This document shows, piece by piece, positions 1 to 64,000 of a stretch of 64,000 nucleotides of DNA. Origin of the DNA: Bugula neritina. Lineage: Eukaryota > Animalia > Bryozoa. How positions within the stretch are numbered: the first letter of the stretch is position 1; each line of letters begins with the position of its first letter. Below the pieces are notes generated by a model, which saw only the letters and a program-made list of their open reading frames with translations, was not told the origin of the DNA and searched no databases. The stretch covers positions 10,570,633-10,634,632 of the forward strand of contig OZ037769.1 in NCBI GenBank assembly GCA_964035545.1. The letters run 5' to 3'. Both the position numbers and the translations under genes were made by a program.

Positions 1-1829
1 TAGGAACTAGGAACTTACTGACACCTGAATACACTGTAAGCTATTAGGGTTTAGTAAGGTAGGTTCCCAGTCTATTGCTTGTATGTTTTGTTTGTAGAGT
101 GTTAAACCTAAAAGATCAATAGTTCCGGTATCTACAACGTCTATGAAAGAGTTGCAACAGAAGCAGAAGACTGAGTATTCTCTTGTTTGATCCACAGAAC
201 TGGAGGATCTGCTGGTGGTGCACAGAGTTAGATGATATTATTCTCTTCTTTTCTATTGTACAATCAAACAATTCTAACTCTACGCGTTTCTAAGGACTTT
301 TGATTAGTTTACACATTTTTACTCAAGCAGCGTTTGACTTCCCAGCTCAAGAAATTAAACAGCTAAAGATATTAGCCATACCAGCAATAAGTATTGCTTG
401 TAATAGATAATGAGAATACAGGAGAAAGGGTTCCTAATGAAATATAATATATCATTAGAGTTATCCCCCTTGACTGTGTTGCTTCCCACCTTCCCCCCAC
501 CTTTGCTAGTATGCGATGTAAGCTCTGCTTTGATTAGTGCTGTATTACACTAGCCTTGAGTGATAGCAACTTAAAGCAAGTTTCAGTGATGTCTGTATAA
601 GCCTGACTTGCATGGCATATAAGAGAGAAGTAATAATAAAGTATAAAAAACGTGTTTCATCTCCTTAAAATGCAACTCTTTTTCCAACCTGATATTAAAT
701 TAGGCCTATATATTTTTGAATGCTTGTGTATAGTGAAATGTTGGTATAGCTATTTTATGTTATATCCTATGAAATTTCAAATTATGTAATTATTTTTTAT
801 ATTTTATGTTTTGTTCATTCCTTGTTCAACTTATTAGGCCATGTTTAACTTAATAGGAAAAACAAGCCTTGATAAACTTATATTTTATTTTAATTACAAT
901 CTTGTTTGTTCTACATTTGCTTTGTGTACAAAAAATTAACTTATTGTTTTATTTTAGCAGTAGGCTTTCTAATTATATCTCTTATTGAACTTAATTCAAA
1001 ATTCATATTTATTATATACATACCTTTCACTTTTTGCTCAACAATAAAATTAAGTATTTTTGTGACAATTTTCAAAATTTTTTCAACCAGTATTCTCAAT
1101 GTCTATATCCTATACATGTATGTATATAAAATATAACATCCTACCACTGTCAATTGAGATGTAAATGTGGATTATAAAGCACATGATTACTGATTAAATG
1201 CATATTCAAGGGCTGACATACAGCTGCTTTCTATATTAGTATAAACTATAAATGATAGTGTCATGCACATAATGCAATATTATTATACCAAAATAAAAGA
1301 CAGTTGCATTGATTACCTACTGTGAGATGCTGAAATGTGAATTTTCTCATAAGATTATAGGCCCTACTATTAACCCATTTATAACCTAAAATCATTACTA
1401 TAATTAAAACTTTGATAAGCATAAGCCATACATGTCAATTTAACAACATTACATGTAAGTACAGTACTGATTGCATGTGCCAGCTTGTCTATTATGCATG
1501 TGATATAAAGTAGCACAGGATCAATCTTAATTAGCAGTCTCTTCTTGCAAGACTAAACCAGCAGTGTGGTACAACCTACTAAGTACATCATATTAAACAG
1601 AAGCCTGTTACATCTTCTTACACTCTCTCTCTATCTCATATGTATTCTATGTATTAATATGTGTCATCTATGCAGGGATTATGAGTACTGTGAGGAGTTA
1701 GTTAATAATCAGTTATCTATAAGCAATCTCTTGTTAAGATCAGAACTACTAAGCTTATAATATGACATTAATAAAGAGTAACCTTAAATCAGAGGTCCCC
1801 TCACACAAAGATTATACAGCCACTTGGTA

Positions 1830-2097
1830 AATTTAAAGCGGAATTGAGGCATCACCTCCACTCTGTTGAGTGATCTGTGGTGCCTTGTATGGTAATGCCA
1901 ACATTGGGCCCGCGTACCACTAGCCATGCTATTTCGCACTGGGCCTCATCATCATTTCCGACAGCTTATTTTGATATAGGCTACTGTTATTTGTTACTAT
2001 GTTTCTTTTCTAATTGCTTGTTCTGCTCTTGTAAATTATCCTAGTTGTAAAACACTATGTTATGATGAAAATAAAACACACACACACACACACACAC
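1830..2097 (+). mobile_element. Probable 5'-truncated LINE (CR1/L2-like) 3' end
   Basis: Short coding-like stub (FKAELRHHL, resembling the FKxxLKxxL C-terminus of CR1/L2 ORF2), then a UTR-like stretch, AATAAA at ~2069 and a (CA)n tail. Boundaries approximate. Confidence 0.35.
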
Positions 2098-2607
2098 TTT
2101 ATTTAAGGCCTATACCCTATTAGACATTCAACTAAACTCTATTGAATGCAGAAATATTGCAGTATATTGTATATAAACTTGTGTTAATTATATTATTGTA
2201 TTAAATACTATACATACATGTAAAATATAGTGTATTAAATTTTGTGTTGGGTACTGTATTAATTTCACAAACAGGGCTAAGTTAATCTGAACTGCTCAGT
2301 TGATATGAAATATACAGCATATATGATATAATATTGTGCTTTAAAGTTTGAACTAGGTTAAATGATCTGCCAAACAGCTTGGTAAAAGTTGTTGTCGTGC
2401 TATGCACCCCATTGGCTCAAGTGATTTATCTCATTGTAACAGGTCAATTTAATTTCGTTTTTGATTTCCGGTAACATTGCATTCAACGGTGAAATAATAT
2501 GAAAATGTGGCAATACTAATTATTACAATTACAATAGTAGCACATGTTAATGATTTATCTGCTAAAAAACTAAGGAGATCAAAAAAGAAAGTGAAATATT
2601 TTCTACA

Positions 2608-5600
2608 ATGAAGTGTCACTATGATGTGTTAGGTGTAGATAGAGAGGCTAATGATGAAGAAATAAAGAAAGCTTATCGTAAGCTTGCTTTAAAGCTTCAC
2701 CCGGGTTAGTAAATTTAAATTAGAAATTTATTTCAGTACCTATTTTCTTTTAGTTTGGATAATGTTAGTTTCTACTGATAACGTTTGTCTTAAATTAAGA
2801 TATTGAGTTATTGTCAGTCGCTAACAGTAACAGTAACTTAAACTACTAGTATTGGTACTACTACTACTAGTAGAGTACTACTAGTACTACTACTAGTAGT
2901 AGTAGTACTAGTACCAGTACTAGTACTAGTACTAGTACTAGTACTACTAATATCTGTACTAAACTACTATTTAATTTTATTTTGGTTGCGTGCTTGTTCT
3001 CAGATCTGGGTCACAGCATATAAAAAAATTTATTTTTAAGAAAGTTTTGAGCATTCATCATTCATGTAGAGTTAGTAAGTGTCATAGCAGTAGCACTGGT
3101 TTTAAGTTTGGAGTTTAAAAAGTTAAACTTGAAACTGAGTATAAACTAGACCAAGAAATGCGTTGGGTCTGAGTTACTGTTATCTTAAATCAATTTGAAT
3201 TCGAATTGATTTGCAAGTTCAACTTGCAAGTCTCTAAAATAAGTCTTTATTGAATGATTGATGGCAATAATAATAGTTGAGACTTTCATTTTATTTTATT
3301 TCTTTACATAGTAATACTTGCTCTGATATTAGCTTGCCTAAAAATTGTAGACAAGTAATGTATTAGTCAAGTTTTTAGCTTGTTAACAAGAGTAAACTAT
3401 GCAAGTTGAAATTACTTAGTTTTTGATTCAGCTCTTTCATGCTCGTTTTATGTTCTTCGATGGTCCTCAGTTCACAGTTAAAAATAATTTGTAAGACTTG
3501 ATAAATTCTTTGCCAATTTTTAAAAACACAAAAAATCTGAAAGTCTATTCCAAGTATCACAACTAAAAACTGAAGCAGGAAACATATACTTGCTTCTGCA
3601 TCACTCACTAAAATGAGTCAGATTGATATTTTTAAATGAATTAAGGAGAATCTACTCATAGATAAAAGTTTTTAATGCTTTAGATATAAAGATTTAGACA
3701 CCATGACCATAATTAGCTGTCACGGTTTTATCAATAAATAACTCATAATTTAATTTGCTTACAGCTCAATAAGGTTTCAAACTCATCAAAAGCAGCTGGG
3801 TACAAATGGTACTTGCGAAATTGTACTTGCTTGGCAGTTACTGTGTTACTAATAAAATTGTATTTTTTTACATATCGCCACATATCTCATATGTTTTTTC
3901 ATGACTTCACCCATTTGTGTTACTAAAAGTTTTAAGAAACCAATTTTTCCAACATGTAATATTTATAAATAGACAAGAATCTAGAGAATGTAGAGCAAGC
4001 AACTCTCGAGTTTCGAACTGTCCAGCAGGCTTATGATGTGCTGTGTGACCCCCAGGAGAGGGCCTGGTACGACAAACACCGGGATGCTATACTGATGGGT
4101 GGTGAGTTAGCAGTGGCATCTCATTGGAATATATTCACCAATACTATATCTTAAGTCTTACATTCTAGCAGACGTTACTGACACATCCTGCAGACGTTCA
4201 TATCCATTAGAAATTCATTTGAAAACATATTACATTCTGTCCTTCATTTTGTTTTGCTATTAGTTTTTTCTGTATTGATATTGCATCTAAAAGAATAACT
4301 GTCAGGTAAAGCGTAAATTATCGCATATTTCAGGAATGGGCAAGGGAGATGAGTACCAAGATAATAGCATAGATATTTATGCGTATTTCAATACTTCCTG
4401 TTATTCTGGTTACTATGACGATGATCAGGTAAGTTAGACATAGCTTTAGTTCTGTGGACTTTGTCTAAAGTATGTTTGTAGCATAGTCACACCCCAAGTG
4501 CCGTTGTTTCATCATATTTCAGTGCCAATCCGCAGTAACAGTGCTACAGGTTATACAGTATGGAATATATGCGTTGAATTTGAACTTGAACTCTTGAAAT
4601 TTTATACAAAACACAATGATAGATTTAATTTGATTTATATAAAACTCATTTTCTTTTATCAATGCGTCTATTTGTTTTGATCTATTAACTAGTTGTGCTT
4701 TGTGTAGTTTTACCTCAACGTATGTGTCGATAAACTGTCACTCGTTTCTATAAATCTGGAATAGTTTTGATTTTGATAAACTCCTGCTTGTTACTAGTCG
4801 ATGAGAACGAATGACCTGAACAGTTGTATAGTATATGGCTTTAAAAATATTTTTATGCAAAAACTCCATTTTTTATTTATTGTTAGATTTTAGAGTGAAG
4901 TGCAATATTTTACACTGGATATTTAGCCTGTATATGAATATTTGTGTTACTATTTAATGTTATGCTCTGACAGCGTATTCCAATGTGTAATCTGCTTATG
5001 TTTCTTTTCCTTCACTTGTATGTGTAGTTAACAATATGTATGTTATGAATAATCTATTTCCTGTGTGTATTACAGGGGTTCTACACTGTGTACAGAAATG
5101 TGTTTGTGCAAATATCAGACGAAGATGCGGCATTTTTAAAGAGTGACGATTCTGAATGTGAACTTCCGAATTTTGGTGACTCTCTCAGCAAGTATGACGA
5201 GGTACCTGTTCCATAATGAGTTGAGATTGTTATGAGTCGAGTTTGTTACGAGTCGAGTTTGTTACGAGTCGAGTTCGTTACGAGTTGATTTTGTTATGAA
5301 TTAAGTTTGTGGTGCAAGGAAACAGGTTGTAGGTGCTGTTACTTGGCTCAGTATTGTTCATAAATCTGTTACACTGTCTAGGTGGTGGGGCCCTTCTATG
5401 GATACTGGGAATCATACTGCACCGCCAAGTCGTATGTGTGGTGTGAGAAGTGGGACACCAGAGAGGCTCCTGACAGGATGACCAGGAGAGCCATGGAGCA
5501 AGAAAATAAAAAAATCTGTGAAGCTAAGCGAAAAGAGCGAAATGAAGAAATTCGGGTGAGCGAGTGAATATGAATTGTTAGTTATTCAGTATGAGTTAGT

Positions 5601-8600
5601 TAGTGGCATGAACTCGTGTGTGTGCATACTGTGGTATGAGTCACACTGTGGTATGAGTCCTACACACCAAGTGTGAAGGGCATTGTCACTTACTTGGTGT
5701 GAGTCACTCAGTATCGCTGTTTTTAGGTAAAAGAGTATTCGACTTTTGGTATACATGTCTAAAGTTGCGTTTATACCTCAGCTGAAAAAAGTACCGAGTT
5801 TAAGTTAATAATGCTTGTCCGGGTACCCCTTTATGTCAAACTGAAACTCGTTGAAATCATATTGATGCGGTTGCTCACTTTCTGAAATTGAAATTTGACT
5901 CGCATAATAGCCATTTGATGCCTTTTGTAAACGTCGTGAATTAGTGAAGCGGAAAGCATAAAAGCGATAATTGAGAAGGCGTAGGCTATATAATTATAAC
6001 CGTATAAGTACGTTGTCTAATCGCCAAAGTAATAACTAAATAACGATGTTTACAAGGAGTTATTACTCCTATTCTAAAATTGGCCGATTAAGTTATCACA
6101 GTACAAAAATTTCAACGAGTGGCTTTTACAATGCAATGGCTAAATTGAACTTTTGACCGAAAATCGTGAAGGTATAAACGCAACTTTAAAATATCTTGAG
6201 ATATCAGCATGGGAACTGGTCTGCTATTAAACAGTACATTATTTAGGATTTGCTTTAAACAACTCCATTGTGTTGTAACAGTCAGTCATTTGAAAATCAT
6301 ACTGTCAGTCTCCTTATTTCATGTGACATTCTTGTGAAGAAGAACCTGCAGAGCATCACAAATCATTAGCGCTTCTGGTAAAACTCACGATGTTTACATG
6401 TTATTTCTAGGCGTTGGTGGCTTTTGTAAAGAAAAGAGACAAGAGAGTTATAGCATACAAGGTAAAAAAACTCTCATATTTTATTTAGATATATACTGCA
6501 TATTAGTTCTTGCTTACACATTGTTATTCTATGCTCATGTTTGTGCTGTTATAAGGCACAATTTTTTTAGTTTTTTGGCATTTCAGTGTTTTGAGTTTAC
6601 ATTCACTAGTACCTCATGTATAAACTTCAGTTCAACTGCTGCATTTCAGTCGGGAGTTATCTTCTGTGTTAGCGCTGTTTTCATTGCTTTATTCTACGTG
6701 GTTGTCTCCTCTTATGTGGGCCGACACAGTAGGAAATCTGGTTGCATATATTTGGGTCACCAGTCTATTAGTTGCCCTGCTATATTCATTGGGGAAAATA
6801 AGTTTTATAGCAACACAAATTTTCAACCTCTTTGATGTAAGAGCTGATCAATTTGGTGTTTTCCATGAATTTACTAGCCTGCAGGCAAATGAGTTCTATC
6901 TTTTATCTGATGGCATATCTCAAACTGGTTGCATTTGAATCTAAGTATTTATTTACATACCATGTAATTTTGTAGATTCACTATCTCACATGTATTTACT
7001 TATTTTTCCTATTTCAGCAAATGACTGTTATTGTTTCTATAAAATAAAATTTTGTTGTGCTTTGCTGGTATCTTATTTTTTGGGTGTTGTATAGAAATTT
7101 CTGGAAGAAAAAGCGATAGAAGCGGCTCGACTTGCAAAAGAAAGGAGTATTCAAGACAAGAAGGAAGCTTTAAGGTGCATACATCATTTCATTATTGTTT
7201 TTTGCTGTGATAACTTTATTAATTAAGCAGTGTAAATGCAGGACTCCTGTAGGTGTGATACTATATAATATTAACAGTGTAGTATTTGTATGTGTAGTAT
7301 TTGTATATGTAGTATTAGTATGTGTAGTATTTGTATGTAGTATTTGTATGTGTGACCTTCACCTATTAGGGTGGAAACAAAACTCCGCTTATGGAAAATC
7401 AAACCCGCCTGTAACAGAAGTTATCTACTGAGTACTACTAATAATAGGTCTCAGTTTTATAGAATTATTGAGCCGATGTGGTCTGCCTAGTTTATTTCTA
7501 AACTAAAACTATGCAGCTATTATAATAACTACCCTCAGTATTTCACATTAGATGCACTGTGCACATGCTACTAGATATATAGAAAGTGTTAGAGTCACTC
7601 ATATCTTTCCCAATCCTATACGTATCCTATCACAATAGACATATGCTCTGAGATATCCCATGCATGCACCAGTGGCTCTGTGCTAAGCCCTAGTCTATCA
7701 CTTTTCTGTAACAACACTCATGCAATGCTCACCTGGGTGTTACAGAAGTATGGAAAATTACCAAGAGACGCAGTGGTCAGCAATGTCCAACTTAGAGGAC
7801 CATCTCCAGGTGCTGGAGAGCAACGTCAGTCAGGAGTTTAGAGACGCCAACATGGACTCATGTATGCTGTTCTTTCTCAAGTTGTTTTACTGGTTACTCT
7901 GTGAAAAGTTATAACTGTGTCCTAAATCTTGTGACTCCCGTAGTAGATTGTGATCGATACCTCAGGACGCAGTAGTCTTGTTACTCACTTTATTATATAA
8001 ATATTCACACTAGTCATTAATTTTTTGTAGCAAATAGTGACGAAGAATACGTTGAACTAAACAACCTCTTCTGCATTGTGTGTAACAAAACTTTTAAGAC
8101 GGAGAAAGCGTGAGTATTACTTCAGTAATACTTGACTATATTTACAGTGTTCTATTTACTACAAACGAACTTGCCACAAAAAAGTGTTAGCTTTATATAT
8201 ACTGATGTGTTTGAAAATTGTCTGAATTATTGCAATTAAATAGCATTTTGTGACTTTCTAGTAGCACTGTGAGTAGTACTGTGGTGGAGTAGTACTGTTG
8301 TAGAGTAGTACTGTAGTTGAGTAGTACTGTGGTAAAGTAGCAATTTGTATATTGAATACATTTAGTTCAGAGCTCTTAGCCAAGATACTGCACCTGAGAA
8401 GCTAGTTCTATCTCCATGTTTATTCTAGACTAGCAAATCATGAGAAATCAAAGAAGCATCGAGAAAATGTAGCACTACTCCGACAAGAGATGTTAGCTGA
8501 TGATGAATTGATAGAACTGAGTTTATCTGAAGAGGAGAAGGAGGTGGCACCCTCCCGTACTAAGTAAGCCTCTTACTATCACCAAGGCTATTTATATATT

Positions 8601-10552
8601 CATGAGCTAACATCTACTCTGCCAACTCTCTCTCTCACTCCCACTAATTGTTTTCTTATTTGAACCCTTTAAAGTTTAAGCTCATACCTAGCATTGGTGT
8701 GAGTAAACCTATGCTTGATGTTCATTTCAATCCTTTCTATTAAAGACAATAGAATAACAGTATGAAGGTCGAGTAGAAATCTCGTATACACATGGCGTCC
8801 GACTCATGACATTTGACTTCAGTGCAAATAAACTCGCATATGATTGTAGATCAAAGAAAAAGCAGAAAAAAAAGAAAAATCAAAAGACCAATCACGATTA
8901 TAATGAAGAAATCAGCGGTGATGCTACAGCCGTGTCTACAGACCAGGTGAGTGCGCCAACATCTCCCTACGTCTCTCTCTTTCCTTACCTCTCTCTCTCC
9001 CTCTCCCCCTCTCTCCCTCTCTCACTCTCTCTCCCTCCCTCTCTCCCTCCCTCTCTCCCTCCCTCTCTCTCTCCCTCTCTCCATCTCTCCCCCTCTCTCT
9101 CTCCCCCTCTCCCCCTCTCTCTCCCTCTCTCTCCCCCTTCTCTCCCCCTCTCCCCCTTGCCCCTCTCCCTCCCTCCCTACCTCTCTCTCTCCCCCTCTCT
9201 CTCTCCCCCCTCTCTCTCTCTCTCTGTTGGTAGAGTGAATATACGTTACTAAGTTATTTTTGTAGGATGAGTTAGTGGCTGAGTTAGCTGGAAACTTAGA
9301 CAGTGCATGTACAGTCACTACGGACACTACAGACGCACCAGCCAGTACAGACGCTACAGTCACTACAGTCACTACAGACATTACAGCAAACACTCTGGTA
9401 GACTCGCCTAAGCTGTCAGCTGAAGGAAATATAGTGACAGATGATGAACAGGTAATTATTGTTGAAGGACTTTAGTATTGTATATAGTGTCAGTATTGGT
9501 AGACTCAGCTACAGTGGTGGTCATACTGGTACAGGTGTGTGTAATTGTAAAAGTAATGATAATGATAATAGTAGTGGTAATTGTAGTAATAGTAATAATA
9601 GTAATAGTGTTAATAGTAATAGTAATAATAGTAATAGTAATAATAGTAATAGTGTTAATAGTAATAGTAATAATAGTAATAGTAATTGTGGTGTTTCTAA
9701 TTAACTTAGTAACTATACTAGTGGTAACTTTTGATTTGGAAGTGTTATATAGTAACATAATATGTTCATATACTGAGTAATATATTAATATATGCTTATA
9801 CACCGAGTAATAGTTGGAAATAAGAGTAATTAATATGTGCACACAACTCCCAATGTTGCTTCATCTCCACGTACAACTTTGCAATGCTAACCATTGTAGG
9901 CTGATATTAGCGATTTCATCCACAAATCAGCCAATAAGAATAAGAAAAAGAAACCAAATTCTGCAAATTCGAAAGTCTCAGTTAGTAAAGACCAGGTATA
10001 TATAACACATACGTAATGTTATTTTACTGCTAGGGTTCTTGACTTGGGTTTCTTGAGCGAAACTCTTACTTCTTTTTAACTGGTGCTGAAGTTGGCTGGT
10101 TTTTTGTTCTAGAGTATATGATGTATTCAAAAGTTGTTTACCTTGTTTCTGTCTGCTGTTCACCCATCAACTATGATTGGGTAGTTAATTGTCATGGCAA
10201 CAGCTAGTCTTTTCATATTGTATGACACTCACTCTCTCGGCCTTTCCTTGGGATCTATACATCCTGCCATGTACTACATAGATGCGTTAGATTCATGTTT
10301 ATGTATGCTAATAATGCAGCAGTGGAAGCACCATGTTAACAACCTACAGCTAAGCATGTGATAGTCAATGTATTTCCTGTACAATATTCATAGTTACCAG
10401 AGCTGGCCTGTAAGGTGTGCCACACAGTGCTGCTAACGAGGAATAAGCTGTTTGAACATATAAAGGAGAGTGGACATGCTGCCTTAAAGAATGAGACAAC
10501 TCCCACAGAGCCTACTAGCGTCAAGACTAAACGAAAAGGGCGAAGAAAATAA
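2608..10552 (+). CDS. DNAJC21: DnaJ homolog subfamily C member 21 (J domain, zuotin-like region, two C2H2 zinc fingers); 14 exons
   Basis: Exons 2608-2704, 3973-4101, 4334-4428, 5076-5201, 5382-5555, 6411-6461, 7095-7174, 7746-7861, 8031-8109, 8429-8563, 8850-8946, 9266-9451, 9900-9995, 10394-10552, all GT-AG and phase-compatible. Protein [10 protein letters not shown]...LALKLHPDKN...[14 protein letters not shown]...[10 protein letters not shown]...[19 protein letters not shown]...[24 protein letters not shown]...[23 protein letters not shown]...KRKGRRK*. Confidence 0.95.
2848..2950. repeat. (TAC/TAG)n degenerate microsatellite in DNAJC21 intron 1
   Basis: Runs of tactac/tagtag/tactag seen directly. 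Confidence 0.8.
5763..6185. mobile_element. Non-autonomous DNA transposon (Kolobok-like MITE) in DNAJC21 intron 5
   Basis: TIRs AGTTGCGTTTATACCT (5763-5778) and AGGTATAAACGCAACT (6170-6185). Flanks are CTAA and TTAA. AG...CT ends with a TTAA target fit Kolobok. Confidence 0.7.
8972..9225. repeat. CT-rich polypyrimidine low-complexity tract (DNAJC21 intron 11)
   Basis: Almost pure C/T; source of several spurious ORFs. Confidence 0.9.
9553..9686. repeat. (TAA/TAG)n microsatellite (DNAJC21 intron 12)
   Basis: agtaat/aatagt repeats seen directly. Confidence 0.9.
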
Positions 10553-10871
10553 CAATATTTTATTTCATGTAATATTAAGTGAATATTATACTTTTTTACT
10601 ATGAATACATATTTATGAGGACAGAATCAATAATTTGTAATTATTTGCAATACATGACAAAAACTTTTAATGAAAAGCTACAAAGATTATTTTAAAAATT
10701 GATTGAAATATAATGATCATCTGGTGTGATGTACTTCACTAAGTAAGTGTTATCTGGAGGCAGCATTCAAGACTGAAGAGCAAGTCTAGGTGTGGCAGTG
10801 GGTAGTCTGCTTATTAACTTGTGATTATATAATGGCTGATATTTAAATGAGGCCTAAAATAACATGGCATG

Positions 10872-11003
10872 GTGTAACATAACATTACCTGATACAACAT
10901 AACATCACTTGTGTGTAACATAACACTACCTGTGTGTAACAACATTACCTGTGTGTAACATAACACTACCTGTGTGTAACATAACATTACCTAGTGCAAC
11001 ATA
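10872..11003. repeat. ~20-bp minisatellite (gtgtaacataacaYtacctgt)
   Basis: About 6 degenerate tandem copies. Confidence 0.75.
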
Positions 11004-12597
11004 ATAAACGCAGGTTTCTTATAGCCGCAGCGTCTGTTCTGGTATCATTTAATTCCAACCAACTTTCTATAATTTAGATTTAGTTCCTAGTAGTAGTCTG
11101 CCTATTGGTATTGTTTCACAGCGATTTCTTCCACGTCTTACTTGCAGTATAAACATTCACTTACTTACAGGAGTTGCTTTTGTTTCCCCATCACATTTTT
11201 TTATAAGAAAATCTTTGAAAAACTATTCTGCAGCCTAACTGCTCAAAGTTTTCTGGTGACATCATGAGTGGTTGGAAGGTATTCAATTATGCATGCACAA
11301 AGGCCAGCATACATTGTCTGCACCTTTCATGGTAACTTTCATTGTCAACTGTATATTATATATCAATGTTTGGTGTTGAAACTTATACAGTTTTCAATTA
11401 TGAGTTCATAGCCTCTCCATGACTTGTGTGCTCAGTGAGTACATAATATATTTACCAAATTGCAACCCCCCCAAGACATTACCTCATTATTCTCCAAGTG
11501 TCCCTCTAGACCTGTAGAGTTAACTCTAGATTAATCAATCTCTAGTCCATTCAACTCATCTATTCATATGCATGGGAGTTTGAGACTTCGGGGCAAAAGT
11601 AGTCACATTGCATCAACATTTGATTTACATCTGCCTTGCAACAAGCATTCGACATTTGAGAGTACCTGGCCACAGGTCTGAGTAGACAGGCATACGTGTT
11701 CTAACTTCCTGAAGTAAGTATACACTAATACAATTATGGACTGTTCATTAATGGCTAGCAAAAACTTACCTACTTAATTACTCATGCACTATTTTTGATG
11801 TTTCTACCTTTGAGCAAAAATGTGTACAGAAATGTTGTAAACTGAAAAAGGCTTGAATTTAGCATTTCTTTGAAATTGAGACAATGAAACCTTGGACATT
11901 TCCAACAATCTTATCAAAAATAAATTTTTTATGGCATGAGTATTTTAGAAGTATGTGTTTTATATAGGCACATTCTTCTTTTAGCCAGAGCATAGAGTCA
12001 ATTACAATCAATAATATTTATTAAGTAATTGATTATATCATCAAATATTTGTTATACTGATTCATCTTGACATACATGACATACATACACCAATATGTTC
12101 TTTTGTTTTGTATTATAAACTTAGTATTCATTCCTAAATGAATACTACGATCAAATATTTTTATTATAAATCTGCATATTATATATTATAATCTATTATA
12201 TTACAACAACAAAATTAATTTCTTTAGTGAAAATTTTACAGTTTATTTCATTATTGGTATTAGACTTCTACTTGTGCATGTTTATAAACTACACTGCAGC
12301 AGTAACTGGTCAAAATGCTCATTTACGTAATAGGTTATATCAATGACCTGCCTACCTCATCTCAATTAAATGAGCGCACAAGGTACCACTAAACACAAAA
12401 TATCTAATATTATATTGTAAGTGTATCTGAATGTGTATGCATTAATTATGTTATCTTACACAATGTATGCATATGCAATAGAATTACGGAGCATATAGAT
12501 ATTAGTTGTATACAAACTGGTGTTTGTGCTCAATGGCTGGCCTATTTCAGCTAGCACCCACCATCTCACTCACCATCTCACCCACCATCCCTCCAAC

Positions 12598-12653
12598 ATG
12601 CCTAACATGAAGAAACTGGGTCGAGGAGGCCAGGAAGCCGGCTGTATCTATGC
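12598..12653 (+). CDS. Candidate alternative first coding exon A of the innexin (MPNMKKLGRGGQEAGCIYA)
   Basis: ATG at 12598, open frame to a strong donor GC|GTGAGT in phase 2, in frame with the innexin acceptor at 17746. GC-richer than its flanks; upstream acceptor ttcag at 12550. Confidence 0.5.
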
Positions 12654-13960
12654 GTGAGTCACATACTTCCTTTTCTGTATGGTAGACGCTTAAATTACTT
12701 CAAAATAGTGTTAGCTGTATTTAGTTTTTGAAGTTTTTAGTTTGTAATAAATTTATGATGTTTAATTATACTCAATTTGCTATTATTTCAAAAAAAAATT
12801 GTATCCATTTTTAAAATTTCTGTTGTTCTGTGGTTGCATATTAAGCCTGAGATTAAGATTTTCTAGCAAGCTTGTGTGTGCATGAAGTTATTGTTGTATT
12901 GCAGATAAAATATTTGTATTAGCTGAATGAGTCATCTAGAAAAACTTGTAACTATTCTAGAAGCCTTCAGCTATTGTGATGCATACTATAATATGTGACA
13001 CAATTATTATAGCATTTGATATAAATTCAACTTTTAGGCCTGTGTTAAAATTAATCTAATTGGCTACAAAATTGGAATTTTTTCGTCACTAGTGGGTTGT
13101 GGGTTATAAATACCATTTTGAAAAATCTAAACAGCAAAGAAGTAAAATTAATAGTTGTTATATGATCATGCGTAGCTAGAATAGCTACTCTATATTACAT
13201 CCAAGTCACCATGTATATGATAGTCTAGTTACTTTATATAGTCAAGCTACTTTATATTCAAGTAACTCTATATAATATATAGTCGAATCGTTCTATACTA
13301 CAAACTTATATTTAGCTGCTGTTTGTAGAGAGAAATCAATAGACTGCAGGTATTTTATACCTATCATAACTTATTGTTTAGTGACTGTGATAAACAGTAT
13401 AATAAAACTAACACCTTTATGGGAGCATAACTAAACAATAACGTGAAACAGTGACATTAGAAGACAACTCCTAGGTTCTACAGCAAAATATAGTAAATAT
13501 ATTTTGTGGTATGGACTGTGGACATCCTATAAGTTTCTACCAACAGGAAACGCAATAGCATGTGTGGATATGAGAGTACAGATGAATTCTACATTCTACT
13601 CGTTATTAACATGATATGTTTATATTTGCAATACTTTTAATCAAAATGCCAGGTTATGATATTGTATTCTAAACCTCCTAACAACATCTGCTGCACAAGG
13701 AATTATGAAAATTAGCTCTTAGCAATATGACAGGATTAAGAGGGGCTGGTTGCTCCCTCTTTGTAGTACATGAGCAGTACTTTGTGCGTATAATGCATAC
13801 TCTGTGTGCCTCGGCTTCTTCCCTCTTGCACATGTACTGCTCAGGTTGAAAGTGTAGTGAGAGTTTAGCTGTGTGTAATATTTGTGGAGCTACAATCTGC
13901 AACAAAGTTTAACTGAATCCTGTCTTAGATTTAGTTTAGCAGCCAGAGTTTTGCATCAGC

Positions 13961-13983
13961 ATGGCAGAAGGGCTCTCGTACAG
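13961..13983 (+). CDS. Candidate alternative first coding exon B of the innexin (MAEGLSYS)
   Basis: agcATGG Kozak-like start, donor CAG|GTATGG in phase 2, in frame with the acceptor at 17746. Confidence 0.45.
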
Positions 13984-14540
13984 GTATGGTTGCGCCCAAT
14001 AACAGGCTTTCTTCTTAATATTCTTTTAATAACATTCTATAAATTCTTCTATGCAATAGTAAACTCTCTTTTATAAATTCTTTTAGTATTATGTTCAATT
14101 TTTATTGGTTGATTCAACAATTAATGCTTTTTCAGTCATTGCCCCCTCTGCTACCTGTGGTGACTAAACTACCAGCTATAGGTTAAATAATTCTTAAACT
14201 TACAATAGTATGTTCAGTATAGTATGGCTTAAAAGTTCATATATACTACTCTGAAAATTGAGTTTTGATTTATTTTAATAATGCTACTCGGTTGGTGAAA
14301 AGTCAATAGACTTTATTTAGTTTTCTGTGCAGTGGCTGAAACCAAATCCAGCTTTTGCCACTCAGCATTAAGCACTACACAAGATATAACATAATACATC
14401 TTTGCAAAACCTCTCACAAGGTTTTCATTTATAAATACATTATTAGTGATATTTCAAAAAAGTATTTCGAAATTCAGTATTCATGCAGTATTCAAGGATG
14501 CAGCCACCTTTTCAATAATTCACTACAGTCAAGGGTTACC

Positions 14541-14790
14541 TGTATATATGCTCAGCTGTATGCTGCGCACTGTATATATGCTCAGCTGTATGCTGCGCAC
14601 TGTATATATGCTCAGCTGTATGCTGCACACTGTATATATGCTCAGCTGTATGCTGCACACTGTATATATGCTCAGCTGTATGCTGCACACTGTATATATG
14701 CTCAGCTGTATGCTGCACACTGTATATATGCTCAGTAGTATGCTGCACACTGTATATATGCTCAGCTGTATGCTGCAAACTGTATATATA
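14541..14790. repeat. 30-bp tandem repeat (tgtatatatgctcagctgtatgctgcacac) x ~8
   Basis: Near-identical head-to-tail units with no spacers. Confidence 0.95.
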
Positions 14791-17746
14791 TGCAGTAATT
14801 GTATCAAGTACATAATTTCACAGTGTCTTTTGTTATGATTGATAATTGCACATGAATTGCTCTCTAGTAATTAATAATTGCAGACGTAACAAGAAGTAAT
14901 GCCAACTTATTAGAATTCTTACTTTATTGGCATCAGTGAACAAATCTACACACACAGCATAATCATTCTATCATATTAGCTATATTAAGTTACACAGTGA
15001 ATTTAATACAAATATATATTATTGTAGTAACATATTGTTTTCTGTTTTGAAACTCTGAATACAATAACTAAAATAACGTTAAAATGCAAACGCAGCCTAT
15101 GATGTATGTTGTGTTTTGCAAATTTTTAGTAACTTTTGGTTAAAGACCTTTTTAGTGATAAATAGTTTAATTGGCTAAAAATAACAAACTGCCAGTTTTT
15201 CTCAAAGTATTCAGAAAGTATTTTATTAAATGTTTTTGCAATACTTTTGATCATTCTTGAGCAGTTACTAGAATGGTTGACACTGCATATTGCCTTGAGG
15301 CTTCTTCCACAATTGCTAACCAAGAGTACGCACTATTACTTGTGGTTAGACAAACTGATGGGCTGAACTAAATTTATTTATAACTCAGGCTGTAGCTTGT
15401 GATCGAGTTCTATTCTTGATTCACGAATGCTGAAGATGGTGCTGAAGATGGGGCTTCCTTTTAAATTGATAACGTTTACCAGTTGAATAATTATTGCTTT
15501 AAATTCGGAGTCATCTTTTCTTTTAACCATACAACCAAGAAAGAGCTATCTTTTAAATAATATAAGTGATGAATTACTGTCAAAAATACTAAATATTGAC
15601 CCATTGAAATTTGACTGAAAAAATGATACTTGAGAAAGGAAAGTACCTAAATTGTTTTGTGACAGCTGCCATAAAAACAAAGGCTTCACCAGTAGTTATA
15701 AAATACATACTTTCAATGATAAATTGTTAAGATGAAAAGACAATGAAAAAAAGTATGTTTAATAGATTAGGTTACAATTAGTCAACTGCAAAAGAGTTAA
15801 ACTCATACATATGCTAATTAAATGCTTAGATTGATTTAAAAGCATTGCCATATGTTGCAGCATTCTTGATGATTGTAATAGTATAAGTGTGAATTTTGCA
15901 ACACTGTCACAGCTTCTTAACCTAACATTGTTTCTAAGATCTTTAAAATGTGCCTAAAATGTATCAACAGCAGACACAGTCTCAAATCATACTGTCCTCA
16001 CTTGCACTGAAATGATTTTAATTGTCATGTCTAATGAAAAACACATCTATAATTGAACACTGCCTTCTCGAACATAGTTGTGCTGTTTTACTTAGTAGTT
16101 TTAGTCTGAGAGTTACAGTAGCTATTTAGTTTCACAAGAATAATCTAGAGTTTGGTGTAAAGGAAAGCTTTCATTATGGAAGAGCTGGGATTTTTGTACG
16201 TATTATTGTTATTTATCTGTATAAGTTTTAAACTAAGTAGAGTTTCATCCTTGCCAATATTTTCTACCTTTAGCCTTATTAAGCTTTTAATAAATAACAC
16301 TAATTAATCTCTACTGCATGCAACTATGTTAAATTCTATTATAGTTTAGAGTATGAAAGCAGTTATTGTAACTGCTTGTTAGTTTATGAATATAACTAAT
16401 AACCGTAGCTGGAAACTCTTCTGCAAAAGAGTAGTTGATATGTAGTTGGTTGGTTATATTTTAATTAGAAAACAAGTTAAAAGAATATTGTTTTAAATAT
16501 TGATGGAAATGCTTACTAACAACATGGCGCTTAACCACAGAAACTTTATGGCTACCAGAGAAAAACATTATAGACACTATAATGAATGCTCTTTTCAATC
16601 AAATAATTATTATTGTTCTAAAGTTAGCATTTATAGCAGCAAATTTTGCAAAGAAAATGTTCATTTTAGTTACAAGAAACACATTAAAGACTCTAAAGCT
16701 ATTGACAACTAAAAGTTTAGTCATTTCTTGACCAGCTAGTACAATATTTTTACTCAACGTACATTACATTGTATGTCACGACTGTAAATTACAAATGCTC
16801 CCCTTATAACTGTACAGTACATTGCTGCACGATCAGCAAACTTCTGCAAGACAATCCATTGCCATAGAGCACTTAGTGACTTCTACATAGAGAATTCACA
16901 TAAAATGGAACAGCAAGTTTAGATAATTAATTTGTACTTTAAGTAGTGCAGTAGGCTACACAGTTGCATCTTCAAGGCTCTTTAAAGTCTCTATAACATT
17001 ATTACACAAAATCAAAGCAGCACAAATGTTGTAAGATACTAAGACATACTTTATTTTCACTTCAAGTCTGGTGCATATAATTTTATTTTGATATTCTATT
17101 TGACTTTGCTTTAAGCATACGATTATAGCACTGCTGTTAATGATTTATTGCATAAGAATGCAATGAAAAATTAACAAAATACACCGGATTTCCAATATTC
17201 AGTATAAATGGGATAACAGGCATAACTTTATATAACATATGTGTGGTCTGGTAGTATATTATAGACAAAGTTACATAAATTTGGCTGTGAAAACTGAATA
17301 AATAATTAATTTTGTTGCTTAACAAAACAATACTGGGAATTCCATGTAAGGTATAATATATATTCATCTGATGTAAATGAAATACAACTTCTAGTTTTCA
17401 CATTTTATTTTCTGCTTGGCTAAGATAAAGAGCATGTTGCTCAATATGCTGATATGGTTTACATTGTACTATTGAAAGGTGGAAGTTGCCGTAGTGTAAA
17501 ATAATTTGTAGAGTTGAGCTGTAAATATGTGGTTATGATGTTGTGTTGTGTTATTGTGTTGTGGTGTGTTTATTATGTTGTGTGTTGCTAAAATTGTAGA
17601 GATAAAGTAGTCAATTCTGTTTCCTTTTAAAGGACCAGAACTCCATTGTGAGTATTACTAGAGCTCTGCAAATACAAATTAGAATTACATTCTAGGCCTA
17701 TTACAGTATACCTAATACATTGAGTTATATTTCTATATTCAACAGT

Positions 17747-20699
17747 ATGTCTGGCTTTTTGGAAGCTGTCTCTAAAGTTTCCAAGTTTTCTCTACGATGG
17801 GATGACGATTTCTATGATAGACTGAGTCACAGATACACAGTGGTTACCTGCGCTCTGTTTACTGTGGCAAGTACTGAGGCTATACTATACAGAGTTGTTC
17901 TACCATTTCATTACAATCATGCCCATTAATACATATGCTGTGTTCCAGGTATATTTTATAGCGCAGAAATAAATACAACAATACATCCTATAAGATATTT
18001 TGTAGCTTTTAATTTTAGATCATAACAGCGTGTCATGGCAACTCGGCCAACTTTCACTCTTTATTAGATTATTTATTCTATTACAACTGGCAACAATTTG
18101 CAACAATTAACACCAAATAACTTTTATAGAAATCTGTTGAAGAGAAATTTATTTGATTTAGAATGACTAAGAATTTGCTGAACCTTATTAACCTAGCTGC
18201 TTTTTGATTGGCTGCGATTATGTAGTAATTTGCACAAGCATGTAAGAATGAGTTCTTAATGAGTCATGTTTCGTAATCAGTCAACGTGTGCAAAACATAA
18301 ATGGTTGCATAATGCATGAAGAAATGCAAAGGATGAATGGTTGACGTGAGGTAAAATTTTTATTCTTAGATGCAAATTAGCAAATGGAATAGCCATGAAT
18401 ATGATTATTGTAGTTACTCTGACCGTTCTATTGGTAAAATTATATCAATTTCTATGTCTGCTTCCTTAACTTAATGCAGCGAATTAATACGCCATTATTA
18501 TCATTTCGACTTGCAAACAAAAAGTGTTTTCACATGAATTACAACTTACATTATATTCCAAAGCCATTTAAAAAAGATGTAAATGGTTTTAACTTTCAAG
18601 ACTTTATTTTAATGTAGCACAGTATATAAAACTTTTGTTCTTTTACCAATTATAGAAAATAATGTAGTATGTAACATAAGAACTTGGCAGATTTTCGATA
18701 AGCTGGTATTTACATAATACACTGAATATTTGTATTTATATATTTCATAGATTGTGTCAACAAAGCAGTATGTAGGGGACCCGATATCTTGCTGGTGCCC
18801 AGCTACATTCACTGAGGCTATGATAGAATACACCAATCATGTGTGTTGGATCAGCAATACTTACTTTATACCAATGCATGAAGTTCCAGCTAAACACAGT
18901 AGGTCTCTTACTTTATTATAGCATAGCTTGCATTTTTAAACTTTGAACTATTGCATCAAAGATCAATGTTTTATAACTTTATTCAATCTGTCACTTTACT
19001 TAGTGTGGTGTGTAAATAAATTGCTTGTATTACATATGTATATGTACATTTATACATTATGTACATTACATGCACATTTGCATACATATAAGTTACTTAT
19101 ACATGTGTAACTTATTTAAAATTAGAATATTTTTGTTAATTATTTGATGTTTTTCTATTAGCTTCATGGTGAAAAACAGAAAAACTGAAAAATTAATATT
19201 GAAATAATATTGAAAAAATTGATGATAGGTGAACAGGTACACAGCTGTTAAGTAAAAGTATAACTGAAAGAGCTAAACCATGCATGTACAATTAGACAGT
19301 TTAAGGAAGACTGTATTACATAATCTAGATAAGCTATCAGAACTATTCCCATAAATGTTAGATTCTTCATCACCTACAAATTTAAATTTTCAATAATAAA
19401 CTTGATAAAGACTTTAAAGCTAACATACAAAACATGATACAAAGCTGTACTACCCATAAATCTATGTGATGATATGTGGTGTGTGGTCCGCACAGCATGA
19501 TTAAGATAATTTACCAGGTGAGTAGCAGCTGGATGTTGTATCAAACCTGCAGCATACTGCTTACTCTCAAGGACCAACTTCATAAGGAAACTCTACCACA
19601 TGCTGGAGAGTTTCCTGGCAATGCTGCAGAACTTTCTCTAGGTAAAGCATGCAACTATGTGCTAACTTACTTGTTGACCTAGCTGTTACATTATCTTGTA
19701 GATGTGCCAAGAGATGTGATCATTGGGTACTACCAGTGGGTACCGCTCATGCTTCTTCTGCAGTCCCTCATGTTCTACCTGCCCTCAGTCGTCTGGGCCA
19801 TCAACAACACTCGTCCTGGTTTAGACATCAACAGAATGGTGCTCTTGGTTTCTGGTATGGACAGCATCAACCCTGACATCAGAGACAAAAGCATCAAGTT
19901 CATCTGCAGACACTTTGACTTGGCGTTGGCGTACCAAAGGGAATATAGACAGAGCAGATTCAGGCAATGCTTGCAGTGTCTGTCCAGAAATATCTGCTTT
20001 CCTATTGGTCGAATCTATGGTAACTACTTGACATCACTGTATATATTTGTGAAACTGCTGTTTATTGCTAACGCTTTTGGCCAGATATGGATAATGAACA
20101 AGTTCCTCACTAGTGACAGAGATGGGTACTACTTTTATGGGATTGAAGTAGTCCTGGCAGTCTTTCGCAACAACCAACCAGACACCAAAATATTTCCCAG
20201 AATTACTTTGTGTGACTTCAAGATCAGACAGATGCAGAATGTACACGACGTGACGGTTCAATGCGCCCTTCCGGTCAACTTGTTTAACGAAAAGATCTAC
20301 ACGTATCTGTGGTTTCACATCAGCCTGGTGCTTATCCTCAGTGTGTACGGTCTACTCACCTTGCTCTGGCAGCTCTTCAGTGTCAACTGCCAGTCATATA
20401 TCACCAAGTATCTCAAAGTATTGTACAAGGTACGGCAGCAAGGTGGAGTTATTGAGGTCAAGAGTGTACGAAACTTTGTTGATAGCTATCTACGGCCTGA
20501 TGGAGTGTTTGCTCTGAGGGTGATATCCAAGAACACAAATGATATTGTCACAACTGAAATAATAGGAGCTCTATACGACTATTACTGTAAGAGTAATTAC
20601 CAGTCAACAAACAAACCACCATATATCGAACAACTAAATGGAGAGCACAGAGAGCTTCGACACGACAACTATAAACGATCAGCAATAAGGACTGTATAA
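17747..20699 (+). CDS. Innexin (invertebrate gap-junction protein)
   Basis: Exons 17746/17747-17866, 18751-18898, 19702-20699. Motifs [92 protein letters not shown]. Confidence 0.96.
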
Positions 20700-20930
20700 A
20701 CTCTACACTTATGTCTAATTCTGTCTATTGGGTTCGTGTAATAAAATATTTGAAACATAATTTTTGAAACAATGACTTTTTTCTAAAAGTTGATCTGATC
20801 AAAACAAAACGTTGCATATTTTACAAACTACTATGCTTCTACGATCACTAGACAAAGAAAGTATTTGGTAATAGGTTAATACTCTATAGTTTAAGTCAAT
20901 TTTATTAAAAACTTTTCATAGGTTAAAAAA

Positions 20931-21060
20931 GGAGTGGTCGTGGTCTAGGGGTGAAAGCGTTGATTTGATGAACCTGGGGTCATGGGTTCAATTCCGAGTA
21001 AATTAGGCCATTGATCGATGTTGTTAGGGAGAGCATTCAGTCATAAATGCTCCTGTGCCA
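20931..21060 (+). mobile_element. tRNA-derived SINE copy
   Basis: A box TGGTCTAGGGG, B box GGTTCAATTCC. Body ggccattg...gagcattcagtcataaatgctcctgtgcca is shared with the copy at 39781-39962. Confidence 0.75.
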
Positions 21061-21679
21061 AGTATTAATAATTGCAGCAAATTATCAGCACAAATAAACA
21101 TACAACCTCTGCATTTGGTTAGTTCAAACAAACACAACTGTTATGTAATTAGTCTGCATATTATCAGTGTTACAGTATAGATATCAGCTGAGTATATTAT
21201 AATGATGAAATACAAATATTTGTTTTCATTGCTAAAATGCAGATTGTAGAGTTTTATTTACTTTTATGTAAATTATTTTTATGTTTTTGGCAGTTTTTGT
21301 AGTTTTGGTGAGCTGTCATTAAGTCGTATAGTGTTTATAATTAAAATCCAAGACAAAAGTGACCTTATTATGTAAATAATGTAGTAATTCGTGCAATTAC
21401 TGTGCGTGAGTTCCTAGCTTGTAATTATAGTCTATTTATCCACATCAATAAAGTATTTAAATAAGATTCAACGAGGTTTATTTACTATTAAGTATAATAA
21501 GAGATATCAAAAGCACACAGATTAAAAACACTACATCTTTACTCTTTTCGTCCGCTCTCTCTACTACTGTCTACATTGCTGGGGGTTATCACATGATGCA
21601 CTCTTATTGGCTAAGGGGACTTGGGGGACGCGCGTATTACGTACTCACTACAATAACAATCCCAGTGTTTCATTTGCAG

Positions 21680-24317
<2,638 letters not shown>

Positions 24318-25164
24318 TTTCTTAAGCAATGTGCATGTGGCACTGCTATATTATACTAAACGAATTCTGTTTAAATCAGTAAATGTACCATTACTTAGTG
24401 AAATGTAAACACATGCAAATTTATCCCAAAGCATAGCTTCATCAAAAATTAGTAATGATTTGAGTTTAAAATTTTCTTGGTTAGCAATATTTTTGGTTAG
24501 CAAGCTTTGAGTGGCTAATATTTAGGTAAGCAAAATTAACTAAAGAGATTGAATGTCACTTTTTCTCCATCACACCTTTGTAGAACTTAAAGTAACTTAT
24601 GAATTTTGTATGGTGTTTGGTATTGATATGTCAAGCACTAAATGAAAAACTACGATGTTATGTTTTATGTTTGAATATCTTGTCCTGAAATGGATTTCTT
24701 ACAAGTAGATGTTCTTCCCAGAAAAATAAAAATAGTAATACATGACTACGGTATAGAGCTTAATTTTATTACAAAATATTATGAAATTTCCAAAAGAATG
24801 TTTACCAAGACCATGCAATCATAATTTGCTATAGATGCATGGTCCCCCCACATGTGTAATACTTTTTCAAATCACTTCTTGTGCAATGACTTTTGCGAAA
24901 GGTAACTCATCAAATTAATTAACTGCAAAGAGAATAAATTAAAGCAACTTTATATGGGAAACAAAAGCTATAAATGTTTTTAATTGAGTTGCTTCTCAGT
25001 ATTATCATCTTCTATATTCATTAACTACTAGTGGCCATGCAATAGTTACTGAGCACCAATAATGTACATATATAAACATGCACTGCAATCTAATTAGGAC
25101 TCAAGTTTAAGTTACTGGTGCTCATCAATTAGTGCTTAGTGCTAAAAGTTGTTGCTTACAATTG

Positions 25165-25211
<47 letters not shown>

Positions 25212-25532
25212 ATATATATATATAAAATCAGCTATAGTCTCTATACTCACTAACTATTTCTCAGCCTGATTATCACTGACTGAAGCTGACATAATTAGCA
25301 ATCACTGCAAATATTTATTGATTTATTGACATATAAATTAGAGCATGTTATGAGGTGGCAGGAAGCAAACAGTATATTATAATATTATAGTCATCTATAC
25401 TTTAGTAAAATATTATATTGCATTGTGATAACCTCAAGTGCCATTGATGACTAGCTAAACTAATATTAAATGAATTTCTTTGTGTTGGCATTAGGAACAA
25501 AATTCTTTAATTCATCGCTTGAAGAAAATCCA

Positions 25533-25812
25533 CTATAACTGTAATTCTTGCTGTTTCTTTGCACTTTTGATTATAATTGGAAGAATCGCCAAAGTACCCA
25601 AAACTCCGCAACAGCCAATAAAGATGATTCCAAATTTTTCACCAGCACTCTGAGAGATGTACGCTAAAATTGTTTTAATAAAATTAATACAATGTTTTCA
25701 CTTGATTTGTTTGTGTGCACACATATGCACACAATTACACAAATTTTCACACATTTACACACAAACTTGTCTAGCTTGTACAAACACACACGGATATGCA
25801 AACGCACACGCA

Positions 25813-25849
<37 letters not shown>

Positions 25850-28800
25850 TTATAAATGTGTGTGTGTTGGTAAATTCGCAAATGGAGAGCAAGTGCATGT
25901 TTGCATCTACAAACTATATATGATTACAAGCAGTTTTTTAGACTTGTTGCTGCCTTTCAACACCAGGAAAAAACTGAAATTGTCTAGCCTAATATAGAAA
26001 ACAATCTCACCACTGAGGGGGACAAGTGCTATGCCCCCTATTCCTTCAAAGAAACACTCTATTCCAAACAGCATAGGAAGCTGCTCAGATGTACATAAAT
26101 CACTAGCAAACCCCAACAGACTCGTTACAGCCACACCATTTGTCAGTCCCCATAGTGTTGTTAGAATGTAGTACATTGTCTGTTAAAGAAATAAATTACA
26201 AGCATTAGGTAAAAAGAAAAATACAATTATTAGACTAATTTTAGCGGTTTTTGGTAGTTTCTGAGCTTTAATGAAGTATATTAAGTCACTTTTTTCCAAA
26301 GCGAAATTCTACCTTCGTTTTTTAGAATATACAGTATTTGTTGGTGGTGGTGGATGGTGGAACCAAGAGCTGTACCAGTTTACACTACGGACCCCAGCAT
26401 CCAAGGACTGATGGCAATGATGTACTGTAGAGAAGTTCCCATCAGTCAAGACTTCATACTAACCTCCAAGCGGTCACCACTGGTAACTGGGTGTAGATAC
26501 ACCCAGGCTAATAGTATGAGGATCTATGGGTTGATCACCCAGACAACAATCCATCCAGAAACGTGACACTCTGAGAGGGCGAATTACTCGGCCAGTCACT
26601 GCGACTACTGAACTGCTGTGCTCGTCCTGGACACTCCTTGCCAGCACAGCGTACTTCTTTAGTGGAGAGGGGTGCTTAAGCAACTGACAAAACCCTAAGT
26701 ATCCTTAAACTTCTTGTCAGCATAATCCGATTGAATCATGAAAAGAAAAATGAACACGAAATCATACTGGCAGGACGTCGCCCAGGATAAAAAGGTCCAA
26801 AATTCTAAACTCAATCTTGCATCATGGAACATACGAACAATGCTAGACCGGGAGAACACAGAAAGACCTGAGAGAAGAAGTGCAATCATTTCATCTGAAC
26901 TACAGAAGTATGGCATCGACATTGCAGCACTGAGTGAAATCAGATTCAAAGATACAGGTAACATTTGTGAAGAGTCAGGATACACCATTTATTGGAGTGG
27001 CAAAACTGCATCTGAGCGCAGTGAGTCAGGCGTGGCTCTTGCTATCAGGAACGAACTTGCTTCGAGACTAATCGAAGAGCCAAAGGCTATAAGCGACAGA
27101 CTGATGTCACTCAGGGTTCCTCTGTCTGATGAGCGATGGTGCACTGTGATAGCTGTCTATGCTCCCACGATGACAAACAGCCAAGAAAACATCAACAGAT
27201 TCTATGACCAACTGAATCAGGCTCTAAGATCAGTCCCAGCAGCTGATAAGATCTTACTCATGGGGGACTTCAATGCTAGGGTTGGACAAGATCACTCAAC
27301 CTGGCCCGGTGTGATAGGCAAGTATGGCTGCGGAAACCTGAACTCCAATGGTGAACTTCTGATCTCAGTCTGTAGTGAACATCAACTGTGCATTACCAAC
27401 ACCTTCTTCAAGCATAAACCAGCTCACAAGCTTTCTTGGATGCACCCGAGAAGCAAGAACTGGCATCTCATCGACTTTGTTATCACACGACAACGTGATC
27501 TACCAGACATTCTAGACACAAGGGCGATGAGAGGGGCAAATTGCAGTACTGACCACATCATGATCAGGTCAAAAGCTAAGCTCAGAGTGAGGAGAAAAAT
27601 GAAAAAAGGGAGAACACCTTGCCAGAAGCTGGACGTTTCTCGACTTAAGAATGAGGAAGTAAGACAAGAACTGGAAAAGTCCCTTGCTGGGAAACTGAAC
27701 TCTGCTCCAGAGGGCGTGGAGAGTAAGTGGAGAGCATTCAAAGAGATAGTTTATGCAGAGTCAAAAGTGCACCTCGGCACTGTCAGCAGGAAGCATGAGG
27801 ACTGGTTTGACGAGAATAATGATGAGCTGCAAGAACTCATCCAAAAGAGAAACAAGGCCAGAGCAGACATGTTAACTAGGAATACTCGCTCGAACAAGTC
27901 AAAGCTTAGAATGGCTGGCAGAAAACTCACAGGAAGATGCAGGGAGCTCAAGAACGACTGGTGGTTGGCAAAAGCTGCTGAACTGCAACGGTTTGCTGAC
28001 ACTAACGACATGAAAGGCTTTTACCAAAGCATGAAAACTGTTTGGGGTCCAAGAGTGAGTCATCCTGACCAGCTCCTGGCCAGTGACAGCTCAACACTCC
28101 TGACAGAAAAACAAGATCTTCTAGCAAATGGACAGAGCATTTCAGCAAGCTACTAAACGAGACTCCAGATATTGATGACAACATCATTGAGAACCTGAGA
28201 CAAGCTCCCATTCAGGACTGGATGGACGATTGCCCAGATATTGAAGAGATCATCAAGGCAACTTCGATGCTAAGTGAAGGGAAATCACCTGGCTCTGATG
28301 GCATTCACCCGGAGGTTATCAAAAGGGGAGAGCCCAAACTAATAAGTACTCTCCATGAGATAATAAAGGAGGCATGGAAAACTGCTGTAGTCCCTCAAGA
28401 TTGGAAAGATGCCCAACTTATAACCATATTCAAAAAAGGTGATCGGAAGCTGTGCGGTAACTACAGAGGCATCTCCCTGCTCTCAATTCCCGGTAAAGTT
28501 TTTGCTCGTGTCCTTCTAAATAGACTGACATCATATGCAGAAAACTTCCTACCCGAAACTCAGTGTGGATTCCGTAGTGGAAGGGGAACAGCAGATATGA
28601 TATTTGCACTGAAGCAGATACAGGAAAAATGCATCGAGCAAAATATGCCCCTGTACATGGTCTTCATTGACTTTACCAAAGCGTTCGATACTGTTGATCG
28701 GGCGACCCTGTGGAAGATCTTACAGAAACTCGGTTTTCCCAGTCACTTCACCAATCTTATCAGCGCTCTCCATACTGGCATGAAGGCCTCAGTCAAGCTG

Positions 28801-31800
28801 AAGGAGGAGTTATCTGAGCCGTTCCAGGTCAACAATGGTGTGAAACAAGGATGTGTGTTGGCTCCAACGCTATTCTCTATTTTCTTATCGGCTGTTCTAC
28901 AGCACGCATTTGAAAACTGTGATAAAGGCGTCTGGATTCAAAGTAGACCTGGAGCTGATCTGTTCAATGTGAACCAATACAAGTCAACAACAAGAACACA
29001 GAAAGTATTGGTTAGAGAACTCATGTTTGCTGACGACACTGCCTTCGTTGCACACAGCCATGGCGATGCACAGGAATTAGTCGACAGATTCGCCAGAGCT
29101 TCCAAAGCTTTTGGTCTGAAAATCAATATCAAGAAAACGGAAACGCTCTACCAACCGGCACCTGGAGCCCATGACAGTGGTGACAGTATCTGCATAGATA
29201 ATGAAGACCTTGCCAACGTCAATAAGTTTAAATATCTTGGGTCTACAGTGATGTGCAACAACAAGATGGATGAAGAGATTCATACAAGGATGTCCAATGC
29301 TTCAATCTCTTTCGGCAGACTAAAGACCAAAGTCTGGTACAATAAGGATCTGTCATTCAAGACCAAGTGTACAGTGTACAGAGCCATTGTCCTGTCCTCT
29401 CTGCTCTATGGAGCGGAGGCCTGGCCTGTATACAGGATAGCCGCTCACAAATTCAACACCTATATGATGAGACATCTACGCCAGATCTTGAACGTGAAGT
29501 GGTGGGATTTCATCTCGAATGAGGAGACTCTAGCACAGGCAAATCTACCCAGCATGTATGAACTACTCATTCAAAAAAACCTGAGATGGGCTGGTCATGT
29601 GCATCGAATGGATAACTCTAGATTACCTAAACAAATTCTCTATTCACAACTGAAAGAAGGCACCCGTGGTGTTGGCAGGCCGCGACTGAGATTCAAAGAT
29701 ACCGTTAAACGCAATCTAAAAGACCTAAAGATCCCTATTGGTAGCTGGCAATCTCTCAGCAAAGACAGATGTAAATGGAGGACCATGATTCACCGGAAGT
29801 CATCTTCGGACACGAAGGACAGCTAATGATGATGATGATGTTATAGCAGATATAGTTAAGGCTACCTAACTACTTACGTGTTGTAATATTGCTACTTTTT
29901 ATATATTATTGCTGTGCAAACTTGTATTTAAATGGTTTCAAAATTCACCTTGTCACTGGTGAAAGCTGTAATCAGGGTTAGGATACTAGCCATTCCAATT
30001 GAACAGAAATAGAGGAAAAATCTGTTGAACTTGAGTGAGCCTGTGACCACCAGACATACACAAGCAACAATGTTTCCAATTCCTATAAAAGTAAAACAAT
30101 TAGCAAGTTCAGAGTATCTTTCAACAATATTTATGTAAAATATATACTTTGGAAGGCGTATATAGTATACAAACCTACTTTTTTCCATCAGCCATGAAAT
30201 ATTTTATTATTCAAAGTAAATGTGTTTATCATCAACAAAGCTAAAGTTGCAATATATGATATAATTAAATATTTGATTTACGGTAAATGATGTTTTTATG
30301 TAAAAATTTATATAAACTAATGTATATAGTACAATATTAATCTTGCTATGTGGCTTATTGTTCAATGCAACAGCTTTAAAATCTCAATATCTTGGTTGAC
30401 CTAAAACATGAATAAACATGTTGATGTAAACGCACATTATTTTCTCTAGATTTTTAATCATTACTGTAAGAGTATGAATATATAGCTGTAATAACTAGCA
30501 TTATGATGTCCTAAGAACTTTAACTTAGTTATTTCAAGTTATTCTGCTTTTTGCTTATAGATAAAATGAAAAATAAAAAAACATAATGTACTTTAAACAT
30601 GTATATGTTAGTCAGGTGCATCAGTGCATTTATTCTAAGCCTTCATTATAAATAAGAGACATAAGTAAACCAATTCTCTGAAGTGGCTAAATTAAAAATA
30701 TTTGTAGATAATCATACCTAACAATGTGATCCCAAATGATGCCTCATACTCATTCAAGTCAGCATTCTCAGCGACGTAGTTATTGCTTAGAACAAAGAAT
30801 CCCGCATCAGTTGTACACCAAAACATTCCACTTATCAAAAACATCCAGACCTGCATTAATAAACCGTTGCACCACGAGAAACTCATAATATATCACATTG
30901 AAGCTCAGATGCTGATGCTAATTATTTTTGCTGTATATATACTTGCTAGTGTATACACAAAATTTGAGAACATTTTGTGATATAATAATCAAGCGTGTTC
31001 TTTGTGACTTTAAACATTATATAATACTTTCATATAACCTATAAAAATGGTACAAGTGATAATAGGAAAATTTCTACATATCTTGTTTTATAATAAGAAA
31101 CTGTGCAAATTTTACAGATCATGCTGTCAATAAAAAACTGTTTGCCCATTCAAATAACAGGCCTATATGTAAATTTTATAAAATTGAAAAGCAGTTGAAT
31201 GCCATTAAATCAGTTGCTAATTATAAAACACTTTTCATATAACTGTTATTTGTAGCAATCATCTTGTCTTCGATCCCACAAGTAATCATTAGTTTCATGC
31301 CCAATTACAAATATAATAACTACTCTATCGACTCTAATACCTTTGGTAACTTTAGAAGTTCAATGAACTCTTGTCTTAGATTTCTTTTTTGTATTTCATG
31401 AGTTTCCTCAACTGGTTTGGCCATTTTAACTTCTACCTTCAGATCTTCCTAAAAGTAATAGACATGTTTGCCATTATAAATCCTTATTTTAGAAAGAAAC
31501 TATTTTTAAAGCAGAATAAATAGAGCAAGCAGTTATACATTTGTTCAATCTTTAGAGACTTATACTCATATAAAACAAAATTAGACAAAAGATACAGCTA
31601 CAAAATATTGATGTTTTCAATAGTACAAAGTTTTCATACCTAATTGAAATCATATAGTCACCTTTAAACCATCTAAATAAAATAACTGTGAGCAAAGCTC
31701 TGCTCACAAATAATGAATTTAGTGAAAAAATTAAACTTTATTTAAGCAGGTGCACCAAAAACAATGAGCATTTATATAGAATATTTCCCACATTCGCTGT

Positions 31801-33216
31801 CTGTAATCTATTAGCAAACCATTAGATTAACGCAAGCTGTTGGCTCTGATATAAACAAGTGAAAAATACTGTATTAACCTCACTAATCTCTACAGCTTGG
31901 TTATCAACTCCAGCCTCAGGACCTGCTTGTGAATGCTTCAGTCCTTTTGGCTTATCTGGATAATCTTTTTCTTCATATAAAAATTCGAAAGATCAAACAA
32001 AGAAGTGGTGAAGAAATATTAAAAATTAATGTAATACAAGGTATTTAAACAACATTCTAACTGCAGGATCAGTAAAGAGGACCGAAGCTGCATGGTGACA
32101 ATGCATTTCAAACACATATAACTTATGATGAAATTATTTTGTCAGAAGAATCGCTGCTTATTATACACATTTCATACACTAAAACACTTTATGAATTTAT
32201 GAAGTTACCTGATTCAGTGTCAGAAGGTAATTCTACAAACAAAATTCCAGTAAGAATGTTGATCAAAGTAAAAGTGGACATAATTCCCATAGCATAGGAA
32301 TATCCAAATCTACTCAACAAATAATGTGACATTAGTGGCCACAGCACTATTCCAAGGTAATATCCCAGCATTGCTAAGGAGAAAGCAATATATTTGAATC
32401 GCTCAAAGTGAAATGTCAGTATGACTGAACTTGCATTGTAACAGAAGGACACCCCAAGTCCTACAAAAAAGGTCAATTACAGAATAAATGTATTTTGTGG
32501 TAATGGGTATAACAGTTTTCTGCATTGCAAAGATGATAAACAATATATCCAACGACAAAATATTTTAATAAAATATTTTCACAGATAATTTAATATTTAA
32601 AAATGCTTCTATCTTGCAAACTATGCTAAAGCATTCTGCACAAACAGATGAAAAATTAAGAAAAGCGTATTATTATACTAAACAAACTATATTAACTATT
32701 CCGTTTATATATACCTGCAAGAACACTGTACAGAATGACAGCATGCCATAACTGTCTAGACAGTACAGATAGAGCAACGCTAAGTAGAATGAAGGTTCCT
32801 CCAGTTATCTGGGTAACTCTGCAGCCAAACTTTTTTATCGTGACAGAAGCCAAAGGTCCTAAACATTAACATCTAAGTAAACAGAATTACAGCTAAAAAT
32901 TTTAGAACAAATATCTAATAAAAATATGCTTATTTAAAAAGAAAATTTTTAGAAAGGTAACACAATATATTTGATGCAGTTTTTCAGAAGGCTGTTTACC
33001 AAACATCAGAAGTATCCCAACGTGTATGGCTCCAGTCAGACTTCCTTTCTGAAGGTCAATGTTGAAGAACTGCTGATGAGCTATAGTCAAGTTACCAGCA
33101 ATGCCGTAGCTAAATCCCAGATGTGTGAAATGTGACAGAAATGATGCAACACCTATAACCCATGCATAGCCTTTGTCTTTTTTAAGTTTGAGCTTGTTAT
33201 TGCAAAGTCCGGGCAT
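25533..33216 (-). CDS. SLC16/monocarboxylate-transporter-like MFS protein, paralogue 1; 9 exons
   Basis: Exons 33216-33000, 32858-32715, 32460-32209, 31970-31879, 31448-31341, 30850-30718, 30082-29949, 26179-26011, 25663-25533. SLC16-type KDKGYAWV N-terminal motif, KKFGCR loop, GLGVSFCY...HFERFK, 12 predicted TM segments with a charged central loop. Confidence 0.88.
26343..26521 (+). ncRNA. HDV-like self-cleaving ribozyme at the RTE 5' end
   Basis: P1 GGTGGTG (26343-49 or 26346-52)/CACCACT (26475-81, G1-U wobble); P2 CTTCATACTA (26452-61)/TAGTATGAGG (26512-21); P3 ACC/GGT; L3 TCCAAGC; P1.1 CC/GG (26482-83); P4 CTGGGTGT/ACACCCAG; J4/2 GCTAA with catalytic C at 26508. Confidence 0.9.
26738..29826 (+). 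pseudogene. RTE ORF: AP endonuclease + reverse transcriptase, one 1-bp deletion at ~28126-28128
   Basis: APE motifs ASWNIRT, ALSE, VYAPT, MGDFNARVG, IDFV, TDH; RT motifs NYRGISLLS, QCGFR, FIDFTKAFD, GVKQGCVLAPTLF, MFADD, FKYLGS. Adding one A restores LAKWTEHFSKLLN and joins the 472-aa and 534-aa ORFs. Confidence 0.92.
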
Positions 33217-33913
33217 ATTGGCTTTTCTAAAAAGATTTTCAGACCGATAAAGTTAGACACTTGAAAGGTTATACTATTCCATTAGAGAATTTGATACAAT
33301 ACTTGACACTTAATATTAAAATAGCTCTCTGGTATCAAGCTAAATAAACTTTTAAAACGTTAGACAACTTTTCCAATGTCAACGATGCTCACTTAATTAT
33401 TAACTTTCATGGCGGCTCAACACCGCACGGTCCACAATAACATAATAATTATGTTGCAACCTGTATCTTTTAATAATAACACTGATCAGTTTAGTTTATA
33501 CAAAGTAATGTAGTTAACTTTTAGCTCCAGATAACTCTCAAGCTATTTTTATAATCTCCTATAAGTAGAGTTACTGTAACACCATTAATTATAACAGCCT
33601 TAAGATTTTCAAAGAACATGGGTCATTAAATTTAAGTTTAAGCTGCACATCTTATGCTAGTTGGTGACTATAAAGTAACTAATAGTTATGACATTATTTC
33701 ACTGTAGCAGTTGATTACTACGGTTATACTGAACGTTCATTTTGCCACTTGTTAGATTTATACATTATCCAAAGTTTCCTGAAAATAAAATTTTAACAAT
33801 AAAATACTACAAATCCTATTGTATGTTGAAAGTTGAAACTGAGCTGCTTTAGTTTGCCAACAGCAAAATAATATCTTACTTATAGGTTACAAAATAAAGT
33901 AACTTCAACGGAT

Positions 33914-34320
<407 letters not shown>

Positions 34321-35949
34321 CATCATCATTAGCGAAGTATACCTTGATTTTAACAGCTCACTCATTACCGTCAACGTTTAAAGCTTCTTACTTTGGTTAT
34401 ATAACATTTCTGTGTACTGCAAGCATAAATGATGCATTGAAAGTTAGCAACAACTAGTAGTAGCGCTTTACTCCGACCATCACTCAGACAGATAACAGGT
34501 ACATGTAGCCATAAGCCACTGAGTTAAAAACCATTCGTTAAACTTAGTAATAATAGTGCTATTATTAATATAACAAAGGTAATCTATGATGATATAGCAT
34601 AGGTAATATTGAAGGATAAAATATTACAGACAGACAAACTTGCGAGAGCAACTTACATTCTATTTCTCTTTTGTTGTTTTCACTGATGCTTGCAAATTGC
34701 GTGCAAGTACCCATCTGATAGTTATGAAGAATTTCCTAATAGAATAGAATGCTTAACCCTTACTCGACCACCCTTAAACTTACGTAATCTTATGGCCCTT
34801 TGAGTTTTACTGCGTTTCCATGACTGCGCAGTATGCAAATGAATGCGTGGTGTCCATACGGATTAATTAGGGTCTGCATTGACTTATAGTTGCAGTTTCA
34901 TTCACTAGAACTATATGCTTTTTTTATTAACTAAGTGAAAAAATCCATCGGCATAATGCAAAAATGGAAACGTAGTGATTATCGTGAAACTTGCTGTAAA
35001 CTTTGGGCATTAATTTTAATTTAATTATTCAAAGTTACAATGAACTTTGGCCTCAAATAAACCAGTTGAAATTATTTTAAGAATGTTTGCTGTTATAAAC
35101 GTTTTATTTAAGGGACGGGAGACCGCAATTTCAACTAAAATCAGCCATTTTATCTGGGCCTCTCAAAACTGCTATACTTGGTATTTATACTATATTGGAT
35201 ACAAGAAATCACTCATTTAGAAAATTTGTTTCTTATGGTAAATTATGCTCATCAGGTTGCCATGGTCCAGTGATTTATTTAAAATTTAAGGCTGCATGTT
35301 TGTGTAACACTACACACGTTTCTTATTTAGTCTGTTAAGTGCAAAAATTTACGTTGGTGCATGCATGTACCATGGGAAGTTCTTTATCATCATACGCAAT
35401 GCTTATAACTTTTATTCATGTCACTTGCTTTATACTTATAAGTAAGTTTTCTCTACACGCTGACAGTGTTGAGATGTCCAATTGTAACAAACAAGTTCTA
35501 GTCCTATCTTGAGTTTATTTAAAATGGAGCAGATAAAAATCAATAAATGCATACATTATCAAGTTTCAATATTCATCAAAAGATATAAGTTTTTTATAAG
35601 CAAAGTCACTTTAAACTTTATTTAAGTTGTTTATTTTTATCCTCATTCTATAAAGAATCCATCTTCTTCGGAAATAAGATATGATATGCTCTCTTTGATT
35701 CATTAAAGCAATCTGCTGTACAATATTCCATGAGGTCAACATACAGAAATACTTGTAGGTATACCAGCATTCAATAAATAACTATCAAGCTGATGATTAT
35801 TAATGAGCACTCTGCATGCAGCAGTAGAAGCAAGGTAATACTTGACTAAGCTACTCCTATACATTCAAGTATGTATGTAATATTTCATTATCTATACCTA
35901 TGTTATATCACAAGGCATTATTAACACGTTATCTACCTACACAGGATAA

Positions 35950-36480
35950 CTATTCTATTTTACTACATACAGTATACTACATGCTATTTGACTAGAACAT
36001 ACTCATGCTATTTTGCAATATGATACTTTCTATTCCACTGTAATACACTTATGCCCATTTACTATAGCATACTATGCTATTTCACTATACAGTATACTTA
36101 GGCTATTTCACTACGGTATACTATATTTATGCTACTTCGCTATAGGATGCTATTGCTATTTTCACTATAGCGGACAGTATTATATATGCTATCTCACTAT
36201 ATAGTATACTTATGCTATTTTACTATTGCACACTTATATGCTACTTTACTATTGGACACTTACACTATTTTACTATAGAATGCTTATAATATATGCTATT
36301 TGACTATAAGACACTATAATATTATTTGACTAAATGATAACTATGCTATTTTTATTGCATGGGCGCTGTTGCTATTCAACTTTTTAACACTCATCATGCT
36401 ATTTCACTTCTTTACAGTTATGCTATTTCATTATAGCATATAGCTATGCTATAGGATACTATTGCTATTTCACCAAATGA
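35950..36480. repeat. Degenerate ~27-bp minisatellite (atgctatttcactata core)
   Basis: Recurring tatgctattt(c/t)actata motif. Boundaries approximate. Confidence 0.65.
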
Positions 36481-37225
36481 TGCTCATATACATTATAAAT
36501 TATAATAGTGGACAGCATTTGACTACATTTGATGAATGACTTTGGCTCATGCAGTTGTTTATATTAAAGCTACATAATAACCATCTGTAGGCAGTTGATA
36601 TAATAAACAGTGATATTTGATATCATAGTATAAATGTGTTTTTTAGGCCTTTAATGTTTTGCTTGGTAAATAAACCAGCATTCTGCAGCAGTTTAATTGG
36701 ACACAGCTAAACCAAGGCAACTGTCATTTGAATTGACTGCAATGACAAGTGTAATGCAACTGTGACAAGTGTAATTCAACTGTGAAGTAGTTAAGCTAAT
36801 TGAATACAGTTGTGAAAAATGTAAAATAATAAACAAATTACACATATATATTAAACAAGTGCTGGGGATTTGACTACAGTTAACTTGGATTCAAATTGAT
36901 TGATTAGAATTCTAGTTGCCTACACCCATGCAGTACTAATTTAATAAAAAATAAGTAACTTATATGTTTATAGTTGTGTCTATACAGTGTCAAGATTATG
37001 TGCCAATGCAAGTCAAGATCAACATACACCTGCTGAGCGAAAATGTCTGATATACATTGATTGTAGCGTTAAAGATAGCTAATACTGATTGTTGTGAACT
37101 TTCAATATGCAAATCATTGTTCTTACATTACATATAATACAATTAGAAGCCGTAAACTCACGCAAGTTTATAGTTATAGCTATTCCTGAGTGAAACACCT
37201 GATGAAAACACTTTTCAACTTTTTT

Positions 37226-37291
37226 CGGGCTCGAACCCATGACTTCATTTTTACTAAGCAAGCGCCCAAACCCCCGAAACCACGGCTACTC
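37226..37291 (-). mobile_element. tRNA-derived SINE head
   Basis: The minus strand reads gagtagccgtggtttcggggg...gtcatgggttcgagcccg, similar to the heads at 20931 and 39962. Confidence 0.65.
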
Positions 37292-38073
37292 TATGATTAG
37301 TAGCTGTAAATATTGGCTGAAATAAGTGTTGCTGCCACAAAATTGCTCTGCTTATGATATTTTAGGAGTCAAAATTGATGCTTTCGAAACCTAATAAAAT
37401 ATATTTCATTTTTAGCAAATTGAAATAGTTTAATTTTACCATTATGCAATAATATGTGTGGATTTTTAATATGACTAGTATAATACATATAACTCTAATG
37501 CAAGTGGCAAATTATTTGTTCCATATATAATAGCAATATTATCAATGTGTATGTTGACCTAATATCAGAGCTATATTAGTTACTATAATAATAGCCACTA
37601 TAACTGGCTTAAAGTGTGCAGCATGAAATTAAAATTAATTAGTGATTTATGTCCCATAATATCTTTGAGGCCGTTATAATTATTGTTGCTATGACAACAA
37701 TTTATTATATTATTGGTTATTAGATAGTTTGGCAGTCAAGTGTGACAGTCTAAAGCAATTTAAAACTAAAAGCTACTGATTTACTTTGCATCTAGTTTAA
37801 ACTGTTCAGTCTTGATATTCAAACGGACTACTATTTCATTGCGCAACTCAGTCTTGAGCCATGGTGGAAATTATTAGTCAATTGATACAATTGCCATTAA
37901 CGAAAGTTACTTTACAATTTTTAAAAGTTGATTTTGCTTGATGTTGTATACGAAACTACCTAATGCGACATATTCATTATTGAAAATATACTCCCAAAGT
38001 TGCTAATTCAACCTCAAATTATTTCAACTTTATAACTGTATACGAGTTCAAATATAGTTTTAGAACAGTCAAC

Positions 38074-41000
38074 ATGCCTCGGTTCTGCACTAAATCCAAC
38101 TTTGAGAAAGACAAAGGCTATGCATGGGTCATAAGTGTGGCATCGTTTTTGTCACATTTCACTCATATTGGATTGAGTTACGGCATTGCTGGTAACTTGA
38201 CTATAGCTCATCAGCAGTTCTTCAACATCAACCTTCAGAAAGGAAGTCTGACTGGATCCATACACGTTGGGATACTTCTGATGTTTGGTAGACAGCCTTC
38301 TGAAAAACTGCATCAAATATATTGTGTTACCTTTCTGAAAATTTTCTTTTTGAATAAGCATATTTTTATTAGATATTTGTTCTAAAATTTTTAGCTGTAA
38401 TTCTGTTTACTTAGATGTTAATGTTTAGGTCCTTTGGCTTCTGTCATGATAAAGAAGTTTGGCTGCAGAGTTACCCAGTAAACTGGAGGAACATGCATTC
38501 TACTTGGAGTTGCTTTATCAATACTGTCTAGACAGTTATGGCATGCTGTCGTTCTGTACAGTGTTCTTGCAGGTATAGACACAGTGTTTAATAATCTTGG
38601 CATAATAATACTTTTGCTATCAGTTTTCATTTTTTTGTGCAGAGCGCATTAGCATATATTTTAAATGTTTTGTTATACAAAAGACATTATTTCTTCAGAT
38701 TTGAAATATTTGTAAAAATACTTTATAGAACCATTTTTCATGTGGTGACCTAAAGTGTCATGTTGACAATGCATGCATAAAACTTTTACTCAACTGTTTT
38801 TCCTTTTTTAACTTGGCCTGCGAATGTTGGATAATGAGGGATTTTAGACTTCATATAGAAATTTATAAAAACAAACTGCATATAATAATTTTGTTCTGTT
38901 TCGTAAGCACTCATTTTGTTTTAAAAGAAAATACATAATTTAAACATATTTTGTATTTGACGAGTTGTCTCTTGCAGGACTTGGGGTGTCTTTCTGTTTC
39001 AATGCAAGTTCAGTCATCCTCACATTTCACTTTGAGCGCTTCAAATATATTGCTTTCTCCTTGGCAACGCTAGGAACCTATCTTGGAATAGTGCTATGGC
39101 CACTAATATCACAGTATTTGTTGAGTAGATTTGGATATTCCTATGCTATGGGAATTATGTCCACTTTTACTTTGATCAACATTCTTACTGGAATTTTGTA
39201 TGTAGAACCATCTTCTGACACTGAATCAGGTAACTAAAATATAAATTCACAAAGTGTTTTAATGTACAAAAGGTGTATAATTTAAGCGGCTATACTTTTG
39301 ACAAAATTGCATTTTTTTTTCAAGTACATTTTAAATGCATTATCTTTTTTTACCATTCTTAGTTGCTTGAAGTTAAAAATTTCTTTGAAATATACTGTTT
39401 AATTAGTTCATGTTATATAAGATTTTTGTACTATAACTTCGTTGCTTCTTTTGCATTTTTACGTAAAGAAAATGAACAGCATTCAGATAAAGAGAAAGAG
39501 TTAGAGCTTTCACAAGCAAGTTCTGAAACTGGAGTTGCCAACAGAGCTGTAGAGATCAGTGAGGTGAATAAAATATTTTATATGAGGGGCTGGTGTTGCT
39601 TGCTATTTCTAAATTCTTAATATAACAAATCCTGTTAACCCAGTAATATTATGCTACTAGATTTCAGTAAAATCTAGCCAGAGTTTACAACAAGTTTGTG
39701 TACTGCATCTTAAAACTTAAAGAAAATTGTTATATTATATTCCTAGTCATATAAAAAACTTACGCAAGTTATAGTCGCTATCCCTGTGAGAAGCCCCTGG
39801 TGGAAGAGGTTTTGTTAAAGCGGCTAAGGACTTATTTAAATGTGGCACAGGAGCAATTATGACTGAATGCTCTTCCTAACATCACCAATGGCCTTTGTCC
39901 GGGCTCGAAACCATGACCTCTCACTAGGCAAACGCTCTAACCCGTAGACCACAGGCTGCTCCTATATATATTCTTTGTTATATAACAGGCATATATATTT
40001 TCCTTTTTATTCAGGCAGTTTGAAGGTGACTATAATGAATTTAATTAGGTATCATAATTTTGTACTACTGAGAAATTTAATATTTTGCAGCGGTTTTTTT
40101 ATTTATATATAATTCTTTTTACACTATATATTTATATGTTTTTAGAGACCAAAAAAGGTATTATAACTGCTTGCTCTATTTATTCTGTTTTAAAAAATAG
40201 TTTTTTTCTAAACTAAGGATTTATGATGGAAAACATCTGTTTCTTTAAGGAAGAGTTGAAGGTAGAAGTTAAATTGGCTAAACCAGTTAAGGAAACTGAT
40301 GAAATACAAGAAACAAAACTAAGACAAGAGTTCATGGAACTATTGAAACTACCAAAGGTAAAGCTGTTCATGGCAGTTGTTATAAAGACACTATCGCTAT
40401 ACTATATATATAGTTATTAGTGAGAAGGTACGGTAATGGCTATAAGCAGCCTCTATAGGAAGTACATTTTGCAATTTGAACTTTTTCATAATAACATCAA
40501 ACTTTGCTATTTCATTAAAACCTGACTATTATTTAAACATAAGGATATTTTTCAGTTAAAGAATTTTTAGACTCTGCACTGCTTTTATGTAGCAAAAAAT
40601 GTTAAAACTTCTAAACCATTACATTTAACGATCTTGAATGTAGGCTAATTAATGTTATATAATGCTAAAAGTAGTAAGAAATTTACATGATTTCGATCAG
40701 CAATAATTGTTCTGGAACTTTTTTTAGGCATGAACAATCATAGTTAATAACAAAAAGTATGCAACATCAATGTTTCAATATGCTATGGGTTAGCTGTCAC
40801 ACACTGGCCAATTTATTGATACAGGTTTGGATGTTTTTGATAAGCGGAATGTTTTGGTGTACTACTGATGCGGGATTCTTTGTTCTAATCAATGACTACG
40901 TTGTTTACAATGTCGGCTTAACTGAATATGAGGCAGCATTTGGGATTACATTGTTAGGTGAGTTATTACTTATATTAGTCACCTTAGAAAATAGTTTATA

Positions 41001-42557
41001 TAAGTTTTCTAGGTTCTATGGCTTAATATACAGTAAACAAGCTTATGAAATGCATGTGTTTAACAGTTTTAAAATATAATTATTTCTACAAACCTGAATA
41101 AAAAAATTTGGAAAACTTAGAACAAAAGAAAAAAATGTCAGATACCATAATTAAAACAGCTAATATAAAATACACCTATAAATAACATATTTTTATTATG
41201 TTAGTTCTGCACTAACTGAAACTCTACTCAACATAAATACATCTAATTTAAATCTATAAGACAACTGAAAGTGTCATTCAGTAGCAAATATTTGAAAGCA
41301 AAAATTTTAGCTAGAAATATAAGTAGCATGAGCTATGTTGATTTTATTCACTGTTTCTTAAAACTCTCTATATTGCATAACCTGCTCGTTCAGAGTTCTA
41401 TGAATATTGAAATTCTTAAGCTGATTCATGCATGAATAAGCCAAATACTCAAAATATTTATTTGAAACTTAAACTTATGGTAGAAGCTCAAGTTATATTT
41501 ACGGAAAACGCACCTGACATAGCAAAAAGGAAAGAAATTCATTTGTTGTGAATATATAGCTGAAAAATGATCTATAAATCAAATGCTTTTTACAATAAAC
41601 AATCTTTGAAAATAATATATAGCTCACACTTGGATTTTTCTTATTTTTAGGAATTGGAAACATTGTTGTTTGTGTATGTCTGGTGGTCACAGGCTCACTC
41701 AAGTTCAACAGATTTATTCTCTATTTCTCTGTGATCGGACTAACCAGTATCCTAACTCTAATTACAGCTTTCACCAGCAACAAGGTATATGGATCAAAAC
41801 TCTTTATATCTATATCTGCGCAGCATTTACATAGTTTTGCGTGGTTTGCATAGCTTCTTCTTATTTTAAACTTACATATAATGGGAAAGATATACTATAA
41901 CAATACACATAAGCAATTATAGAATGGCTTGTGTATGTTATAATAACAGCCACAAAAACACATTAAACAAAAACGTAATTGAAGCATACCATGTGCAGGA
42001 AATGTCAAAACTAGTCCATACTGATTGTAAATTCAAATGTTATTATTGCTGGCAAATTTTTTTTAACAGACAATGTACTACATTCTAACAACACTATGGG
42101 GACTGACAAACGGTGTGGCTATAACGAGTCTGTTGGGGTTTGCTAGTGATTTATGTACATCTGAGCAGCTTCCTATGCTGTTTGGAATAGAGTGTTTCTT
42201 TGAAGGAATAGGGGGCATAGCACTTGTCCCCCTCAGTGGTGAGATTGTTTTCTATATTAGGCTAGACAATTTTATTCTCATTCTGGCATAAAAATAAATC
42301 AATGTATTTTTATTTAAGAAAGCCTTAGAAAGTCACATATTTTCTGAAATTTTATCAAGTCATAGAAATCGAAAAAGAATTTTATCCATCTTTCAGCCTA
42401 CATCTCCCAGACTGCTGGTGAAAAATTTGGAATTATCTTTATTGGCTGCTGTGGAGTTGTGGCTACTTTGGCAATTCTTCCAATTATAGTAAAAAGTGTG
42501 AAAGAAACATCAGGAGTTACAGATATAGTGCAGTTTATCCATAGGCAATGGATATAG
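38074..42557 (+). CDS. SLC16/monocarboxylate-transporter-like MFS protein, paralogue 2; 9 exons
   Basis: Exons 38074-38287, 38429-38572, 38978-39229, 39469-39563, 40250-40357, 40825-40957, 41651-41784, 42070-42238, 42397-42557. Same phases and near-identical exon sizes as paralogue 1. Confidence 0.88.
39781..39962 (-). mobile_element. tRNA-derived SINE copy in MCT paralogue 2 intron 4
   Basis: A box TGGTCTACGGG, B box GGTTTCGAGCCC; body shared with 20931-21060. Confidence 0.75.
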
Positions 42558-43263
42558 TTGTGCTCTTGGATTATAATAGTGATGTTAAAATTAAAAAACT
42601 TGTCTAATAATAGCGTTGCTTTTTGACAATACTTAGGTTTTCATCTATAATATATTTTCTTATTAAAGTTTAAGCAATTGCACTGCACCTATTATCATAA
42701 TATACTATAATTATTATAATCTGTTGCAATGTTCTTTCCTATGTCAATGAATATTGCATCTTTGAAAATTTTAGCTTTTTAGAATAAATAACAATTATTT
42801 AATTAAACCGAATCTTTCACTTGAATGGTTATAACAAAACAACAATAAGTTTTACAATGGGTAAATCAGTTGAAAATAGATGTATTAAATATTTATAGAC
42901 ACAGCTCTATGGAATGTAAAATATTCAAAAATCATCTGGAAAGTTTCACAGGAGATATGAACTTAATTCTTAAAAAGGAGTTTCTACGCTACCAATCAGC
43001 ATCATAATATTGTGACACCAAATACACACTTTATAACGTTTATCCAATATATAAAAGATTTTAAAAGCAACTAAGATAACAATAAACAAACTTTAGTTGC
43101 TTATTGTATATACATATGCTTACCCAGTAGAATAATTCAGTGACAATGGTCAATAAATATTTGTTTATTGTGAACCAAATAACAGGCACAATAATCTATA
43201 TTTCAAATAAATGCTATAAAAGCAAAAATGGTGAACCATTTAAATAAATATTTTTGCTTTTGT

Positions 43264-43308
<45 letters not shown>

Positions 43309-43311
<3 letters not shown>

Positions 43312-45091
43312 GGATGTAGTGGTACCCATACGGTCCCATACGCCGTATGGCCTAGAAGAAAATAGGCTGTTCTTGGCCATACGCCCGTATGGGCATATAT
43401 TTTTTGAAAGTGTTACTGATTAGTGCACAGGATAGTTAGGGCATCCTCACTGAGAACATCATAAATTTCGCTCACAATCTAGTTTAAGTTCTTGTTATGT
43501 TAATGCTATGTGGGTGGCATGCGTGTTGCCTACTTGTGATTGTTTAGCCTGAGATTACACTATGAATACTATGCAGCTATCAACATTCCATCTTCTCATC
43601 TCTACGTATTCACTGAAGCGCGAAGTGCTGCACATTAGTGATTACTAAGGAAAGAATATTTCATTTTCAGTGTATAAATCACTAATTTTTAGAAAATCTA
43701 TGAAGGCTATTGAAAAGATAAAAAAGTTTGCTATGCATAAATTTCTCAGGTTTTCGACAGTGTTTGTTTTATTCGAATACTATGCTTTCCTGCTGAGATA
43801 TTTGGCAGGGATTGAAAAATAAACTTTTCAGGTAAAATTGGCCAAAATAGTAGATTTTTGTCTATAACCTTGCAAAAAAAATATTGAAAATTCGAAAAAT
43901 CAGGTGCTCTGAGGAACAGGAAGATCTAAAACATAGTTTTTAAATTTTAATTCTAGCACAATTAAGTATGGTTTTATTTGGCGGGACTGAATTCTTATAA
44001 TATACCAATAATGTGGCCTCAGCAAGGCAGTGTCAGCTAGAAAGTTGCCATTATTTATCTTGTGTGGACTTGCATTTTGTCAATAAGCAATGAAATTTGG
44101 AAAAAAACCAACATGAAATCCAGAAATAAAATCAAAATGTCTTCAGGAAACAGTACCAGGTGTGTAGGAGAGGTTAATGAAAATTTATCACTGAGGTCTA
44201 CAGGTACTATATCCACATTTTGGTTGCGTTATTCCACGTTAATTATCAATGCAATGAGGTTTTGCAAACTGTACACCACCATAAGTAACCTTTTATGTTT
44301 GATTGTACTAACGTCTGGCTTTACATTTAATCATCTTCTAGGTTAACACATATTGAACCTGTCAAATTTGTTCATTTGGGTATATTTCCTTGATGTGTCT
44401 AGGGAAAGTTCAGGGGTTTTACTTTAAAACCAAGTTAACATACTCTTCTTTGGTGTGCTTTATTGTGTGCAAGGAGGTGCCGTGGTATCTCCTTATGGAT
44501 TAGACTAGTATACTCTAATAAACTCCAACTAGGTTTTCAACCAATTTCTGCTTGCCAATGAGTTATCAATTCAAATTGCTCTTTATAAATAACCAACACA
44601 CATTTTCTGATTTGCAATCTTCCTCTGTTCTGTTCTATAATTCTTTTTCTGCGCACGTCAGTGTATTAGATATTTGAAGTAATCAGGTTACATTTGGAGA
44701 GCACTTGTTACCTGTCTCTATCCTTCCATCTTTTTGAGATCTTCAGCAATTTTTCTGTACAGGTTGGACTTAGTGTCAGTTGAGTAAGACTACATTTAAA
44801 ATTACAGTCAACAGGTATGGGACAATACTGAATATTTATATAGTTTGCAGCAATGCCCAGTCATCATTTAGCTGGTATGGTATGAAAATAATAGTGAGGT
44901 GCACATTTCAACACAGATTTTTTTCAGAAGAATTAGAATTCACAATGGCTTTAAATTGCATAAATTTGCATCAGAAGCGCTCTGAGGGCTTCGGCGGCCG
45001 GGGCGCTGCCCCGGACCCCGCCGGGGGCCTGGGCGGCCCCCTGGACCCCCGGCCTGAGAGTATGGCCTAGAATATTTTTGCCACTACATCC

Positions 45092-45094
<3 letters not shown>
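43309..45094. mobile_element. Non-autonomous DNA transposon (hAT-like), 1786 bp, inserted in (TA)n
   Basis: Perfect 14-bp TIRs CAGGGATGTAGTGG / CCACTACATCCCTG, subterminal gtatggcctagaa at both ends, (TA)n on both sides, no intact transposase. Confidence 0.85.
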
Positions 45095-45126
<32 letters not shown>

Positions 45127-45142
45127 AATCTGTGGACAGCAG

Positions 45143-45301
45143 CTTTTGCTAACTGCTTAGAAAAATTATTTAGATTCAGCTGTAATTGACATGTGGGGCA
45201 TCAACTTTTGAGTTACTAATTCAGGAAAACAACTTTATATTTTTTGAAAACAATTGCATGATTAAAGATGATGGTGTTGTGAGAATTATCATGGTTGGTG
45301 A

Positions 45302-45337
<36 letters not shown>

Positions 45338-45496
45338 TCACCAACCATGATAATTCTCACAACACCATCATCTTTAATCATGCAATTGTTTTCAAAAAAT
45401 ATAAAGTTGTTTTCCTGAATTAGTAACTCAAAAGTTGATGCCCCACATGTCAATTACAGCTGAATCTAAATAATTTTTCTAAGCAGTTAGCAAAAG
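45143..45496. repeat. Perfect 354-bp palindrome centred on (AT)16
   Basis: 45143-45303 is the reverse complement of 45336-45496, and the spacer is self-complementary (AT)n. Confidence 0.93.
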
Positions 45497-46049
45497 TTGA
45501 AATATGAGAAGAAATTAATCAGCTAGAATATGATATACAGTATTTAGTATGTGACATGGCTGGTTTTACTGCAACTGGTTCACCTGCTGAACTAATTTTA
45601 AATGCAATATTTTGTTAATAACATGATAATATATACAACATAAGGTGCATTACATTCACATAAACTATGCGATTATAGCTCAATTTTTAGTTTGAAGAGA
45701 ATGTACAGCATGTAAAATGCAAAGTTGCTTGCAAACGTAAGTAAGTAAAAGGTGTATGACATTTAGGTTGTTATCAACAAAAATGAACATTTATATTATT
45801 GCATGGTGTCTTCCTGCCATCAAATTGTTCAAATTCAAATGTAAACAGTATTGCATCAAAGGAAGTAACACTTTAAAACCTTTCCGGAAAAATAATTGTA
45901 AAGTTGCAAAACAATGCAGCTAACTTAGAAAAGCAGATTTTCAAAAAAGGGTAATTCAGATAGTAAACAGAGCATTGTCCAGAGTTGTGAAAATTTGGCA
46001 AGCTGTGTAAAAAAATTATATTAGGTAATATGAAACAGGAGGAGACAAC

Positions 46050-46189
46050 TTAGAGTAAGTTTGAATACCCCTTTCTTTCTTTCACAGGGTTAAATATAAC
46101 TACAGGAAATATAGCCAGAGCTCCTAATACTCCATAGCAACCAAAAAATATTACTCCATATCTTTCATTAGTGGCTTCTCCTATTTTAA
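46050..46189 (-). pseudogene. Orphan terminal exon of a third SLC16-like paralogue
   Basis: Acceptor gctttag|, phase 1, VKIGEATNERYGVIFFGCYGVLGALAIFPVVI...* aligns with AYISQSAGEKFGIIFIGCCGVLGTLAILPIII. No upstream exons recognised. Confidence 0.65.
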
Positions 46190-46278
46190 CTAAAGCACAA
46201 AATAAGTCGTTGTATAGGTATATGTGCGTATATAGACACACACACAGGCACGCACGCACACACAGGCACGCACGCACG

Positions 46279-46363
<85 letters not shown>

Positions 46364-47019
46364 CAAGCATAATTTTCATATCATCATTATGATGGCAATA
46401 AACAGTTTTTATAGAAGTGACCAACTCGGGAGGTTTTATTATGCTCAATCTTTACATATTTATACTACTTTGTTTTGGAAAATAGCAGCTTCGGTGCCTT
46501 TTAATACGTTTTTGCTGGATAAATACAAATTGACTTTAAAAACATAAAAACAGCTCAGAATAACAAACCTATAAAGAAATATCAGGCATCAATGAGAAAA
46601 TAATACTTGTATGTCTTTACTGGTAAAATATGCAGCAGATGAAGTAAAATAGCAAACATGTGCTCTCTAGAGTTTAAAAATGATGCTATAACTCTTTGAT
46701 AATTTAAAAATAAATACTCTTTTGTTTGGTATGCACCAATAGCATAAATCAAGGGCTCATGAATAGTATTTATTATTTTTGTATGCATGTTTTCAGTATA
46801 GTAATATACATACATCTGTGTGAGTGTATGTACTATTACGCTAAATACGTGCATACAAATATTATAAATACAGATACATGTAAATGCATAATTCTATTTA
46901 TGAGTATGTTTTATAAATATAACAAAAATCAGATATATATTTTACTACATAATGTTTATTCCTGCCATGCACATAGTAATCAATGTCAACTACATGGTAG
47001 AGATAACTAATAATTGTAG

Positions 47020-50000
47020 TTACAGTGTAGCTTCTTCCCATTCCATAATTTTACGTACTTTACTCATTGTGTTGTAGAAACTCTCTTCTAGTAAAGCTTT
47101 CTCCAACTCCTTCTTCTGTTTTCGCTTTCTGTAAATAAAAAAAAGAACATTATTATTAAATTGTAGTTATGAAGAAGAAACTAAGAAGGTTATAGTAGTG
47201 GCCTTTGAACAGTTGACATTCATTTATTATGCCCCAGGCCTGTCGGAGTTTGAAAAATGCTTAAAGCAATACCAAGTTGCCTAGACATAAGGGGCAGTAC
47301 CCTGATGAAGATAGTGTGGTCTTTTACTATTCAGTCTTTCTATTTTACAGTTGACAGGTTATCTCCTTCACCATATAACATGCAGCTAAAATAATACAGT
47401 GCCCCCTCCATAATTCATCGTTCTATTTCTCACGAAACTCAAGAAGTAACAAGAATGGCTTGGACCCCCGTTTTGTGGCTCATGTATGTGTTTATAGGGA
47501 CAAAATAGCAAAGTTTAACTGATCTCTGAGTTGAATCTGGTATTCTACTATGTCAAGGACACAAGGTTTGGGACTGAAGCTTAGTGAGACACGGAGGAAG
47601 CAGTGTATAGCTATTTGCTATGAAGTGTAGAAATTTAATTTTTTGAATAATTATTACTAAAATGTTGGACTCTCAGTTTAAAACAGTTTTTGGCTTTAAG
47701 TTGAAAACCAAGTTTTGACACTTAGAATAATGCAGTCACTCTTGAGTTATTCAAGTTGCGTTTCATTGGTTGACTCAAACTTTACACTAATAAAGCAAGG
47801 ATTGACAGATTGTGCTTGGTATCAAACAGTCCTCTACTTTTCTACGCAATCCTAATTCTGTATACATTATCATGTGCCACAGAGTTGGAAAAGGTACTTG
47901 TTAACACTGAGTATTCAACATAAACTAGCTATACACATGGAGTAAGCTCCAGTGTCAACTGCTAATAGAGTCACTGCAAGGGGAAGGATCTCATAAACAG
48001 GCAGCAGGCAATTGCTCATAGTGCACTACTAGTCAACACCCTGGATTTATACTAGCCAATGAAAAAGCTGAACAGCCTTTCTAATGTTTCTGCCAGTTTT
48101 AACCTTGATTTTTCAAAAGCTGCTTTTGGCATGAGTTTTAATCGAAAGTATAATATACTAAATAGGAATGGTGTGTATTAATCAACCAGACAGAAATACT
48201 TTAGAGGCTATAGGAGTGTTTTGATTTTGAAGAAAGATTTGAATGCAACCTATGAAACCGTTATAACTTGTTGCATCCTCAGTATTTAATCACAGTTTAG
48301 AAAATTTGTTTATACATACAGGCTGTCAAATATTAAAATATAATATGAGTTTGATATGTCATCATATACTGTATAGAAGACACACTGTAATATTATATAA
48401 TATAGTGTAATACAGTATAGTAAAGTGTCAAGTTTAACAGAATGCTAACCTTCTATAGCGAGCATAAGAAACAGAAGAGATGACTATCACGGTAAGCAAA
48501 ACTACGGCTGCTCCTATAGATATCCACACTGGTAAGGGTAGTAGACCTGGGAACAGAAAACACAAAGGCCTACCACTCACAGGTAATGCTTGCAAAACAT
48601 TCAACACAATAAATACAATTACGTGTTGGAAGATATACATTAAAACAATTAGTAACAACATGTGATATATGTAAATGCTGAAATTCAGGAAGTATAAGCT
48701 TTTCCATACTCACTGTTTGTGTTTTGCACCTGCTGCTTTTTGTCCATGCTGCTGGTCTGTTTAAACGTGTATACATGAGTTGTTGATGCTGTGGAGGTGT
48801 TTTTGTTAAATTTTTGGACTGATGATTTAGGTAAAGCTGTTTGAATGGTAGATAATATTGTTGTTTGCAAACGTTTGGTTGTTATTGTTGGTGTTGTAGT
48901 TGGTGTTGTTGTCGGTGTTGTTGTTGGTGTTGTGGTTGGTGTTGTTGTTGGTGTTGTTGTTGGCATTGTTGTTGGTGTTGTGGTTGGTGTTGTTGTTGGT
49001 GTTGTAGTTGGTGTTGTTGTCGGTGTTGTCGTTGGTGTTGTGGTTGGTGTTGTTGTCGGTGTTGTTGTTGATGTTGTGGTTGGTGTTGTCGTTGGTGTTG
49101 TAGTTGGTATTGTTGTTGGTGTTGTCATTGGTGTTGTGGTTGGTGTTGTTGTCGGTGTTGTCGTTGGTGTTGTAGTTGGTGTTGTTGTTAGTGTTGTAGT
49201 TGGTGTTGTCGTTGGTGTTGTCGTTGGTGTTGTCGTCGGTGTTGTCGTTGGCATTGTTGTTGGCGTTGTTGTTGGCGTTGTTGTTGGTGTTGTCGTTGGT
49301 GTTGTTGTCGGTGTTGTCGTTGGTGTTGTTGTTGATGTTGTAGTTGGTGTTGTAGTTGGTGTTGTTGTTGGTGTTGTAGTTGGTGTTGTAGTTGGTGTTG
49401 TTGTTAGTGTTGTAGTTGGTGTTGTCGTTGGTGTTGTCGTTGGTGTTGTCGTTGGTGTTGTCGTTGGTGTTGTTGTTGGCGTTGTTGTTGGCATTGTTGT
49501 TGGCGTTGTTGTTGGTGTTGTCGTTGGTGTTGTTGTCGGTGTTGTCGTTGGTGTTGTTGTTGATGTTGTAGTTGGTGTTGTTGTTGGTGTTGTAGTTGGT
49601 GTTGTAGTTGGTGTTGTTGTTGGTGTTGTTGTTGGTGTTGTTGTTGGTGTTGTCGTTGGTGTTGTCGTTGGTGTTGTCGTTGGTGTTGTTGTTGGCGTTG
49701 TTGTTGGCGTTGCTGTTGGTGTTGTTGTTGGTGTTGTGGTTGGTGTTGTTGTCGGTGTTGTTGTTGGCGTTGTCGTTGGTGTTGTCGTTGCTGTTGTTGT
49801 TGGCGTTGTTGTTGGCGTTGTTGTTGGTGTTGTCGTTGGTGTTGTTGTCGGTGTTGTCGTTGGTGTTGTTGTTGATGTTGTAGTTGGTGTTGTAGTTGGT
49901 GTTGTGGTTGGTGTTGTTGTCGGTGTTGTGGTTGGTGTTGTCGTTGTTGGTGGAATTAGTGTTGCATTCAAAACCAGGGCAAAGCCCTTTGCACCTGGAA

Positions 50001-51959
50001 GAACATCTGAGCCATCAGAGCGAAAGGTAATTGCTAAATACTTTCGACCACCAAACTGTACCGGGCTTATCTCAAACACACCCGCATCTTCAGGTCTACA
50101 TCTGCGGCCGGTGACACCCTGGCTAGTTATTGCCAATGAATCATAAATGCATGTTGTTCCTTTCAATCCCAAGTCGATGTCTTTGATTTCCAGCTGAAAA
50201 TCAGAGACTTTCATCAGTTCACATATAATAAGTGTTCAGCAGATAATCATGTTATGTTGCAATACCACATTTATTACATATTTTTGCTGATTCATGTTTG
50301 TCTAATTGATTTATCTTTAAAGCAGAAGTAAAGGACACTACTACTGGTTGTGCATACTTTAAAACCTATTACTAAAAGCTGAAAAATAACTCTATCTTTC
50401 CAAGGTTAGGACACAGAAGTTTAGCTAACCTGTAACTAACATTCATAATTTTACAGAATAGCCGCAACAGAATATTAGTTTATTTGTATGCTCAATATAT
50501 TTTAAAATTTCAGTCGTTTTTAGAATGTAGTATGCAGTTGATATAGCAAAGATGTAAGTTTTAATGCTTGTAAGTTGGTACCAGGTGTTTCCTATATTCA
50601 AGTAACAACCCAACATGCTTACTTACCACGAAATCCTTGTACTGTGTCACATCTTGCGACCATGCGCATTGGGTGTTGGGTGGATAGGTGTTGGGGTAGT
50701 TGGGAGACTTGATGAACGCTGGCAAAGTATTCACTTCCCTCCAGTAAATCTCATCACATATGTTAACATAGTTTACTAACTCATCTGTTCACAGGAATAA
50801 CAAGCTGTTAGATTATTTTTAGCATTATAAGCTGACTGTCAGACTATATATAGTAATAACAGGGCATATGGCAGTGAAACAGAGAAGTTTATGTAGTAAT
50901 AACTCCATATAGTAATAACGCAGTTGATCTAGTAATAAAATGTTATGTAGTAACAGCAGTTTATATAGTAATAACAATTTATGTAGTAATAACAGTTTAT
51001 ATATTAATAACAGTTTATGTAGTAATAACAGTTTATATAGTAATAACAATTTATTTAAAACACTCTGTCAAACTTGGCATACAGTAAATAGCTATACAAG
51101 TCAGCTATTTTAATAATATGTAAATTAATACAATGTCATTATGCCCAAAAAGATGCAAGAACTTTACATATAAACTGAACAATTGCAAGTATTCAGTTCA
51201 TTGTAGCACATAATGTACATCAGATATTTGCAATCGTAACTTTTTTAAATTCTTAAACTATAAGTTCCGTTGTCAATTTTTTAGCTATGTATTTACGTTT
51301 CTATATATAAAGATAAACTTCTTATCTCTCTGCCATATTGTGTCACAGAAAACTAGTATTACTGATGCAGAGATTAAAATTTATAATATGGAACCACTAC
51401 ACATCTAAGACACACTGACTTATCCTTTTATATTAAACTCAATTGTAGCTCTTAGTAATATCATTCTATTTTAGGGTCTAAGACTAACAATCGGTGAGAT
51501 TCTTCGTGATATCATTTATACAGGAAATTGGCAATTAAAAAAGACTACTGTAATATAGTAAAACTTCTTCCAGCTGAGCAACATATTATAGCTGCATGTG
51601 TATATATAACTATTATTCTATTTAATCTACAAGTATGAAGATATTTACTATAACCTCTTTCACAGTCACATGTCCTCTTCTTCGTTTGAAGGATTTTTGA
51701 TTAAAACTATTCTCAAACAGATAGTGAAACATGAATTGGTGCTCCTGTGACATTTCTCTAATTCTAGCAGTTTGTAAATGTTTTGTAACACAAAAAAGTT
51801 AGTAAAATATTCATATTGTTGCAACTTTCGTAATAAAATTATACATATAGTAGTTGTATGGGTAAAAATGTTGTATAACCTACCTTCAGACAGCCGAGAA
51901 CTTTGGGTGCTTCTTATAAAGTATAACAACAACACCAGGAAATATTCCTTTACTTTCAT
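47020..51959 (-). CDS. Type I membrane protein: signal peptide, CUB domain, (TTTP)n mucin stalk, TM helix, short cytoplasmic tail (~639 aa); 5 exons
   Basis: Exons 51959-51884, 50784-50627, 50193-48714, 48546-48450, 47128-47020, phase-compatible. CUB motifs FIKSPNYPNTYPPNTQCAW, CIYDSL, ITFRSDGS...KGF; TM VWISIGAAVVLLTVIVISSVSY followed by RYRRKRK. Confidence 0.88.
48885..49950 (-). repeat. 12-bp coding tandem repeat encoding (TTTP) x ~88
   Basis: acaacaacacca units with third-position variation and the frame preserved. Confidence 0.95.
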
Positions 51960-54879
51960 GGTGGATAATTTCGGCGTGAGAGAACTTGAAATGTGCAGTT
52001 GAGAAATAGTTAAGTTAGGAGACTATAGAGTTATCATGTGAAGAGAGTGCTGAAAAGACTATTCTATCTATAATATCTACTTCTGCCTACTTAGTGTTAC
52101 ACACTGATGCTTTAAAAAGAGTGTTTTTGGTTGGCCTGATAACGTTTATGATTGTTTGTTAATTGTTTTACAATATATTAGTGATTTCAATGAGGAAAGT
52201 ATAACTGATATAATCTGCAAAGATATTAGTGAATAATTTATTTTTATCTTTTGGTCAAATACGAAGCTGGAAAAACATATTAAATATGGTTATTATAATA
52301 GAATAGCAGGGATGAAACTGAAAACAGTTCTCTGTTTATATAATATTTACATAGTAGGCTGCGTGCTATGTAAGAAAGTATTAGGAATAAGTAATGATTT
52401 TGCATTTAAGAATAGACACAGTTTCATAATTTCAACAATTACGAGTAACAGCATGCACCAAAAACATTGAAAGGCAAGTTCATGCACTTCTTTTCTGTCA
52501 TGAACCAAAACCTTTGTCAGTGTTTAATTCTAACTTTTAACATTCTGTTTGAAAATTGAACTTAATTCTACTTTAATCTTCATTGTCATGATGAGTACAA
52601 CTAACATTGAACTTAAAAAGTTTTACAGATTTACTGATTCTCTATTTTGCAACCTCGGCCTTGGTAATTCATACACAAAGAATGACTAATTTATTTCAAT
52701 GATAAGCAAACATTCTTCAAGTCTGAAATTCTGTTTGTTCTTTGTAGAATGTTATCTTGCAACTTTTAAATTCTTTTCGTATTACTTTGCACATTGAAGA
52801 TGTCCTCGTTTTACCAGATAGTTCCGATCAAATAAATATCTAAATAGCCACAAGTTGTTCCTGTACATCTTTGCATGTGGTAATTCTATGCAAGAATTAA
52901 CACTCTTTCTATCTAAAAGATACAGAGTAGCACAAACTCTCTTGCTTTGTACGTCATGTGACCTCTTAGCATACCTATAAGCTGCTGTTTGCTTGATATT
53001 TTAGAATTACTGTCTTTGTTATTAGACCAAACACAGCAAAGTACCTACTTATCAGTTAGTATGATGGTTGATGAACTGTTCTCAACAAAATTCTGTTAGC
53101 TGATGCTTGTATCTCATTGGCCTAATTATGGATTTTGTATTTTAATTTGCAGTTTTATATATAAGTTATAATGGTGACATTTTAGAGTTGGTACACAACC
53201 CTGATTGGCTGAGTTTTTATAGTCTATTGTTTAGCCTACAGTTGAACTGTTGGAAATTTCATGATCTCATATGATTCTTTGCTGCTGTACGGATTACTCA
53301 CTGTCTTATTTAATCAAGATGATGCCTTGAGGTGCAGTGTTGAGTTTACCCAGTAGCCCCTGTGGTGTAATGGTGTAATAAGATCTACATACTATAATTT
53401 AATCCGAATCGGTGGGTGGCCTCTACTCAGGCACTTTGAGATACATTTCTTCACTATTGGCCTGCAGGGTTCAGTCTAACGGAGTATCATCCCTAACAAC
53501 TGGGACCATTCTTGGATGATAGTTCAGACATCTTTTTGAAGGTTCTGTGCAATACTCTTAACTGAACAGTATTAATTATATAAAGCTTGATTGATTATTC
53601 ATCAAAATATACCTCTTTTCATACAAAAAGAAAAATCGGACAACAATCAAAATATATTAATTGGTCGGCAATGGCTTCAATGCTTTCTTGTAAACACCTT
53701 ATTGGATAGCAATTTCATTCAAGAATTTTCGCTTATGCTGATTATCCTTGATATAACCACAAAATAATTTTAAAAATGTTGAACTATCGTAAGTTTATGT
53801 TGAGGCTGCAGCTCAAACATAAAATTATGACTATTATACATTTTTAAAATTATTTTGTGACATCAGGCATTTCTAGATTTATTTTGTCACTTTTAGCTAT
53901 TTATGTTTATTTTTCTCAACTGTACTAAATTATTATTAGCAATAAATTAATAATAATAATATTATATAAATAATGGCCTCCCCAGCTTATATGGAGGTAG
54001 AAAAATGGGAATTTATGCTCCTTATAAAAAAACAACTAGTCTCTATAATAATGGTTATGTTAATTTTTGCAATACTCTGGTAGCAGCTTTCCACTTCAGT
54101 AATTTGAGCTAATTAGTGTAGTATTGAGCTTATAGGGAACTAAGAAAGTTGACAACTAAATTTCTATATTATTTTGATGACTGACATTAGATTAGCAAAT
54201 CCTAGCATCTAATGGGCATCCAAAGCAATATTTTTAAAGAGCTGTGTAGCAGTGATCTGAACAGAATGTCAATTTCTGATTTTAAAGAGATTTTTCGAAG
54301 GGAGATATAAATTTTTGAACTTGATTAGCAAGAATAATGCGCTACAAAACATCACTACTACATGAAACTTTAGATACTTGTAACTCTAAATATGAAAGAT
54401 ATACTATCTTGTAGTTACATCCCCTGCTGATACTGGACTTTGGAGTTGCGTATACAGGTTAAGTAATTATAGAATAAGTAAAATGATTCATCTTCTGCTG
54501 TCAATAGATATCACACAGCTTGCAGGAACAAGTTATTCACAATATTTCAACTCAACTCTGATTCATCAACCAAAGTCTTCTTTCTCAGAATGAGTTAATG
54601 GGTCTTGTGATAAATAGTGTAATTTAAAGTACTATTTGCAATCAATAAAGGAAAATAGAAGTCGTTGTATTATAGGCAAGATCATCGAAAAGATCATATA
54701 GTATATATTAGTAGTGCCATATTATAGTAGCATATATTAACAGTGCCATTTAGTATAATATAATATCAGTAATTGCATTTGTTTATAACTGGTTATTATT
54801 CTATATATGCAAGAGCAACAACATCTGCTGAATAATAGGTGGTATGGTAGGTAATTAGCAGGTGGATGCTGGTAGGTGG

Positions 54880-54955
54880 ATGGTAGGTGAGTGGTAGGTG
54901 AGTGGTAGGTGAGTGGTAGGTGAGTGGTAGGTGAGTGGTAGGTGAGTGGTAGGTA
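54880..54955. repeat. 11-bp tandem repeat (ggtaggtgagt)n
   Basis: About 6.5 copies; a degenerate counterpart lies at ~60320-60460. Confidence 0.85.
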
Positions 54956-56484
54956 TTGTAGGTAGTTAGTAGCTGAAAAGTTTATCCAAGCAGGTCAAAA
55001 CTGTACTGAATAAATATCATTATAAGTTTAAATCTCAACCCAAGTTCCTGCTTCATATCAACAGATTTAAACCTTTTCGCATATATTTTTATGCAGCAGT
55101 GCATAAGCAATAGAAATGGTAAAGTACATCCTGCCAGGTTCATGTGGTATAACAAATTCTGACATTGTGGAATTTTAGAGTTAATTTTGTTACAGAGTGT
55201 GCTCTTGCATTACAAGCTACACCTAAACCCATACGCATTTCAATTCATCGTGTTGACCCAAATTTATTCATAAAGTAAGCTGAATATTTTTATGTAGCTT
55301 GAAGGTTTCTTTTCTTTATTCAACAAGGCTGAAGATGGTGTTTCCTTCAAGTGCATGGTTGTTCAAAGGTTGAATAATTTAGAACTTTGATGATGATTGA
55401 CAGGTGTCTGTCAGAGATAACAACAAATTTTGAGTCTTTCAGCTAGACAACTTCAGCACATGCAGCGTGAATACGTCCACTGGGACATTACTCTCATGTG
55501 TCAGCTTGCATTACACAGTATTGTTATAAAGAGGTGTTTGCTGCTTAAGGTGTTTGTTTCTATAGACAGAGTCTCCTTTAAGGTCTAGTGTTTAGAGCAC
55601 TGTTCTTAACTCACCAACTGCTGTTTACTGTGACAAGAGATTATTGACAGGCACTGGTGGCCAAAGCTCTGGTGCAGTGATTTGGTGTGAATTTGAAGAT
55701 CACTTTCTCATAACACAGCATAGAATGACTCCCTTTTAAACTATTACTATACTGTTGGTAGGTTAGTTGTGTCAGTTTATTTTCTTTGCAGACCTTTGCA
55801 CTTGGCTTACTTCTCAAAATATATTTTACTTTTGCTCTGAAGTTGTCTTTTTAAAGTCCTTGGAGAGTGATTTTGGGTAATTACTTCCCCTTGATTAATA
55901 AATCACTATTTGCAATTACAATTTTGAGTTGTCTGTCCTTTGAAGAGGTGTCTCTGTCCCATATGTAACATGATACTAGACTGTTACTGTGCATTCATAT
56001 TAATTCAAACTGAAGTAACCATATTATTTTGGCTGATTGAATAAAAGCAATTGTAAAAGTTCTGGTGTTTTAATAAGCTTGTGTAGAATATAGCAGTACC
56101 ACGTGTCCAACATAATATGACTCATCGATTCATATATATTATTACTATTATTATTATGACATATAAATAAATGACACTTACTAACATATCAGCATGTATT
56201 AACCCGTTTCTTACATAAATAGACTGAATGTTGTAAAATTCAAAAATTCATATTTATCTTTATTTTGTAATTTTTCATTACATTTTTTCAAGTATAAATA
56301 AATCAAGCAAGCAACATGCCCAAAGTTTGTAAAACTCATGCTAATTCACAGCTTCCAATGAAAATGTTGAAATTGGTATACTCCATTACGTCAAGATTTA
56401 AGAGCCAGATCCTTACACATGTAAAAATTACAGTTTAATTTAGAAATGTCAATATACAAAGTTTCTTCTAAGCATATTTGCAGG

Positions 56485-58985
56485 TTAACTACTATTCAGC
56501 AGTTGCAGTATGTTTTTAGAAAGCCTCTTGATTTCATTCCTGTCTTGTGGCGTGAGGGCCTTCACATTCTGATCATGACAGAGAGGATTTCTTATTCTTA
56601 CTATGCCCTTTATCATGCCATTGACGTCGCTAGGAAGCTGGTCTTGCACCGAGTATCTCAATTGACCTTCAAAGCAGAGTATAAACATTTTATGTGTAAA
56701 TCGAGACTTTTAGTTTCAGCTAAAAATGGCACATGTAAAGTTAAGAACATACTGACACCCCTTGTAAAATATTTACAACCCACACCCTCTATAAACAATC
56801 TACTATCCACACCCCCTATAGAATATCTCCTACCCACACCTTGTGCCAGGGAGAAAATCCTGGCTCTTTGCCAAAATTTGAATAAAAAATATGTTAGCTT
56901 TTTGCAGCTTGTTCAGCTATTTTGTTGGCTTTTTGGTTATGTTATTTTTAATGTATTAGAAATATTAGCAATTCACTTGCCAGGAAGACGCTATAAAGAG
57001 CTGATGTTTGTAAGTAGAATTATAATTTTGAAGTTTTATGTTTTTGTTGATGTTATTTGAAGTTTACTTATGTATGTATTTTTGTGCAGTATGTAATTAT
57101 TTGTTGATATTTTAATAGAGTACAAGACCATGAGTAAATAAAATTCAAAGATTAAGAAAGTATTGCTCGATGCTTGTTGCTAGCCAACTCGATAAGCCAT
57201 TCCTGGCACACACCTCCTGTAGAATATCTACTATACCCACACCCCCTGTAGATTATCTACTACCTAAACACCCCCTGTAGAATATATATTACCTAAACTA
57301 CCAGCAATAGAATATTATGAAGTGGACAGATGTGCCTATTTATTATAATTTGGAATATATTTCCATAAACATTTTAATAGTAGATTAGATAATATGATAC
57401 TTATTGGGATATATTGAGCCCCTTTAATATATAATAAAAATAAAAAGATAAAGATAAAAAAAATTTCAAACAAATTTTGGCAATTTGAAATTTAAGTCAA
57501 GACTGAACTTGATTTCTCACTCAAACATCTCTAAGCGAAGAATAGAAGAAAAAAAATTGTTTCAATTCTCCCCAGACAGTTTGAAATAGTTGAATCCTTT
57601 CAGTGATATTTTAGTACTGCAAGTCTTAGTTGTAGCACTTGTTGGGGGGGTCAGGGTCAAGGCTAAGTGTTAGTTATATAGATATAGCCATCCAGTTGGA
57701 GCTACAGACAATCTACACTCTACAGACAAAAGAACTAAACTTTCTCATTTAAAAAAACAAAAAGTAAAACTGCGTATACATTTCATAATCACATAAATGC
57801 TGGCATTGGCAATAATTAGTGAAAAATCTTTTGTTAGGCATCAGCTAGTCACAGACTTCATAACAATGAGGGAGAAATAAATCAGTTGGACTAGCCAACA
57901 ATATTCTAGACTCTAGAGTCTAGATCATGGGGGGAGTAGATACGGCCCTCGAGCTATATTTATGTGGCCCCCAAGGTATAGCAAGTTACAGAAGTTTTTT
58001 CATCAAATTTGCCAACTAGCCTGTAACAGCAGCACATAGGGTAGTTGAGAGCATCCTCACTAAGAATAATATCATAAATGTCCCTCAAAATGTAGTTTAG
58101 GTTCTTGTATAATATTGCTCTGTGGATGACAAGCGTGTTGCCTACTTGTCATTGTTTAGCCTGAGATCAAACAACAACCAACAAACAGCAACAGGGCTGC
58201 ATCATTTACCAACATTCCATTGTGAATGCCCCATAAACAAAGTATACAGCCAGCTAGTCATTATAGCCTGTTTATATCTATAGTTATATACAGGCTATAC
58301 TAGCTACACGAGTTATACAGGCTATACAAACAGGGGTCTGAAATTGTTCACAAGGAATTTTTACAGTGAAACAGCATAGTTCTCACTTCAGTCAGAAACT
58401 AACTAAACTCTAGAGTGAGGACATGAGATACACTAAAGCTACAAGGGGTGCTCAACTGGAGGTCTCAGAACTACATACATGTGCTCTGCAACTATAAAAT
58501 TCTGACATCCATTAAAAAGTTTCAGAAAGAACTTTTATCTGCTTGTATAGAATACCAGACAGCCAAACTAAATATGCATTATTTGAAACAGATACGAAAA
58601 TAGCTTTCCATTATGTTTAACAGAACAATTCTTTTAGTAGACCAGCTCCTTTTGCTTTCAGTTAACTAGCAAACTGTTAAAAAAGTTGAACTCAAGGCAA
58701 ATGACAAACAGAACCATGTATACAGTATTTACCTAAACCCTCTCCCTCAGCTCCATATCTAGTTTTAAGAAGCACCTCCAGCTTCTTGCTGATTGTGATG
58801 ACTAGTTCGTAGTCATTGGGGAGATACTGGTTCTGTGCTGGTGGAGATGGTGCTGGTGCTGGTGCTGGTGCTGGTGCTGGTGGTCGTGGAGCTACCGGTC
58901 TGCCATATCCTGCAGGTTGACCTGTGAACCTGTAGTTGTCAGCATGATCATTGTAATCATCAGGTGACCTAAAGCAGTTCCCCAT
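56485..58985 (-). CDS. 144-aa protein: MGNC N-terminus, Pro/Ala linker, HEPN (DUF4145-like) domain; copy 1
   Basis: Exons 58985-58733 and 56666-56485 (phase 1, G|GTAAAT...TTTGAAG|GT). Domain NDYELVITISKKLEVLLKTRYGAEGEGLGQLRYSVQDQLPSDVNGMIKGIVRIRNPLCHD has an RNxxxH motif. Gene structure is well supported; the domain call is by motif recognition. Confidence 0.8.
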
Positions 58986-59152
58986 CACGGCTAGCCTCTT
59001 CTATTGTGAGTTCTAGAAGCTACTAGTGCTAGTACTGGTGCCCTCTATCCTGTAAGCAATGCTACATTGTCATCACTACTAACATGTCAAATAAACTTGG
59101 CATAAGCAGCCAATATTTCATCGCAGTGCTAGATATTTGCCGTGAGTGAAGG

Positions 59153-59162
59153 GGGAATTCCC
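59153..59162. promoter_or_regulatory. Candidate NF-kB/Rel site GGGAATTCCC
   Basis: Perfect palindromic match to GGGRNWYYCC, ~170 bp upstream of the ATG at 58985; CCAAT nearby at ~59110. Confidence 0.5.
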
Positions 59163-59981
59163 ACTTCATATGCAGATTATAGAGGTCGCCACAAAACCTA
59201 ATAAGCTAACATATTAGTTTGTGGTTAGTTAACGCATGCAGCAAACAGTTTATATGCAATTTTTATGGGCTAATAGAGAGAGCTTGCGGAAGTATCAATA
59301 TTATCTATTTCAATGATGAACCAAACAATAATTTCATAAATAAACTATGAGTTTGTGCTTTGTTGAATGCACCCATCAATCACACCAAAAGCATACTAAT
59401 GCCAAGTTATCTTTATAACTCAGTAAATGAGTAAATCATGGACTAGGAGTTGCGTCTGCAGTAAAGCTGTATAGTAATAATTTCATAAATAAACTGCACT
59501 AGTAATAGCATTGTCAGGAACTGCACGTGATTTGTAGAAAACAGGCTACCGTGAAATTACTCTGTGAATCAAAAAGCAAGTCACCAACTATTTATTCATA
59601 CTTCAAATAAACATGGCCTCTGCAGTGACATTCATTCTCTCCTTGGCTGCATGGATGTGAGTTCAGCTCCATCAACACATCTTCAGTCACTATTACTATA
59701 AAATGACTTTACAAAATCGTTTATAAGAAATATAATATGTGTGAAATTAGGAGATATAGGTTCTTAGACCATGCAAAAGGAAAAAATATATCCCTGATGT
59801 CAGCAAAGCCATCTTGTAAACCTTGTAAACACACCAGTATAGCTAGCTACAAGTATACTTGTAAGCTGCACTTCATGTTTGTTTTAGACTTGCCCTAACT
59901 GTGGTAAGTAAAGTGCAAGAGTCATGACTAATGCAGCCACTATGTGGAAGTTATGTAAAGCCAATCAGCTATTCTCATATA

Positions 59982-60216
59982 GTTTCCGGTAAAAATGGCT
60001 CTGGTAAAATTGGTACCGGTAAAAATGGTACAGATAATAACGGCAGAAATGGCAAAGTAGGTAGAAATGACACATTATTAATATGGGTGGGTAGGGGGTT
60101 TTCGGATTTGGGGTTAATTAGGAAAATTTAACATCAGTGTGCCATTTTTACCTACTTTTCCATTTGTGCCGTTATTACCTGTGCCATTTTTACCTGTGCC
60201 ATTTTTACCTAGAAGC
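59982..60216. mobile_element. Foldback-type MITE with TIRs built from 15-bp ggtaaaaatggcaca repeats
   Basis: Left ggtaaaaatggc repeats and right tgccatttttacc repeats, TA/TATA flanks. A degraded inverted partial copy lies at ~60648-60800. Confidence 0.75.
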
Positions 60217-61562
60217 TATATGTATAGATAGTGCTAGTATCATATATAATAGTAAAGGAATTTGTTTATAACTGGTTATTTTTTATAATTGAGCAACAAC
60301 TTTTGCTAAATACTTATTGGGTATTGTAGGTAATATAGTAGGTAATTAATAGGTGTAACCAGTAGGTTTTGTAGATAGTTAGCCAGTATTGTAGATAATT
60401 AGTAGGTGGGTGGTAGGTATCGTAGGTGATTATAGCAGGTATCGTAAGTGATTAGTAGGTTAAAAGTTTCCCTCAAGCAGCTCAAAACTGTGCTGAATAA
60501 ATCTCATTATAAGTTAAAGTCTCAACCCAACTTCCTGTTTATTCAACTGACAATATACTGGCTTCAAACCCTTTTACATATTATATTATACGGCAGTGCA
60601 TAAGCAATAGAAATAGTAAATTATCCTGTCAGGCTCATGCTGTATAACAGGTGAAATTGGCAAAGCAAAAATGGCATGTAATAATAACACAGGTAATAAT
60701 AGCACAATGTAAAAATACACTATAAGGTAAATTTGGCAAACTGATGTTAAATTTTCCCAAAGCTCAACCAAAAACCCAACCCAAAAAACCCCAAACCTAT
60801 TTGAAGATCACTTTCTTATAACAGCATAGAATGACTCTTTTTACACTATTACTATATTATTGGTAGGTTAGTTGTGTCAGTTTATTTTCTTTGCAGACCT
60901 TTGCACTTGGCTTACGTCTCAAAACATATTTTACTTTTGCTCTGATGTTGTCTTTTTAAAGGCCTTGGGAGTGATTTTGGGTAATTACTTCCCCTTTATT
61001 AATAAAACACTCTTTGCAAATATAATATTGAGTTGTCTGTCCTTTGAAGAGGTGTCTCTGTCCCATATGTAACATGATACTAGACTGTTACTGTGCATTC
61101 ATATTGATTCAAACTGAAGTAACCATATTATTTTGGCTGATTGAATAAAAATCAATTGTAAAAGTTCTGGTGTTTGAATAAGTTTGTGTAGAATGTAGCA
61201 GTATCACGCGTCCAACATAGTATGACTCATTGATTCATACATATTATTATTATTATGACATATAAATAAATGACACTTACTAACATATCAGCATGTATTA
61301 ACCCGTTTCTTACATAAATAGACTGAATGTTGTAAAATTCAATAATTCATATTTATCTTTATTTTGTAATTTTTCATTGTATTTTTCAATTTTAAATAAA
61401 TCAAGCAAGCAACATGCCCAAAGTTTGTAAAACTCATGCTAATTCACAGCTTCCAATGAAAATGTTAAAATTGGTATACTCCATAGATCCTTACACATGT
61501 AAAAATTACAGTTTATTTTAGAAATGTCAATATACAAAGTTTCTTCTAAGCATATTTGCAGG

Positions 61563-64000
61563 TTAACTACTATTCAGCAGTTGCAGTATGTTTTTAGAAA
61601 GCCTCTTGATTTCATTCCTGTCTTGTGGCGTGAGGGCCTTCACATTCTGATCATGACAGAGAGGATTTCTTATTCTTACTATGCCCTTTATCATGCCATT
61701 GACGTCGCTAGGAAGCTGGTCTTGCACCGAGTATCTCAATTGACCTTCAAAGCAGAGTATAAACATTTTATGTGTAAATCGAGACTTTTAGTTTCAGCTA
61801 AAAATGGCACATGTAAAGTTAAGAACATACTGACACCCCTTGTAAAATATTTACAACCCACACCCTCTATAAACAATCTACTATCCACACCCCCTATAGA
61901 ATATCTCCTACCCACACCTTGTGCCAGGGAGAAAATCCTGGCTCTTTGCCAAAATTTGAATAAAAAATATGTTAGCTTTTTGCAGCTTGTTCAGCTATTT
62001 GTTAGCTTTTTGGTTATGTTATTTTTAATGTATTAGAAGTATTAGCAGTTCACTTGCCAGGAAGGCGCTATAAAGAGCTGATGTTTGTAAGTAGAATTAT
62101 AATTTTGAAGTTTTATGTTTTTGTTGATGTTATTTGAAGTTTACTTATGTATGTATTTTTGTGCAGTATGTAGTTATTTTTTGATATTTTAATAGAGTAC
62201 AAGACAACGAGTAAATAAAATTCAAAGATTAAGAAAGTATTGCTCGATGCTTGTTGCTAGCCAACTCGATAAGCCATTCCTGGCACACACCCCCTGTAGA
62301 TTATCTACTACCCACACCCCCTGTAGATTATCTACTACCTAAACACCCCCTGTAGAATATATATTACTTAAACTACCAGCAATAGAATATTATGAAGTGG
62401 ACAGATGTGCCTATTTATTATAATGAAGTATATCTCCATAAACATTTTAATAGTAGATTAGATAATATGATACTTATTGGAATATATTGAGCCCTTTTAA
62501 TATATAATAAAGATAAAAAGATAAAGATAAAAACAATTTCAAACAAATTTTGGCAATTTGAAATTTAAGTCAGGACTGAACTTGATTTCTCACTCAAACA
62601 TCTCTAAGCGAAGAATAGAAGAAAAAAAATTGTTTCAATTCTCCCCAGACAGTTTGAAATAGTTGAATCCTTTCAGTGATATTTTAGTACTGCAAGTCTT
62701 AGTTGTAGCACTTGTTGGGGGGTTAGGGTCAAGGCTAAGTGTTAGTTATATAGATATAGCCATCCAGTTGGAGCTACAGACAATCTACACTCTACAGACA
62801 AAAGAACTAAACTTTCTCATTTAAAAAAACAAAAAGTAAAACTGTGTATACATTTCATAATCACATAAATGCTTGCATTGGCAATAATTAGTGAAAAATC
62901 TTTTGTTAGGCATCAGCTAGTCACAGACTTTAAAACAATGAGGGAGAAATAAATCAGTTGGACTAGCCAACAATATTCTAGACCTAGAGTCTAGATCATG
63001 GGGGGAGTAGATACGGCCCTCGAGCTATATTTATGTGCTCCCAAGGTATAGCAAGCTACAGAAGTTTTTTCATCAAATTTGCCAACTAGCCTGTAACAGC
63101 AGCACATAGGATAGTTGAGAGCATCCTCACTACGAATAATATCATAAATGTCCCTCAAAATGTAGTTTAGGTTCTTGTATAATATTGCTCTGTGGGTGAC
63201 AGGCGTGTTGTCTACTTGTCATTGTTTAGCCTGAGATCAAACAACAACCAACGAACAGCAACAGGGCTGCATCATTTACCAACATTCCATTGTAAATGCC
63301 CCATAAACAAAGTATACAGCAAGCTAGTCATTATAGCCTGTTTATAGCTATAGTTATATACAGGCTATACTAGCTACACGAGTTATACAAGTTATACAAA
63401 CAGGGGTCTGAAATTGTTCACAAGGAATTTTTTACAGTGAAACAGCATAGTTCTCACTTCAGTCAGAAACTGACTAGACTCGAGAGTCTAGAGTGAGGCC
63501 ACGAGATACACTAAAGCTACAAGGGGTGCTCAACTGGAGGTCTCGGAACTACATACATGTGCTCTGCAGCTATAAAATTCTGAAATTCATTAAAAAGTTT
63601 CAGAAAGAACTTTTATCTGCTTGTATAGAATACCAGACAACCAAACTAAATATGCATTATTTGAAAAAGATACCAAAATGGCTTTCCAATATGTTAAAAA
63701 AAACAATTTTTTTAGTAGATCAGCTCCTTTTGCTTTCAGTTAACTAGCAAACTGTTAAAAAAGTTGAACTCAAGGCAAATGACAAACAGAACCATGTATA
63801 CAGTATTTACCTAAACCCTCTCCCTTTGCGCCATATCTTGTTCTAAGAAGCACCTCCAGCTTCTTGCTGATTGTGATGACTAGTTCGTAGTCATTGTGGA
63901 GATACTGGTTCTGTGCTGCTGGTGCTGGTGCTGGTGCTGGTGCTGGTGGTGCTGGTGGTGCTGGTGGTCGTGAAGCTACTGGTCTGCCATATCCTGCAGG
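61563..64000 (-). CDS. HEPN (DUF4145-like) protein, copy 2; 5' end lies beyond the window
   Basis: Exons >64000-63811 and 61744-61563. Exon 2 encodes the same peptide as copy 1; exon 1 reads PAGYGRPVASRPPAPPAPPAPAPAPAPAAQNQYLHNDYELVITISKKLEVLLRTRYGAKGEGL. Confidence 0.8.

Follow-up and report, generated by a model that had tools for sequence, protein, structure and literature searches.

What, if anything, is encoded by two short minus-strand reading frames near the end of the window, the whole 64,000-nucleotide stretch of Bugula neritina DNA analyzed here? An earlier note had spliced them across a ~2-kb intron into a 144-residue protein, present in at least two intact copies, and had read the product as a lipid-anchored, stand-alone HEPN domain resembling DUF4145, a putative RNase possibly of bacterial descent. 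The features of the locus are as follows, in window positions.

54751-55973: tail of an older, degraded tandem unit, before unit A
56000..61077: tandem unit A, about 5.07 kb
56485..56666, minus strand: copy A exon 2, coding part plus stop codon; HEPN helices 2-4
56667..58732, minus strand: copy A intron, 2066 nt, GT..AG
about 58035-58260: SINE-like interspersed repeat inside the copy A intron
58733..58985, minus strand: copy A exon 1, coding part, with the MGNCFRS start and a low-complexity (PA)n linker; ends in a phase-1 GT donor
within 58733..58985, minus strand: HEPN helix 1 in copy A exon 1, NDYELVITISKKLEVLLKTRYGAEGEGLG, containing the family-invariant Glu
61104..64000: tandem unit B, which extends past the window end and is followed by degraded unit C
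61563..61744, minus strand: copy B exon 2, coding part
63811..64000, minus strand: copy B exon 1, 3' part; reaches about 64069 (window numbering), beyond the window end

The proposed exon structure stands. On the minus strand, copy A (exon 1, 58985..58733; exon 2, 56666..56485) opens with an ATG at 58985 and closes with a stop codon at 56487-56485, and its coding parts of 253 and 182 nt make 145 codons including the stop, giving the 144 residues expected. The donor, TAG/GTAAAT (slash at the splice site), directly follows 58733, and the acceptor, a polypyrimidine tract plus AG, lies just ahead of 56666; the sites are GT/AG in phase 1, and the junction codon, G/GT, specifies Gly. Besides the SINE-like element, the intron contains 27-29-nt tandem repeats. 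The exon junction recurs in deposited gene models of B. neritina (EB796_015012) and Watersipora subatra (XP_067934203), the EB796_015012 protein covering both exons of its own locus with the break after GEGLG, and the intron interrupts the same codon in four further paralogues of the genome containing the window. Copies A and B both carry RNPLCH, the Rx4H motif, which in copy A sits where helix 3 ends.

The tandem unit is ~5.07 kb long, and units A and B are 94-95% identical. Exon 2 of copy B matches that of copy A over 262/262 nt including flanks, and its exon 1, read in the genome sequence beyond the window, is intact and starts with MGNCFGS; the count of at least two intact copies (A and B) is thereby confirmed. 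The PA repeat of copy B is 6 nt longer than that of copy A. Copy C, 2.6 kb beyond the window end and thus outside it, is broken: a 34-nt deletion in its PA repeat causes a frameshift, no stop codon is left, and the intron has been enlarged to about 6 kb. A symbiont or contaminant origin was rejected because these genes carry spliceosomal introns and are embedded among animal repeats on contigs of 17.7 Mb and 24.8 Mb.

Fold and full-length analyses were run on the stored proteins P0002, P0018 and P0308, while the window exons were searched separately; P0002 is the annotated Bugula neritina orthologue, 80-86% identical to the window product. An AlphaFold2 model of P0002 residues 36-128, built with 138 relatives, has a pLDDT of 95.3 and a pTM of 0.86 and forms a four-helix up-and-down bundle (helices 7-26, 33-39, 46-64 and 73-92). 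When this model was used in an exhaustive structural search, HEPN-superfamily domains made up about 20 of the 25 top rows, as the earlier assignment of the fold predicted. The best match was 2hsb (Z 9.7, rmsd 2.2, 91/93 aligned), and the matches to HepT or MNT-HEPN toxins and to HepS included 5yep (Z 8.9), HepS 9oik (Z 8.2, rmsd 2.2) and 7ae2 (Z 7.8), VIA Z-scores below about 13 being possible for any helical bundle. Other HEPN structures matched were those of the SO_3166 toxin, sacsin HEPN and Csm6, and the structural neighbours in the ESM Atlas were ApeA, HEPN and HepT clusters. Neither model reached E ≤ 0.001 in Foldseek against the PDB; the few matches there with a TM score of about 0.5-0.6 were HEPN domains, at non-significant E-values.

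Sequence comparison points the same way. Library representatives matching at E ≤ 1e-3 numbered 186. Conservation of the RNxxxH motif and its upstream Glu, which had been claimed, was borne out: RNxxxH is kept in all but 4 of 151 relatives among the matches listed and in 116/116 eukaryotic matches, and the helix-1 Glu is invariant across 138 aligned rows. Sequence matches in the PDB are weak and fall on HEPN proteins, with the motif inside the alignment. The resemblance to DUF4145 fared less evenly: this is the nearest profile family of P0002, which aligns to positions 16-82 of the 88-position Pfam model (PF13643), but the score of 13.4-14.4 bits (E 0.04-0.08) falls below the gathering threshold of 23.1. 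The same model matches 30 of the 138 relatives at E ≤ 0.01, weakly (best 5.5e-5), and the Apea, RiboL-PSP, HepT and Swt1 HEPN models match smaller numbers of them, also weakly. Several oomycete and diatom members carry the UniRef label 'DUF4145 domain-containing protein'. No Pfam match was returned for either window exon searched alone, and PADLOC and NCBIfam assigned no family to P0002 or nine relatives, except for one weak REase_III match. The profiles and models together support the view that the window gene encodes a stand-alone HEPN-fold domain nearest DUF4145, while the DUF4145 label itself is borderline.

HEPN enzymes act as dimers, as the earlier note had pointed out, and modeling of P0002 residues 36-128 predicts one: the symmetric dimer prediction scored 0.48, against 0.00 for the best control, although the model may remember solved HEPN dimers. 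Of 30 proteins solved as pairs, 21 attained the score mark, versus none of 23 solved single chains; for eukaryotic proteins, the figures were 17/29 and 0/30. At least 95% of the contacts were common to the three runs, and the partner pLDDT was at least 89. The predicted interface comprises residues 6-20, 31-32 and 62-66, within which Glu19, Gly31-Leu32 and His64 all fall.

The closest functional precedent is RAZR, a bacterial antiphage RNase whose DUF4145 domain has been shown experimentally to be a HEPN that cleaves ssRNA and requires R and H (PMC13017515). Like the family domain, the RAZR domain has the four-helix HEPN fold and an R...H motif, and it forms a dimer-type active site. The window protein, however, has neither a zinc-finger sensor nor a defence-island context, and its motif is spaced Rx4H rather than R146...H154; its gene is eukaryotic and intron-bearing with a lipid-tag signal, whereas DUF4145 domains occur in soluble form or as fusions with restriction or helicase modules. 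The type VII HepT and MNT-HEPN toxins and HepS are likewise small dimeric HEPN RNases and among the best structural matches, but their sequence matches to the family are weak, and the window gene is eukaryotic, stands outside any operon and has no MNT antitoxin-like neighbour in view. Bacterial membrane-associated HEPN proteins carry an N-terminal cytoplasmic HEPN domain tethered at the membrane and have been proposed to process RNA at the inner membrane face, according to the part of the survey by Anantharaman et al. 2013 (PMC3710099) drawn on here; in the eukaryotic clade, the transmembrane helix is replaced by N-myristoyl and CaaX signals. That part of the survey lists DUF4145 for bacteria, archaea and dsDNA viruses only, and the string 'myristoyl' is absent from it. 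It also describes Ire1 and RNase L as HEPN-type RNases whose activity depends on dimerization, and Ire1 and C6orf70 as membrane proteins. These three proteins are large and multidomain, with sensor, kinase or transmembrane parts, whereas the window protein is a bare domain of ~90 residues with lipid-anchor signals; no sequence-level relationship between them and the window family was seen beyond the superfamily.

The N-terminus looks like a lipidation signal, as proposed, but one of the two copies departs from the usual N-myristoylation pattern. Judged by the N-myristoylation consensus M-G-{EDRKHPFYW}-x-x-[STAGCN]-{P}, copy B (MGNCFGS) fits, while the Arg at position 6 of copy A (MGNCFRS) breaks the pattern and is atypical for N-myristoyltransferase substrates; P0002 (MGNCFGP) departs from it at position 7. 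The consensus fits 100 of 116 eukaryotic relatives, and 114 of the 116 have a C-terminal CxxX, with X mostly S, M or C. The window gene ends in LLNSS, without a CaaX box, but a CaaX box is present in two paralogues of the genome containing the window (CVIS and CNIS) and in Watersipora P0308 (CLIC). Bryozoan genes without CaaX have a Cys at positions 3-7, whereas the first nine residues are Cys-free in those with CaaX; loss of the farnesyl signal together with gain of an N-terminal Cys suggests that a second anchor has seemingly been kept. In bacterial relatives, the HEPN domain begins at residue 1 and is followed by one or more C-terminal transmembrane helices. Within the literature covered, which lies outside subscription journals, HEPN or DUF4145 was not linked with myristoylation, prenylation or CaaX, and four locus tags of the lipid-tagged HEPN family went unmentioned. 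To judge from sequence, these lipid-tagged eukaryotic HEPN proteins apparently form a large and so far undescribed family.

Where the gene came from bears directly on the bacterial origin suggested earlier. The window gene and its eukaryotic relatives form a eukaryote-wide clade of oomycetes, diatoms, green algae, a chytrid, an ichthyosporean and bryozoans. Recent transfer of a bacterial HEPN gene into bryozoans, followed by domestication, would account for the fact that bryozoans are the only animals in which the family was seen, a patchiness that had been anticipated, and for the bacterial proteins among the best non-bryozoan pairwise matches of the Bugula domain. These include a Thermoguttaceae tandem-HEPN protein at E 1.4e-14, a score summed over two domains, and transmembrane-anchored forms of 40-44% identity. 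Free trees, which were quick trees, also place the Bugula row among transmembrane-type rows, but on a very long branch (3.1) and without starred support. Constraining Bugula, both Watersipora proteins and Amoebidium into a holozoan group improves on the free quick tree by 29.4 log-likelihood units (p-AU 0.89), and Watersipora P0308 and the ichthyosporean Amoebidium are sisters (SH-aLRT 96, 53% identity) with a 3-residue insert in common. Moreover, all seven loci have the same phase-1 intron and MG start, and two have the eukaryotic CaaX. Bacterial nesting was thus not borne out, and on the trees, the intron and the clade with MG start and CaaX, recent transfer was rejected as the main reading and is very improbable. 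Of the two bacterial contexts inspected, one adjoins RuBisCO and PrmA genes and the other is from Thermoguttaceae; the neighbours in each are housekeeping genes, and neither showed a defence island around the family member.

A different challenge is that the window copies are decaying, untranscribed duplicates and that function is confined to the conserved CaaX paralogues of contig C4. An RNA-seq-labelled run from a relative ~90% identical has contigs on both exons and none on unique intron bins, but no contig of that run was seen to span the 58733/56666 junction, one low-depth contig extends 42 nt into the intron, and the run may contain DNA. The broken copy C, the long branches, the departure of copy A from the myristoylation consensus and dN/dS values of 0.38-0.65 also fit decay. 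The value of 0.38, for domain codons with the B. neritina copy as reference and each exon counted separately, serves as evidence of selection for the main reading too. Yet in copies A and B the reading frames are open, and the start, the two splice sites and every motif residue are preserved; exon 2 plus flanking sequence is identical between them while the units differ by 5-6%; and in B. neritina the orthologous gene has stayed intact at a dS of about 0.25. We consider decay quite unlikely. Rather doubtful, though less so, is a HEPN fold that serves without RNA cleavage as a membrane-bound adaptor for RNA or protein, a role already suggested for HEPN domains that lack the motif, MtlR among them. 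A small constitutive RNase with no known inhibitor would be a hazard to the cell, and one paralogue has KHxxxH in place of RNxxxH while keeping an open frame and CaaX. Against this, bacterial and eukaryotic members share near-invariant R, N, H and helix-1 Glu residues despite 30-40% overall identity, a catalytic-site pattern, and the motif residues sit at the interface of the predicted dimer.

The reading that we consider somewhat probable is that the window gene encodes a lipid-tethered, dimeric mini-HEPN RNase, a bryozoan offshoot of an old, doubly lipidated eukaryotic family. The protein of ~144 residues would begin with a short N-terminal lipidation signal (Gly2 for myristate and Cys4 for palmitate), continue as a flexible Pro/Ala-rich leash some 50 residues long and end in a minimal HEPN domain of four helices and about 90 residues. 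Two such domains probably pair as a symmetric dimer, as modeled, which would bring the Rx4H His, the helix-1 Glu and the GxGL loop of both chains together at the interface. HEPN endoribonucleases have a composite, metal-independent active site; with this arrangement, the tethered dimer would cut ssRNA at the cytosolic membrane face. The gene would be a fast-evolving, bryozoan-specific offshoot of a mini-HEPN family with N-myristoyl and C-farnesyl signals, the bacterial relatives of which appear to anchor through transmembrane helices. The analysis itself establishes the gene structure, the state of the copies, the fold, the conservation of the motif, the membership of the family and its distribution. 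For the window protein, we infer lipidation, dimerization in vivo, RNase activity and any part in conflict or immunity from these signals and models, and that membrane clustering substitutes for a sensor domain is speculation. Only tentatively do we entertain a wider possibility, in which dual-lipid eukaryotic mini-HEPN RNases arose from transmembrane bacterial HEPNs by an anchor swap and act as defence or stress effectors, with bryozoans exchanging farnesyl for palmitate. RNA would then be cleaved at membrane surfaces, for example against RNA replicating on membranes, and bryozoans, the sole animals seen with the family, would have expanded it, with the palmitate anchor joined to the domain by a long, flexible leash.

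HEPN RNases hold a central place in bacterial immunity, as in Cas13, Csm6, RAZR and the toxin-antitoxin and Abi systems, and animal RNase L and Ire1 are among them too; to our knowledge, the known eukaryotic ones are all large and all have a sensor. If our reading is correct, a bare HEPN domain with two lipidation signals would represent a new, simple means of keeping an RNase at a membrane surface, in a family whose conservation spans oomycetes, algae, an ichthyosporean and bryozoans. It would likewise give a clear example of a single catalytic module changing its anchor, from a transmembrane helix to myristoyl plus farnesyl and then to myristoyl plus palmitoyl. Since family members occur in crop and fish pathogens (Phytophthora, Aphanomyces and Saprolegnia) and in major algal groups, establishing the function of one member would annotate many.

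Reading of the ORFs and splice sites reproduced exactly the two-exon minus-strand gene that the earlier note had placed here. In copy A, exon 1 opens with the ATG at 58985 and reads MGNCFRS, a (PA)n tract and then NDYELVITISKKLEVLLKTRYGAEGEGLG; the donor TAG/GTAAAT (minus strand) follows directly after 58733. A polypyrimidine tract and AG lie just ahead of 56666, from which the exon 2 frame reads (G)QLRYSVQDQLPSDVNGMIKGIVRIRNPLCHDQNVKALTPQDRNEIKRLSKNILQLLNSS and then stops. The intron is 2066 nt long and in phase 1, and the predicted joined product has 144 aa. The gene recurs in a tandem repeat unit of ~5.07 kb, and a profile search of the whole 216-Mb genome (G000), in which the window occupies C5:10570633-10634632, found seven family loci on contigs C4 and C5.

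Copies of the gene and family loci
Copy A, minus strand: whole gene inside the window, by ORF and splice-site reading
Copy B exon 2, 61563-61744, minus strand: intact
Copy B exon 1, from 63811 to beyond the window end, minus strand: intact in the genome, MGNCFGS start
Copy C, third array unit, G000:C5:10636785-10645252, just beyond the window end: degraded
C5: three copies, by profile search
C4:2606-2610 kb: head-to-head pair, by profile search
C4:2665.8-2670.6 kb: tandem pair, by profile search

At least two copies are thus intact, as had been claimed: A is complete within the window, and B is intact when read on in the genome. The PA repeat of copy B exon 1 has 6 extra nucleotides. Exon 2 with 40 nt on either side is identical between A and B (262/262) despite an overall divergence of 5-6% between the units, which points to gene conversion or constraint. 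Copy C is a pseudogene in this assembly: a 34-nt deletion in its PA repeat shifts the exon 1 frame, the exon 2 stop codon is gone, and two insertions have swollen its intron to ~6 kb. All seven loci have an MGN start and an intron after the GxGLG/GxGFG codon, and six retain RNxxxH. At the C4 paralogue L031 (G000:C4:2665400-2666300; exon 1 C4:2667688-2667876), KHSLTH replaces this motif, with the CaaX box (CNIS) and MGN start retained; the other member of its tandem pair is a canonical copy (RNKLVH, CVIS), of which it may be an inactive partner.

Several other features accompany the array. In each copy a long plus-strand ORF lies antisense to exon 2 and extends into the intron (56446-57060, 204 aa; 61524-62036, 170 aa), probably as a by-product of opposite-strand constraint and chance. 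A ~230-nt SINE-like interspersed repeat occupies 58035-58260 in the copy A intron and 63105-63330 in copy B; it has 702 first-look candidates in the genome, 40 of which were scored (~82% identical), and both public runs show very high contig depth over it. Tandem repeats of 27-29 nt (ACACCCCCTATAAAATATCTACTACCC) at 56755-56840 and 57210-57298 flank a ~400-nt segment, with copy B counterparts at 61833-61918 and 62284-62373. In related-strain contigs this segment is skipped, 56834 being joined to 57239, so an insertion polymorphism or a small mobile element within the intron seems likely. The extreme GC and AT skew in the bin at 48-50 kb is explained by an array at 48875-49946 in which a 12-nt unit (TTGGTGTTGTTG) occurs 89 times.

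Among named database proteins the nearest is Bugula neritina EB796_015012 (P0002, 128 aa), which marks the genome as that of a Bugula-type bryozoan. This protein is encoded across both exons at its own locus, and they meet after GEGLG. An intron lies at the same codon in the Watersipora subatra RefSeq model XP_067934203 (P0018). An exon-by-exon count over domain codons gave a dN/dS of 0.38 for copy A versus the B. neritina gene, at dS ~0.25. The locus of that gene in GCA_010799875.2 (L023) differs from the window copies by dS ~0.25 with 82-87% intron identity; hence the window genome is a different member of the B. neritina complex, or the loci are paralogous. RNA evidence came from contigs of one 2016 'symbiont metagenome' RNA-seq library, the sole RNA-labelled public run with any window sequence. 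These contigs, ~90% identical to the window, cover exon 2 (56420-56653), exon 1 (58731-58833) and intronic repeats; unique intron bins have zero depth, and one low-depth contig extends 42 nt into the intron. The 58733/56666 junction predicted earlier appeared in none of the contigs of this run. This pattern is compatible with, without proving, a spliced mRNA in a sibling strain.

Full-length searches and folding used the orthologue P0002. Neither window exon matched Pfam when searched alone; P0002 matched DUF4145 below threshold over model positions 16-82 of 88 (E 0.04-0.08), and HEPN_Swt1 likewise below threshold. An exhaustive phmmer search with P0002:36-128 against 1.84 billion representatives returned 186 proteins at E ≤ 1e-3, and RNxxxH is present in all but 4 of the 151 listed. 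In a 138-domain alignment the helix-1 Glu is invariant, independently of row choice, while the invariance of R, N and H there is a consequence of that choice; L, A, G, G and L of the '(F/Y)GAxGxGL' loop are each at least 90% conserved. The motif with its upstream Glu, read earlier as a HEPN RNase signature, is thus conserved. DUF4145 is matched by 30 of the 138 relatives (best 5.5e-5), and fewer match HEPN_Apea, RiboL-PSP-HEPN, HepT-like, HEPN_Swt1, Cthe2314 or HEPN; some family members are named 'DUF4145 domain-containing protein' in UniRef. Profile matches to PDB sequences were all weak, and six of nine were HEPN proteins aligned on the motif, among them four CRISPR-associated chains, HepS, Csm6 and a HepN-family toxin.

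AlphaFold2 with the relatives alignment gave four helices (pLDDT 95.3, pTM 0.86), with RNxxxH at the end of helix 3. Foldseek E-values were non-significant, its best-fitting rows being HEPN domains. In exhaustive VIA-align, the HEPN protein 2hsb matched with Z 9.7 (rmsd 2.2, 91/93 aligned), alongside Roquin, the SO_3166 HEPN toxin, HepS, DrrA/GlnE, sacsin HEPN, TT1696, MtlR/YggD, Csm6 and AbiA. A single Z below ~13 is weak evidence for a helical bundle, and the case rests on HEPN enrichment, with HEPN-superfamily folds making up ~20 of the top 25 matches. ESM Atlas neighbours (ApeA, HEPN and HepT clusters) concur. The HEPN fold proposed in the earlier note, and the family placement, are well supported. 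Homodimer prediction scored 0.48 against 0.00 for the best control, a pass that may reflect memory of solved HEPN dimers; the mark for a pass was attained by 21 of 30 proteins whose solved structure is a pair and by 0 of 23 whose solved structure is a single chain. At least 95% of contacts were common to the runs, the partner pLDDT was at least 89, and the predicted interface comprises helix 1 (with Glu19), Gly31-Leu32 and residues 62-66 (with His64).

The relatives split into two architectures. In group (a) the domain occupies the N-terminus from residue 1, with at least one transmembrane helix C-terminal to it. Its named or placeable examples are bacterial: one comes from Thermoguttaceae, and another shares its contig with RuBisCO and PrmA genes. 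Both had housekeeping neighbours and no surrounding defence island. The domain is in tandem in some relatives: there are two copies and a transmembrane helix in Thermoguttaceae P0004, four stretches matched by the phmmer library search in P0005, and 11 RN(I/T)EEH motifs, mostly 53 residues apart, in P0024 (625 aa). Group (b) proteins open with MGxxxS/T and continue through a short linker and the domain to a CaaX box at the C-terminus. RNxxxH is present in all 116 of them; 100 match the N-myristoylation consensus and 114 have a CxxX end, the two signals occurring together in 98. The last residue is mostly S, M or C, and the known specificity of prenyltransferases then predicts farnesylation.

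Named members of group (b), with several members of the group transcriptome-derived
Oomycetes: Phytophthora, Aphanomyces, Saprolegnia, Achlya, Peronospora
Diatoms, Nannochloropsis, Synchroma
Green algae
A cryptophyte
The chytrid Globomyces
The ichthyosporean Amoebidium

A haptophyte cluster is added by the ESM Atlas. The sole animals among the best 120 rows of each search were Bugula and Watersipora.

Watersipora P0308 (MGNESS start, CLIC end) and the Bugula paralogue C4:2669810-2670640 (MGNSSS, GCVIS) retain the ancestral double signal. Bryozoan genes with CaaX lack Cys within their first nine residues; those without it carry a Cys near the glycine predicted to be myristoylated.

Bryozoan genes with Cys near Gly and no CaaX
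Window copies A and B: MGNCF
P0018: MGCF
C4 head-to-head pair: MGNTGSC, MGNSCC

The genes are few, but the pattern fits a maintained two-signal membrane anchor with palmitate in place of farnesyl. A further gain of the window genes is a Pro/Ala-rich linker of ~50 residues. We infer lipidation of the window product from consensus signals; it is less certain for copy A than for copy B because Arg6 of copy A is atypical for N-myristoyltransferase.

The earlier note had raised a possible bacterial horizontal origin. P0308 is sister to the Amoebidium protein (SH-aLRT 96, 53% identity), with which it has in common a three-residue insert ahead of 'LP'. The window-type proteins P0002 and P0018 have very long branches and unsupported placement in free trees; a tree constrained to one clade of P0002, P0018, P0308 and Amoebidium lies 29.4 log-likelihood units above the free quick tree (p-AU 0.89), with the caveat of possible attraction between two long branches. 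This better tree and the intron shared among the bryozoan genes disfavour recent bacterial acquisition. They favour a holozoan line of descent, lost from most animals, or no more than a eukaryote-to-eukaryote transfer.

We propose that the window product would be a membrane-tethered, dimeric, metal-independent endoribonuclease acting on RNA at a cytosolic membrane face, our leading model and one we consider somewhat more probable than not. RNA catalysis is likewise a fair expectation from residue conservation and from bacterial RAZR, whose DUF4145 HEPN needs R and H for ssRNA cleavage (PMC13017515). PMC3710099 describes membrane-associated bacterial HEPNs and the transmembrane eukaryotic HEPNs Ire1 and C6orf70; in its text as searched, only prokaryotes and dsDNA viruses are given for DUF4145 and 'myristoyl' is absent. 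No paper on a lipidated HEPN was found in the literature searched. The main new point of our analysis is a family of two architectures with a lipid-signal eukaryotic group. Lineage-specific expansion, tandem duplication, pseudogenisation, fast evolution and variable linkers suggest, speculatively, a putative role in conflict or immunity.
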